A DNA stretch of 64,000 bases from Torpedo marmorata (taxonomy: Eukaryota). The notes beneath the pieces are model-generated. The model had not been told where the DNA came from and made no database searches. It saw only the letters and a program-made list of their open reading frames with translations. Both the position numbers and the translations under genes were made by a program. The stretch covers positions 126,418,001-126,482,000 of the forward strand of contig OZ360225.1 of NCBI GenBank assembly GCA_977017645.1, written 5' to 3'. This document shows, in pieces, positions 1 through 64,000 of the stretch. How positions within the stretch are numbered: position 1 is the first letter of the stretch; each line of letters starts with the position of its first letter.

Positions 1-903
1 TATTTCTCAAATGTACAGATTGTTACAGAGGAAACTTCCTAAAACAGGAATTCATAAATCAAGATTAAATTGGGAAAAAGATTTGAATATAACAATAGAT
101 GAAGAACACTGGAAAAAATTATGTAAACAAAGTATGACGAAGATTATTAATGTTAGATATAGATTGGTGCAATATAATTTTTTTCATCAACTATATTTAA
201 CACCTAAAAGACTAAAGAAATTTAATCCGACATTATCTGGTTTATGTTTTAGATGTAATAAAGAGGAAGGTTCTTTTGTACATTCTACATAGTTTTGTCC
301 AAAAGTTTATGATTTTTGGTTGAAAGTTAAAAAATTTTTAGATAAAGTATTAGGAACTACACTTCCAATGGATCCGATGATATTTTTGTTTGGAGATATT
401 GAAGGAACCAGTGTTGGAGTGAAATTGAATATGTACCAGACGGAGTTTTTGCGTGTTGCTTTGGCCGTTTCTAAGAAATGTATTGCCACTACATGGAAGT
501 CGGATGTAGATTTGGGGATGGAAAGATGGCACGCAGAATTGCGTTCTTGCATACCACTCGAAAAAATTACATATAATTTACGTGATAAGTATCATTTCTT
601 TTTGGAAGTATGGAGCCCATATATAAAAATTGTGGGTTTAAGGATTTGAAGATCTCTGGACATCGGGTCTGGCTGGCGAGCCTATCCTCCACAATAAGAT
701 CAGTTTATAGTTGTTCTTTTTAGATTGACATTCTCCTTACTCTACCTTTTCTTCTTCTTTCTTTCTTTTCGGGAGGGTTAGGGAGGGGAGGGTGGGGGGG
801 AGGGGGGGGTGAAAATGTATCACATGTAATTTGAGAAATTTGCGTTTTAAACTGTGTATTGTGTGATTTAACAATTTTAAATAAAATATTAAAAAAAAAA
901 AAA
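1..903 (+). mobile_element. L1-clade LINE 3' fragment (ORF2 C-terminus, 3'UTR, poly(A)); runs off the window start
   Basis: ORFs 11-292 and 320-649 give the ORF2 C-terminus (YNFFHQLYLTP, CCHC motif CFRCNKEEGSFVHSTxFC, LEKITY) with one in-frame TAG at 290-292. These are followed by a G-rich UTR tract (~771-810), AATAAA and an A tail at ~891-903. Confidence 0.9.
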
Positions 904-1362
904 GAAGTGCATTGCTATTACTTGGAAATCTGATTTAGATTTAGGGTTAGAAAGATGGCATGCAGAACTTCGTTCGTATATACCACTTGAAAAAATTACT
1001 TATAATTTACGTAATAAATATCATTTCTTTTTAAAAATTTGGAGCCCATATATGAAAGCTGTTGGTTTAAGGATTTGAAGATCTCTAGATATCGGATCTG
1101 CTGGCATACTTGACCTCCATAATAGAATTAGTTTATAGATTGACATTCCCCTTACTTTATCTTTTTCTTTCTTTTTCTTCTTCTTTTTCTATTTTTATTT
1201 TTTATATTTTTATTTTTATTAGATTAGTGGGGTTGGGAGGGTTGGGGAGGGGAGGGAGGGAGGGAGGGGGGGTGAAATTGTATCACAAATAATTTGATAA
1301 TTTTATATTCCATTTTATGTATTTTGTGATTTAAAAATTTTAAATAAAATATTTAAAAAAAA
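904..1362 (+). mobile_element. Second, 5'-truncated L1 copy directly after the first copy's poly(A)
   Basis: Sequence resumes at KKCIAITWKSD...LEKITYNLRNKYHFF and has the same UTR, G-tract, AATAAA and A tail as the other copies. Confidence 0.9.
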
Positions 1363-3724
1363 CAGTATAAGGCTGGGCCAATTTAAATGCCAGGCTGTTT
1401 CATCCCACTTTATTCCACGAGCAGTTGCTTCTCACTTCACATGGTCGGGAAATAAATATGGGCCTTTGAAAAATTAAACCATCCATCATGACAGAGGTAA
1501 GTAAGTATGGGAACGGAGATTCTGAGGGAATGCAGGGATGTGGCAGTGGAAAGTGAATACTCCAATGCAGAGAGGCTTAACCCATCCCCATGAAGCCACC
1601 TTGATAAGAGTGTTAAACAAACATACCTGCTGGACTTGGTCAGTGTTCTCATCCCTGTCACATTAGCCTTCACCTGATGAGAAGCCTCTTGCAGCTCTGT
1701 TGCTCTGGGTGATGTTAGAATCGCTCTTCGGGATGTATGCTTTCTTTGTACTGATAAACATATGTGTTCTGCAATCTTTAATTTGGCCTAGCTGCCCATC
1801 CAGAAGTACACATTAGAATTAGTTACAGTGGGAACCAGATGGCTTTCCGGCAGGTATATAACCTGGGGCATTTTAACTGCCCACCAACCTAGTTTCTGCC
1901 AGGTGGATGGAGTTAAAACCTTCCTCCCCGTGACATTAAAGTAAAACTTGAAAGGTTTATCCAGACACATTGTGTGCAAATAGCCCTTATTTTTTGAGGA
2001 CTGTGGAATGAATTTGGTTTTGTTTACATTTTGCAGATTTCCAATTGGGCTTTAGTTACTGCACTTTGTGGAGCAAAGTTTATATTTCCAAAGGTAAGAG
2101 TCTGTGGCCAATCCAAGGCAAGCTTTTTCCCAATTTTCCTCGATTTCCAGCAGCATGGAAATTTCAATCGTTGATACATTGTGAATAATCAGATTTATCC
2201 TACTCCATATTGTGCCTGAGGTTGAGAGCTCATTAGAGAGACAAGCAAGATTGAGGTCCTTAAAGGCCCAGTTAAAGGTATTAGGTTGCAGCCAAATTCA
2301 AACCTGTGGTAGGGGCATGAAAACCTTGCTTCCTTATAAAATATCTGAAAATGTTTTGACAGCCTACTTCAGCATTTATAAAAGCCACATAAGCTGAAAT
2401 AAGCTGTCAACAACTACATGGATTGTGTTTGCTCAAGTGAGAGAAAGCAAAATAAGATATCATTTGTCCCTTCAAGACTGGAGAGCAGAAGCTGAAGAAC
2501 ATGCATTGTTGGATAGAGACTTTGTGATTCTCCCTACTGGCATCATTCACAGGTACCTGACCAACATACTCATGCTATAAAATGTTTCCAGACTAGCTGT
2601 TGAACATTTATTGCTGGCCCACATAAAGGTCTCTCTCAATCTTTTAGATTGCTAGCCATGCACATCTATGAGCCACACATCTGAAAATACTCACATCTTC
2701 AAAGGGATTCATGTTTAAGAGGACTGTAATACAATCTAGCTGTATTATGCATTCACATGAGAGTGCCTGGGATGGTCTGGAACTAACACATGTATGTCAT
2801 TGCACAGATGCTCTGCCAACATCGCTCATATCTAAACTACTTTCTTACTTGAATGATGAGCTAAAAACCAAAACCAAGCAATGCAGGTCAAAACTCAGAA
2901 TTGAAAATTTCTAACCTCCTGTGGAGGGAAGGGGCAAACATAAACACATATTGCTAATTCAAACAAATTGTGAGATGAAGAGAACATTACGAGACTGTGT
3001 CCCAAAATTATAAACTGGATCAAAATAGATTTTATATACTCCCTCCAACCGCTTTACGCTCATTCCCACACAAGCAAGATACACAGCTAATCTTTTGTCC
3101 TGGCAGCTCAGTTGATGTTTCATGCAGCCATCATTATAACTTTAGTCACTCCAAGAATAGCAATCGATTCTCAATGCCAATGATTTACTCAAGCAACAAT
3201 AACAACTTGCATTTATTTACTGCCTTCAATGTATCAAAATATCTCAAAGCACATCAAAGGAGGATTGGCAAACTGAATTTTTCAATAAATCTCAAAAGAA
3301 CATCTGTTCTCATGATCACAACCCTGGTTAATGTGTTTGGTTCTAAGGCGTGTTCTGAAGGTGAATAGAAATAAAGAAATTGAGCTGTTTATGAAGAAAT
3401 TTCCAAGCATTAATACCTTGGTATCCTGGCAGCCTTGACAACTGCTGGATCATCCATATGGAAGGGCAATTATGTGTCCAATTTTCTCTATGCTGTTCCC
3501 CATTCAATATCACATTGCCTCAAGAGCCAATGGCTTCCCACATCTCTGGGCAAAATGTGGAGAATGGAGCCTGCTTTATATCAGGAGACAAAAAAAGCAT
3601 TGCATGCACCGCTATCCATGCTTGCCACGGCTCATGCAAGCTCTACAGTACAGGTTGACTGAAGGTGCCCTACAAGGGCAATTCCAATGTCAGAACTGAA
3701 ACAAAATAAATGGTGTTTGGTAGA

Positions 3725-4030
3725 TTAATTCCGAGGCAGCTCGTAGAGCTGCTGCCACACAGGACAAGAGGCTTAGGTTTAATTCTGACCTCAGGTGCCA
3801 TTTGTGTGGAGTTTTCATATTCTCTCTCTAATCATTTTGGATTTCTCCTTATGTTCTGCTTTCTTCCTACATCCCAGAGATCTGTGGGTTGATTAATTAA
3901 TCACTGTAATTAGCAGAAAATAAAAAATGGGATTAAGATTAGGATTAGTGTAAATGGGTGGTTGATGGCAGGCATGCATGCTGTGGACTGAGGGGTTTGT
4001 TTCCATACTGTATCTCTCTATGACTCTGTG
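3725..4030 (+). mobile_element. tRNA-derived SINE (V-SINE/HE1-like), diverged
   Basis: Head ggcagctcgtagagctgctgcc...ggtttaattctgacc, central tgtgtggagttt...ttctc domain, tail ctgtatctctctatgactct. Confidence 0.65.
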
Positions 4031-4734
4031 ACAAGTCTCCATTTGCTGTGAATGTGAACTACCCTTTGGCATTCATCAATTTCCACGCAATCTCCTCACA
4101 ACCAACAGAAATGCCTACAGAAAATAATAGGCTGCCAATGTGACAGGAACTGAGACTCATGGCACTGAAGATTACTGGACAATTCCTGAGGGAATTTAAA
4201 AAACTTTGTGTTTTGGAAAATAGTGCACAGGGATTAAGGAAGGGTGAGGACTGGGTGACAATGATGGCACACTAATATATTAAAATCAGTGCCTTTTTCA
4301 TTGACCCAAATGGTGCTTGAAAATGTTTCATGTTATTAGTCTCCTAGAAGGAATTATATGTGAGAAATGTGTAATGTGGGACAAATAAATAATATAATTG
4401 AGAGAGTCACAACAGGAATCAATCATTTTTCATTGAATAACATGCAATCCAAAGTAAACCTTTCCCTCGATGGTTCCTTGGCATAAAGATCTGGTAAAGC
4501 ACCTTGGAAACATTCCATGAATTATCTATCATGTTATGACATTAAATTTGATTCATCTACTAGACTCTACGTAGGTTAACACCTTCCAAGATAATGGTAT
4601 TACCCCATTTCATGTATGCCTAGTTTCCTGATTTATGCAACACCCAATATTACAATGGCCCCGGACTGTATTAACAGGACTGGACGGAGGCGAAATAGTT
4701 CCATGTGCAGCTCTAGTCCTTTAAATCCAACAGT

Positions 4735-4950
4735 TTTTGGATCTAAAGATCATCATCAATTGGTATGGGTCCAATAACATTAACCCAACAATTAAGAAAG
4801 CACCACAATGCCTCTACTACTTCAGAAGCTTTAAGAAATTTGGCATGCCAACAGTGTCCTTATCATTTTTACAGATGTGGCATAGAAAATCCGGGCAAAA
4901 CAAGTTTTTCACTCTATCTCTGAACACATGACAATAAATAATTCAATTCA
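4735..4950 (+). mobile_element. Short degenerate Rex1/Babar LINE 3' fragment
   Basis: Translates as IKKAPQCLYYFRSFKKFGM, matching KKARQRLYFLRRLRRFGM in the other copies; ends atgacaataaa. Confidence 0.6.
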
Positions 4951-5024
4951 AAATTTGATGGTCTTCAAGTAGCTCCTGGCACAGGAAGTATTGAATGGGA
5001 ACAGGAGGTATTGAGCTGGGCACA

Positions 5025-5325
5025 GCAGAAAGATGGCACAATACTGCAGGTGCCTCAGAGCTTCAGTGACCCAAGTTCATTCCTAACCTCCTATCCTGTC
5101 TGTGCAGAGTTCACATGTTCTCCCTGTGCGCAATTGCGTTTCCTTCAGGAGCTCTGCCGTTCACCCAGATCCCAACGATGTGCAAGTTTGTAGATATGTT
5201 GGCCACTGTAAATTACCCATAGTGTGTAGGTGAGCTGGGGGAGTTTATGTAATGGGGAAAATTAGTGGGGATATGGGATTGCTTTGTGAGCCAGCATAAA
5301 CTCAATGGGCTAAATGGCTTCTTGC
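5025..5325 (+). mobile_element. tRNA-derived SINE (V-SINE-like), diverged
   Basis: gcctcagagcttcagtgacccaagttcattcc, gtctgtgcagagttcacatgttctccctgtg, tgtaaattaccc. Confidence 0.6.
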
Positions 5326-8300
5326 TGAGAACACCAAGCATTGGGAAGAATAAGAGTTGAGTTTGACACATTACGCAATGGCTGGGCAGAGTAGCATTTG
5401 AAGAGGTCACACAGGAATAGAGTTGGACACAGGAGAAGGTCAGTAGGGCAGTAGGATTCACACTGGTCTGAGTCATTGAATGAGGCATAACTGGAATTGC
5501 CTGAACTCAGCAACTGTTGCGCCACAGTCTTTGATCAGCGCACAGCAAGAGTTGGACCAGGCACTGTAGAAATTCCACTGCCAGAATAGGCATTGAGATG
5601 GACACAGCAGGTGTTGTGCCAGACCCTGTAAGCATTGAGCCTGACACAGAAGGTGTTGAACCATGTATTAGTAAAGTTAATCTCAATAGGAGTTGAAGGT
5701 GCACAGAGCAAGGTTTGAACCAAGCACAGTCTATTACAGCTGAACCAATCACATTGAGCAAGGCAAGGTAGGCATTGATCCCAGAATAATAGAAATTGAG
5801 CAGGGGACTCATCTAAGTTGAATTGGATACAGCAGGGGTTAAGGTGAACCCAACAGTTTGAGCCAATCAGAGCAGCGTGGCTCCTTACTCCATCTGTTCA
5901 ACAACTCGTCAACCCTCATTCTATCTTGTTCTACCACATTGCTACTGGGTTCTCTCAAGATCACTTCATGAGTATTCTTTGATCAGCATCCATTTCTATA
6001 TCTCCTGTCTTCTAGGGCATTCTTCAGCAACTGGCTCTTCAAAAGCTTAGTGGCTTATTTTTCATAAACCTGCAAGTGGATGTGGAGCCATGTTTAATAA
6101 TATGATTGTGCAAGTCTATAATGGGCATTGACATGAGAATATTGCTGTGTATTTCATACCATTCATATTTTGCATCTCTTGCTTTTATATTGCACAGAAT
6201 TGCTGTCACATTGCAAATATTACACAATTTGTTTCATACTTATAATCTTGTCAATTAAACTTATTGGGTGAGATTGGAGTGAAGATAGAAACGATTATTG
6301 ATACATTAATTTTAGCATTTGTGATATTAACCATAATATGTCCCCTCCTGTTGAAAAAGATATTTCCTATAGTTTTTCTTTATAATTTTCCTTTCATTTC
6401 ATGACAATCTTCCGATCCGATTTGATATTTAGCTCCACTGTTCATCCTCTCAGCTGTGCTTTTGCCTGGCATTCAGTCACATAACACATTTTCATCCCTT
6501 AAGTCCTGTTGACATTAATTTATCAAGGGTGTCTTTTTATTCTTTATATATTCTACTTGCCATCATGAATAATATGTGCATTCAAAAATATTGATTATTG
6601 ATGTGACAAAGGTTTGATGGGCATATTGTGGTACACAACAGATATAGGAAAATCATCAGTCTTAATTCATCGTACTTCATATGATCATTTTATTTTTCAA
6701 GTGAAGCCTAATATCTGGTCCAAATATAGTTTGGAATTCCAGTTCAGTACAATCATTATTTAACACTCTAAAACTTGCTCTATGGCTAATGTTTATGGAG
6801 CCCATTTCAAGAATTGGGCGAAATTCTGTTATTTTTCTCACGACATTTAAAATGATCTCAATATTGAACTTCAGTCAGAATTCATACTCAATTCATTCTT
6901 GACCAAATGCAACTTAATATCCTAGTGGCTATTTTTCACCCTCCACAAGTCATGAAAACTTTTTGACAGGGGATAGGAGTCTTTTTCTGTCGTATGTGGG
7001 AATAGGTTTCAAAATAGATCCTCAATAAAAGCTTAAAATAATCGATGGTTAAAATGTGCAATGGTTTATATTTGCACAAGGTAGAATACAAAAAAAAGGT
7101 GTAATAGAATTTCATTAACTGTTGTAATAGAACCTTGTTCAAACCGGTGCAAATTTACTTTATAGATAATTCCGAGTGTGCTGGTTACAGGGTATAAAAA
7201 AAATCAATTTTCTTACATCAATCATTGCCCTTGGAAAAAGCAACAGGGAAAAAAAATATTTTACTTATTTCATCCGACTGTTGAAATTCATCAAGTTAAC
7301 TCACAATCTCTAAGTGTACTCATATTAAACAAGGATGGCATAGGAAATAGTCACTTATTTTCAACAAATACTTAAAGCTCTGTCAGATTAAGTCATATAG
7401 GGCTTTCAGAAATTTTGATAAGTATTTCAGCATTAGGAATTGAAGATTAATGTATGAAATAATCTTAATGCTTCAGAAATATTGTCAGCCCAATGCAGGA
7501 GTAATAGTCTTTTGATATTTGTGAGACAGGACCATGTAGATAAGCGCCTGGCAATAATATGAAAACAGATATTTTTTTGCAAACTCTGTATTTAGAATAT
7601 GACGTCTGATAAGATTATCATTCCACATTGTGCTTTTGTTCATGATATTGATGCAGACTTAACCTAATGTTTTGTGTGATATTTTAGGATTGGATCAAAT
7701 CAAATGTAGCTGTGTTTTTAAATATTTATCCAATTTCTTTTGCCTGTGATTAGATATTGAAGCAAGAAGTTAATTTTAATTGCAAACTTGACCTTTAGTG
7801 TAGTGAGGCTTATCTTTTGTACATGTTCCTTTTTACCATGCCATGAAACAATCACAGTAAAATCCTATCTGGTGCATTGAATCCTAAATATTTGCTAAGC
7901 AGCTATGATCTACCTGCCACATCAGAGTTGTAAATTAAGGTTCATGCATTGCAGAAAGCAGCCATCCATTGCAGTGTTTACTTTACATAGATAAGGTAAG
8001 AGTCAGTCCCTGTTATTGTAAATACACACGGAAAACTTGGTTCTGCCTCACTGGGAGTTCACATGTATTTTTAACTCCTTTTGGTTGTTAATGTATTCCT
8101 CAAATGAGATGCATCACCTTGAAGAATGACTTTTTGCCCCCTGGGAATGAGCCAAACAAGTATTTCATTCACTATGATAATCAGTTCTACCTCTAGCAAT
8201 ATATGAAACCTAAATTTAATAGGTAATAGTGATTAGGCTTTAAGTCGTAGAATCACCAATGTCCACTGCTGAAGAAAAGATCATGCCCTGAGTCTCATTC

Positions 8301-9594
8301 AGAACAGAAAATTATCAGGCTTCATCAATATCAATCTCAACTTTTGCTCTTAATCTAAAAATAAATTCAACAAAAATTAACAACTATATGTGACAGAAGA
8401 AATCTCTTGACAAGATTCTAAACTAATTCATATGAAAACTATTTTCATAGAGGATTGACAAGCAGTGACTGTAATTATTGTGTACAGCAATTTATATGTA
8501 ATTTATTCTTTTGAAATCTTGGGCTGATAGGAATAAATAAATCCCTATTTTTATTAAAATAAAAGCAACAAAGAAGACGATCATGTAGAAAAGTAACAAA
8601 TTATCTCTTAAATCACAAGTGCAGCATATGGACAGTAAATTATATGGTGGTTCCACATTCCTGGCACGGCAAGTAGATTTAAATGAAGAAAGATGTTTCT
8701 GACAGGCCAAGAATGAAGCAAGCAAGCAAAAGTTGCAAATGATATGTCAAATGGTTGTCTCATATGGGATTGTGGGATTTGCGCTCAATGCTGACTTGGA
8801 TTTGACTACTGTGTCTTGTCTGTTTGCATATCTTGAAGACCCAGTTTCCAGATGCATACGACATCAATTCTATCTGCCATATGGATCCCTGATACTGAAT
8901 AAGATAGAAAATAAAGCTGCTGAAATCTTCAAAATAGATTGAAGCAGTGGCTGACAGGGTGGCTTTGGATTTACAAAAGGAAACAGTTTATGCCATAGCA
9001 ATCCATTTGACAATGGAAATCAAGCCTTTATGGTTTATCTTTTTAATCACAAACAAATTATGGTCGCTTTTACCTTTGTATGTAAACATATAAATGCAGC
9101 AGTGTTTTAGGCTCAGCCATGTTGGTTAATAATATTATAGCAAGTAAGCTGTGTATAATATTTTCAACCCGTGAGCATGCCATCAGCATTAAATGTACAG
9201 ATGCATCAGTTATTTTTATTGGCACTGTTTTTTTTCTCATGGACGCCATGACTTTTAGCGCATAATCACAGACATGTTTGCACTATCTACGCTTGTGCCA
9301 TTGCAAGAAGCATTTCTTTTTTCAGTTAAGATAAAAGATTAAAACATGGAAGCTGATAAGCATTAAAGGTCATGTTTTCTCTCAGTAACCCACTCGCCCC
9401 TCCCTCCACCAACCACCCTCCAACACACAGACGTTTTGGCCTTTAATGAATTACGGTATTTGCTTGACAGCGGACGAGACCAAAATGAATTGCTCTTTGT
9501 TGTCCAAACAGCTTCAATTTTTATACATACAGTTCAAATGAATGTAATGTTAATAGTTAAAAGGCTTTAAGTTTCTTTCGGGAATATTTGAACA

Positions 9595-9915
9595 TTGGCA
9601 ATATGGGTAATGCAGCTGCCTCACAGCATCTGGAATCCAGGTTCAATCCTGTCCTCCAGTGCTGTCTGTATGGACTTGCATGTTCTCCTGGTGAACATGT
9701 GGATTTCTCTTGGGTGCTCCAATTTCCTTCCACATCACAAAGACATTTAGGTTAATTAGATACTGTAAATTTTCCCAAGTATAAGCTGCTGGCAGGAGAA
9801 TCAGAGGGTATTAATGGGAATTGGTTACAAGGGAACAGAGGTAGGAATTGGGTTGGTGGATTGCTCTGAGAGCTGGCAGAGAGTCTATGGGCAAAATGAC
9901 CTTCTTGTATATCAT
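9595..9915 (+). mobile_element. tRNA-derived SINE (V-SINE-like)
   Basis: gctgcctcacagc...ccaggttcaatcct (B-box-like), gctgtctgtatggacttgcatgttctcc, tgtaaatttccc. Confidence 0.7.
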
Positions 9916-10105
9916 AAGGAAATCTACATATGAAAAAATACAAATATTCCATAAAATTATTTTATTATTTATTTTGATAAGATCTCCATCTAATTTAACA
10001 CCTCCATAATGATAGCAGAAGAAAGGATTTTATGTGAAAGCATTAGTGCCTGGGAACTGGATTGCAAAATTTTTGTGCACTAAAATATTGTGGAGATTAG
10101 TACTT

Positions 10106-10632
10106 CAGGATGTACCTCTTTAATCCGGCGACGTTGGGACCTGGCCATTGCCGGACCACAGAAAATGCTGGAAAACAGAAATTGACCCCTAAGGGAACCC
10201 CCTATGTAAACAGATCAAAGGTAGAACAAAGCTTAAAACAGGAAATAATACTGTGGGGCGGCACAGTTAGCGTAGCGGTTAGTGCAATGCCTTTACGGTG
10301 CCAGCGATCGGGACGTTAGTACAAACTCCTTACAGATAGCGCAGGACTTGAACCCTGGTCCCGACCGCTGGCGCTGTAAAGATTGAATCTGCCGCCGTTA
10401 GTACAAACTCCTTACAGACAGCCCGGGACTCGAACCCCGGTCCCGATCGCGGCAGATCCAACCTTTACAGTGCCAACGATCGGGACCGGGGTTTACAGCG
10501 CCAGCGATCGGGACCGGGGTTTGAGTCCCGCGCTATCGGTAAAGGAGTTTGTACTAACGGCGGCAGATTCAAACGTGCCGGACCATGGGAGTTGCCGGAC
10601 CACAGAGCGCCGGATAAGAAAGGTACAACCTG
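10106..10632. mobile_element. Tc1/mariner (Tigger/pogo-like) MITE carrying internal SINE-head fragments
   Basis: Left end caggatgtacctctttaatccggc matches the reverse complement of the right end (caggttgtacctttcttatccggc). The right flank is TA and the left flank is TT, probably a mutated TA. The subterminal repeat gccggaccacaga occurs twice. Confidence 0.75.
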
Positions 10633-10911
10633 TAGTACTGGATGAAGTTCTTGGGGGGGAGGGGAATATTACACAATTGGCCAAAATCGAATATGAAGCA
10701 GGATTACACTGGTTTAGAGCCCTTGAGGAAGAGCTCAGATAATATATCTTTACCTCCTATGGACATCGTGAGACCTATTTGATTTACTCCAGCATTTCTG
10801 TATTTTCATTATCCTGGTTTACACCTAGAATCAGGCATTTTCAAACAGCTCCTGAAAATTGTCTGCTCAATATTGAGGGAAGTAAGTCAGCCTTAAAAGC
10901 ATACTCGAGAG

Positions 10912-11145
10912 CAGCTATTCTCAACCTTTTTTTCGGCTTATAGACACCTTAGGACTCTGCTCAAAGTTTATGGGCCCTCTTCCCTGTGAAGCAGTTAAGT
11001 TTTGGTTTCTGCCATAGTTCTCTCCTACCGACAACATAAAAAGCATAAAAATATTTATGTTACGTGAGGTGAAAAGAAAACAAGGCTTTTTCTTAAATGT
11101 GCTGTGGCCCCAGTGGGGCCGTAGGGCTCCCATTGAAAATGGCTG
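10912..11145. mobile_element. hAT (Charlie-like) MITE, family A copy 1
   Basis: TIRs cagctattctcaa / ttgaaaatggctg; 8-bp TSD ctcgagag / ctctagag (7 of 8 match); homologous to 22948-23171 and 55355-55572. Confidence 0.85.
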
Positions 11146-11239
11146 CTCTAGAGGATATCAACAGAGCAGAAATATGCTATGGTTGTCATAGAGGAGACAT
11201 AAACTTCAGAGGGAGGCAGCTCCATATTCACTCAAAAAG

Positions 11240-12035
11240 AGGGGGATTGAGTTCAAGAGCCATGAGGTAATGTTGTAGCTCTATAACACTCTGGTTGGAC
11301 AACACTTGGAGTATTGCATTCAGTTTTGGTCACCTCATTACAGAAAAGATGTACAAGCTTTAGAGAGGGTGCAGCGGAGATTTACCAAGGTGTTGCCTAG
11401 ATTGGAGGACGTCTTCTGAAGCAATGTTGACTGAGCTCGGGTTTTTCTCTTTAGAGCAGTGGTTTTCAAACTGCCCCCCTAAACTCACATTCCACCTTAA
11501 GCAATCCCTATGCCATAAGTGCTCTGTGAATAGTAAGGGATTGCTTAAGGTGGTTTGTGAGTGGAAAGAAAAAGTTTGAACATCACTGTTTTAATCGTAC
11601 CTAATTGACTCGTTATGTGCACGGTTTCATAACTCCAAAGGAAATGGGCCAATGACAATTTTTCTCAAGCAAAATCAGTAACAATTGGGTCTAGAGCAGT
11701 GGTTCTCAACCTTCCCTTCCCGCTCACATACCACCTTAAGCAATCCCTTACCAATCACAGAGCACTTATGGCATCGGGATTGCTTAAGGTGGAATGTGAG
11801 TTTAGAGGGGCAGTTTGTAAACCACTGCTTTAGAGCAACGAAAGATGAGTAGTGACTTAATAGAGATATATAACATTATGAGAGGCAACAGGATGGACAG
11901 CCAGCACCTTTATCCCAGAGTGATAGTCGCAAATACCAGGGGATATCTGTGAAGCAGTCAAGTTTTGGTGAGTGGAGGAAAGTTTAGGGGAGATGTGAGA
12001 GGCACGTTTTTTACACCGAGCGTGATGGGTGCCTG
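11240..12035 (+). mobile_element. CR1 LINE 3' fragment interrupted by a hAT MITE
   Basis: Degenerate LYxTLVxxHLEYCIQFWSPHYRKD...LERVQRRFT; sequence resumes after the MITE with a RRMxxDLIExY-like segment. Confidence 0.8.
11457..11827. mobile_element. hAT MITE, family B copy 1 (long internal inverted repeats)
   Basis: TIRs cagtggttttcaaactgcccc / ggggcagtttgtaaaccactg; perfect 8-bp TSD ctttagag at 11449-11456 and 11828-11835. Confidence 0.9.
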
Positions 12036-12802
12036 TACTGTGCTGTAATATTCTATGTTCTATGATAATTAAAAGTCTTGGTCTAAATGATGTGTAAAAT
12101 AATTCACAAAGTCCACTGTAAGAAGATTCTGTCAGGGGGTTACAAGAATCTCTTCCAACATGTCTCACAACAAGCTGCACATGAAGGAAGTGAAAGGATT
12201 TATTGATGATGTGAAGGATTATTAATAGGACACCTATGGACACATGAGTGTGGGTACTGTCTGCCTGCACTTGTGGAAACCCACCAACGCTGGTACAAGT
12301 CGCAATGCCCATGATGCCACCAGTTCCTCACTGTCACTAGAGTAAATGAAACCATTTCCTTGCAAATACTATACCTGGGGGACCACTCTGATACATTGGT
12401 TAGCAGCAAACTGAGAGACATGGCAGGGATCTGCTACGGCTGTCCGAAAAGTTCCTGTGCTGAGGAGGCTGAGAGCAAAGATGATGCTCTTATGGCACAA
12501 GAGTATTACTGCAGAATGTTGCTTGTCACAGCTGTGACAGACTTGGAAACCCTGAGCCCGCAAGTGTACTTTTCATCAGTGAGATGCAGGTAAGATGTGG
12601 TGTCAATGATGCGCATGACTTTGCCTCTTACCCTGAGGTCTAGACAACCATCGCAAGAATGATCCCTCTTGTTATGGAGTGTTGCTATCTGAATCAGCAA
12701 AGAAGCATTATGTAAGTGTTCCCTGCAGCAGTTAAATGCTGCAGAAACCATTCAATGTTAATTTAAGTGGGCTCCCTTTCTTCATTATTCACTTGCTGAA
12801 AT

Positions 12803-13059
12803 GAAAGTAAAACACAAAAGTCTGCAGACACCGTGGTTGAAGTAAAAACACAATCCTGGAAAAACTCAGCAGGTCAAACAGTGTACTTTAAATAGCAAAG
12901 ATAAAGATACATAACCAAAGTTTTGGGCTTGAGCCCTTCATCAAGGTACCTTCATACTTTGATGAAGGGCTCAAGCCCGAAACGTTGGTGATGTATGTTT
13001 ATCTTTGCTATATAAAGTACACTGTTTAACCTGCTGAGTTTCTCCAGCATTGTGTTTTT
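12803..13059. mobile_element. Penelope-like pLTR-derived fold-back palindrome
   Basis: Arms of ~100 bp are inverted repeats (ctggaaaaactcagcagg...gggcttgagcccttcatcaa / ttgatgaagggctcaagcccgaaacg...cctgctgagtttctccagc). 12-bp TSD acttgctgaaat at 12791-12802 and 13060-13071. Confidence 0.85.
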
Positions 13060-13806
13060 ACTTGCTGAAATAGGGCAGTTTGCATGTTGAAATCTGTTTG
13101 AAGAGTTTTTAATGAATACTGAAGCTGCCCAATGAAATCTCCCAATGTCTGCAAAGTGTCCCTGTTAAAGCCGAGAAAAACATGATGTGCTTCTTGTTCC
13201 ACACAGACTGTCCAACAATGGTCAAAGCACAAAGCTGAGAGATCCAATCATCACCAACGCAAGTTATACATATAAGTAAAGTTATTTATTATTAGGACAG
13301 TACCCGAGGTTAAGTAAAGGTCAGGTACAACCACAAGTAACATATGGGGGTGTGCCTAGAAGAAAGTTGCAATTGGCTCATTTTTACCAGATATAATTAC
13401 TGAGCAATTTACTCTGGGTAAAACTGAATTTTGTGCAATGAACTCTTCAAAAGTAGATGCAACATCATCTAATTTCTGGGCATATTTGTTCCAAATCCAA
13501 AATGATTTTAACAGGCATTCCGAAGAAGACAAGACAACCCAAATTAGAAAATACAAACTAAATATTTGTAAAGCCAGTAGGAGCATCACAATAATAAAAA
13601 TGACAATGAATTAATTTGGAATATTTTTACATCTTTCACAGAAATGCATGTTGATGTTAGCTGACCTTGTTAAACTGTGTAACCACTATTCTTTGAGTTT
13701 TATTTATGAGTAAATTAGGCTCCAATATCTGAAATTGTTAATAACTTTAACACCAAATTTGTAAAGCAACTAAGTTGAATTTTATCGTTTAATAATTAGG
13801 TTACTT

Positions 13807-14984
13807 ATCAAAATAGACTTATTTCATTTGCTTTTGATAATCAATTATTTAAAATTTGGTTTCAAAAGGGAATTAACAAAATAAATGACTGTTTTGAAGC
13901 TGGTAAATTTATTACTTTTCAAAGAATGAAAGATAAGTTTAATATATTAGACAATACGTTTTTTGCCTATTTCCAAATTAAAGCATTTTTAGTTGAAAGG
14001 TTGGGCCATAGTTTGACTTTACCTCGACAAAGTGAATTTGAATTATTAGTTACAAATGGAGGTGTAAATAAATTTATTTCTCAAATGTATAAATTATTAC
14101 AGAGGAAAATGCCTAAGGTAGCTATTCACAAATCAAGATTAAAATGGGAATTAGATTTGAATGTAACAATAGAAGAAAAGCATTGGAAAGAATTATGTAA
14201 ACTAAGTATGACTAAGATTATTAATGTTAGATATAGATTAGTGCAGTATAATTTTTTCCATCAATTATATTTAACACCTAAAAGATTAAAGAAATTTAAC
14301 CCGACATTATCAGATTTATGTTTTAGATGTAATAGGGAGGAAGGTTCTTTTGTACACTCTACATGGTTTTGTCCAAAGATATATGATTTTTGGTTGAAAG
14401 TTAAAAAGTTTTTAGATAAAGTATTAAGAAATACACTCCCAATGGATCCTATGATATTTTTATTTGGAGATATTAAAAGAATTAGTATTATGATGAAATT
14501 AAATATGTATCAAATAGAGTTTTTGAGAATTGCTTTAGCTGTGGCTAAGAAATGCATTGCTATTACTTGGAAGTCTGATGTAGATTTGGGTTTAGAAAGA
14601 TGGCATGCAGAACTTCATTCATGTATACCACTTGAAAAGATTACTTATAATTTACGTAATAAAAATCATTTCTTTTTGAAAACATGGAGCCCATACATAA
14701 AAGCGGTTGGTTTAAAAATTTGAAGATCTCCAGAGATCAGATCAGACGGGCGAATCCTACTTTCCACAAAAGATTTAGTTGATAGTTGTTCTTTTTTTAG
14801 ACATTCTCCTTATTCTATTTCTTTCTTTTCTTTATTTTTAGATTAGTGGGGGCGGGAGGGCTAGGGTGGGGAGGGTGGTTGGGGGGGAGAAAATGTATCA
14901 CATGTATTTTGATAATTTTATATTTTGCCTTATGTATTTTGTGATTTAAAAATTTTAAATAAAATATTTTAAAAAAAATAATAA
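13807..14984 (+). mobile_element. 5'-truncated L1 copy with TSD; uninterrupted ORF2 C-terminal frame 13926-14723
   Basis: 265-aa stop-free ORF2 C-terminus with CCHC finger, then G-tract, AATAAA and A/(TAA)n tail. 17-bp TSD taataattaggttactt at 13790-13806 and 14985-15001. Confidence 0.93.
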
Positions 14985-15589
14985 TAATAATTAGGTTACT
15001 TCATTGTTTATCCATGTGCATTATGGGAGGTGGTGATTAATATCTGTATTTGTAAAATGCCTAATTGAAACTGAATAAACTTTATGAAGTAATCTGTCAA
15101 ACCCAATGACAGTTAAGTTGTTTGGTATTTGGCAGCAGAATAATTAGTAAAAAGACATGTTAACATTATTGATTAACAACATGTGAGAACAATGAGAATG
15201 CTTTAACGTTCATCAAATATAATCTACCAAATTAATGTTCATCACATATAATCTACCAAATTAATTTTGTCTTCCAGTACCTATCCACATAACCTTTCAA
15301 AATATTTTACATCCAGTGATTCACTATTGCAGCAAAAAAACACTCCACTGCTTTTCTTTGGACAGTAATGTGGGTTATTTCCATCATCTTAAAAGTCCAG
15401 TATAACATCTGATTCAACTCTAAAAATACTGCAGTCTGAAATGAGGGTTCAGCTGACATTATGTCTTGGACTTTAACTTATATGAACAGGTGGGTTTAGG
15501 GTGAGATAAAGATAAATGTGCTGTAAGTGGCAATATTTTGAGAAACTGCCTCCATCTTACTGATTGTAAAAAAAAACCCTGCAAAACTG

Positions 15590-16465
15590 CAAAGTGACAC
15601 AGAGAAGTTGGTGGAACGTGTGGACAAGTGATAGATAATAGTCAAGACAGAAATGTAAAGTGATAAAAACTGGCAGAAAGAACAAGAAGTGTTACTGACT
15701 AAACAACAGTCTTAAAGATTTGCAGGAATTGAGGAATTTGGGTGTATAGAGCACAGAGGGATGCAGCATGGAAATAGGCCCTTCTGCCTAGCTAGTCAGT
15801 GCCAACTATCAAAGTAGTTATTATTTCACTAATCCTATTCCAACCATTTTTATTCTCCCCACTTTCTTATCAACTCTCCTCAGATTCTACCACACATGAG
15901 GGGCAGTTTACAGTGGCCAATTAACCTTCCAACCTGCACATTTTTAGGGTATGTACATAAACCTTTGAAAGTGACAAGGAACATTGAGATTATTAAAATA
16001 CATGGAATACCTGGTTCTTACACAGAAGCATGGAATGCAGAAGCAGGTATATTGAGAGTGAAATAAACATTGGTTAAACCACAACCAGATCATTGCATTT
16101 AAGTCTGTTTATCACCGTTTAAGAAGAATGTGAAGATTCCAGAGAGGATACAAAAATTATATTCTAGAATGATACAAGCAATGGGAGAACTTAGCAAAAA
16201 GATGGTTGCTCTCAATGAAGGTTGAAAGGATATATTATGAAAGGGTATGAGGCTTGACTGGTTCAGATAGAGTAACTAAAAGGATGGTTAAAGTCCCAGG
16301 GACGCAACTTTAAGGCTTCAACTGCCAGGAATTTATAAAGGAATTGAATAGATATTTCAGTGAAAATAATTTGAAAGGCTATGGAAAAGATGGGGGAATG
16401 AGTCTGATAGAATTTCCCAACCAAGAACTAGTATAATCTTGATGGGATCAATGGCCTCCATGTGA
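15590..16465 (+). mobile_element. Old, degenerate CR1 fragment with an antisense SINE remnant (~15770-15950)
   Basis: Remnants of the CR1 RT C-terminus and 3' end (ggttaaaccacaaccagatcattgcatt; ggctatggaaaagatggggg; gatgggatcaatggcctcc). Confidence 0.5.
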
Positions 16466-16531
16466 TTTACTGATGCCAACCCATGATTCTACTATTCATT
16501 TTGCACAAGTTCACAGTCACCTTATAAGGCA

Positions 16532-16893
16532 TGTAAGGGTTAAAATGCAGATTCAGCAAGAAGTCTGTGAAGACGTGTTGACATTCTTTGAGTGTCTCCA
16601 TAGAAATGTATTCTTAGCCAAGGTCTCTCTCTCTCTCTGCATGTTTAAGATAACGGTCAGTTTTGATTTTCATTTGTTCTGCGTTTTAATCATTGTTTAA
16701 TCATCGTTTTAATTGTTTTATCATAGTTTTAGTACCGTATAACAAAGTTGTAATAATGTAGTTACTGATATATAAGGTTTAATAAACCGTGAAAAACTCA
16801 ACTCAACTATAGTACAGACTATTTGTTTGAACAAGTCATAAACAACGACATTCAAGTCTCTCCAGGCAATTATAAAGGAAGATAGTCGCAATA
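16532..16893 (+). repeat. 5' LTR of the BEL/Pao element
   Basis: Begins tgtaagggttaaaa, contains (ct)n, ends gatagtcgcaata; near-identical to 22278-22686. Confidence 0.92.
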
Positions 16894-17751
16894 TTTAGTC
16901 AATAAAATAGGAACTATTAACTCATTAGTCAATAAAAGACGGAATTTAAGACAATAGAAAGTTGGAAATTGGATTTGGAATTCGGACTGAATCGATTGGT
17001 CTCTGTTTAGAGCATAACGAAGAAAGAGGCACAAATGTCAACAGCACCAAGGCCATTGAAGAAGCGGTAAGCCTTACTAAAGGATTCCTTCTGTGTGTTT
17101 ATTGCAAGTAATAACACAGCTTGGAGAAACTGCCGCTTGTCCTTTGAGGACTGTTTTGGTTTTGGAGTAATTGTTGTGCATTGTTGATGTCTGAGTGCGA
17201 CGATCGACTGGATGGATAAGATGGCAGCTGCTGCTGAAGCTGCTGCAACTAAGGAGCTACGTGTTGAGAAAATGAAGAAAAAGGAACATAAAAGAATTGC
17301 AAAGGCGGCAATTAAATACAAGTGGAAACAAAGCGACTCTTCAAGCAAGACTGAGTGAGGATATAGATAAGAAGACAGTTTCAGCTGCTAGGGATACAGA
17401 TCCCACAGAATTACTGCAAAAAACAATAATAGAAACTAAGTTCAGCCACAAAGAAATGGCTGAAACTGTGCCACAAGATGGTGGTGAGGAGGATGGGCAA
17501 TCTAAAATGGAGGCAGAGTCAGATATTAAGGTGACATCTGACTTACAGGATGAAATAGGACCTAAGGATAGTGTGTCAAATGCTCTAAGCAGGAGAATTA
17601 AGAGGAGTTCCAGATCAGGCTCCAGAGCTTCAGGTACTGAATCTATACGTCTAAAGATTCAGGCAGACATGACAGCTCTTGAAGTGGAAAAAAACAATGC
17701 TTCAAATTAAATTGGACTTAGAAGAGTGGGAGGAGAAGATAAGAATAACAT

Positions 17752-17955
17752 GGGTGCAGCTACGAAGAGAAGAGGAGCAAAAACAGGAGCAGCTACGAAG
17801 AGAAGAGGAGCAGAAACAGGAGCAGCTACGAAGAGAAGGGGAGCAGCTATCAAGAGAAGAGGAGCAGAAACAGGAGCAGCTACGAAGAGAAAGGGGAGCA
17901 GCTACGAAGAGAAGAGCAGAAACAGGAGCAGCTACGAAAAGAACAGGAGCAAAAA
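17752..17955 (+). repeat. 33-bp coding tandem repeat (EQLRREEEQKQ) in gag
   Basis: Unit gagcagctacgaagagaagaggagcagaaacag, about 6 full or partial copies. Confidence 0.9.
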
Positions 17956-18182
17956 TAGCAGCAGCTGAGGATGGAAAAGGAGCTGCAGGAGGAGCAGCTG
18001 GGAAGGGAGTAAGTGCAGTTAAAAAGGCAAATGGAGCTACTGGAACTGGGCAAAAGAATTGTTGTTAATCAGGTCAGGACGAAGGCACTAGAAGGCTCAG
18101 TGGTATCTGGAGCTCGAAGTAAATTATCTAAAGTGTCAAGTTTTGAGGAAGGACAACAGAAAAAGAAAATATTTAAGACCAA

Positions 18183-18435
18183 GGCTGAGCCAGTGCTGCA
18201 GTCACAAGACGTGCTTGATCCTGAACTAGGCAGGTTAAGGCACGGTGCTGAGTCAGTGTTACAACCACAATACACGCTTGGTCCTGAACTAGACAGGTTA
18301 AGGCACGGTGCTGAGCCAGTGCTACAATCACAATACATGTTTGGTCCTGAACTAGACAGGTTAAGGCACAGGGCTGAGCCAGTGCCGCGGTTACGTGACA
18401 TGCAAGATCCCAAATTAATCAGGTTAAAGCACGGT
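18183..18435 (+). repeat. 63-bp coding tandem repeat (AEPVLQSQYxxGPELDRLRHG) in gag
   Basis: Four degenerate 21-aa units in ORF 18013-18891. Confidence 0.85.
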
Positions 18436-20757
18436 GGTGCTAGATCTCAAACCCCAATAATGACCGCATTGGACAGAGATGTGAGCCTAATGCCATCATG
18501 TGAAACTGAATACCACCCGCTCCCGGCAGGTATTAGAAATCTGGGTGAACAAAGTAACTTTCGCCCAGGCATGACAAGACAAGATGATATAGCTGCATCA
18601 TTAATTCAGTTACAGACTTTCTCTTCTCTGCCCAAGAGAAAGATTCCAGTTTTTGATGGTGACCCACTTGAATTACAAGCATTTATGAAAAGCTTTGAAC
18701 GCAGTATTGAAATTAAGTGTCTAAACTCGGAGGATTGTTTATATTATTTGCAGCAGTTCACGAGTGGACAACCACAAGATCTTGTAAAGAGTTGCCAACA
18801 TATGGCTCCGAATGAAGGATTCAAACAGGCTAAGTCATTACTAAAGAAGCATTTTGGCAACAAGTATAGAATTTCTACAGCTTATGTATAGAAGGCTCTT
18901 TCATGGTCATCAATAAGACTGGATGACGCGAAAGGTTTACAAGCTTACGCCCTCTTTCTAAAAGGATTTTGCAACGTCATGATGGAGATTGGCCATCTTT
19001 GAGAGCTTGACATACCTAATAATATGGTAATCATTGTAAATAAATTACCCTTCTGGATGAGAGAATTATGGAGAAGTCAAGTTGTTGAATACCAGAAAAA
19101 ATGTGCTGAGAAGACTACTTTTAAGGATTTGATGGAGTTCATTGAAGGGCAAGTGGACGTTGTCACAGATCCAATGTATGGAATTATCAAAGATACTCAA
19201 CAGTAACTAAAGAAGTTGACAAGTCCAAATCGTATCCTCAACCAAAATGTTAAAAAAGTACATTTTCCACCTCATTGATAGTGGCGGATAAAGAAATGAA
19301 GGAAAATGAAAGTTTGCCTGTTGTGAAGAAATGTTTGTTCTGTAATGATAAGCATGACTTGGAAAAATGTTCACAGATGGAAATGAAGACGCACAGTGAG
19401 AAAATCGCTTTCTTGAAGGAAAATGGAGTATGTTTTGGCTGTCTGTGTAAAGGACACATTAGCAAAAACTGCAAAAAGCGACTCAGCTGCGACAGCATCC
19501 CAAAATGCTACATATCTTCAGGAAAAGAAGAATATGGAAAAGGAACAAGTGACCGGAAAGAAACAGATGAAAACAGTGCTGAAGCCCCGGTATTGACAAG
19601 TGGTCTTACTGGGGCCGGCACAGATAACTGCAAACTCTCAATAGTGCCTGTACAAGTTAAGGCCAGGAACGGGAATGCAACGGTACGTACACATGCATTT
19701 CTTGACCCAGGTAGCACTGTGTCATTTTGCACAGTGAAACTTATGAATAAGCTTAATCTTGAAGGAAGAAGGTCAAGGATTCTATTGAAAACCATGGGAC
19801 AAGAAAAGGTAATTGAAACTAACATCGTTTCAGGGTTAGAGGTTGCTGGAATACACAGCGATGATTTTTGCGATCTCCCAGGCATATACACACAGAAGAC
19901 TATGCCTGTGCATAAAGGAAACATCCCACATCAAAATGATGTAGATCGGTCGTTTATCTGAGGAAGGTTTATAAACCGGAAGATAGCTCTGAGATAGAGA
20001 TGCTAATTGGTTTAGATGTACCAAAGGCTCTGGAACAAATAGAAGTAATACCGAGTGTGAGAGATGGACCTTACGCTATCAAAACTATGCTTGGATGGAC
20101 AATCAATGGACCATTAGAAAGAAAGAATGATGTTGCTCAGAAGCAGTCAACAACAAGTGTCAATATGATATCTGTTGTGAAACACAACGAATCATTGAAA
20201 GAACCGTTCAAGACAGGCTTTCCTGAACGCCTCGATAACGACCAAAAACCCTCGAAAGAATACAAACAGTTCTTAGAAAATCTTGCTGACGAAAATAAAT
20301 CAAGAGCATCTAAACCAGCACTGAAGGAATTGTTTTCATCAAAAATGGATGAAAATGAAGTATTAGAAGATGCTGCAAATACTGCTAGTGATTATTCCTG
20401 CGAAGCTAAATCTGGGGCAGGAATGAAACAAATGTCTGGGAACAAATCTGAAAGCAGCTTTTGTAGCCAGATGCACCAGCAGACAAGATCAATGAAAAAA
20501 TCTTGCAACATGTTTTAAAACGGGCAAACGCAGAAAATTGCGCTGATGGTATAAAGGAGCATTTGATTGAAAATATGGTGCAACTGATTTCAGAGTACAA
20601 AATGTTGAAAAAGGACTTAGAAATATTGGATATTCGAGAAAACAGTGACCAAAAGATTTTTAACTTTGTACTTGGAAACAAAATTGATTTTCAGAAAAAT
20701 GGGAACGAATCTGATGATTCTTCAGTTTTGAAAGTGACCAAGAGAAAAGACCAGAGA

Positions 20758-21845
20758 GCAGTTAACAAGAATGGAGAGTTAATTGTAAATAGAATTCGTA
20801 AAGCCAAGTAGAAGAAAAGAATAACTGCTAAAGAAATGAGTGCAGTTATTGAAGAAAGGGATTTAGCCTTGTCAAGATGCATACAGTTGGAAGAGGAGAT
20901 TCATTTTTTGAAAAAGAACAAGTCATTGTTTAATGACACAAGACAACTGACTACGGAAAACAATCAAGAATGTACCATGGAGGAACATTGGAAAGAAATA
21001 TGTAAACAGAGTATGACGAAGATTATTAACGTTAGATATAGGTTAGTGCAATATAACTTTTTGCATCAATTATATTTAACACCTAAGAAATTAAAGAAAT
21101 TTAATTCGACATTATCAGGTTTATGTTTTACATGTAATAAAGAGGAAGGTTCTTTTGTACACTCTACGTGGCTTTGTCCAAAGATATATGATTTTTGGTT
21201 GAAAGTTAAAAAGTTTTTAGATAAAGTATTAAGAATTACATTCCCAATGGATCCTATGATATTTTTGTTTGGAGATATTAAAAGAATTAGTATTAAAATG
21301 AGATTAAATATGTATCAAATAGAATTTTTGCGAATTGCTTAGCTGTTTCAAAGAAATGCATTGCTATTACATGGAAATCTGATGTAGATTTAGGGTTAGA
21401 AAGATGGCATGCAGAACTTCGTTCAGCTATACCACTTGAAAAAATTACGTATAATTTACGTAATAAATATCATTTCTTTTTGAAAATATGGAGCCCATAT
21501 ATAAAAACTGTGGGTTTAAGGATTTGAAGATCTCTGGATATCAGATCTGACTGGTGAACCTGTGTTCCACTATAAAATTAGCTTATAGTTGTTTTTTTTT
21601 TAGATTGACATTCTCCATACTTTATCTTTTTCTTTCTTTTTTTCTTTATTTCTATATTATTAGAATAGTAAGGGTGGGAGGGTTAGGGAGGGAAGGGAGG
21701 GAGGGGGGGTGGAAAATATATCACATGTATTTTGACAATTTTGCATTTTATAAATATGTATTACCGAGTGATTTAAAATTTTAAATAAAATATTTTTTTA
21801 AAAATGTACCATGAAGGCCCAGTTAATAATGACGCAGAAGAGAAA
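20758..21845 (+). pseudogene. MIPOL1: Captured MIPOL1-like coding fragment inside the BEL element (20758-20979 plus 21814-~21845, split by an L1)
   Basis: Translation AVNKNGELIVNRIRKAK*KKRITAKEMSAVIEERDLALSRCIQLEEEIHFLKKNKSLFNDTRQLTTENNQECTM|KAQLIMTQ aligns colinearly with human MIPOL1 as I recall it: AIQKNGAIIVDRIYKTKECKMRITAEEMSALIEERDAALSKCKRLEQELHHVKEQNQTSANNMRHLTAENNQERALKAKLLSMQQ. The identification is from memory, not from a search. Confidence 0.8.
20980..21802 (+). mobile_element. 5'-truncated L1 inserted into the MIPOL1-like segment
   Basis: EEHWKEICKQSMTKIINVRYRL... ORF2 C-terminus, UTR and AATAAA; TSD aatgtaccatg at 20969-20979 and 21803-21813. Confidence 0.92.
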
Positions 21846-22030
21846 AAAAGGATGAACAAGCTTGTGATTATGAAGGTTAAAGAAACTCGTCCATTGGAAT
21901 CAAGGGTATCAGATGTCACACTTGACCAAACAATGTTGGATGAAGAAGCTGTGCAAGAGGTAATAATAAATCGTATCCATAGCTTCGAAAAAAAAAGGCC
22001 CATCTTGTGCTCTCAGGAAAGTGAATAAAT

Positions 22031-22168
22031 TGGAAATTAAGAATCGTGTTCAAGCACTGGATAGGGCCGGGGCAAACTTGCAAGCGGATTAAGACTAAAA
22101 CTGACTTTCTGAACAGACCAATTACCAAAATCTGTCTTTTACAAGAAGCAGAAAGCTTTGATATTTGA
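22031..22168 (+). pseudogene. BEL/Pao integrase extreme C-terminus (DUF5641-like)
   Basis: Manual translation WKLRIVFKHWIGPGQTCKRIKTKTDFLNRPITKICLLQEAESFDI*, matching the BEL pol end consensus KT...RPxxKxCLL. Confidence 0.85.
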
Positions 22169-22277
22169 CTTTCACTTTCTTTTGAATATTTAACCGATAT
22201 ATACTACTATGTTTGATTTTTTTCTTTGTAATGGTACTTATTATTATTTTTTAGATATAATAATTAGGGGCCGGTAT

Positions 22278-22686
22278 TGTAAGGGTTAAAACGCAGATTC
22301 TGCAAGAAGTCTGAAGACGTGTTGACATTCTTTGAGTGTCTCCATAGAAATGTATTCTTAGCCAAGGTCTCTCTCTCTCTCTCTCTCTGCATGTTTAAGA
22401 TAACAGTCAGTTTTGATTTTCCTTTGTTCTGCGAAGATGGAAAGACTTGAGATGGTCCGAAAACTTTTATTGACTGTTTTAATCATCGTTTAATCATCGT
22501 TTTAATTGTTTTATCATAGTTTTAGAACTGTATAACAAAGTTGTAATAATGTAGTTACTGATATATAAGGTTTAATAAACCATGAAAAACTCAACTCAAC
22601 TATAGTACGGACTATTTGTTTGAACGAGTCATAAACAACGACATTCAAGTCTCTCCAGGCGATTATAAAGGAAAATAGTTGCAATA
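22278..22686 (+). repeat. 3' LTR of the BEL/Pao element
   Basis: tgtaagggttaaaa...aatagttgcaata; has an extra ~43-bp block (aagatggaaagacttgagatggtccgaaaacttttattgactg) and a longer (ct)n than the 5' LTR. Confidence 0.92.
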
Positions 22687-22784
22687 GCATTAACCAAAAT
22701 TCTGCATGATTAGGAAGTGGTGGAAGTAAATAATATTCATGAGGATCCAAATAACAGAAACAAGGCTCTAATATTGTATAGAGT

Positions 22785-22947
22785 GAAACACGAAAGTCTG
22801 CAGATGCTGTGATTGTAGTAAAAACACACTGAAATACTGGAGGAACTCAGCCGGTCTTTTCAGCATCCATAGGAGGAAAATATATATTGCCAACATTTTG
22901 GGGCTGAGCCCTTCTTCAAGGAATAAGCAGAATGAACCAGAAGCCAA
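22785..22947 (-). mobile_element. Penelope-like pLTR end fragment
   Basis: aaacacgaaagtctgcagatgc...ctggaggaactcagc...gggctgagcccttcttcaagg, homologous to the palindrome arms. Confidence 0.75.
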
Positions 22948-23171
22948 CAGCCATTCTCAACCTTTTTTCGGCTATGGCCGCCTTGAGACTCTGCTCAAAG
23001 TTTATGGGCCCCCTTCCCTGTGAACCAGTCAGATTAGTTGGTTTCTTCCGTTCTTCTCTCCTACCGACTACATAAAAAACATTAAAAATATATCATGATT
23101 TCAGTCTATGCCCCCCCCCTTAAATGTGCTGTGCCCCCCAGGGGCCCTATGGCCCCCGTTGAGAATGGCTG
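22948..23171. mobile_element. hAT MITE, family A copy 2
   Basis: Perfect TIR cagccattctcaac / gttgagaatggctg; body matches 10912-11145; no clear TSD. Confidence 0.85.
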
Positions 23172-24992
23172 GTATAAAATATCCATGTGCAGACCCCATG
23201 TAGTGCTCAAAAGCAAGCTGCACAAGTACCTAAAAGGAACTAATTTCAGACCTCTGGAGACAGTGGAGAGTGGGTTATGGTAAACTTCTCTTATGCAAGA
23301 TTGTACAGACTCAGTGGATCAAAGGGCTTCCTTCCATGATGCTCCCATTCTGTGATTCTATACAATAACAAATCTTTGCTCTTCCTCTCCTTATCATTTC
23401 TGCAGCTTTAACAGAGGTTGGTTGCCTGGACAGCCGAGAAGCTCTTGACTGAAGTCCTCTGACTGTTGCCATGCCTTAGGATACTCCACTTGCATTGTGC
23501 AGGGTCAAGCTTAAAACTCAGTCTGAAAGTGGGGAACTGACTAATAGAGTGAGTGATGAAGGCAGAGGTTGAAATTCTTTAACTAGGATTCCATGTTCCC
23601 TCCCACCACCTTACTTCTTGTGGGTCTCCTACCCTTCCTGGCTGATGAAGAGATAAAAAAGACAGAACTACTGATCAATAGACAGTTTACACAGCTCTCA
23701 ATTCCTAACCCCTCAAAGTAAAAACAAAACAAACTGCAATGATAATGATGACTTAGAGATGAAAACAAGGTCATGGTGAACTTGGATAATTGTGAGCTGA
23801 AGTTTGCACACTAGAGATGAGTAAAAGAGAGTAGGGAGGCAAAGAAATGAGGCAATATGTTTCATGTCTTGGCAAACTCATGTAAATACGATCATAGAGT
23901 AGGCTCTAATCAGGCCATCAAAATAACTTCAAACTGATTTTTATGTTTCCTTTCATTGAGTGTGTGGATTGATGCCCTCCAGATTTTGTCATATCCTCTG
24001 TTTGAAAGTTCACAAGGCAGAATAATGCTGCCCACTTTCAGAAAGGGCAGCACATACAATCGCATATAGTTTTCTGCTGCATGCAGTCCTAGTTCTGAAA
24101 CAATTAGATGGACATGTTGTTTGACTATCTTTCTGTCTTATGGAGCCTATTTTAAAGGACAATGGATTAATTTAATAACACCAACATTGTTATTTTTTCA
24201 ATTCTTTTATCTGCACTCTCTATCAATGACACAAAGTGAACTGTAAGCCTGCAGGCAAAATCATGAGCCCATCCTTTCGCGTCCACAGCTGTGAACTGGA
24301 CTCAGAGGGAATTTGAGGTTGAGATAAGCCAACATTGGAATGCTGTTGCTCAAATATCTGCTCCATTTAAGTATGGTTCCTTTAGGAGCATAAGATTAAT
24401 GAATTGCATTTATGAAAAAGCTCAGTACATGAACATCTTTCTTATTTCATTTTGCTGTGTTTACCCTGCTGTTGTGCATCACTTTTATCTTACTAAACTT
24501 AGCTCCCACAACAGATGTCCCTTTCTTTATTCTCCCGTTAAAAGAAAATTCCTTGGCATTGTTCTTCTCTGCTACATGTCTTCCACCTTCCTTTGCATAC
24601 TCCATCAATTTTCCATATTGCCTCCAATTTATCCTTTGGACCATTGCTATCATTCAAAAACTTATCACTAATCCATTCCCCAGCTGGAGCACTTGTGGAC
24701 ATTACAAAATCACTTGTAGAATTCATCTCAGCTTCTCTTTATCATTTTGGCTCAGTTGATTAAAAAGATGCACATTTACACGATCAAATGATCTTTTAAG
24801 ACATCTCTCTGCAGTGACTCTTCTTTGCTCTTCAGTTTATGCAACTTCCTGTAGAACAAAATTCATTATTTCTGTTTTTGATTTTCTCAGTATACTGTAT
24901 ATGTCATTGGCAATTGTCCAAATCCATTGACCTTCCTCCTCCTAAGGTATCCTACTTGAATGCATTAACTGAAGAACTGGATAAACCACAAT

Positions 24993-25254
24993 AGTAAAAA
25001 CACAAAGCTGGAGAAACTCAGCAGGACAAACAGCGTCCTTTATATAGCAAAGGTAAAAATACATACCCGACGTTTCGGGCTTGAGCCCTATATCAAGGTA
25101 TGATAAAGCTTACTTTGATAAAGGGCTCAAGCCCGAAACGTCGGTTATGTATTTTTACCTTTGCTATATAAAATACACTGTTTGACCTGCTGAGTTTCTC
25201 CAGCTTTGTGTTTTTACTTCAACCACGTTGTCTACAGATTTTTGTCTTTTTACT
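24993..25254. mobile_element. Penelope-like pLTR-derived fold-back palindrome
   Basis: Long inverted arms with ttgataaagggctcaagcccgaaacgtc; imperfect TSD ataaaccacaa / ataaagcacaa. Confidence 0.85.
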
Positions 25255-26167
25255 ATAAAGCACAACATATGCCTTGGTGTGAAATATAGCACATTTTATA
25301 TTGTTCTTTCATTAACACAGTTATCTTGTTGGGTTTTCATTACATTGTGCAATAATATAATTTCTATTCCTTTAAGTCACATTTGATATCCAATGCATGA
25401 ACCAACATTTTCCTTGCATCCCTGTGAATCAGCATCAATGGCGGAGTCCTGGAATTGTACAGCATGGAAACATCTTCTAAAACAATAATTTTCAAAGTGA
25501 TGATCAAGGCTATGGATCATAGGATGATTAAAAAATGGGCCACCATTATACATCAGGCTAAGCTCCGTAGTATGAGTCCCAAGGAGTACAGATATTAAGC
25601 AGGACAGAGTCCTGGGAAGCTTGTGGAGAGCAAAGAAGAGGTCTAGTAGGCAGTTGGTCCACAGAGTGGAAAACTGTACGCCCCACTTACCACTCTGGTT
25701 ACTCCAAACCATCCTGTTCCAGCAACATGTGACATTGAAATAGATTCAAGATTCAATTTATTGTTATGTACACAAGATACACAAAATTATTTCCTTTGCT
25801 TGCCCAGCGAAGCCAAACAGAGTTGCCAAATAATCCAGTGCCTTTATTAAAACAAGAAAGAGAAGCAAAAGAGACACCTTAAGAGGGATCAAGACATCCA
25901 AACTATGTGCATGAAGTTTTATTTTCTTATGACTTTGCCCTTGAAGAGTTGATCCAAGTAGTTTGATTGCACCTAGAATTATGTTGATAGATTGTTGGTT
26001 ATTATTATTGGGTCATGTGGGTGAACAATTTGATTAAAGTGGGTCAGCAAAAAATGTTTGAAAATTACTGCATTAAAAGGCAGTCAAATACAGTTCTGAA
26101 GTTTCTTTATGTGAAGCTTCTAAAAGGGTCATCATTTATATTTGAATAATTTTGAAACATTTTAGCT

Positions 26168-26405
26168 ATAAATCTGGGAAATCTGTGGAATTTGTTGCCA
26201 CAAGCCATTGTGGAGGCCAGGTCATTGGGTGTATTTAAGGCAGAGATTGATAGGTTCTTGATTAGCCAGGGAATCAATGGTTATGGGGAGAAGGCCAGGC
26301 AGTGGGATTGAGCAGGAAAATGGATCAGCTCATGATTAAATGGTGCGGCAGACTCGATGAGCTGAATTGTCTATTTCTGCTCCTATGCCTTTATGGTCTT
26401 ATGGT
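26168..26405 (+). mobile_element. CR1 3' end
   Basis: aatctgtggaatttgttgccacaag...tttaaggcagagattgatagg...ggttatggggagaaggc...ctcctatgcc...tatggtcttatgg tail. Confidence 0.85.
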
Positions 26406-28629
26406 TGTAAACATAGAATCCCCTAAGATGTTTGAAAGGGTTTTTTTTATTTTGTAGAAATTAATCTGCATTAAATTTTAACATGGTGAGTAAAATAGGA
26501 AAACTGAAGATATCCCTTTCTCTTCTAAAACCAATAATTAATTATTCCACAGACACCATCTCCTCCCTGAGCATTACTGATATGACATATTTTCCACAAG
26601 TGAGTCTGGACAATAGAGGTTTAACCACAGGCAACATGAAGATAATCTCATGCCCTCTGTTAACATTTACGGGTTGACAATTAGAGGAAAGAGTGGTGCT
26701 GAGCATTTCTGTTCCCAGACTTTGTAAATCCAGTTAAATATACCAAAAAGAAACATGGTCTGATTTTTACTAAATGGCACAATTTTAATGTGATAGACAT
26801 GTTTTCTGCTTAATAGCTGTTTACACGGTGACACGAGTTGTTTCCTAAAATCTGACTGATTGAAGAAAGGTGCCGATGATGATTCCCCTTTGTCAGAACC
26901 TTTGCAGAAGCTTTGCCAGAATCTTTTTTCTTTGACTGAAATGTTAACACAGTTTTTCTTTCTCGGGATGATGCACAACCTGTTGTTTCCAGCAATTTCT
27001 ATTTTTATTTCTGATTTCCAGCATCTGTCGTGCTTTTGATTCTTATCCTCAGCTCTCACAAGCCCTTTGCATGCGGGGTTCATTGGTTGTCAGCCAATCT
27101 GTTACCTATTTCATAATAACCATAGGGGAGAGAACCAGATGGTATCATTGCTATCATTCAAAAACTATTAATTCATCTGTTCCCCACACCGATCCTGCTC
27201 AACCCGATGAATTCCTCCAGCAGTTGTTTTTTTTTGTTCTAGAATCTAGATTTCAGCATCTGCATTCTCTTGTGTTGGTAATCACCTTTTGGCCAATATT
27301 GGAGGCACATTTGACTGAAGGAAGTGGGTTGTGGAAAGAGGATTGTCGAGTTGAAAAATCACCACGGATATTGCCCAGCAACCATCTCCTTCTGCAAAAG
27401 ACATTAGCCAATCCTCAGTTATCTTTCAGGTAACTCTCAAATAGACCATGACATGTACAAATAAAACATTTTTGCTAAATGCCTTGCCTACTTATTCATC
27501 AAAGACTGTAAACACCTGTTCATTAATTGTTCACACCTGTATAACCTGTTTGTCAGAAACATTTCAGTAAATAGTTGGCAAACATTGTCTTTGGAATCTT
27601 GTTTTTGTGACTTACCCTCAAATATTCTGAAAACAGTACATAAAGCTTTATGATTTTCTAAATTCTACAATAAACTATCAAAATGAGGCAATGAAGTGCC
27701 ACGACTAATGACCAATCGAAACAAACTGGAATCAAATGAAGACACAAGGACATGTATTATCCACCAAAGTGTACTTTTAGGTTGCAGAAAACCAGCAAAG
27801 TGCATTACTGTGCAAGTATTACTTTACATATATGTTTTTAATTGCTTCATTCAAAACAGATGAATGACCTGATCCCAAGAGAGAATATTCCATTGTTTGT
27901 CATGACATGTCGAATACCGAGATCAGCAATGAGTATAAACTTAAAAGTGATTGTTGTAATTAGCTACTGTCAGATCTCCAGGAAAGATATTGAATGCAGG
28001 ACTGACTGCTTATAGGGACACACTATCGTGCAGCCATAGACCATCTTCAGATGTAAACAGAGAACATTGCTGATCGTGATTAATCAATCATAAAGTGTAA
28101 TGTACTGTAGAAATGAAAATATTTTGTCAGGTCAATATATAGATTTAAAAAGTAAATATATCTGTCAAAAAGTATAATTTGCACTCTTGGCTCTGAGATA
28201 AATGTTTTATTTTTGAAGAGCATGTGGCGTATCACAGAAGGTGCAGCAAACCTCAACTTCGCTTTTAGAAACTTCAGAGGATTAAATTGGCTCCACCATT
28301 GTGAGCATTACAAACTGTGCAGAAAGTTTAACACATTTTAAATTTTTTTTAGATGATATCTGTTTTAAATGTTGTTCATTGATTGAAGATATCAACAGAG
28401 GGTCTTGATCTCAAGCAAGACTGGTGTGATTCAAAGGTCTCCTGCACTCCCTTGGCCATAAAAAAATGTCAGATCTTTATTAACAAGGGATTCTGTGTTC
28501 TTTGTTAAGGTAAGGCTGAATGTTTCAGAGCAAGTAAATCAAGAATGGCTGAAAACACAGGGGAAATTTTGACGGAAATGTTGGAACAAAGAAGAGATGG
28601 TCAACTTCCATGAAGAGTGGAGAACGAAG

Positions 28630-30060
28630 CCTCATACGCCAGGCTGCTGTCATTGACTTCAGTTCGGCATTTAATGCAATCATTCCCCAGAGGTTGGTAG
28701 AGAAGCTCTCCTCGCTGTGACTCAACACCCCTCTCTGTAACTAAATTCTGGACTTCCTAACAGAAAGACCACAGTCTGTCTGGGTCGGTAGCAGAACGTC
28801 GAGCACTGTCACGCTGAGCACGGGTGCACCTCAGGGCTGTGTGCTCAGCCCTCTCCTGTTCATGCTACTGATCCATGACTGCATCGCCAGATCCAGCTCC
28901 AACAGTGTCATCAAGTTTGCAGATGACACAACAGTAGTTGACCTCATCAGCAACAATGATGAGTCAGACTACAGAGAAGAGGTGGAAAATCTCATGATAT
29001 GGTGCGAGTAACAACCTGAGTCTCAACGAGGACAAGACGAAGGAGATGATCGTGGACTTCAGGAGGATAAGGAATGACCACTCTCCACTACACATCAACA
29101 ACTCTGTAGTCGAGAGAGTGGAGAGCACCAAGTTCCTTGGAGTTCACTTAACTAGTAACCTCTTGTGGACACTCAACATCTCCTAACTTGTCAGAAAGGT
29201 GCAACAGTGATTGTACTTCCTGAGAAAATGGAAGTGGGCAAGGTTACCGGCCACCATCATGTCAACTTTCTACAGGAGCTATATCGAGAGCATCCTGGCC
29301 GACTGCATCACAGTGCGGTACAGTTGCTGCAGAGAAATGGATCGGAGGTCAATCTGCAGGACCGTAAGAGTGGCAGAGAGGATCACTGGAGTCTCCCTTC
29401 CACCCCCACCCCCCACCCCCCACCCCCCACTCTATCGACATGATCTACTGGGATCATTTTCTGGAGGGTGCGCAAAAGCATTAAGGACCCCTTCCATCCC
29501 GCACACAGAATCTTTCAGCTGCCTGCATCGGGAAAGAGATACAGGAGTACAGTATCAGAGCCAGTACCACGAGGCCGAGAAACAGCTTCTTCCCTGGGGC
29601 AGTGAGAATGCTGAACGACCAAAGGAACTGCTCACAATAACTATCCGAGACTCTCTTATTCATGAAACAATATTTATTGATGTATTTGAATATATGAATA
29701 CTTGTCCTGCATATGTATTGTGTTATAAAAAACACAAATGCTGGAGAAACTCAACAGGTCAAACAGTGTCTTTTATGTAGCAAAGGTAGAAATACATAAC
29801 CGACGTTTCGGGCCTCAGGCCTGAAATGTCGGTACTGTATTTCTACCTTTGCTACATAAAAGACACTGTTTGACCTGCTGAGTTTCTCCAGCATTTGTGT
29901 TTTTTACTTCAACCACGGTGTCTACAGATTTTCGTGTTTTACCTATGTATTGTGTTATGTCTGGTTGTGTGTCTGTGTGTTTTGCACCAAGGGCTGGAGA
30001 ACGCTGTTTCGTCGGGTTGTATTTGTGCAATTAGAGGACAATAAACTTGACTTGACTTGA
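28630..30060 (+). mobile_element. Rex1/Babar LINE, 5'-truncated and degenerate (RT plus DUF1891-like C-terminus)
   Basis: [56 protein letters not shown]; tail gacaataaa(cttga)n. Confidence 0.92.
29727..29943. mobile_element. Penelope-like fold-back palindrome inserted in the Rex1 3'UTR
   Basis: Inverted arms around gacgtttcgggcctcaggcctgaaatgtc; perfect 15-bp TSD tatgtattgtgttat at 29712-29726 and 29944-29958. Confidence 0.9.
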
Positions 30061-30699
30061 TTGTTCACAGCCTTGTAGAAACACAGGTCCTTGCCACAGA
30101 ATTTGCCAGCAAGTTAATCAGAGGATCCATAAAACGTAACTCCATTTATTTTCTGTGTGTCAATAGTGAGCCAGGGCAATTTGTTGCTGGCATCAAGACA
30201 TGTTCCACTATACTCCATGATTCATTACTTTGTTTATAATAAAGCTCTGCTGCCAATGTTAGTGTAAAAGCATACCGTTGCCATTACCACAACAACAATC
30301 ACCAATCCTCATCCACCATTGCACGACTGCCACTGCAGTAACTACCACTTAGATAGCACTTTAACATGGAAAGCATTCCACACTTCTCCACTGAGGTGCA
30401 AGCAAACCAAACTCAGCACTCGGCCACATCAGGAGATAATTGCAGGCAACCAAAGGCTTGTTCTAAGAACTCCCTGAGGGAATTTAAGATCTTTAGCGTC
30501 TTGACAACTGAAATTATAGCCACTAAAGTTGGAACTTTTAATCCAGGAGGAACATTAAAGTACATAAATTTGTCATTTTCGATCTTACAAACCTCTCAAT
30601 ATCTCTTATTTGGGTGAGGTCTGATGGACATAGAACAATATTCTTTACCAAAAGCATGAACTTGAAGATTTTATGTACATTGCTATCCAATTAAGTCAT

Positions 30700-31000
30700 T
30701 GTTATGGAAACAGGCCCTCCAGCCCTACGAGGCCACACTTACCATCCAGCAACCATTGTGCTCAAATAACCAAAGTCTCTCTACTTTTACATCCACATCC
30801 CATGCAAGAGACAATTTACAGTGGTCAATTCACACACAGACCCACATGCCTATGGAATGTGGAGGGGCAAATTGGAGCACCATCGGAAAACCCCACAAAG
30901 TCACAGAGAGATGGTGCAAACTTCTCATGGACAGGGCTGAACCAGGGCCACTGGACATGTGAGGTAGCAGCTCCACCAACTGTGCCACTGTGCCACCCCT
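30700..31000 (-). mobile_element. tRNA-derived SINE (V-SINE-like), antisense
   Basis: Reverse complement starts gggtggcacagtggcacagttggtggagctgctacctcac...; gaagtttgcacc..ctctctgtgac domain. Confidence 0.7.
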
Positions 31001-32654
31001 ACTGTTATGGAGATTCATAAACAAATCTAATCCATTCATCTCGAGCATGCAACCTATAATCTATGAATTCTGCACAGACCAGCCATAAAATTGTTATCTG
31101 TAGGACTCAGTATTGCACAACATGAAGTCTTGCACAAGTCAATATTATTTTATAAGTAAATCCTTATCAACAGTGTTTCAACATAATTTAAATCTATGGA
31201 TTTTTCTCCAAGTACTTAAAGAATTGAACAAGCCTCTTTCAATCCAATTATTTATTGATACTTGAGTAGTATAACCTTAACATTGGACAACACAACATTG
31301 AGCCTGTTAACCATAAATAAATACAATACAAAATTCTTTACAAAAAGCAAGCTAAATCAATCAAATATTGTGTAAAATAATAAAACTGGAATTAATTTCT
31401 GTCCTAGTCTTCACTCAATAGTAACTAAATCAGCTGAATGCTTAATGATTTTTGAATGACTAATATTAATACCTCGAAACATATACCGGTATGTCAAGAA
31501 ATCTCTACAGGTGGTATAGAGTGGCAAATTGTGCTAGTGGCATGGAACACACAGCTGCTATTGTACTGCACAGCTAGTGTTAATCACTAGGGGTGAAGTT
31601 CTTTGTGAGGAACAGTCTTATCAATTTGTTTTTGGCACTGTTGTCAATTTCTGCTGCTTAATGATACTCAAATTACATCAAATAATATTCACAAAAATAT
31701 TACATTATAAATTAAACTAAACCAGAGTGTATTCACAGTTCAATGAAAGGTTTAGTTTTGTCTGAATTGGCCCAAAAATGTCACAAATAGAACAATGCAA
31801 TTTTAAAGATTATCAGGCTCATCAGCTGACAGCATAGATAGTTAAGTAGCAGGAAAATTCTTATGTTATATCCTGTCAGTATGCCCGAACAGTAAAACTT
31901 GACTGCATTATCTGTTGTTTTGGTATAGCAAATGTTAATTTGTGTCCAACTTTCATATGTTGCATGCTCACACATTTGCAATAAAAGTTGCATTGTCTGC
32001 CGTATTGGAAGAGTACTAGTATGTGTGATCTGATTGCCTACCTGACCTATGAAGAATGGATAGATCATGTCAATCATCCACAAAGCTGAATTAATGACAG
32101 CACTGACAAACTGAACTAATGTATCTCATACAATATGTTAGGCACACATGGTAGATCGGCGTTTAGTGAAGGTAAAACCTTCACCACTAACAATAACAGC
32201 CTTCACCATCCCAATCCATTGCCATCAAATGTGGATGGGTTGAAATGCTAATTAATTTCTATGGCATTGGATTGAGTTAAGTTGTATTTCTAGACTTACT
32301 TGGAGTTTGCAAAGTCTGCAAGAAATGCTGTGTATGTAACTTACTTTCAACGCTTCTGGAATAGGTAGCTTCTCCACTACCTGGATACCATATTCGCCAT
32401 TCTTTTTCTGACCAGGATAATGGGTAGTTGCACAAAAAAAAAAGTGAATAAAAATGGTGAGAAGAGGGAGGAGGAGGAGGAGGAGAAGAAGGAAAATAGC
32501 CCTCAGCAGTGAATCACAGCCATCAAAGGCATTCAGGATGCAATTCTCCTTCAACCACTTCAGCAACACAATGTTCAGTGCACTTTGGACTCAGTGAGAG
32601 TGTTATCACTAAAATATGTGGCCTACACTAGGCACAGGTGTAACCATCGGGTCA

Positions 32655-32812
32655 TATAATATGCATATGCATTGTTTATCTGTATGTTTGTTATGTCTAG
32701 TTGTATGTCTGCCTTGTTTTGCACCGAGGTCCGGAGAACGCTGTTTTGTCGGGTTGACCTTGTACAATCAGATGACAATAAACTTGACTTGACTTGACTT
32801 GACTTGACTTGA
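32655..32812 (+). mobile_element. Rex1/Babar 3'UTR fragment with (cttga)n tail
   Basis: tttgcaccgagg.ccggagaacgctgt...gatgacaataaa(cttga)6, same as the end of the 28630 element. Confidence 0.85.
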
Positions 32813-33029
32813 TATAAGGCTACCACCCAGCATTAGTAGGAGGCTCTAGACTGGAAATCAAATACAAAGTGCTGCTTATTTCCATGCAACATGATTTTAA
32901 ATAAAATTTCAGATGAAACAAAATGCAGTTACAGGCTGAATTGTGTTTGCTCATCTGATGGGATTTCACCATCTAGTGATGTCACACCCAAAACGACATT
33001 TGTTTTGGTGCCACCCTGGATAAATTGGT

Positions 33030-33352
33030 CCACACTTGGTTAAAAAAATTGCAGCAGACTGTTGTGCAGAGAGACCTGAGAGTGCTTGTGCATGAATCAC
33101 AAAAAATTAGTTTGCAGATCCAGCAGGTAATCAAGAAGGCAAATGGGATGTTGGCCTTCATTGTTTGAGGGATTGAATTGAAGAGCAGTTCAACTGAAGT
33201 TCTGCTGCAACTATGCAGGGTACTGGTGAGGATGCACCTGGAGTACTGTGTGCAGTTCGGATCTACTTGAAACGGATACACCTGTACTGGATTTGGATAT
33301 AGTGCAGAGAAGGTTCACCAGATTGATTCTGGAAATGAAGAGGTTAGTTTAT
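33030..33352 (+). mobile_element. CR1 RT C-terminal fragment
   Basis: KKANGMLAFI..GIE...LLQLxRVLVRxHLEYCVQF in degenerate form. Confidence 0.8.
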
Positions 33353-33419
33353 ACAGAACAGAGAACACAGTAACATGCGCTTAAGTCTATGTGTCTGTGC
33401 TGAACATGATGTCCAAATC

Positions 33420-34960
33420 AAACTAAAACTCTACTGCTTGCAACTGATGGATATCACTCCATGTCCTTCATATTCATGTGTGTATCTAGAAGCTTCTTAA
33501 ATGCTACTGTTATATCTGCTTTCACCACTACCCCTGACAGCCTGTTCTAGGCAGCTACCTCTCTTTCTGTAAAATATTTGCCCTGCACATCTCTCTCTCC
33601 TCTCCCTCACCTTAAATGCATGTCCTCTCATGTGTGATGCTTTTGGCCTGGGGAAAAGATTCCCATCAATGCCTCTCATGATTCCATACACCACTATCAG
33701 GTTTCTCCTCAGCCTCCTACACTCCAGAGAAAACAATCCAAATTTGTCCAATCTTTCCCTATAACTCACCCCCTCTCAACCAGACTGTCCACATCCTTCT
33801 CCTTGGTAAACACCAATGCAAAGTACTCATTTGGTACTGCGCCCACTTCCTCTGACTCAAAACATAAATTCCCTCCTTTGTCCTTGAGTGGTCCTTTCCT
33901 CTCCCTAGTCATCCTCTTGTTTTTAATGTATGTATAAAATGTCTTGGGATTTTCTTTAGTCCTGCTCGCCAAGGACATTTCATGGTCATTTTGGGGGTCA
34001 AGAACTTCAAATTCCTGGGTGTCAACATCTCCGAGGATCTGTCCTGGAGCATCCACGTGGATGCAATCACAAAGAAGGCTCGCCAGCGGCTATACTTTGT
34101 GAGGCGATTGCGGAGATTCGGTATGTCGCCGAAGACTCTCGTGAACTTCTACAGGTGTACCGTGGAGAGCATTCTAGCTGGTTGCATCACTGCCTGGTAT
34201 GGTGGTGCCAACTCCCAGGACAAGTGCAAACTCCAGAAGGTTGTTACCTCGGCTTGTGACATCACGGGCACCAAACTTCACTCCATCGAGGACATCTACA
34301 TGAGGCGATGTCTTAATAAAGCAGCCTCTATCCTCAAGGACCCCCACCACCCAGGCCATGCCCTCTTCACGCTGCTTCCATCGGGGAAAAGGTACAGGAG
34401 CCTAAAGACGAGCACTCAACGGCACAAGGTCAGCTTCTTCCCTGCTGCCATCAGATTCCTGAACAATCAATGAACCAAAGACACTAGTGCACTATTGTTT
34501 ATAATTTTTATATAGTAATGTCGTTAGAATGGTTAATATGAATGTTAATTGCACTATGATGCTGCCGCAAAGCACCGAATTTCATGACTTGTTCATGACA
34601 ATAAATTCTGATTCTGATTCTGATTCTAATGTCCTGTTTGAACTCTGTCCTGCAATCTTTATATTTCTCCAGGGGCCTGCTTGCTTGTAGCTTCCTGAAC
34701 CTTACATATACCTCATTTAACTTTTTGACTAAGTTCATGATCTCTCTCGTCATCCAAGGTTCTCTTACTATGCCATCGCTATCCTTCCTTCACACTGGAA
34801 TATGCTGGTCCTTACTTGTTGGTCCTTAAACAGCTGCCTTATGTCAGCTGAGGGCTTGCCCGATAACAGCTGCTCTAATTTTTCTCCCTCTTGCTCCTGT
34901 CTAATCCTGTCATAATTAGCTCTCCCCCAATTTAATATTTTCTATGAGGCCCAATCTTAT
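33420..34960 (-). mobile_element. CR1 fragments (antisense) interrupted by a Rex1 insertion
   Basis: Minus ORFs SYRERLDKFGLFSLECRRLR, KENPKTFYTYIKNKRMTRE, PWMTREIM; continuity is broken by 33984-34628. Confidence 0.8.
33984..34628 (+). mobile_element. Rex1/Babar 3' fragment with stop-free C-terminal ORF (33982-34473)
   Basis: FKFLGVNISEDLSW...KKARQRLYF...FYRCTVESIL...SFFPAAIRFLN; tail gacaataaa(ttctga)n. Confidence 0.92.
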
Positions 34961-34984
34961 CTTTGCCCATAACCATCTTGAAGT

Positions 34985-35452
34985 TCATGAGGAGAGATTG
35001 AATAGACTGGAACTATGCTCTTTGGAGTTTAGGAGGATGAGGGGGATCTTTTATAGATGCAGAAAAAATATGAAAGGAAGAGATAAAATAGAAGCAGGGA
35101 GGTTGTGTCCACTGGCAGATGAGACTTGAAGTAGGGGACATAGTCTCAAGATTCAGGGGAGTATATTAAAGACAGTAATAAAGAGGAACTACCCCCAGAG
35201 AATAGTGAATCTGTGGAATAGTCTGTCCAAGGAAACAGTAGAGGCAGCCTCATTAACTGTATTTAAGACACACTAGTTACAATTTGAAGAATGGGGGAAT
35301 TAAGGGTTTTGGGGAATGGGGTGAGGGGTTGGGGGGGGCGGGGGCGTGCAACTGAGTCCATGGCCAGATCAGCCATGATCTTATTGAATAGCAGAGCAGG
35401 TTTTGACGGACCAGATGGTCTACTCTTGCTCCTATTCTTCGTGTTCTTAGGT
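34985..35452 (+). mobile_element. CR1 3' end
   Basis: EERLNRLELCSLEFRRMRG, aatctgtggaat, agatcagccatgatcttattgaat tail. Confidence 0.8.
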
Positions 35453-36102
35453 CCTAAGGAAAGTTCTACTATGCTCTCACCTCAACAGTGCTAAAATTTC
35501 CTGCTCTAACTCCAGACTGGTCATGGTCTGATTCCCTTAGCAGCCCATGATCTAACACAAGATACCCAAGTGACTCAAACTCTGATTTCCACCAATCTCG
35601 CAAAGGTCCAGACACGATAAGTCCCCAACATCCAAACAAGTGAATGCCAGATCCCGCAAGATCCAATCCCTGAGGCTCCAATCTCTACCTCCCCACCCAG
35701 GCCTTATTCCAATCCTGATTATTGATCTCCTTCTCCCTGAGCCCTGATCATGATCACCATCCAACACCCCCATTCATCAAACCCACTGCTCCTCCAGCCA
35801 ATCTTCCCAACCCAAAGGGCATAGTAGAAAAGTGAGTATCCATTCATGTCTCAAGTTCTACTTGGCTTTACAGCTGAAAGCGATCAATCAAAATAGTCAA
35901 TGGATATTAGTTGGCAGGGGATCAAACAATATGGTTCAAGAGTGTGGTGCTGATCTAAATGATCAGTCATGATCCTATTGAATGCTGGATCAGGTATGAA
36001 ATGCTTCATAAACTATTCCTGCTTCTACTTCTAATGTCAATGCCACATTAAACAAAGAATCTCTGACCAGTCATACTGACACAACAATTTCTATAGCTCT
36101 GA

Positions 36103-36861
36103 CTCAAGTCAAGTCAAGTCAAGTCAAGTCACCTTTATTTTTCGTTCATTACCATATACACAGTAAGACGAGATAGCGTTTCTCCAGGACCATGGGCAGA
36201 TGTACATAAATATCATAATACAATAGAAAAAAATTATAACATGCTAATACACATATATATCTAGGAATTGAGGAGCCTGATAGCTTGGGGGAAAAAACTG
36301 TTGCACAGTCTGGACGTACGAGCCCGAGTGCTTTGGTACCTCCTTCCAGATGGCAAAGGGGAAAACAGTTTACCAAAGGGGTGTGAGAAGTCCTTCACAA
36401 TGTTTTTAGCCTTCCTCATGCATTGTGTGTTGAAGATGTCTGTCATGGTGGGGAGAGAGACTCCAATAATTTTCTCCGCTGACCTCACTATCCTCTGCAG
36501 GGTCTTTCGGTCCGAGATGGTACAGTTACCAAACCAAGCGGTGATGCAATTGCTCAGAATTCTCTCAATACATCCCCTGTAGAATGTAGTAAGGATTGAG
36601 GGTGGGAGATGAACTTTCCTCAGCCTTCGCAGGAAGTAAAGACGCTGCTGGGCTTTCTTGACTATGGAACTGGTGTTGAGGGACCAGCTGAGACTCTCCG
36701 CCAAGTGCACTCCAAGAAACTTGGTACTCTTTACGACCTCAACGGTAGAGCCATCCATGGTCAAAGGAGAATGATCCCCCCGGGCCCTTCTAAAGTCGAC
36801 AACCAACTCTTTTGTTTTGTTTACGTTCAGCTGCAGGTTGTTGGTTCCGCACCATTCCATT
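36103..36861 (-). mobile_element. Rex1/Babar 3' fragment (antisense), stop-free ORF 36261-36860
   Basis: WCGTNNLQLNVNKTKELVVDFRR...KKAQQRLYFLRRL...NSFFPQAIRLLN; (tcaag)n at 36103-36130 is the (cttga)n tail on the minus strand. Confidence 0.92.
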
Positions 36862-37319
36862 AGTCCACCAAGTTACTAGACATACCTATTAAACCTTAGA
36901 GTTTACATCTTGCAACCCAGTTGTCTCTTATCCTGCTTTTAAGTACATTTCTACCCTCCAGCATTGGACATATTTTTGTCATGATAACTGTTCATCATCA
37001 GAAACTTCTGTTGTAAGCAAATCAGTGAATTGTAAACTTCAGAGTAAAAGATGAAAGCACATTTATAAAAGTTCAGTCATCTGGGAAAATCATATTTCCA
37101 CAGTTTGCTGCATAATCAGTCAGAATGCAATATTTACCCAAGTGACAGACCACACAGTTACTGAAAATACAGCACTCTCCTTCTACCTGTACTAAGGCTG
37201 TTTCAAGACAGTTGTGTATTTATGTCCTGGTGTGCTCTACGTGACTTTATAGCAGTGACAGAAACTAAGGCAGCAAGAGAAGGTTTTCTTTATGATACTT
37301 GCTGATTTTAAAAAGTCTT

Positions 37320-37320
<1 letters not shown>

Positions 37321-37387
<67 letters not shown>

Positions 37388-37400
37388 CGTGTGTGTGTGT
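37321..37400. repeat. (GT)n microsatellite
   Basis: About 40 GT/GC dinucleotides. Confidence 0.98.
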
Positions 37401-38271
37401 TTTTAAAATTCATGACATGCTTACAATGAAATGCTTACAATAAAAAAAATTTACCTTTGGGATTAAAATGGTTTGGTGAATTTAATATTTGACTCCTGCT
37501 TAAGGGACTTTCTACAGTAGGTACCATTTTGGGTGTGGGATGAGAAGCGGCTTATGTAATATAATAACCAGTGCCAAAGGACTCTCAGTGAATTAAAATA
37601 AACAAAATCAATAAATATATATTTTTTAATATCAGACATGCATTGAAGATCAGTAAGGTATTTCTCAATCATGAAATAAAAGTTGTGTATATAAAATAAT
37701 TACCGTACAAAATGTATTTCTGTATGTAAAAAAATAAACTTCAGATATGAAACTGTGATTAGAATCATACCCCAGACATTTAAGCTGATGTTTTAAAACA
37801 ACAATTTCCTGTATTAATGCAATTAATAAAGTAAAAATTCACAAGGTGCATCATGGAGACATATTAATGAAAAACCGAGATCAAACTGTAAAAAGATATG
37901 TAAGGACAAAAGACCAAAACCCAGATAGAGAGATATGTTAAAGAAATGATTGAAAAACCTTCACTTCATATTGCATTTCTTGCTTCCATTAATTCTTTCT
38001 CAGTTTTCCATGCATATTTCTCTTGATGTGCACAGCGGTGTCAGTTTACAAGCAATGCATGATTGACGTCACTCGTGTTATCATACATAAGACTTACGCT
38101 TCAACTGCACAAACATTAATTGGAAGGTTAAATCCTAGTCCTGTGCTACTATTAGGGTTTGTCTCTGCCTGGGCCTCTGACTGGTTATCCTGCAGTGAAA
38201 ATTTGTGCAGGATGGGTCGTTTTCTTTTAACTAAACTTTTCCTTTCTGTCAGATCCTTGGAGATTGCCTTC

Positions 38272-38915
38272 AATGGCATGTTGGCTTTCATAAAGAGGGG
38301 ATTGGAGTATAGGAGCAGAGACGCCCTTCTGCAGTTGTACAGGGCCCTGGTGAGACCTCACCTGGAGTATTACGTCCAGTTCTGGTCCCCAAATTTGAGG
38401 AAGGACATACTGGCTATAGAGGGTGTGCAGCGCAGATTTACAAAGTTAGTTCCAGGGATGGCAGGATTGACATATGCTGAAAGGTTAGAAAAACTGGACA
38501 TATCCGATGGAGTTTAGAAGGATGAGGGGGGACATGATTGAGGTATACAAGATTATCAAGGGGATAGACAGGGTGAAGTCGGATTACTTGTTCCCAATGA
38601 TGGGAGAGACGAGGACTAGAGGGCATAGTTTAAGAATACAGGGAAGGCCCTTTAGGACGGAGATGAGGAAAAAAATTTTTACCCAGAGAAGTGTGAATCT
38701 GTGGAATGCTCTGCCACAGAGGGTGGTAGAGGCAGATTCGCTGATTATGTTCAAAAGAGAGTTAGATAAGACTCTAGTGGGCAGGGGAGTTAAGGGTTAT
38801 GGGGATAAGGCTGGAAAGGGGTACATAGTAGTGATCAGCCATGATCTGTAAAATGGCGGTGCTGGCTCGACGGGCCGAAGGGCCTACTCCAGCTCCTATT
38901 GTCTATTGTCTATTA
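38272..38915 (+). mobile_element. Young CR1 3' fragment
   Basis: NGMLAFIKRGLEYRSRDALLQLYRALVRPHLEY...; near-identical to ~60381-61030; (ctattgt)n tail. Confidence 0.93.
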
Positions 38916-39169
38916 ATTCCACACCCATTATCAGGTTCACTTTTTTCACATAGGCCCTTAAAGTCATGTCTACTATTTATCTGCTTCACATCACCATCTA
39001 GTTACTTCCATCCCAGTCGTTATTTCACTGCCCCTTCCCTGTAATTTTCTTTCTAATTTCTTCATTCTGACCCCTTTTCTCCCTTGTCTTCATTCTATAT
39101 TTCTCCTTCATCTCTACTCAGAGCTTATTCCTGCTCACAGATTATTTCCCTTTATCAATCTCCTCCATA

Positions 39170-39560
39170 GTCCAAGAATTGCTGGAGGAACTCAGATGGT
39201 CAGATAGCATCCAGGGATAGAAATCATTGGTCAATGTTTCGGGTCTGGAGCTTTTATCAAGACTAAAGGGACATATATAACAGTACTGTAAATAAAGGGG
39301 GAAAGAAGCTGGGGGATCTGGGTAATAGAACAGAAGGTGTGAGTGGTGGAGAGACAGGTAGAGGGAGGGACTACTTGGAAGGGGGGGGGGGGAGTTGGAG
39401 AGAGAGGGCAAAAAAATAAGGAGATTCGCTTCACCCAAATGTAAACTTGAGGAACACATCATATTCCTCCCGGACAGCCTTAAACATAACGGCATGAATA
39501 TTGATCTTTCTAATTTTATGTCACCCCTACCCCCATCTGGTTCCATTGTCTCCATCTCTT
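39170..39560. mobile_element. Penelope-like remnant: inverted pLTR followed by GIY-YIG C-terminus
   Basis: gctggaggaactcag...gtttcgggtctggagc on one side; KLEEHIIFLPDSLKHNGMNIDLSNF on the + strand at ~39440-39520. Confidence 0.7.
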
Positions 39561-40463
39561 CTTTGGCTACTCCTTACTTTTTTCAGAAAGAGCAATTGCA
39601 CTGGTTTAGAAATGCTTCAGCGTCTGAGAAGAAGCACTGTCCCCAGGACAGAGGGGGACCTGCTCCACATCTGAATCGGTACAGTTGGGAGTGGGACAGT
39701 TTGGCCACAAGTAGGATTTTTTCTGTTTCTTCTTCTGGAAGGCTAAGTCAAATTCCAAATTCCAGATAATTGATGGAATCTGTAGGTTTTGATGAAACAC
39801 AACAGACCAATTTTTTTTTCAGTCCGCGGTGAGTGGACATCAACTTATGAATAAGCAAAGGGCCAGAAATCTTCCATTAAATCACAAGCAATCTGGAAAA
39901 GGATCTCTTTGCGAGTAAAAATAGATGCCATATGTAGCCCAAAGACAAATCTATCACAAACACAAAGTAGAGTTGATAAAGCAAAAACTTTGTGAACTGA
40001 AAGAAGGATTGTAGTTTTTAATATGGATTCAAAGTTAGTTGTTGTAGGGATAACAAAATTATCTGGCAAACAATATCGAAGTTTCTCAAGTATGCACATG
40101 AAATATTTGCTTTCATTAGAATGCACATAATTTCGTAAACCTCATAAAATGATGCAACGTAGAAGGCCATTTGGTTCCAAGTGTTCATGCCAGCTCGTTG
40201 AAAGAGATTTTTAATTCATTTCACTTCTGTTTTACCTTCATAGAGACACAGTACTTTCAACTTCAGGCATTATCTAGTTCCCTTTTTAAGATTAATAGTA
40301 AATCTTCCTTTGCTATTTGTTGCAGTGCATTCCCAATCAGAATTTATTGTGTTAATATCTTTCCCTCTTGCTGCTTTGATTGTTTCGCTAATTACCACCT
40401 GTCTGTGTCTTGGATTGCTGATGCTTCTGATCCAGGATGCAGTCTTATTATTTACTCTATCAA

Positions 40464-40712
40464 AACAGCACCAATAGCCTGAATACGACTGGGATTGTCT
40501 GACCTCGGAAGCTAAGCAGCCACAGGACTGGTCAGTACTTGGAGGGGAGACCGCCTAGGAACACCAGGTGCTGTAGGTTTCTGTGAGGGGCGCTGGACAA
40601 AGTAGCAAATCTCTGTCTGCCTTACGGTAGACAAAAATTAAAGAATTTCATGTATGTTACATTCTAAATGTAGAATTACGTGACAATAATGGAAACTTTA
40701 CCTTTTACCTTT
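40464..40712 (+). mobile_element. 5S rRNA-derived SINE (SINE3), copy 1
   Basis: gtctgacctcggaagctaagcag...ctggtcagtacttggaggggagaccgcctaggaacaccaggtgctgtaggttt matches the 5S rRNA body (boxes A and C). It is followed by a unique body and a gtgacaataa...(ctttac)n tail. Confidence 0.9.
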
Positions 40713-40739
40713 CACAATTTTGGACACTTCAATCAAGTA

Positions 40740-40925
40740 CCTTAACTCTCTCTACTCAAAGGAAAACAACTCAGTTTCCACGGTCTCTTCAGAGAACTGA
40801 TGTGCTCCATCCCAACATAATAAATCTCCTCTGCACCCTTTCTTAAAGCCTTCCTAAAGTGCGATGCCCAGAATTGGCTGCAATATTCCAGCTGGGATCT
40901 AACCAGTGTTTTATAAATGGGCAAT
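40740..40925 (-). mobile_element. Old CR1 fragment
   Basis: IYKTLVRSQLEYCSQFWASHFRK on the minus strand. Confidence 0.75.
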
Positions 40926-42199
40926 GTCTTCATGATTTGGACAAGCCTTTGCTCATCTATTTACAAACATTGCATGCAGTGACATAAATCATGTCAAAAA
41001 GCATCATTACAAAACTTGCATGTAACATCATGATGAATGACAATTTGCTCTTCTGGCTTTTATCACTCCCTGAGGAAAATAAGTTTTACCAACCACTTTT
41101 TCATGAAGATTCTGTCCCTTTAATTATTATGATCTTTTCTTAGCTGCTTTGTATTCCCTTTGCCAGGTCATTCTGTGCTCCCTTATTCTGGGCCTCTTAG
41201 ATTGCTCTGGCATGTAATTCTTACTAAGAATTATGGGTAAACATCACCGTGGATTCACAGTTCCTGTGTAAATCCCCTTTCATAGCATTATTTTCATTTA
41301 AGTAACAGAACTAATGTCCTGGGCTTAACAATATGAAATAAGCTTGACATGTGAATTATGAGTTCTCCATAACATAATTTACCCATAAATCACAGCAGGA
41401 AACAGATATGGCAACCAAGAAGGGCAAAGTAACTGACTGCAGCTTGGTATTTTCTTAAAGAAATATGAAAAAGCTAAGAAATAATTTAAATATTAATTCA
41501 AGGAATAATGTGTCTTAATCTTGAAATACCTTTCTTTAAAATTAGAACACAACTTATAAAATAGCATGAAGATTTCCTTGGCTATCCCCTAAATTCAGAT
41601 CAGTTTGCATTTCCAAATGAGGTAGATTTAAGCTATCCCACTACAAAATGACTTTTTTTTAGTTCTTACTGTAGAATAGTTTTAGCTATTATATTAGTCT
41701 TCCTTTATGTGTGCGGTTTGCTTTCACTCTCACATCTCTTGCATTGGCAAGATGTCAAGGCAGTCATATATTGGCCATCTCTAAGTGACTTGAAGAAGTG
41801 GTGGAAATAGAATCTTAAAAAGGAAAAGGAAATCTTAGCATGGATTAAAGATGAGAGGTTTCTCCAGATTCCCACTCTATGGTTGAGGTAGGATTAGGTT
41901 TAGCAGGAAGACTTCTGGAAAGGACAAGGCTAATGATCCACATTGTCAGAACTTAGATGTGAGTATTGGCTGGTTGACAAAGATATCAGAGGATGTCTAG
42001 TGCTCTGTATCTTAGCGAAGCTTGTCACTTTTAAGGGAGGAAAGAATGAGAAGAAATCAAGAATATAAATGTGGTGCTAAAGAAGGCTAAAGCAGCAGTG
42101 TTGAATGCATTTTGCTTTCCCTTTCAAAATCATTCACTAACAAAGTTAATAAAATCTCAATATACATTTTACATAAACACCATCTCAAATTCACCTGCA

Positions 42200-43530
42200 A
42201 TATATTATGAGATTTGTACCCTTATAGACAGTGCATTCAAGGTACTTACCACTCTGGGTGAAGAATGACCCCTCAAATCTCATAATTAGAGGTCATAGGA
42301 GTAATAGAACTATACAGCATGAACACAGGCCATTCAGTGCAACTCGTTCATGTCAACTCAATCCCATCTTCCAGCACTTGGTCTATAACCCTCTATATCT
42401 AAGCAATTCAAGATCTCATCCAGACCCTTCTCAGATATTGCCAGCTTTAGCCACCCTCATAGACAGTGCATTCAAGGTACTTACCACTCTTTGGGTGAAG
42501 AAGGACCCCTCAAATAGCCTCTACGTCTCTTCCTCCTTACCCTGAACCTATATCCACTAATGTTATCTGCCTTTTATAAAGGAAATTGGGTTTTTTTCAG
42601 TCTACCTCATAATCTTCTATATCTCAGACATGCCTCTTCTTAATTTCCTCCACTCCAGGGAGAACATACCTTGCTTACCTAGTCTCTCCCACCACTGAAC
42701 TGCTCCATCCAGGTAACATCTTGGTGAATCCCCTCTACATCCTCTCCAATGCTACCACATTCTACCTCCAGCATGGTGAATAGAACTGCACACCGTACTC
42801 CAACTGAGATCTGACCATGGTTTTATAAAGTTGCAGCATAACCTCCCCACTTACGTATTCAGTGTTTCAACTAATGAAAGCCAGTATCCTATATGTCTTC
42901 CTAACCATGTTATTTATGTTTCTACCTTCAAGGGTCTATGGCCTTGTACTGTAAGGCCCCTTTGTTCCTCAACTCTCCCTAATATCCCACCATTTTTGAT
43001 GTCTCAGGACGACTCCCAAATTGCACCACCTCACATGTGTCTGGATTAAATTTCATTTGCTATTTTTCAGCACATTTCACTAATATCTCTCTGCAGCCTA
43101 AAACAGCCTTCCACTCTATCAACTACTACATCATTCTTCTTGTCATCTGCAAACTTACTGATCAAGCCTTCCACATCCTCATCCAAGTCATTCACATATA
43201 TTACAAATATCAAGGTCGATCACCAATCCTTGTGGAACAACATAAGTCATCATCATGCAATCACAAAAACTACCTTCTACCATCACACTCTATCTCCTAT
43301 TTTGGATCCAGTTTTCCAACTTAGCTGTGGATCCCATGGGCCCTAACCTTTTGAACCTGTCTTCCATGTGGAACCTTACTGAAGTCCATGTAAATCACAT
43401 CAACTATGCCCTTATCGATACATGTTGTTACCTTTTCAAGTAATTTAATCAAATCGGTCAGACAGGATCTTCCCTTGACAAAGCCATGTTGACTGTCTCT
43501 GATTCGTCCCTGCCTTTGCAAGTGATCATA
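42200..43530 (-). mobile_element. Old CR1 RT-to-3'-end fragment
   Basis: SQHGFVKGRSCLTDLI...VDVIYMDFSK (43321-43539), FADD (tcatctgcaaac) and LEYGVQF remnants on the minus strand. Confidence 0.8.
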
Positions 43531-46500
43531 AGGCGCCAAAGGTTATATTTGGTACAATGGAGTGAAAGGAAGGATTTACCACTGGATTTAGGCTCCCACT
43601 AAGGATGAGCTTGGCAAGTCTGTGTAAACCAGCTAAATTTGGATCAACTCAAATATTGATGACCAGTGTGCATTCCTTTTTTCCTAATTATTGTGAATAG
43701 TTTATCACCTCTTACATTGTTACCAACATGGATCAATAAACAATAAAAACAAAGCTTATGTAACAACGAAGAGAGAATTCCATAACAATTGCATGCTATT
43801 AGCAGATGACAAGGAGTCTGAATGATACATGCTGAGGAAGTGTTCCCTGGCATAAGCCTGATGAGTACTTCCCAGGAAGTGTGTCATTATAATCTGACAG
43901 ACGAAGGGTGTAAGAAAAAAACTCGGAGTTGGTACCATGTTCTGGGACTAAATAGAAGGCTGTTGATGCTGTTTTGTGCCATTCCATGTCATGATAATAA
44001 AGAGAGCAAGGAGTCTTGATATTTAGGCCCTATTGAGAAGAATAGTCAGTCTATGTGCAGATAGTTTAAATATATCTTCAAAACAAACCTGCTGGATTGA
44101 TCATTTAATAATTTAATTTATTTTAATATGTAGTTTAAACTAAAATTGCATTTATATGGCAGATGCATTTATGAAATATTGCTTAAAATGAATAAATACA
44201 TATGATTACAAGCAAAATGTCTGAATTTTTAGGTAAATATACCTTTAATTACAATAAATTTTAACGCTGTGATTTATGATTAACAGCAGGACCCATTGGC
44301 AACTTGGTTAACACAAGGATATATATTTGCTTACATATATATTTATATTGTCATTCTTTACTGGTCTTCAAACTTCTAGTTCTGATTGTTGAGATTATAT
44401 ATCCATTTAAAATACCATTTTAAAATGAAACCCCTGGTTCACTGGTGAAATCGTATAAATTTTACACTGATAAACATTTACATAACTTATGTTTCATCAG
44501 GAGATTGAGATTGTGAAAGCATTTGTTCTTCAGATGTTAGAGTAATTCTGCTATACAGTATATCCTCGAAAGTGCAAATATACTGGAAGTTAAATGGTTA
44601 ATGGGATTGAAAAGCTTACGTATTCTTGCTTTACCTTTGAGCTTATAGATTCTCACCCAGTTTTACGAATAACCAAATGTGCACCATGTCTATTTGATTC
44701 CTTTGACAGACTATTTACTTTAGCTATTCTTAATGAACACATTGCTATCTGCAGTCATTCTCAAAGGTAATGGAGAAATGTGTTGAATCATTTCTTGATC
44801 TGTTGTTTCCTTCCTTTCTCTAATCAATGTCACCTCTGAACTACAAACTAAAATGTTCTTTTTCTTTATCTAACAAAGGTTTTAACATAACACAGTCCTA
44901 CTAATTTTTTCACAACTATTCATCTACCTTCAGTAGGTCTATTCCCCGTTGTGGCTGACTTTTAATTTTTTTTTTAATGTCAGGTTTTAAGGCAGGCAAT
45001 CAGTTTGTACTTCCACTCAAGAGCAAATCTGTGCATTAAATAATCCGTAAAATATGAACTAGTCTTATGTTTGATATGCACATCAAAGGCCGAAAAGGCC
45101 AAAGAATGCCCTTGGTTAATTATTGAAGAGGTGTCTGTAAAGGAAACATGAGTGAGTAGCATGCATGCTTTTATCCCCCAGTAACCTTTCATTGTCCTTT
45201 TCTTTAGACAGCTAAGTCAGTGCATATAATAAAAGCAGTGCATAGCGTCAAAGAAGGCAAAGGCCTAATGAATGATCCTGATTAAAGAGCTTGACGGGGT
45301 ATGATCTTTGCACAAATTTTCATGGGGTGTCAGCAAGGGGATGCTGATTGAGCGAACCATCAGCACAGCCATATTTCTGAAGCAGGAGGAGCCTCTTATC
45401 CCCAACCCCCACTCAAACACAGTACCATGAAGAATGAATGCCTCAGACTGATGACTTCCAATAAGGCTGGGTCTTGAAAACTACTATAAAAGGCCAAAGG
45501 GGTCAAAAGTAATTCATAACTGTTTAAAAATGGCGTAGACCTCCAGCAGCTGCCACTATTGTCATGCCCACAGCGCTGTTTTCTGTATGCAAATTTGTCG
45601 TAGGAAGTACACTGGTTTTGCTGTATCACACATAGAGCATCAATCAGACTGGAATACATCAGCGAATTTTCATTATGCCTAGTTATTTACTGCATCAGAA
45701 CAAATTACCACAGCAAGCCTAGTGTTCTGTGGGCAGCATGATAGGACCAACCAGGTTTCATCTCAGAAATCTTATTGTAAACCGTACCGGATAAATCTTG
45801 CAATCGCAGTCATCAATCTTTTCTGCTCATGAGTGTGTGCAACTGTAAGGATTTGTGACTGGACGGTATGGTTTTGGAATTAACTGAGAATGTCATGAAT
45901 CCTGATAAAGAAACACCGTGGCTTTTTGATTTTGTTTATTCGGCGTATTCAGTAGAATTTTCTTAAAATGACACCAAATTTCTTTGCAATTTTATCAATT
46001 AGTGAAGAAAATATTGATGTACTTTAAAACAGAAAAGTATCATTATTAAATAGTTTTTCATAATAATTCTACAGGAAAATAATCATAATTGACAAAATAT
46101 TTTTTCAAAAATCAAAGAAATAGTGAGCCTTATGGACAATATACGCACTGCTACTAATTATTTTTTCTCAGTAGCAGTGTCCTTATTGGCACAATAACTG
46201 ATTCTTGCTAAATGGTGATACATCTGATTCACCTCAATTTCCTCAAAGCATTAACGATGTAAATCCTCTGATTTTATTGATATGCAGGTACTTACTTAAA
46301 GGAACAATCCTGCCTCAGCCCATCTCTTTTATATATAACAAAGAATGCTCTTACTGGTATTCCAAAGGTAATAATGGCTGTCATTAATTGCAAGGTTTGT
46401 GTTAGGTATATTTCTTGACTATTCTTGTATTCAACAGAGAACAAAATGAACCGCCTTATCTTTCCACCACACCTGAAGATGTGAAAACAACAGGATTGGG

Positions 46501-47269
46501 AAAATTGATGTAAAATACTCCAATCGCCATTCTAGCCATCTCCTGCATTTCTTTGACCACTGTGGCTTGCATGATCGGCTCATAAATATATCAGTCTCTT
46601 TACCTGACACAGTGCGACCTCAGTTCAAAAGATAAACAATCAAAGACACAACACCCTAATTTAGCTTAAAAAATTGAATGCAAAGAATTAAACCAGCCTC
46701 ACCATCATGACTAAGATGTAAAATGGCCACTTCCTCAAATTGCAATTCATTATTCAAAAACAAATTATAGAGTTTAATGTACATTTAAATATATACAATT
46801 TAAGTGTCTGAAAGTCTATAATTTGACCTGCTCTTAGTTAAAAGTGAAGAGTATGCATTGTGTATATCTGTCAAAGTGAAAGCATTAAAACAATTTTTTT
46901 TTGTCAGAGAATGAGCAACTTCTGTATTTTTAATAACAATTAGTTGACTACAGACAGTGGCCATTTCAATGAGTGTTGCAGTGGGAGACAGGAGACTGCA
47001 CATTAAATGAGACTCACATCTGCTTGTTTAACAAATTCAGTGCCACAGGGGTATTAAAAAGCAGAGCAGGCAGTGAAGGTATAACCTGTGAACACATCTA
47101 AAATAATATGAGATTTTTGTTCCTGGAAAAGGTAAATTGTTATATTATGGATTATATACTGAAGATGGAATAATGTTTCTTTTGCTTTACATATTCATCT
47201 GATAAATAATTATGTTGAGATACTAAGGAAAAAAATCTCTAACATAACAGTACTCGGCCTGAAGCAAAG

Positions 47270-47568
47270 ATGCCAAGCATCTCAAAATTCATCAAGCAAA
47301 AATGACAATGCTAGCTCAGCATGTGCAGAGGATGAAGGATGGCCACATCCCTAAGGATATGCTGCAAGGGGAAGTAGCCCAAGTCAAAAGACCGGTAAGG
47401 TGCCCAAACCTCCACTTTAAGGATGTTATTAAAAGGCATATGAAAGTCTTTGACATTGTCTATGATATGGGAAACGATAGCTGATGACAACATTGGCTGT
47501 GGGTAAGAATGCACCGTAGTAAATGCCACTGCCGTAAACAGGGCTCCAGAATTATACATCACTCCATG
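47270..47568 (+). mobile_element. RTE (BovB-like) LINE 3' fragment
   Basis: HVQRMKDGHIPKDMLQGEV...RPVRCPNLHFKDVIKRHMK matches the RTE consensus WLGHVxRMxDGRIPKDxLYGEL...RPxxRPxLRFKDVxKRDMK. Confidence 0.75.
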
Positions 47569-47723
47569 NNNNNNNNNNNNNNNNNNNNNNNNNNNNNNNN
47601 NNNNNNNNNNNNNNNNNNNNNNNNNNNNNNNNNNNNNNNNNNNNNNNNNNNNNNNNNNNNNNNNNNNNNNNNNNNNNNNNNNNNNNNNNNNNNNNNNNNN
47701 NNNNNNNNNNNNNNNNNNNNNNN
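47569..47723. other. Assembly gap (155 N)
   Basis: Run of n. Confidence 1.
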
Positions 47724-49213
47724 GTCAACCAATTAACTGCTATCCTTTGTATTAAATGATAGATGGTTTTGGTCACCTTCCTCTAATCTGGTTCTACAAT
47801 GTAAATTATAGCATTTGGAGATGAAAGTTAACCTAGCAGTAACATAAAGTGTGCAGCAATGAACTGGTTGCCTATTTCTACCCTATCCTCGAATTCCCTT
47901 TTAAACAAGCTAGGCTGTAAAGCTGCCTGTTATTTAGCCATTGCTCATTTTAAGATGAGATCAAAGTTGAATTTCATACTTTTTAAATATTGCTTGTATC
48001 AACATGTTATTTTCCAATGAAATATTCCATTAGTTCTTGTGGTAATTCAGTTAGTTCTTCAGCTGTGTTTAAAATATCATGGTAAGTTTTTCATAATTTA
48101 CACATCAACACCATGCTGAAGAAACATACTTTAATTCAAAATTATAGTTTGTTGCCAATGCTCAATGAATAAGCTGCAGACTAAGTAAATAATTTAGAAC
48201 TTTTATGTGTTATTCATCTTATGTCAATAGTTTTGTAGAATAGGTTTTCAGAGAGTTGATTGAATGAACATACATTTCCACATACCTGTTTTGTTCGGTG
48301 CCTCTACAAATTGCTTACTAATATTTCTGTTAGTTAAAGGATTTTAGTTAAATTAGTTTCAACATTTGTAATTTCATTTTTGTGTGAATTTTATATATTA
48401 CAACATATTCTGTTATATTAATTGAATGAAAGATAACTGGAATGCTATCTTTTTCTAAGAAAAAAATATGTTTCTTTCCATGCCCACAAAGATGATCCAT
48501 CAATTTCATCCAATATCATTCTTGCACAGATGAAATGTCATGGTTTTTATGCCTCAGTTCGCATTTCAGGGTAATTCACAAAGCAAGTCTTGCAATCAGA
48601 TACAAATGCCAGATGAGAAATGCTTGTCTTTTTTTGTTATATCAAAAAAGTCATAATGTGGATAAAATAATGTGGTTGCAAATATTCTGAAGTATTGTCT
48701 CTTTTTTGCAATTGTCATAATTTTCTTCTGGAAATGGGGAGTGTTCATATGAAATCCTTTTCAAACCCCACCTCCTCTCTCGCACAAAGGGAATTGAAAA
48801 CAAGAAAATTATGGGAGATCAAATCACCCATCAAAATCATGTCTTTTTTAACCAGGATTGTTTTTAGTGTTACTTCTGCCTTTTACAGGAGGGAAGAGTT
48901 GCCTGCAGGAGCACATCAAACATAAAACCCATATTAAGTGTTTCTGGGGTCTTTGCTGATATGACTTCCTCTGTGGTTACGAGTTTAGTTTTTAGGTTCT
49001 GCTTCTGTCTGAGGAAGGGTCGATTATTTTTGCTGCGACCTAACAGAAGTCTGGGTTTCCCAACAGTGATTATTCACTTGTTATTAGTCTGGTAGTTGAG
49101 GGGGATAAACCTCTTCTTTAATTCTGTCCAAATTCAAAGAAAATCAGCAAATAGTGCAGTTGAAGCAATGAAACCTCCTGCCCCAAGCCAGACTTCCTCC
49201 CTCAGGCTTTGTT

Positions 49214-49811
49214 TTTTTAAAAATATTTTATTTAAAATTTTTAAATCACAAAATACATAAAATAAAATATAAAATTATCAAAATACTTGTGATACATTTT
49301 CACCCCCCCCTCCCTCCCCTCCCCAACCCTCCCAACCCCACTAATCTAATAAAATTTTAAAAAAAAGAAATAGAAAAGTAAAAGATAAGGTAAGGAGAAT
49401 GTCGATCTAATAAATACATCTATAAACTAATTCTATTATGGAGGTCAGGTAGCCAGTAGATCCAATGTCCAGAGATCTTCAAATCCTTAAACCAACAGCT
49501 TTCATATATGGGCTCCATATTTTTAAAAAGAAATGATATTTATTCCGTAAGTTATAAGTAATTTTTTCAAGTGGTACACATGAACAAAGTTCTGCATGCC
49601 ATCTTTCTAACCCTAAATCGAGATCAGATTTCCAAGTAATAGCAATACATTTCTTTGAAACAGCTAAAGCAATTCGCAGAAAATCTATTTGATACATATT
49701 TAATTTCATCTTAATACTAAATTTTCTAATATCTCCAAACAAAAATATCATAGGATCCATTGGAAATGTAATCTTAAATACTTTATCTAAAAATGTTTTA
49801 ACTTTCAACCG
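49214..49811 (-). mobile_element. 5'-truncated L1 copy (antisense) with TSD
   Basis: ORF 49479-49808 is the same ORF2 C-terminus; 12-bp TSD tcaggctttgtt at 49202-49213 and 49812-49823. Confidence 0.93.
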
Positions 49812-50089
49812 TCAGGCTTTGTTAGACCCAATGCAGGCAACTTCTTTCCCTTCCAACACCTAAAAACAGAGCTCCACAGCAAGCCCAAGACTCAGATTTC
49901 CAAGAAATGTAAAATTGTTTCATCACAAAAGAAGGCCATTGGGCCCTTTAAAACAATGCTGGTGTTTTGCAACTGCAAAACAGTTAGTACGACCCCCCAC
50001 TCCCTACAAGTTTATTACTTCAAGTACCTATTGAATTCCCTTCCAAAATAAACTATGAAATCTATTTTTAACACTTACTGTTGCAGATG

Positions 50090-50330
50090 AGGGCTGCACG
50101 GTTAGCGTAGCGTTTAGCACAACACTATTAGAGCGCCAGCGACGCAGGTTTGAATCAATGCTGTCTGTAAGAAGTTTGTACGTTCTCCTTGTGTATGTGA
50201 GGGTTTCTTCCGGATGCGCCAGTTTCCTCCTTCATTCCAAAGATGTACAGGGGTTAGTAGGTTAATTGGTCACATGGGTATATTTGGCTTGAGGGACGGA
50301 AGGGCCGGTTACCATGCTGTATCTCTAAAT
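50090..50330 (+). mobile_element. tRNA-derived SINE (V-SINE-like)
   Basis: gcacggttagcgtagcgtttagc...ggtttgaatc...gctgtctgtaagaagtttgtacgttctcc...ctgtatctctaaa. Confidence 0.8.
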
Positions 50331-51236
50331 ACCCACTGAGGAAGAATATTTTTCCTCATGTCCTATTCGTTCTGCCAAACATTTTTCTCTTCTTCTCCTG
50401 TCCTGTTACAATTGTTCTATGTTAAGAAGAAATGCATGCACTTTTTGATCTGGCACAGTGGCACAGGATAAAAGGCACACCAGACTGTTTTGAGATGAAT
50501 GAGTCCTGCCTGCATCTTTGGTGTCAGGCATGCTCCATTACAACTTTTTTATGACACGGATGATTGATCCCTATCCAAGGAGTGAAATGACTTGCCATTC
50601 CCAAACATCTTGGGTTTTTCATACTGCCCCCAAGATGGTGTGGATGTAACTGATGGCTCTCTGCACCACAGACTCCAAGGATCCATATGCACAAACGCCT
50701 GCTGCAGGTTTTCAGTGGAAAAGGAGATGAATTCAGCAAAAAAAATCTGCTGCAGCAGGAGATGTGATTTCTCAATTTTTCAGATGATCAATTAAGCATT
50801 CCCCAATCTCATTCCTATGTACTCCTTTCTTCATATAAATTATATCACTGAACTGCTTTTAGCACTTTATCTTCAGCTCTTCCTTGTCCTCATAACTCTT
50901 CTCAGCCAACAAAACAAACCATTCTGAAGATAAGAGGAGCATTATCCACAAATGCCACAACTGTTGTTGGTTTTTGGGATGAATAAAAAAATAAAGAGCA
51001 ATGGAATGTGAATTATCCAGAATGATCTTATAAATGACACTTTCCCATTAATCCATCTCTTTTTCTTTCCATTCCATGGACATCAAAGTAGAGTGAAATG
51101 TGCTGATGTTATATAATATATTTGGCAAGATTGAATGGGGATAAAATTCGATGCATTGGTTTCTCTAACATATTCAATGGAAGCTTTCCATAGGTACATC
51201 TTTTATCCATAACACACTTCTTGCCAGTTTCATTTT

Positions 51237-52240
51237 TACACAAAAATGCTGGAGAAACTCAGCAAGTTACGTAGCGTTCTTTATGTAACAAAGATCAAGA
51301 TACATAACCAATGTTTCAGGCCCGAGCCCTTCATCAAGGTATGAGCAAAAGGCAGGCAGGTGCCTGAATAAAATGGTGAGGGAATGAACAGGGGGAGGAG
51401 CACAGGCTCATAGGCAAGAGGTCATAGGTGGATATGCGTGGGAGGGCACAAGCGAAAAAAACTGAGAAGTAATAGAGGGAGGGAATAGTTCTCTGAAAGG
51501 AGAGGGAAGAGGGTGGAGAGCTAAGGGAAAGGATACAGAAGGATGGGGAAGAGAGGTAGACAGGAGAGTGGCCTAACTGAAACCAGAGAAGTCGATGTTA
51601 ATGCCATCCAGTTTGAGAGTGCCCAGACAGAATATTAGGTGTTGCTCCTCCAATTTGCAGGTGGTCTCGGTTTGGCTGTGCATGAGGCCATGGACAGACA
51701 TGTCGGCGCAGGAGTGGGCCAAAGAATTGAAATGGTTGGCCACTGGGAGATCTCCGCCATTGCTGTGGACAGTGAAGGTGCTCAATGAAATGATCTCCCA
51801 GTCTGCCTCCAGTCTCTCTAATGTAGAGAAGTCCACAACAGGAGCACTGGATGCTCCTGTTACTTCACTTGGAAGGACTGTTTGGGGTGCTGAATGGTGG
51901 TGAGAGAGGAGGTGTGGGCACAAGTATAGCATTTCCAGCAGTTACAGGGGTACGTACAAAGGGGCGATTTGTGGGAAGGGAGGAGTGGACAAGGGAGTCA
52001 CAGAAGAAGCAGTCCCTGCAGAAGGCAGAGTGGGAAGGAGAGGGGAAGATGTGCCTGGGATCATGTTGTAGGTGACGGAAATTACGGAGGATAATATGTT
52101 GGATGCGAAGGCTAATGGGTGATAGGTAAGGACAAGGGGAATCCTGTCCTTGTTGCATCTTGGGGCAGAAAAGGCAGGAAATGGAGTAGATGCGGATAAG
52201 GGCTGAGTTGATGGTGGAAGAGGGGAAACCAGCTATAATG
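51237..52240 (-). mobile_element. Penelope-like element 3' part (RT C-terminus and GIY-YIG remnant, pLTR)
   Basis: Minus ORFs GFPSSTINSALIRI..., DLPVANHFNS...HSCADMSVHGL...KLEEQHLIFCLGTLKLDGINIDFSGF; pLTR with cttgatgaagggctcgggcctgaaac on the minus strand. Confidence 0.88.
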
Positions 52241-52339
52241 TGATAAATAAACAAAACTATCTATCTTTGAAAGCCAGTACATTGAGTAAAATTAAGCAAA
52301 GGGTCCTCCTCGGGAGGTTTCACGATGAACATAGAACAA

Positions 52340-52550
52340 AGGGGCGACACGGTTGGTGTAGCGGTTAGCACAACGCCAGCGATCGTGACCGGGGTTCAAA
52401 TCCCGCGCTGTCTGTAAGGAGTTTGCACGTTCTCCCCGTACAAACTCTCCCACCATTCGAAACCTACCGGGGGTGTAGGTTAATTGGGTGTAAATTGGGC
52501 AGCATGGACTCGTGGGTCGAAAGAGCCTGTTACCGTGCTGTATGTCTGAA
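52340..52550 (+). mobile_element. tRNA-derived SINE (V-SINE-like)
   Basis: ggggcgacacggttggtgtagcggttagc...ggggttcaaatccc (B box)...gtctgtaaggagtttgcacgttctcc. Confidence 0.85.
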
Positions 52551-52859
52551 GAAAACATTTTTTTCACTCTTCTTATAAAGAGAGCACAAGGACATTTTAG
52601 GGCTCTGGAGGGAGGGCTTATTGATCTTTCCCCCTACATGGAAGACAATCAGCATCAAGTTTATAACAAGATAGCATGGAATAAAAAGCCAGTCATTCTG
52701 TAGTAGTTGCCACTGGCATATTAAAAGGATGTGCCCCTCGACACGTATGGAAACTATGCAAAAGAATAGTTGGTGCGATTTATTTATTTTTTAAGACCTG
52801 CCTTCATTGGCAAACCTTTCATTTTTGCCCATCTTCAAAAAGTATAATGGAACAACTTT

Positions 52860-53770
52860 ATTCTATTGCAGCATTTCTTCTGGTGCAGGCATACCCATAA
52901 TGCTGTGGGGTAGTAAATTCCAGTATTTATCCCCAATGATGATGAAGGACCAGCTCTGAATGTAATTTCGAGGTAGATATATGGGTGGTGATGTTCCCAT
53001 GAGCCTGCTCCAGGTATTTCTTAATGGTAGAGGTTGCTGGCTTAAGAGATGCTGTCAGAGTAGCCAAGGCAAGGAACTGTGGTGCATTTTGTAGATGGTA
53101 CAGCCTGCAACCTTGGTTCAATGCTGAGGGAGAATAAAAGTTTATGAATGTGGTCAACATGGGTGTCAATCAAACTGCTTTGTCCTGAACGGTGTCAGTT
53201 TCTCATCAATATTTTTGTAGCTGCTGTCATCCACGCAAATTGAGAATATTCCATCTTGGGTCATGCAGATGTGGAAAAACTTTGATGTATTAAATAAGTC
53301 ACTTGGCACAGGTTACCTGCTCTGGGAACCACAATATTTTAATGGCTGGACCAGCTGAATTTCTGGTCAATTATGAGTCAAGTGGATGTTGATGGAAAAT
53401 TTGGAAGGCCATTGAATATCGAGAGTAGATGGTAACATGGTCTTGTTAAAGACATGAATGCTGATCCCTTTAGGTTGTGAATATTACTTGCCTTGCATGA
53501 ATGTTTTCTTTGTCCTGCTGCATGTAGGCATGGCCGTTTATTTGCTGAGGATTTGGAAACAGAATTGAACATTGTGGAGTCATCAGCAAATATCCCCAGT
53601 TCTGATCTAATGATATAGGTAAGGTCATTGGTCCAACAGCTGACAATGATTGGAGCAAAAACATGACAGTTCTATCCTGGATGATTGACCTCCAATCACA
53701 ACCATCATGCAATATATGACTCCATCCATTGGAATGTTTACCCCTTGATGTCCTTTGACCAATCTCTCCT
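52860..53770 (-). mobile_element. Old non-LTR (CR1/L2-group) RT fragment
   Basis: catcagcaaatatcccc reads GIFADD on the minus strand; gctgtaccatctacaaaatgcac 3' motif; heavily degenerate. Confidence 0.55.
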
Positions 53771-54134
53771 CTATTTTTTCCTGATTTCCCAAACTCCACC
53801 TGCCCCACCAGCCCCAGCCTCGATGCCTCCACTTTTTAAACAAGGTGCCAATATCTGGACAGCTACTGCTATTGCACAAAAACACTCCACACCCCATGAC
53901 ACAACTAATCTGGCATGACCAGGCTTCTGATCTCCAGGATGCAAACAATCATACCCCTGGTAGGCCATCTATCTCCAGCCATAGTATCCCACAAGCTGCA
54001 GACTCTAGTTGTGCATCCAATATCTTGGCAGCCATTAATCCCACTTCATCCACCCAAACGCCGCTTCCACCCCCTCCCAATAGTTGTTCATGTCTGTAAT
54101 CATTGGACTTCTCTTGTTCCCAATGTTCCTGATG

Positions 54135-54920
54135 TAGATACAGCGCTCATGCGGAGTCCAGCCGCCCAGTCGACTGCTGTCAGCTCCGCACGGGCTTTGA
54201 ATGGCCCATTGAGGGAGCCGACGGTGGTTTTATTTGAGATCCCGCAACCGTGGGGTCTGCGCGCAAGATGGCAGCGCCTTTTAACCGGCAGCAGCCACGA
54301 GGGGCTGCAGACTCCGGGGAAGCGGAGGACTGGAGCAGGGCACCAGAGGACGGAAAGATCAACCCCCGTCTGAGAAGGAGAAGCGAAGGAGATGACCCAC
54401 GGGACGGTGACCACGGCGGTGGACCAGTGAGGGGCTCTGAGGCTAAAGGACCAGTGCATGCGGCAGGCTGCTGGTGACTCGAGGCGAGGAACCTGTGGAG
54501 GCTGTGGGCTGCTGGTGACTGCTGTCGGGGGACACACGCCAGGCTGCGGACTGCTGGAGGCTGGCTCGAACTGGCTGGATGAGTAGCAGGTATCGGAACC
54601 GGGATGCGAAGGGGTGCCGAGGGCGCCGAAGTGTTTCTGACTGTATCGGAGGTTCGGATCTGGAGCTTGGGTTGCCGATGGTTTGGACTAGACTCTGAGT
54701 GGCTGCGGAGGCTGCGGAAGCGCTGGAGGCAAATCTACGGACACTCGATGACTCTGGGGGGATTCTCTTTTGCTTCTCTCTCTCTGACTGTAAGGAATGT
54801 TAGAGGCGCTTAGGCAATTTCTGCCGGTGGCGAATCTGTCTGCCTTGCAGCAGGCAAAAAGAAATTTCATGGAATATGACACTGTCTTATTACTATGATA
54901 ATAAATTGAATCTTGAATCT
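54135..54920 (+). mobile_element. CpG-rich non-coding retroposon with Rex1-type 3' tail
   Basis: GC/CpG-rich body (gcgcaagatggcagcgcc) ending aaagaaatttcat...atgataataaa(ttgaatc)n, like the Rex1 tails; no RT coding sequence. Confidence 0.6.
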
Positions 54921-55354
54921 TCCTGAAGTTTGTAGCATCAGGTCTGTGACAGAAACAGGAACCACAATTTTGCTTCAAACAACAATGTCTATGTCACAGA
55001 GTTCAAGCTAAAGCTTTACTTTCATCCTGTCTCCTGATTCTACATCACCATAGAACTAACTCCGCTCAAATATCCAGATCTATCATTCAAACTATGCAGA
55101 AAGTAACATATTTCACCCAAATTAACTACCATACCTTCGTTAAACCTAATATGTTACTCTTTATTTCTGATCTTCTCAACATACAAGAGAATTAAATCCT
55201 GTAACTAAAGCTTTCACAAAAAAATGTTATGTACTCCTTCAAGTTTTCAAATTGGAATCCTTTGGACACCTTATGATCAATGAGCAGTTTTGTGAAAACA
55301 TATTTTTTGATCAGTTGATTTTAAACTATGCCTCAAATATTTGGTTATTTTGAT

Positions 55355-55572
55355 CAGCCATTCTAAACCTTATATTGGCTATGGCCTCCCTTAGGTTTCT
55401 ATCAAAATGTATGGGCCCCCTTTCCCTGTGAAGTAGTCAAGTTTAGTTGGTTTCTTCCGTTCTTCTCTGCTACCGACGACATAAAAATATGATAAATATT
55501 TAGGATTTCAATCCGTGCCCCCCCCCTTGAAATGTGGGAGGGGGGGCATATGATCCCCATTGAGAATGGCTG
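55355..55572. mobile_element. hAT MITE, family A copy 3
   Basis: TIRs cagccattctaaacc / ttgagaatggctg; body matches copies 1 and 2. Confidence 0.8.
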
Positions 55573-55810
55573 GTTTGGAGCACAATTATGGAGAACTATG
55601 ATTTTCCATTTATTTTGATTCCCTGAAAACATTAATTTTTGCACTTCAAGTTTGCGCTAATTTTTATGATATTTTTTCATGGATTTGTTAAATCTGTGGG
55701 AGGTTTTGATGGTTTGTCAGTCAATTTATGTGAAGATGCAAATGATTAATTAGCTACACGTCCAGGTGTAAAGATTATATTAGTTTCTTTGGATTTAATA
55801 ATGCTAATAC

Positions 55811-55813
55811 ATA

Positions 55814-55860
<47 letters not shown>
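55811..55860. repeat. (TA)n microsatellite
   Basis: Direct observation. Confidence 0.97.
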
Positions 55861-55863
<3 letters not shown>

Positions 55864-57732
55864 ACAGATCTCCTGCAATGTCATTTTGCATTTCTGAGGT
55901 GAGGTAGTAACTGAGTCAAATGTTCAGGTAGGTGGGCAAAAAATTGAAAGATGGAGCTTATTTCAGTTACCAATATGGCTGCACTTAATTACTGTAAGAA
56001 CTGTAACAGGAAAGATGTGGGCTGGGCACATTAGACCAAAGTCCTGTAATTCAGAGCGCAATAACCTCTTTCGTGGATATCTATGCCTAGACGAATAGCA
56101 AGGCTTTAGGTATTCTGGAAATCTATTTTTTAAGGTGCTTGGAAGCTGACGGAGAGGAGCATCAGAACTCTAAACTACTCTGCCTGCGCCTGTCAGTGAG
56201 AGCAGCCATTAATTTTCTGGCTACTTGGTTCTTTCAGGCACCAGCAGATGATTTATTTTCTTGTATATAAGATAAGGCACCATGTCCACCTGCATTCAAG
56301 AGGTGACTGATGCAGTGTTCTAGAAGACTCACAGGTCCATCCATTTCAAAAATATGGATAAGAAACAGTTACAACATTATGAAAAGTGGTAGATCCTTTG
56401 TAGTTTACTGCCCCCTGCATACTTTAATCATTCAGTAAAACATGCACCTGGACATGAATAAGGAATGTCCTATGGCAGGCCCATGTACCAACTGAAGGGA
56501 TGCCAGTGCTACATGAGGTTTATTGAGCAAATTAATTTTTATTTTAATCGAAGGAGTCACATTTGTCAATGCAATTGTGGTTATCATGTATTGAATACTG
56601 TAACTGTTTTATCTGATTCAATGTTAGTCATTAATCAGATGGCAAGGACAAACTTTATGTCGTCAACTGAATTCTTCAAAATCTTGTACCATTTAATTCT
56701 AAGTAAGGACAAACATTTGGAAAATCGGAAACATCCATTATTGACTATTTATTGCGATTCTTTGGAATATTTTTATGCCCATTTTATTTTGTTATCATAT
56801 GACAAATGTATGCTTCTCACTGCACTTCGAGGGCTACTTTCCTGGCCCTTCCATGATACCAGTTCCATTGAAGGAACCTTGATGATGTAATTTGGATTGT
56901 GAGTGTTATGAGAAAGAAGCATCAACATACCTCAAAACATGTTTGCAGAATGGTTCTTAAGTGGATATATAACTTGAACTGTCCGATTCAAAAATTAAAT
57001 AGGAGGAGCAGCAAGTAAAGTGCAATATGCAACACAAAGGAACCCTCTTCGACTGTCAGGATGCAATCATCTTCCTGCAGTTTGGATAAGGATCCACTCC
57101 ACCCCTTGATGGGGCCTCAGATGGAGAAGTGTTCTGTGCACGAATGTTAGAAAATGTTGCAGGTCTTGCCAACTTTGTAGGTAGAGATGTGAAGTCAGGG
57201 CGGAACTGTCAAGGAAGTCTGCACTAAATCATAGAATCACAGCACAGGCAAATACCATTAAATCCATTGATCCCACATTAAATCCCCTCAAGACCAATCC
57301 AAACAGTCCTATTCTCAACTCTTGAATCATAATTGAATCTGTCCCCACCATCTTTCATGCAATGAATTCCAGATCATTGCCACATACATGATAAAATTCT
57401 CTTCTTACCTCTGCTTCCTTTGACAATCACTTTAAGTCAATGTCAACATTTTCTTCACCCTTTTATCAATGGAAATATGTTTTATTTACACTCTGTGCCG
57501 ATTCCTGAATATCTCTATCAAAACAATTCAACCCTCAACTCTCTCTGCCCGAAGAAAAATTCCTAGATTCTTCACTTTATTAAAGTTACCTAAGTCCTTT
57601 ATCTGCTCTAATCTTTGCTTCTTTCCTTGCATAATTTTAATTAGACAAAGTTTTAATATATTTTTTTACTTCTTCACAGTATACTTCAATTTATAGAGCT
57701 AAGGACCTCACATGCTTCTATTAACCCTTTGG

Positions 57733-57840
57733 ACTCCATGTCCCTGTTTTCAGGGACTACCTACAACCGCATATACTCCGTGTCCCAGTTTTCAGGGACT
57801 ACCTACAACCGCATATACTCCATGTCCCAGTTTTCAGGGA
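57733..57840 (+). repeat. 42-bp tandem repeat, about 2.6 copies
   Basis: Unit actccRtgtcccWgttttcagggactacctacaaccgcatat. Confidence 0.9.
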
Positions 57841-58374
57841 CAACCACTGGTTTTATACCCAACCACCAGCTGGATCGTAAAAATGGCCAGAGTCCAAAGG
57901 ATTAAACTAGATTCCCAACCTCTCTTGCCTCCCTCATAGACTTCTTGCATCACCTTCAGAATTGTACGACTGCACGGCTAGGTTCGACAACAGCACCATT
58001 TACAAATTTGCTGATGAAACAACAGTAGTGGGCTGTATAAAAAGGGGTGATGAGGCAGCATACAGGATGGAGATTGAAAACTTGGCTGAATGGTGTACAG
58101 TACTAACAACTTCACACTCAATGTCACCAAAACCAAGGAGCTCATTGTGGACTTCAGGAGGGGAAAACCTTAGGTATATGATCCAGGGATCATTGGGGGA
58201 TCAGAGTGGAGAGGGTGAGCAAATTTAAATTCCTGGCAGTCACTATTTTGGAGAACCTTTCCTGGACCTAACACACAACTGCTATCATGAGGTTTCGTAT
58301 GACATCGAAAACCTTGGCAAATTTCTACAGATGTGTAGTGAAAAGTGTGCTGACCAGCTGCATAATGGCCTGGT

Positions 58375-58626
58375 AACAGCACCAATAGCCTGAATACGAC
58401 TGGGATTGTCTGATCTCGGAAGCTAAGCAGGCACAGGACTGGTCAGTACTTGGAGGGGAGACCGCCAAGGAACACCAGGTGCTGTAGGTTTCTGTAAGGG
58501 GCGCTGGACAAAGTAGCGACTCTCTGTCTGCCTTACGGTAGACAAAAATTGAAGAATTTCATGTATGTTACATTCTAAAATGTAGTATTACGTGACAATA
58601 ATGGAACCTTTACCTTTACCTTTACC
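58375..58626 (+). mobile_element. 5S rRNA-derived SINE (SINE3), copy 2
   Basis: Near-identical to 40464-40712; (ctttac)n tail. Confidence 0.9.
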
Positions 58627-58801
58627 AATACCTCTGAGCGGAAAGCCCTGCAAAAGGTAGTGGACACAGCCCAATACATCACAGGCAAAACATTCCCCAC
58701 CATATGGAACACTGCCATGGGAGAGCAGCAGCAATCATCAAGGATCCACACCACCCAGGAGATGCTCTATTCTCGCTGCTGCCATCAGGAAAGAGGTACA
58801 G

Positions 58802-59569
58802 ATCAGAATCAGAATTTATTGTCATGAACATGTCACAAAATTTGTTGTTTTACAGCAGCATCACAGTGCAAATATTGCTCTAAATTACATTTCAAAAATA
58901 AATAAATAGTGCAAAAAAAAAGAAGAAAGTGAGGTAGTGTTTGTGCTTCATTGTCCATTCAGAAATCTGGTGGGAAAGGGGAAGGAGCTGTTTTTGTGTC
59001 GCTGGGTGCTCGTCTTCAGGCTCCTGTTCCTTTTTCCTGATGGTAGCAGTGTGAAGAGGTCATGGCCTGGGTGGTGGAGGTCATTGAGGATAGAGGCTGC
59101 TTTCTTAAGATACCGCTCTTGTAGATGTCCTTGATGACGTGAAGACCAGTACCCATGATGTTGCAGGCTGAGTTAACAACTCTCTGGAGATTTTTCCTGT
59201 CCTGTGCATTGGCAACTCCATAGCAGTGATGCAACCCGACAGAATTCTCTCCACAGAACACCTGTAGAAACTTTCAATATTCTTTGGAGACATACCAAAT
59301 CTCCTCAAACTCCTCATGAAATATAGCTGCTGGCGAGCCTTCTTCATGATTGCATCGACATGGAAGCTCCAGGACAAATCCTCAGAGATGTTGACATCCA
59401 AGAATTTGAAGTTTTTGATCCTCTTCACTGCTGACCCCTCGATAAGCACTGGGTCGTGTTCTCTTGATTTCCTCCTGAAGTCAACAATCAGCTCCTTGCT
59501 TTTGCTAATGTTGAGTTCAAGGTTGTTGTTGTGACATCACTCAACTATCTGATCTATCTCCCTCCTGTA
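58802..59569 (-). mobile_element. Rex1/Babar 3' fragment (antisense), nested
   Basis: Minus ORF FKFLDVNISEDLSWSFHVDAIMKKARQQLYF...; (atcaga)n plus tttattgtcatg at 58802-58826 is the tail. Confidence 0.9.
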
Positions 59570-59989
59570 TGCCACAAGACTTGTACCACTAGGTTCAGGA
59601 ACAGTTGCTACCTCTCCACCATCAACTTCTAAATAACCGATTCACTCAGAGACTCATTTAAGGACTCTTACTTTGCACATTATTTATGACTGAATATTTA
59701 GTTTTTTCTGTATTTGTACAGTCAGATTGTATACATTTCTTTCTTTGTTTACATTTCTCACTTTGTATACGTATCTTTTTCTTGAGTACAGTTTGCACTA
59801 CCGCTAAGTAGAAATTCTGCCTGGCACACAGGAAAAAGAATCTCAAGGTTGTATGTACTCTGAGAATGAATTTGAACTTTGTAATTTGCACCTCTTTATA
59901 TTTTATCTTCTTCTAGTCCACCTGTCAGGAGACACTTTCCTCCCCCTGAATATTTGTCCTTTTACTGGTGCATTGTAGCTGTGCCATGT

Positions 59990-61030
59990 ATGGCAGGATG
60001 TGACGAGTGGAGTGCCGCAGGGATCGGTGTTGGGTCCTCAGTTGTTTGTCATTTATGTAAATGATTTGGATGATGGGATTATTAATAACATGAGCAAATT
60101 TGCAGATGACACTAAACTGGGTGACGGTGTAAAGTGTGAAGAGGATGTCAGGAAAATGCAGAGGGACTTGGACAGGTTGGGGGAGTGGGCTGAAGAATGG
60201 AAGATGAAGTTCAATGTGAGCAAATGTGAGGTTATCCATTTTGGGGGCAGTAATAGGAAAGCTGAGTATTATTTAAATGGAGACAAGCTAGGGAGTGGGG
60301 AAGTGCAAATGGATCTGGGTGTACTTGTTCACCGGTCACTGAAGGCTAACATGCAGGTTCAGAAAGCTGTGAAGAAGGCAAATGGCATGTTGGCTTTCAT
60401 CAAGAGGGGATTGGAGTATAGGAGCAGAGACGCCCTTCTGCAGTTGTACAGGGCCCTTGTGAGACCCCACCTGGAGTATTGCGTCCAGTTCTGGTCTCCA
60501 AATTTGAGGAAGGACATACTAGCTATAGAGGGTGTGCAGCGCAGATTTACAAGGTTAGTTCCAGGGATGGCAGGGTTGACATATGCTGAAAGGTTAGAAA
60601 AACTAGACATATCCGATGGAGTTTAGAAGGATGAGGGGGGACATGATTGAGGTATACAAAATTATCAAGGGGATAGACAGGGTGAAGTCAGATTACTTGT
60701 TCCCAATGATGGGAGAGACAAGGACTAGAGGGCATAGTTTAAGAATACAGGGAAGGCCCTTTAGGACGGAGATGAGGAAAATTTTTTTTACCCAGAGAAG
60801 TGTGAATCTGTGGAATGCTCTGCCACAGAGGGTGGTAGAGGCAGATTCGCTGATTATGTTCAAAAGAGAGTTAGATAAATAAGACTCTAGTGGGCAGAGG
60901 AGTTAAGGGTTATGGGGATAAGGCTGGTAAGGGGTACTGATAGTAGTGATCAGCCATGATCTGTAAAATGGTGGTGCTGGCTCGACAGGCCGAAGGGCCT
61001 AGTCCAGCTCCTATTGTCTATTGTCTATTG
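59990..61030 (+). mobile_element. Young CR1 3' fragment (RT from VTSGVPQGSVLGP to the tail)
   Basis: GVPQGSVLGPQLF, KFADDTKLG, LYRALVRPHLEYCVQFWSP; (ctattgt)n tail. Confidence 0.95.
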
Positions 61031-61317
61031 TATCATCTTCAAGGCTTGCAGGACCCTATTTCAATACTTTCAGATAACACAAAGCTTGAACATTGTGGAA
61101 GGACATTTACCACAAAATACCTAGTCTGCAATTTCTCCTGGTCATATTTTTTCTTATCTTGTTCATCCAGTTAAGCTTCTGCTCAACAGTAAACTCCAGA
61201 CTGATGATTATTTCCCTGATGCTTTAATGTCACTTCCATTGTCTGACAATTGTGTTGCATGAGTGGTACTTGCCACTTATCACACCAAGCCTAAATATTT
61301 TCAAGGTTTATCTAAAG

Positions 61318-61680
61318 CAGGGGTGGGCAACCTTTTTTTAAAAACTCACATTCCACCTTAAGCAATCCCTATGCCATAAGTGCTCTGTGATTAGTAAGGG
61401 ATTGCTTAAGGTGGTATGTGAGTGGAAAGAAAAAGGTTTGAAAACCACTGTTTTAATTGTACCTAATTGACATGTTATGTGCACGGTTTCATAACTCCAA
61501 AGGAAATGGGCCAATGACAATTTTTCTCAAGCAAAATATTTCAGTAACAATTGGGTCTAGAGCAGTGGTTCTCAACCTTCCCTTCCCACTCACATACCAC
61601 CTTAAGCAATCCCTTACCAATCACAGAGCACTTATGGCATAGGGAATACTTAAGGTGGAATGTGAGTTTAAAAAAAAACA
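61318..61680. mobile_element. hAT MITE, family B copy 2
   Basis: Body near-identical to 11480-11805; left end caggggtgggcaacc; right end degenerate. Confidence 0.8.
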
Positions 61681-63534
61681 TCTGATCTTAGGATAAATAG
61701 AAGATGATTGATGAAGCACCTTTGGACAGTTGACCTTAGGATGCTTTCCTAAAGAACTCCTGTGGCTCTACCCTTGGATTGAGCTTACCATCCTTCAAAA
61801 GGTGCATCCTCCTTCCTTTGTGTAAAGTTCAACTTCAAGTTTGCTGGGGGTCCTTAATAAAAATGTCAAAAGAATGTCTCAGTGTCAAAGTAGGCTCTCT
61901 CATGTTACTACTGCAGTTCAGTTTTAAATCTGCATTTGGTCATTTATGGAGTGAATTGAACTGGCTGAAGACCAATTTCTGTGCTGGTCACTTCAGGAGA
62001 ATACTGGCATTAATAATTCACAGCTCATATTGCTGAGAATAGTTGCAAATATTTTAGTCTTAAGCACTCATATGTTAAACTACATCATTATAGAAGGTGG
62101 GCTTTTCATGAAGTCAACTCTTCCTCTTAATTGCTTCATTGCCACCATCTTTCATGGCTGTAGATGCCAGGATGATTAAGCTTTGATCTGATCCATTGGT
62201 GTGGGATCAGCTCATCCCATCTATATGGCACTGATTCCATTGTTCAGGATTCATGCTGCAGCTTCACCTAGTTGGTGCATCATTATTAGGTTTGTCTGAT
62301 GCTGACTCATGTTACTCCAGCGCTTATCTGCTCGCTTGATAGCAAACATAGTGATGAATATACTAGCTACAAGGTAAGAGAAGGCAATAGAAACAAATCT
62401 TCTACTGCTACTGGCAACTCACAGTGGTTCATGGATACCCATTTCTAGCTACTTGATCTGTTCTATCCCTTAAAGCACAATCGAAGTGCGCACAACATCA
62501 TGTGAAAATGGATCTTCACCTCCACAAGAACAACGTGATGGTTGATCACAGCAACAATGACATCTATTGCTGTATCTATGACCAATAATTTGGTGAAGAA
62601 GAACTCAAATACCTTGGTTGGCTCTCTCACAACCAACTGCAGTTTCTGTCTGGAAATCTGACATTCAGATTTCGACCTGTGTAGTTGGTGCTGGTGCTGC
62701 CAACCACTACTGAAATGGACAGTGAAGTCTCCCAGTCTGTCTACACTTGTCAGTGGTTCCTGCATGGAAAATAACAGTGATTCAACTGTAGATGGAATGG
62801 GGAGAGGGATGTGGCTAACTTCTTTGTCAATGTTTGGCCTTGTGCACTGTGACTTCAGCAGTCAGTCGTGGCAAAAAATTGCTTGGATCAATACTCCTTT
62901 CCTCCAGCTTCCAATCCCCTTCCCTTCCTTCTCCCATCAGAGAGCTACCTTTCTTAGCTCTCTGCTCTCTCCCCATCACTTCTCAGCTTCTACTCTCCCA
63001 CTTGTAACCAGCTACTACCTCTTAGCTGTTAGCCTGTGCTGAGTTTCTCCAGCACTTTTGTGAATTACAGGGAAACTTGAGAAATTGGTTGAAATTGGGC
63101 CACTAGTGCTTGGCACTAACACATGTAAGTGATGTTTTTCCTCTTTTTCAAACAGTTGTCTGGGTATTGCCAAGCTATTATTGCCTTCTTATATAATTAG
63201 GCATCAATTGCATGGATTGTGAAAATGGGAATATAGCCATGTGAGACAATTGTTCAGCAGGAATGATTTTAGGTAACATCCAACTTTATCTGGAATTTAT
63301 ACCATTATGAAATTACAAATGTTTGGAAGACCAGTTAAACTGAAGAACATTATTTTTTCTTTCAGCAATTCTGCAAACTTTTCAATGTTGCACCTCTAAA
63401 TATTTGGAAGACGGAAACTTATGCCATTTGCAAAGCTTTTGCATCTTAATTTCAGTTTATTGAGAGTTGCTAGATTGTAAACACCATTGAAAGTTTGCAG
63501 TAGCGTTGTCAGGGACAATGCCTTCACTGAAGGC

Positions 63535-63663
63535 TTTTAAAGCTTGCAGCAGGATCTAAACCAGCTGGAAAAATGGGCTGCAAAATGGCAGATGGAATTT
63601 AATGCGGACAAGTATGATGTGTTGCACTTTGGGAGGACTAATCAGGGTAGGATATACATGGTA
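63535..63663 (+). mobile_element. CR1 RT fragment
   Basis: LQQDLNQLEKWAAKWQMEFNADKYDVLHFGRTN. Confidence 0.85.
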
Positions 63664-64000
63664 AACACACCGAAATGCTGGAGGAACTCAGCCGGTCTTT
63701 TCAGCATCTATGGGACACAAAGATATATTGCCGACGTTTCGGGCCTGGGCCCTTCTTCAAAGAAAAATCAGAAAAGGCAGAAGCAGGATATATCCTGGAC
63801 CAAAGACCCGACCAGTCATCCTCTACCACCACCCTACCACCACCCTCCTCCGCCTGGCAGAACTTGTCCTCACTCTCAATAACTTCTCCTTCAACTCATC
63901 CCACTTCCTCCAAATCAAAGGAGTAGCCATGGGTACCCGCATGGGTCCCAGCTACGCCTGCCTGTTTGTGGGCTTTGTGGAGCAATCCATGCTGCAAGCC
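63664..64000 (+). mobile_element. Penelope-like element: inverted pLTR then RT fragment, running off the window end
   Basis: aaatgctggaggaactcagc...gtttcgggcctgggcccttcttcaa, then LLRLAELVLTLNNFSFNSSHFLQIKGVAMGTRMGPSYACLFVGFVEQSM (Penelope RT motif GxAMG). Confidence 0.9.

Follow-up and report, generated by a model that had tools for sequence, protein, structure and literature searches.

The findings of this analysis indicated that an LTR retrotransposon at 16532-22686 of the window (the whole 64,000-nucleotide stretch of Torpedo marmorata DNA that was analysed) is a dead copy, in which the capsid and protease genes were retained and the copying enzymes were swapped for pieces of host genes. 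Judged by protein similarity, the cargo is host coding sequence in the sense orientation, taken from BRCA1, MIPOL1 and probably IARS1. The order LTR, gag, protease, cargo, integrase tail, LTR, which had been proposed in a sequence-only reading of the same DNA, was confirmed. All parts of the element described here lie on the forward (+) strand, and coordinates are those of the window.

The 5' LTR (16532-16893, 362 nt) is followed by a leader (16894-17220) in which a 13-bp word occurs twice (16895 and 16925), and the 3' LTR (22278-22686, 409 nt) is preceded by a short purine-rich, PPT-like tract (22264-22277), its function being suggested by its position; the paired LTRs, leader and PPT-like tract that had been claimed were thus all located. 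A TGG is expected downstream of the 5' LTR as the primer site, and none of this type was seen in the leader. The LTRs were identical at 347 of 360 aligned bases, with 3 indels and 13 mismatches (10 transitions and 3 transversions; K2P distance 0.037), and a 43-bp block of the 3' LTR (22433-22475) was absent from the 5' LTR. Both LTRs began with TG, the sequence shared by them finished in TA, and the flanks carried an exact duplication of 3 bases, or of 4 with the first LTR base included. LTR retrotransposons generally have TG...CA ends and a target-site duplication of 4-6 bp (PMC12440569). No further copy of the element was found within the 64-kb window.

A decayed BEL/Pao-type gag occupied 17221-19520 (end approximate), with a Pfam SAP domain at its N-terminus (17291-17359) and tandem units of 33 bp and 63 bp. 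DUF1759, which we take to be a BEL/Pao-type Gag domain, was recognised at 18652-19092 over profile positions 1-146 of 148, scoring 35.8 bits against a cut-off of 25.4 with two stops read through as X. The aspartic protease and the pol linker that follows it were placed at 19630-20284 (borders approximate) by the motifs FLDPG (19698) and LIG (20003), which are separated by ~96 codons spanning one frame change near 19950; Asp_protease_2 and DUF1758 matched this region below cut-off only. The linker is presumably BEL-like as far as KQFLE (20264-20278), its approximate end. With DUF1759 over its cut-off and both protease motifs present, the claim that gag and protease had been kept was upheld.

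Cys-His boxes 1 and 2 of gag (19332-19370 and 19431-19472) matched patterns given in PMC554778, and neither pattern published there matched a third box in the decayed gag copy. The same source describes BEL/Pao elements as having a triple Cys-His box and protease motifs LLDxG and LIG ~98 residues apart. With Sinbad and Suzu, as presented there, the element shares boxes 1 and 2, the LDxG and LIG motifs and a similar LTR length, and its LDxG-LIG spacing is 96 codons against 98 in Sinbad; it differs from them in the third box not being found, in lacking RT, RNase H and the integrase core, and in LTRs ending in TA. Placement among BEL/Pao elements (Belpaoviridae) goes by RT phylogeny and the domain order PR-RT-RH-IN; with RT, RNase H and the integrase core absent, we filed the element as BEL/Pao-derived. 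A pattern search for intact relatives yielded none among 4 matches in viral contigs or 92 in metagenome contigs.

The absence of an RT-RH-IN core had been claimed, and a six-frame Pfam scan (12 frames over two intervals, 16894-20979 and 21814-22277, E up to 1) gave no RT, RNase H or integrase-core family. Downstream of the cargo, what are probably the C-terminal 45 codons of pol, a DUF5641-like integrase tail, were placed at 22031-22168 from profile and Atlas matches. DUF5641, which we assume to be the integrase C-terminal domain of BEL/Pao, aligned with 22031-22162 over the last 39 of its 94 profile positions (56-94) at an E-value of 0.14, below cut-off; the best three Atlas clusters for the tail also carry DUF5641 (score 0.88), which serves as a lead only. 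The retention of the last ~45 codons of pol is probable, the match being below cut-off.

The first cargo piece (20288-20757, E 5.5e-15) begins in the pol frame and is a BRCA1 coding fragment with one frame change at ~20467-20473. It matched skate BRCA1 at 42 of 59 residues over aa 228-287 and at 49 of 89 over aa 299-387; a protein search returned only two sequences passing an E-value of 0.001 out of 1.84 billion, both of them BRCA1, and the tblastn sum E-value was 1.5e-42. The piece (aa 228-387) excludes both the RING (aa 24-64) and the BRCT region (from aa 1728), and it offered no exon border to check. Microhomology marks the switch points of the LTR-mediated retrocopies of Tan et al. 2016; at the junction of the BRCA1 piece with the next one, the residue is Arg in both parent proteins, giving one shared codon at most.

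The MIPOL1 coding fragment follows in the frame of the BRCA1 end, with a single stop at 20809. Its first part (20758-20979) was identical to Narcine aa 446-520 at 57 of 74 residues, and its continuation (21814-21842) corresponds to about Narcine aa 521-529. Among 783 candidate proteins 103 passed, each carrying the same pair of Pfam accessions, and Narcine bancroftii gave the best match (E 6.1e-24). Alpha-fetoprotein, the sole PDB match of P0001 (E 0.46), was rejected. The two parts are separated by an L1-like 3' fragment (20980-21802), recognised by zf-RVT (E 3e-4, below cut-off) and by the 11-bp target-site duplication flanking it (20969-20979 and 21803-21813); four related L1-like stretches, at 79-86%, occur elsewhere in the window. 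The L1-like insertion came later and split the MIPOL1 piece.

The MIPOL1 piece crosses two exon borders, at 20877/20878 and 21816/21817, as placed from mammalian isoforms on the assumption that batoid introns lie at the same positions. In a comparison of 102 MIPOL1 proteins, 3 skipped one 36-aa block, whereas the cargo was continuous across both block borders; one of the 102 carried insertions at both borders and 2 more at the second. As a point against these borders, one isoform (P0100) skipped a block with different ones. Because the piece spans both of these putative borders, its source was probably a spliced mRNA.

The third piece (21909-22021) is probably a fragment of IARS1, the cytoplasmic isoleucyl-tRNA synthetase, corresponding to aa 974-1005 of the human chain. 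It is preceded by a run of 7 A and ~60 nt without a match (21843-21908), which are open in the same frame. Against 177,635 PDB sequences it gave only 2 matches at E ≤ 10, both to the same stretch of cytoplasmic IleRS; the better one reached an E-value of 0.013, and several earlier searches with this piece had not named IARS1. The likeness resumes at 21983 in the neighbouring frame, which is that of the integrase tail, with LRKK at the expected place. A stop at 22022 ends the piece, and its 59 open codons have a chance of 0.008 per frame. In a protein search, the single candidate did not pass. Bacterial Atlas clusters (0.88-0.90) were unrelated, and they were rejected as chance, as were the sub-threshold Pfam/NCBIfam matches PgdA_N, Cohesin_HEAT and YicS.

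Excluding the L1, the cargo measures 906 nt. The expected ~0.9 kb of coding-like sequence was present, but it was neither anonymous, its sources being host genes, nor markedly A-rich. Its A content (0.41 and 0.37) was barely above that of gag-PR (0.36), and A-richness was rejected as a special trait. All pieces are internal coding fragments without a 3' end, a poly(A) tail or a flanking duplication; the longest word common to the left and right of the cargo was 7 nt, and the longest A run near its 3' end (9 nt) was internal. Together with the exon borders, these features point very probably to capture from spliced mRNA.

An origin by local rearrangement is improbable by comparison. Pieces of L1-made processed pseudogenes would have entered an intact BEL copy, whose pol would have been lost by deletion along with the ends of the pseudogenes. 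In its favour, L1-like activity is evident in this region, one such insertion lies in the element itself, and older pseudogene pieces would account for a high divergence of the cargo; however, the pieces are internal, in sense orientation and without the 3' ends, poly(A) or duplications of pseudogenes, pol was replaced rather than interrupted, and several insertions and deletions would have to fit into 1 kb over the time in which the LTRs diverged by 3.7%. That an assembly artefact fused unrelated reads is very improbable indeed: an assembler given genomic DNA would have no way to set diverged fragments of unlinked genes, free of introns and in frame, between a matched LTR pair, and inside the cargo a clean duplication of 11 bp borders the L1 insert.

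The similar LTRs had been offered as a sign that the chimera was itself retrotransposed. By itself this argument carries little weight, because similar LTRs would also be left if the swap had taken place locally in an inserted copy. What was borne out is that host cargo starting in the pol frame replaces pol, and that its pieces resemble retrotransposed mRNA and not a local rearrangement. Divergence bears indirectly on a family. With Narcine and Pristis MIPOL1 as stand-ins for the host's own gene, 14 changes at 74 sites were specific to the cargo against 1 specific to Narcine. A decay of 1.8% predicts 2.8 changes, and 14 were reached in none of 1500 simulations, so that the MIPOL1 piece has changed ~5 times as much as the LTR pair predicts. 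Two rates (element 0.021, cargo 0.091) fitted better than one (p 7e-5), and such an excess would be expected if the chimera had long been copied before the present insertion. This excess is indirect support for a cargo-carrying family, which may exist, and capture of mRNA with further copying as a non-autonomous element is the reading we consider moderately probable.

A one-off capture, with template switching in the same round as the present insertion and no later copying, is possible but rather unlikely. The excess divergence would then reflect an insertion older than the LTRs suggest, owing to gene conversion, or host genes unlike those of Narcine. When the LTR clock was set aside for gene conversion, a single rate of ~0.07 was not rejected by MIPOL1 alone (p 0.13), and the p-value fell to 0.045 with the IARS1-like piece; the 5 stops in gag-PR were slightly above the prediction from 1.8% decay (mean 2.1, P 0.06), and neither a second copy in the window nor a fused protein among the candidates was found. 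Against it, at least three switches would be required in one round, the LTRs differ at just 13 of 360 sites, Narcine MIPOL1 changed so much less than the cargo, and, of 21 columns at which both PDB chains have the same residue, 7 are different in the IARS1-like piece.

Under capture with further copying, a BEL/Pao-type LTR retrotransposon would have taken up pieces of host mRNAs in a batoid probably closer to electric rays than to sawfish. Following the published model, host mRNAs may have been co-packaged in the virus-like particle. There, RT would have left the element as its template for the mRNAs of BRCA1, MIPOL1 and probably IARS1 and then returned to it, over one round or more, so that RT, RNase H and the greater part of the integrase were replaced. 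The chimera, with both LTRs, gag and protease, could then have been copied by the RT and integrase of intact relatives while the amino-acid sequence of the cargo drifted and its frame stayed mostly open. The present copy finally decayed and was struck by the L1, as its stops and insert attest. A likely reason for the open frame is that one ORF also yields Gag, so that a premature stop would be followed by a lengthy untranslated stretch. In that case the cargo would serve as filler, and not as a working BRCA1 or MIPOL1, as RING and BRCT are absent.

A Gag-PR-host fusion polyprotein, as had been suggested, is plausible for an earlier copy, whereas the present one, with gag-PR interrupted by 5 stops and 5 frame changes, is unable to make it. 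The frame is kept across three of the four junctions (chance 0.11) and lost between MIPOL1 and the third piece, and the one stop in the cargo also fits 10% neutral change (P 0.27); selection for an open cargo frame was supported by neither value. It is doubtful, and only tentatively raised here, that a long-lived ray BEL/Pao family gathered BRCA1, MIPOL1 and IARS1 stepwise and kept one open Gag-protease-cargo-integrase-tail frame under selection. Protein searches gave weak blanks, with no BRCA1-MIPOL1 fusion among 783 longer candidates (best query coverage 56%) and no protease-BRCA1 fusion among 28 near-length candidates. In sequencing runs, 14 of 17 rows in 7 studies contained part of 19950-20979, a lead only, as the BEL part makes up 335 of the 1030 nt and cargo words could derive from the host genes themselves; shares for 10 rows from 4 organisms were 0.24-0.50, with one reaching half and no RNA run listed among those containing it.

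The capture mechanism is already known from Tan et al. 2016 and maize Bs1, which limits the surprise. Tan et al. 2016 (PMC5131818) report chimeras that were copied again and one that the Pao element BATUMI built from two genes, with cases including Drosophila CG4799_CG11924_r in BATUMI, mosquito ENSANGG00000011308 in BEL18_AG and the mouse four-gene 'Super' retrocopy. As described there, the retrocopies and the present element have in common an internal ORF in which partial host mRNA has taken the place of some of the sequence, retention of both LTRs, a cargo free of flanking poly(A) or duplications, two or more parent genes and BEL/Pao carriers. The present element differs in placing two or three coding fragments after an entire gag and protease, in a cargo far more diverged than the young cases, and in a cartilaginous fish host outside the six surveyed species; Supplemental Table 8 of that study, with zebrafish and chicken carriers, may include a vertebrate BEL case. 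Bs1, as summarised in section 10 of the same paper, contains partial exonic sequence of three genes in an LTR element, with 1-5 copies sharing switch points; it differs in its plant host and other cargo, and in that further copying was shown for Bs1 and would be probable here.

A similar arrangement occurs in the avian E26 virus, where, according to PMC4276956, Gag-Myb-Ets joins Gag in frame with parts of two host genes unrelated to each other. As an infectious retrovirus, E26 carries working transcription-factor domains in its cargo, whereas the carrier here is a transposon, in which no env was seen, and its pieces lack their parents' known domains. Titles and abstract openings, from a literature set with few subscription papers and no Repbase or Dfam, held nothing on this cargo or on BEL capture in cartilaginous fish, and the words 'shark' and 'cartilaginous' had 0 occurrences in PMC3118150.

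The element provides a clear vertebrate case in which a BEL/Pao element has joined coding fragments of unlinked genes, two and probably three in number with BRCA1 among them, to the end of its own gag and protease. It is also a warning for annotation, as BRCA1 and MIPOL1 matches here do not mark the genes themselves. Should the junctions recur in other copies, these would form a dated series on whether in-frame cargo serves the element or a protein function, and the family would list mRNAs that reached particles in the ray germline. If the selected-family reading is true, the element would be the transposon equivalent of retroviruses with Gag-host fusions, E26 being one, and germline particles would have received a coiled coil from MIPOL1 and a segment of BRCA1.

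The element at 16532-22686 comprised two LTRs enclosing gag, protease, cargo and an integrase tail. LTR alignment, domain matches and a 12-frame scan bore out the sequence-only reading, which had described this architecture as lacking the RT-RNase H-integrase core. The two LTRs were identical at 347 of 360 aligned bases, with 3 indels (K2P = 0.037); both held a TC microsatellite of unequal length, and a 43-bp block (22433-22475) was present only in the 3' LTR. Gag contained SAP, DUF1759 (35.8 bits against a Pfam cut-off of 25.4) and two Cys-His boxes. The SAP domain lay at the Gag N-terminus (17291-17359; 24.4 against a cut-off of 23.9), and tandem units of about 33 and 63 bp occurred in gag at 17725-18019 and 18184-18447, the 63-bp array consisting of four in-frame copies. 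The protease showed FLDPG and LIG motifs about 96 codons apart, and the 45-codon tail resembled the last 39 positions of DUF5641 in a match below cut-off. A scan of 12 frames (16894-20979 plus 21814-22277, both strands) detected neither RT nor RNase H nor an integrase core.

Compared with the BEL/Pao features given in PMC554778 and PMC12440569, the Gag domain and protease motifs were present and the third Cys-His box was not. On these features, and with RT absent, the element is called BEL/Pao-derived. Its outer ends were imperfect, with a TG start, a TA end and three duplicated flank bases. Moving the start of the 3' LTR three bases earlier, to 22275, gave a near-perfect 8-bp inverted repeat; the 5' LTR end lacked the three extra bases (16529-16536 compared with 22275-22282 and 22679-22691). 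This repeat may indicate that the true LTR ends differ from TG...CA. With segment borders set by eye, gag-PR carried five stops (17956, 18010, 18889, 19000 and 19251) and five frame changes over 1020 codons, and the present copy is dead.

The A-rich, coding-like cargo had been considered unrelated sequence; protein matches instead named its pieces as host BRCA1, MIPOL1 and, probably, IARS1. Among 1.84 billion representative proteins, 20282-20515 matched two (E 5.5e-15 and 2.7e-5), both BRCA1, one from a skate and one from a bamboo shark. The likeness was widened by tblastn to 20288-20757 (aa 228-387); near 20470 the alignment shifts frame once and lacks about 10 codons. The frame 20467-20988, queried with X in place of one stop, matched 103 of 783 candidates, all with the same two Pfam accessions; named rows were MIPOL1, save one JGI row labelled ThiS. 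Its best match was Narcine bancroftii (E 6.1e-24), with 57/74 residues identical over the first part of the piece (20758-20979, aa 446-520), and the match resumed at 21814, past the L1 (E 1.2 by itself). Three cargo residues were shared with Narcine as against Pristis, a two-species comparison that points to a batoid nearer electric rays as the host lineage. The last piece had only two PDB matches at E up to 10, both to the same stretch of cytoplasmic isoleucyl-tRNA synthetase (best E 0.013, with identity in 17 of 35 columns when counted by hand), and LRKK occurred in the neighbouring frame from 21983, at the synthetase's own LRKK position. IARS1 was not returned by five further searches using the piece, so we regard that identity as likely. 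About 60 nt directly before it fell outside the three named matches.

In an alignment of 102 MIPOL1 proteins against a single reference, three lacked the same 36-aa block, insertions lay at both of its borders in one protein and at the second border in two, and one additional isoform skipped a block with different borders. The block edges were read as putative exon borders, and the cargo was continuous across both (20877/20878 and 21816/21817). Batoid introns are assumed to lie at the same places as mammalian ones; if so, the unbroken MIPOL1 piece would indicate a spliced mRNA source. All pieces were internal and in sense orientation, and no poly(A) tail or duplication was found around the whole cargo, which Tan et al. 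2016 (PMC5131818) give as marks of LTR-mediated, not L1-mediated, retrocopies.

Three of the four junctions were in frame (pol-BRCA1, BRCA1-MIPOL1 and IARS1-like 3' part-integrase tail; chance 0.11), and the junction from MIPOL1 to the IARS1-like piece was out of frame over a 7-A run. BRCA1 and MIPOL1 together held one stop and one frame change over 242 codons, the density of gag-PR. This pattern fits, and does not show, an earlier single fusion frame.

The L1-like 3' fragment inside the element (20980-21802) carried an 11-bp duplication. The ORF2 tail of this L1 shares the cargo's frame, so that the open stretch (20812-21342) runs on for about 120 codons inside the L1; such sharing has a chance of about 1 in 3. 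Further L1-like 3' fragments at 101-890, 901-1354 and 13800-14979 (forward) and 49212-49810 (reverse) were 79-86% like the element's L1 by blastn, short stretches reaching 91%, with zf-RVT below cut-off at 13800-14720. Elsewhere in the window, ALKBH8_N scored above cut-off in three ORFs (29211-29780, 33868-34473 and 36261-36872), which we take to be probable LINE C-terminal pieces, not ALKBH8 genes. An RVT_1 fragment lay at 59979-60626 (E 1e-12), and 60381-60680 was 97% like 38272-38571, a young LINE-like repeat. Two short MITE-like palindromic families with arms of 90-140 bp were present, one at 11449-11835 and 61306-61678, the other at 12809-13063, 24993-25250 and 29726-29906.

At 74 MIPOL1 sites, 14 differences were cargo-only and one was Narcine-only, where 2.8 changes would be expected at 1.8% decay per copy and 5.6 at 3.6%; about 10% decay would be required. 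When LTRs and gag stops dated the element, a two-rate model was favoured (p 7e-5, or 3e-7 once IARS1-like columns, counted by eye, were added); with LTRs set aside, p was 0.13, and 0.045 with those columns. Unless homogenisation has made the LTRs alike, the excess divergence suggests that the cargo probably changed before the present copy inserted, as in a lineage repeatedly copied by RT. No fused protein was found among 783 candidates for the BRCA1-MIPOL1 frame and 28 for protease-BRCA1, nor a second copy within the 64-kb window, and a cargo-carrying family is unproven.

Mechanistically, the element resembles the LTR-mediated chimeric retrocopies described by Tan et al. 2016 (PMC5131818). That study reports a chimera of two genes produced by a Pao element, a mosquito retrocopy flanked by BEL, a four-gene case in mouse and, in summary, maize Bs1 with three genes and shared switch points. 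E26 Gag-Myb-Ets (PMC4276956) offers a retroviral parallel. Literature searches at the level of titles and abstract openings showed no report of this combination of captured genes, nor of a BEL element capturing host sequence in a cartilaginous fish. Supplemental Table 8 of PMC5131818 may hold vertebrate BEL cases; PMC3118150, by term counts, does not mention sharks. The type of mechanism is already known, and the cargo is identified.

Between its matched LTRs the element has host coding pieces in place of pol; the L1 inserted later, and the copy has decayed. Host mRNAs would have been co-packaged and joined into the element by template switching, and intact relatives could have mobilised the chimera in trans. 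The open frame may have been retained since Gag comes from the same ORF. A working host protein is unlikely because the captured pieces omit the BRCA1 RING and BRCT domains, and the cargo more likely served as filler.

What the first reader, a model, noticed from the sequence alone, without database searches (positions are those of the whole stretch)
20758..21845. BEL/Pao LTR element carrying a captured MIPOL1 host-gene fragment in place of RT, RNase H and integrase
Seen: between the BEL protease region (GPYAIKTMLGW...FPE...KQFLE, ending ~20280) and the integrase tail (22031-22168) there are no pol motifs. Instead, about 85 codons read KNGELIVNRIRKAK*KKRITAKEMSAVIEERDLALSRCIQLEEEIH...TRQLTTENNQECTMKAQL, in sense orientation. 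Knowledge: this matches the coiled-coil region of vertebrate MIPOL1 (mirror-image polydactyly 1) as I recall it (KNGAIIVDRIYKTK...RITAEEMSALIEERDAALSKCKRLEQEL...RHLTAENNQERALKAKL). Homology continues across the L1 junction once the L1 and one TSD copy are removed. Inference: this is retroviral-style transduction of a cellular mRNA by RT template switching, as in acutely transforming retroviruses, giving a non-autonomous gag-pro-cargo element. I am not aware of this being described for a vertebrate BEL/Pao element. This copy is now pseudogenised.
Basis: partly seen in the sequence, partly recalled or inferred. Interest (0 to 1): 0.9.

Follow-up and report, generated by a model that had tools for sequence, protein, structure and literature searches.

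The report
Retrotransposon hoarding four host gene fragments
A retrotransposon family with hundreds, likely thousands, of copies in this ray-like fish genome carries intron-free pieces of host genes (BRCA1, MIPOL1, Elongin A and, in this branch, likely IARS1) in place of its copying enzymes, and the MIPOL1 exons lie in back-spliced order, so that piece was likely copied from a circular RNA.

Summary
The window holds a decayed copy of a non-autonomous BEL/Pao family. About 3.2 kb of pol (RT, RNase H, integrase) is replaced by sense-strand host cargo: BRCA1, MIPOL1, ELOA and, in this branch, probably IARS1. BRCA1, MIPOL1 and ELOA cross host exon junctions without introns. In longer copies MIPOL1 runs E-F-G then A-B-C: the donor end of exon G is joined exactly to the acceptor of upstream exon A (220 exact junction matches, control 0). 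That is the back-splice signature of a 780-nt circle; the circle itself was not observed. The cargo rides two autonomous BEL lineages. One branch has just amplified (40 top hits about 100% identical; 28 of 30 copies open through protease and cargo). Cargo residues drift at the neutral ratio, yet lineage-level stops are 0 against 7.7 expected, and 8 of 8 shared indels are in frame. The likely reason is selection to translate to the end of the RNA (decay avoidance), not a useful cargo protein. New variant of LTR gene capture (Bs1-like). No RNA evidence.

The parts
16532..16893 (+). 5' LTR (beta type)
   Evidence: 347/360 aligned nt identical to the 3' LTR, with a ~49-nt length difference; 92-93% to the autonomous beta copy. 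Flanks AGGCA / GCATT are not a clean target duplication, unlike 5-bp duplications in five other copies.
17221..19600 (+). gag: SAP domain, Glu/Arg-rich and 63-nt repeats, DUF1759, CCHC knuckle; broken by several stops and frameshifts
   Evidence: Pfam SAP E 2e-5, DUF1759 E 5e-4; 84-96% to autonomous beta, 67-79% to alpha in well-aligned bins
19600..20278 (+). aspartic protease and start of the RT connection; an older lineage that travelled with the cargo
   Evidence: Asp_protease_2 E 0.005, below cut-off; about 80% to both alpha and beta, 65-69% in 20100-20250; own clade 100/99 in the protease tree
20279..20753 (+). BRCA1 fragment (about aa 226-385 of skate BRCA1), spliced, one frameshift in this copy
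   Evidence: Copy L007 hits Rhinoraja BRCA1 XP_078280482 at E 1e-35, 54%; window matches by tblastn at E 8e-43; 112/128 nt to the host exon at C61, and the cargo keeps matching BRCA1 protein upstream of that exon's acceptor where host DNA is intron
20754..20877 (+). MIPOL1 exon E, 3' part
   Evidence: 111/124 nt to host C40:64492639-64492513
20878..20979 (+). MIPOL1 exon F, joined to E without the 29-kb intron; its last 3 nt lie at 21814-21816
   Evidence: 93/105 nt to host C40:64463599-64463492
20980..21802 (+). 5'-truncated L1-type insertion, private to this copy; 11-bp target duplication at 20969-20979 / 21803-21813
   Evidence: zf-RVT E 7e-4; 93% to another L1 end at 14181; absent at this place from 29 of 29 other copies
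21817..21839 (+). MIPOL1 exon G remnant; a 363-nt in-frame lineage deletion removes the rest of G, the back-splice junction, A, B and the start of ELOA
   Evidence: 24/28 nt to host exon G; indel table; long-form copies keep it
21835..21914 (+). ELOA (Elongin A) remnant
   Evidence: 79% over 81 nt, E 7e-13, to the ELOA part of older copy L169, which is 95/99 and 64/69 nt to two host ELOA exons across their junction. Alone, the window peptide is weak (E 0.16).
21912..22013 (+). probable IARS1 fragment (cytoplasmic isoleucyl-tRNA synthetase, about aa 975-1007), found only in this branch
   Evidence: Sister copy L013: top two PDB hits are IleRS, E 1.9e-5 and 2.7e-4; window copy E 0.022, only hit. 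Host exon not fetched.
22014..22084 (+). unassigned cargo end; the frame stops here or at the junction, depending on the length of an A-run
22085..22277 (+). integrase C-terminal tail, 3' UTR and polypurine-tract-like motif (22262-22274)
   Evidence: 95-97% to beta copies; junction shown
22278..22686 (+). 3' LTR

Best explanation
This is a decayed copy of a non-autonomous BEL/Pao family whose RT, RNase H and integrase are replaced by intron-free, sense-strand pieces of BRCA1, MIPOL1, ELOA and probably IARS1, likely picked up by reverse-transcriptase template switching, with the MIPOL1 piece likely copied from a circular RNA. Shown: in the oldest copies the order is gag-pro | BRCA1 | MIPOL1 exons E'-F-G>A-B-C' | ELOA | integrase tail, in one frame, and G>A is an exact donor-to-upstream-acceptor join. 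Inferred: RT crossed the back-splice point of a co-packaged 780-nt A-to-G circle. Shown: descendants carry LTR and gag of two different autonomous BEL lineages, and one branch has just amplified. Inferred: they borrow RT and integrase in trans and refresh their ends by recombining with the helper. Shown: cargo residues change at the neutral ratio, while stops and frameshifts are missing from replicating lineages. Inferred (about even odds): the cargo works as translatable filler that keeps the stop codon 200-420 nt from the 3' LTR, as in the helper, so the RNA escapes long-3'-UTR decay.
For: Host exons with canonical splice sites, each once in 350 kb of C40. Permuted order in long-form copies; junction letters equal exon G end plus exon A start, while upstream exon Z ends differently. 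220 exact 21-mer junction matches, reversed control 0. 19 of the 100 listed junctions have an Elongin_A match 0.5-1.7 kb downstream on the same strand, wrong side or strand 0, chance 0.004. BRCA1 and ELOA named by hits and matched to host exons across junctions. Helper lineage alpha has all BEL domains in one frame and is 90-96% to branch S2 over LTR-gag-pro. S2 proteases are interleaved with alpha, and S1+S2 as one clade is rejected, p-AU 0.0017. Backbone alpha-beta dS 0.76-1.12 against cargo S1-S2 dS 0.29-0.43. Lineage-level n:s 117:42 and 36:11 against singleton 331:102, Fisher p 0.52 and 1.0; 0 stops against 7.7 expected, P 4.5e-4. 8 of 8 shared indels are multiples of 3, P 1.5e-4 (counted by eye; P). 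Exonic MIPOL1 circRNAs are listed in mouse and human (PMC9888537, PMC8176118, PMC8783515; exons not stated in the passages seen).
Against: The A-to-G circle was not observed in any RNA, and transcription of the element was not shown. The join sits in a 3-nt microhomology (AG|C) shared by the G|H and Z|A junctions of linear mRNA, so a backward template jump can give the same letters. Microhomology at the gene-to-gene joins could not be tested without host DNA there. A +1 change in a T-run is shared by 3 S1 copies (L010, L026, L161), and the A-run near the end of the IARS1 piece varies in length. One pairwise cargo comparison gave omega 0.34, as low as gag, so some residue constraint is not excluded. 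The neutral baseline comes from post-insertion mutations, whose spectrum may differ from RT errors. IARS1 rests on protein hits only.
Confidence: 0.75

Rival explanations
1. Same capture, but the G>A join did not come from a circle: RT jumped backward between linear MIPOL1 mRNAs at the short AG|C match that exon junctions share, or it copied a trans-spliced or exon-repeated transcript.
For: The element made at least three other switches between RNAs. The 3-nt microhomology exists. [quoted passage not shown]
Against: The join hits an exon end and an exon start to the base, whereas the other cargo ends that could be mapped fall inside exons (E, B or C, ELOA). All MIPOL1 cargo lies within exons A-G, none from Z, H or I. 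No second exon A lies between G and H in the host gene.
Confidence: 0.17
2. The cargo is kept because the fusion protein does something, for example a MIPOL1 coiled coil that helps Gag particles assemble or, in the oldest form, an Elongin A BC-box region that recruits a host ubiquitin ligase.
For: All host pieces are sense and in their own frame. The MIPOL1 E-F-G coiled coil survives in both long branches. Omega is 0.34-0.51 in two of three S2 pairs. The oldest form scores over the Elongin_A cut-off.
Against: Pooled lineage-level n:s does not differ from neutral. Large in-frame deletions removed different parts in different branches. The Elongin A domain is lost in S1 and S2, including the branch that has just amplified.
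Confidence: 0.2
3. A processed pseudogene, or several, inserted later into one dead BEL copy.
For: The window copy does hold a later insertion (the L1).
Against: The cargo is shared by all 40 top hits of each of four searches, replaces 3.2 kb of pol rather than interrupting it, and no poly(A) or target duplication of its own was seen at its ends.
Confidence: 0.01

Closest known systems
Maize Bs1 (Elrouby and Bureau; seen through passages of PMC5131818 and PMC13317346)
   Same: LTR element carrying exonic pieces of three host genes as one hybrid frame, with shared switch points among copies.
   Different: Bs1 has 1-5 copies and one piece is out of frame. This family is vertebrate BEL/Pao, has hundreds to thousands of copies, all pieces in frame, a back-spliced piece, and rides two helper lineages.
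LTR-mediated retrocopies in animals (Tan et al. 2016, PMC5131818), including Pao BATUMI with two genes, BEL18_AG, and the mouse four-gene 'Super' retrocopy
   Same: Partial mRNAs replace internal retrotransposon frames by template switching; several genes can be joined; secondary retroposition occurs.
   Different: The passages seen do not mention circular RNA (0 hits for 'circ') and attribute open frames to youth. Here the frame stays open across 20-28% divergence from the host exons in the youngest branch.
circRNA-derived pseudogenes (Dong et al. 2016, PMC4897178), mouse circRfwd2
   Same: Non-colinear exon junction in 33 genomic copies, little poly(A), LTR sequence enriched in the flanks.
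   Different: That paper leaves the mechanism open. Here the back-spliced exons sit between protease and integrase tail of complete two-LTR elements with target duplications, in frame with gag, beside an identified helper.
Acutely transforming retroviruses (recalled, no call)
   Same: Host RNA replaces viral genes, is fused to gag, and depends on a helper.
   Different: No env, no sign of selection on the captured protein sequence, germline amplification.

Membership tests
BEL/Pao (Belpaoviridae) LTR retrotransposon | Two LTRs, 5-bp target duplication | tested here: met
   LTRs in the window; perfect 5-bp duplications in L093, L104, L106, s64283, s64408; not clean in the window copy
BEL/Pao (Belpaoviridae) LTR retrotransposon | Single gag-pol frame in the order Gag (DUF1759), PR (DUF1758), RT, Pao RNase H (Peptidase_A17), IN, DUF5641 | tested here: met
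   Met by the autonomous relative L137. The cargo element keeps gag, PR and the last codons of IN and aligns to these relatives on both sides of the cargo.
BEL/Pao (Belpaoviridae) LTR retrotransposon | Own RT, RNase H and integrase (autonomy) | tested here: not met
   Replaced by cargo; it is a non-autonomous derivative
LTR-mediated retrocopy (Bs1 / Tan 2016 type) | Intron-free host exons replacing internal frames | tested here: met
   MIPOL1 E|F, F|G, A|B, B|C; one BRCA1 and one ELOA junction
LTR-mediated retrocopy (Bs1 / Tan 2016 type) | No poly(A) or own target duplication at the cargo ends | tested here: met
   junction sequences
LTR-mediated retrocopy (Bs1 / Tan 2016 type) | Microsimilarity at switch points | tested here: inconclusive
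   Host DNA was held for one switch only (ELOA to tail; at most 1-2 shared letters); the other donor sites were not fetched
LTR-mediated retrocopy (Bs1 / Tan 2016 type) | Co-transcription from the LTR | tested here: inconclusive
   No run on record as RNA; contigs only
circRNA-derived retrocopy (Dong 2016) | Non-colinear junction exactly at a downstream donor and an upstream acceptor | tested here: met
   lost by deletion in the window copy itself
circRNA-derived retrocopy (Dong 2016) | Sequence confined to the circle's exons | tested here: met
   E, F, G, A, B, C only; nothing from Z, H or I
circRNA-derived retrocopy (Dong 2016) | The parent circRNA is seen in RNA | not testable with these tools
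   No raw RNA run offered
L1 processed pseudogene | Poly(A), own target duplication, single locus | tested here: not met

The most novel reading that the evidence does not exclude
A vertebrate LTR retrotransposon captured a host circular RNA across its back-splice junction, added three more host genes, and has since passed this cassette between helper lineages and amplified it to thousands of copies. What is selected is an unbroken reading frame rather than a protein. This would supply the missing mechanism for circRNA-derived pseudogenes and a general rule for why LTR-captured genes come out sense and in frame.
Probability: 0.5. Interest if true: 0.9.

Novelty: new variant of a known kind. 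Interest (0 to 1): 0.8.

Why it matters
Dong et al. 2016 left open how circular RNAs get back into genomes. Here a back-splice junction sits inside complete LTR elements with a known helper, which points to LTR template switching. The family also gives a large natural series in which frame maintenance can be told apart from protein function: residues drift, stops and frameshifts do not. If that is decay avoidance, it explains why captured genes arrive translation-ready, the raw material for chimeric genes. Practical point: this genome holds over a hundred decoy matches each for BRCA1 and ELOA (149 and about 130 scored) and more for MIPOL1, which will mislead annotation, read mapping and circRNA calling.

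Tried and rejected
Pfam scan of the cargo frames: no MIPOL1, BRCA1 or IARS1 family (the precomputed MIPOL1 accessions did not come up). Word-based protein search for the 3' piece found nothing; PDB and the HMMER representative search then named it. PDB search with the BRCA1 piece gave only chance titin hits; the S2 3' piece gave none. No chimeric cargo protein appeared; repeats are often masked before annotation, so this says little about other species. My first reading that the window backbone is wholly beta type was rejected: its protease is an own lineage. My first figure for the short-form deletion (351 nt) was replaced by 363 nt. Purifying selection on cargo residues was tested and not found in pooled counts. 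Sequencing runs: no RNA holder listed. Contigs of runs X1, X2 and X6 have depth in the bins across the S2 cargo, X4 patchily, and one X1 contig bridges the S2 form of the junction with no other letters; X6 is only guessed to be RNA, and a holder may be the source sample. No tRNA gene in the window, and the conserved motif after the 5' LTR was not matched to a primer. Earlier findings of this scan: none returned. Literature searches that showed no description of this family or of circRNA cargo in an LTR element; open-access text only, listings of at most 20 papers, repeat libraries such as Repbase or Dfam not searchable.

Full report
Observation. The window element runs from LTR 16532-16893 to LTR 22278-22686 (347/360 aligned nt identical). 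The best hits suggest the host is a ray; that is inference. An L1 3' end at 20980-21802 with an 11-bp duplication is private to this copy.

A family, not a single event. The cargo query found 4315 first-look candidates in the 6.2-Gb genome; the 39 best other than the window are 93-96% identical. Three more queries gave 1646, 5563 and 5160 candidates. Candidates are not copy numbers; the firm lower bound is 220 exact matches to one 21-mer. Autonomous BEL relatives align up to w20278 and again from w22085, with 3.2 kb of RT, RNase H and integrase between, so the cargo replaced pol.

Back-splice. Longer copies carry MIPOL1 residues 444-553 followed by 295-370. I located the host gene on C40 and mapped exons Z and A to I; in the 350 kb scanned from A to I each occurs once, with canonical splice sites. 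The cargo reads E(3' part)-F-G-A-B, and in the oldest copies on into C. The G>A join is exon G's last base followed by exon A's first base, 206 kb upstream in the gene; exon Z, which precedes A in mRNA, ends differently. Exons A-G sum to 780 nt, in frame, and about 590 nt of this are in the oldest cargo. Against a circle: the join lies in a 3-nt AG|C microhomology, and no RNA was available. Exonic MIPOL1 circRNAs are listed for mouse and human (table passages of PMC9888537, PMC8176118, PMC8783515). The window copy belongs to a short form that lost this junction in a 363-nt in-frame deletion.

More host genes. The 475 nt before MIPOL1 are BRCA1: skate and bamboo shark BRCA1 at E 1e-35 and 4e-22. 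The host's large exon is at C61; the cargo matches it at 112/128 nt and continues as BRCA1 protein upstream of its acceptor, where the host has intron. After MIPOL1 comes Elongin A. I first recalled the motif, then tested it: top PDB hit E 7e-5; 136 Elongin_A matches in the genome; 19 of the 100 listed junction sites have one 0.5-1.7 kb downstream on the same strand, control 0. Two such old copies (S0; L169, L170) match two host ELOA exons at 93-96% across their junction. The window's branch adds a piece whose top PDB hits are cytoplasmic IleRS (E 1.9e-5, 2.7e-4; window copy 0.022); its host exon was not fetched. About 70 nt remain unassigned.

Helpers and history. Two autonomous lineages exist. 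Alpha: four fetched copies have stop-free frames of 2043-2134 aa, and the one scanned has all BEL domains. Beta: the three copies examined at length are decayed. Branch S2 is 90-96% to alpha over LTR-gag-pro, its 40 best hits are about 100% identical, 28 of 30 fetched copies are open through protease and cargo, and 3 of 4 further 10-kb fetches plus one host-region copy have one 1321-1354 aa frame. Branch S1 (the window) is 84-97% to beta in LTR, gag and tail but about 80% to both lineages in the protease; 0 of 30 copies are open over the same span. In a 20-row protease tree S1 is its own clade, S2 is interleaved with alpha, and S1+S2 as one clade is rejected (p-AU 0.0017, unrooted). Backbone dS between alpha-type and beta (0.76-1.12) exceeds cargo dS between S1 and S2 (0.29-0.43). 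I infer that the cassette was passed on by recombination with helpers after these split. Identity to host exons falls from S0 (93-98%) through S1 (88-93%) to the youngest S2 (72-90%), as expected for continued replication.

What is selected. Using each column's commonest codon as a yardstick (77 of 84 copies; seven with large insertions, a large deletion or wrong orientation left out), S1 against young S2 differs by 117 non-synonymous and 42 synonymous changes, and two S2 groups by 36 and 11. Singleton changes give 331:102 (Fisher p 0.52 and 1.0). So residues look neutral, whereas gag omega is 0.21-0.36 and pol 0.17-0.34. Yet 21 of 454 singleton changes are stops, predicting 7.7 between S1 and S2, and none is seen (P 4.5e-4). 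Shared indels against natural copy L169 are 3, 93, 363, 120, 81, 195, 24 and 3 nt, 8 of 8 in frame (P 1.5e-4; counted by eye, leaving out events private to L169 and the poorly aligned 5' edge); private indels are mostly frameshifts. Against: a +1 in a T-run shared by three S1 copies, a variable terminal A-run, and one pair with cargo omega 0.34. The frame ends 205 nt (alpha), about 250 nt (S1) and 418 nt (S2) before the 3' LTR. Retroviral RNA with a long 3' UTR is a predicted target of nonsense-mediated decay unless shielded (abstract of PMC2925335). I therefore favour decay avoidance, at about even odds, over a functional cargo protein.

Comparison and novelty. Capture of several genes by LTR elements is known: Bs1, Pao BATUMI, BEL18_AG and a four-gene mouse retrocopy (passages of PMC5131818 and PMC13317346). 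circRNA-derived pseudogenes with nearby LTRs are known, with the mechanism left open (PMC4897178, main text read to the acknowledgments). Supplements of these papers were not seen and may bear on how close the mouse circRfwd2 copies are to this case. My searches showed no report of this family, nor of a back-spliced cargo fused in frame inside an amplifying LTR element. Verdict: real, new variant of a known kind, interest 0.8. The circRNA origin and the reason for the open frame are inferred, and no expression data were obtained.

Noticed in passing
G000:C40:64250001-64660000 (MIPOL1 introns): Five copies of the S2 cargo element and one decayed autonomous beta element lie inside the MIPOL1 gene itself. 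If typical, that density means tens of thousands of copies; the region may not be typical.
   Followed up: partly
L169 cargo against host exons and P0002/P0003: At several sites the oldest cargo has the residue shared by Narcine and Pristis where the host gene differs (exon G A/T, exon B A/T; exon B D/G in L170), and the host's residue where Narcine differs. This suggests capture near or before the split from the Narcine lineage (read). Cargo and Narcine both lack one residue in exon F, possibly independently.
   Followed up: no
G000:C40 exons A-G: The putative circle is 780 nt = 260 codons with no stop, an endless frame (exon lengths, exon C start corrected by one base).
   Followed up: partly
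window 16894-16907 and all copies examined: A conserved T/A-rich motif follows the 5' LTR in alpha, beta and cargo elements where a primer-binding site is expected; it does not begin with the usual TGG.
   Followed up: no
window 17291-17359: Gag of both BEL lineages begins with a SAP domain.
   Followed up: partly
L101:642-3897: A second related BEL copy in opposite orientation is nested in the gag of an S1 copy; L170 has its own L1 end inside exon A.
   Followed up: no
window 12809-13063, 24993-25250, 29726-29907: Three copies of a near-perfect palindromic repeat (arms 90-140 nt), MITE-like.
   Followed up: no
G000:C25:175318134 and 175336908: A second intron-containing Elongin A gene; the cargo matches the C41 gene far better (96-99% against 77%).
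   Followed up: partly
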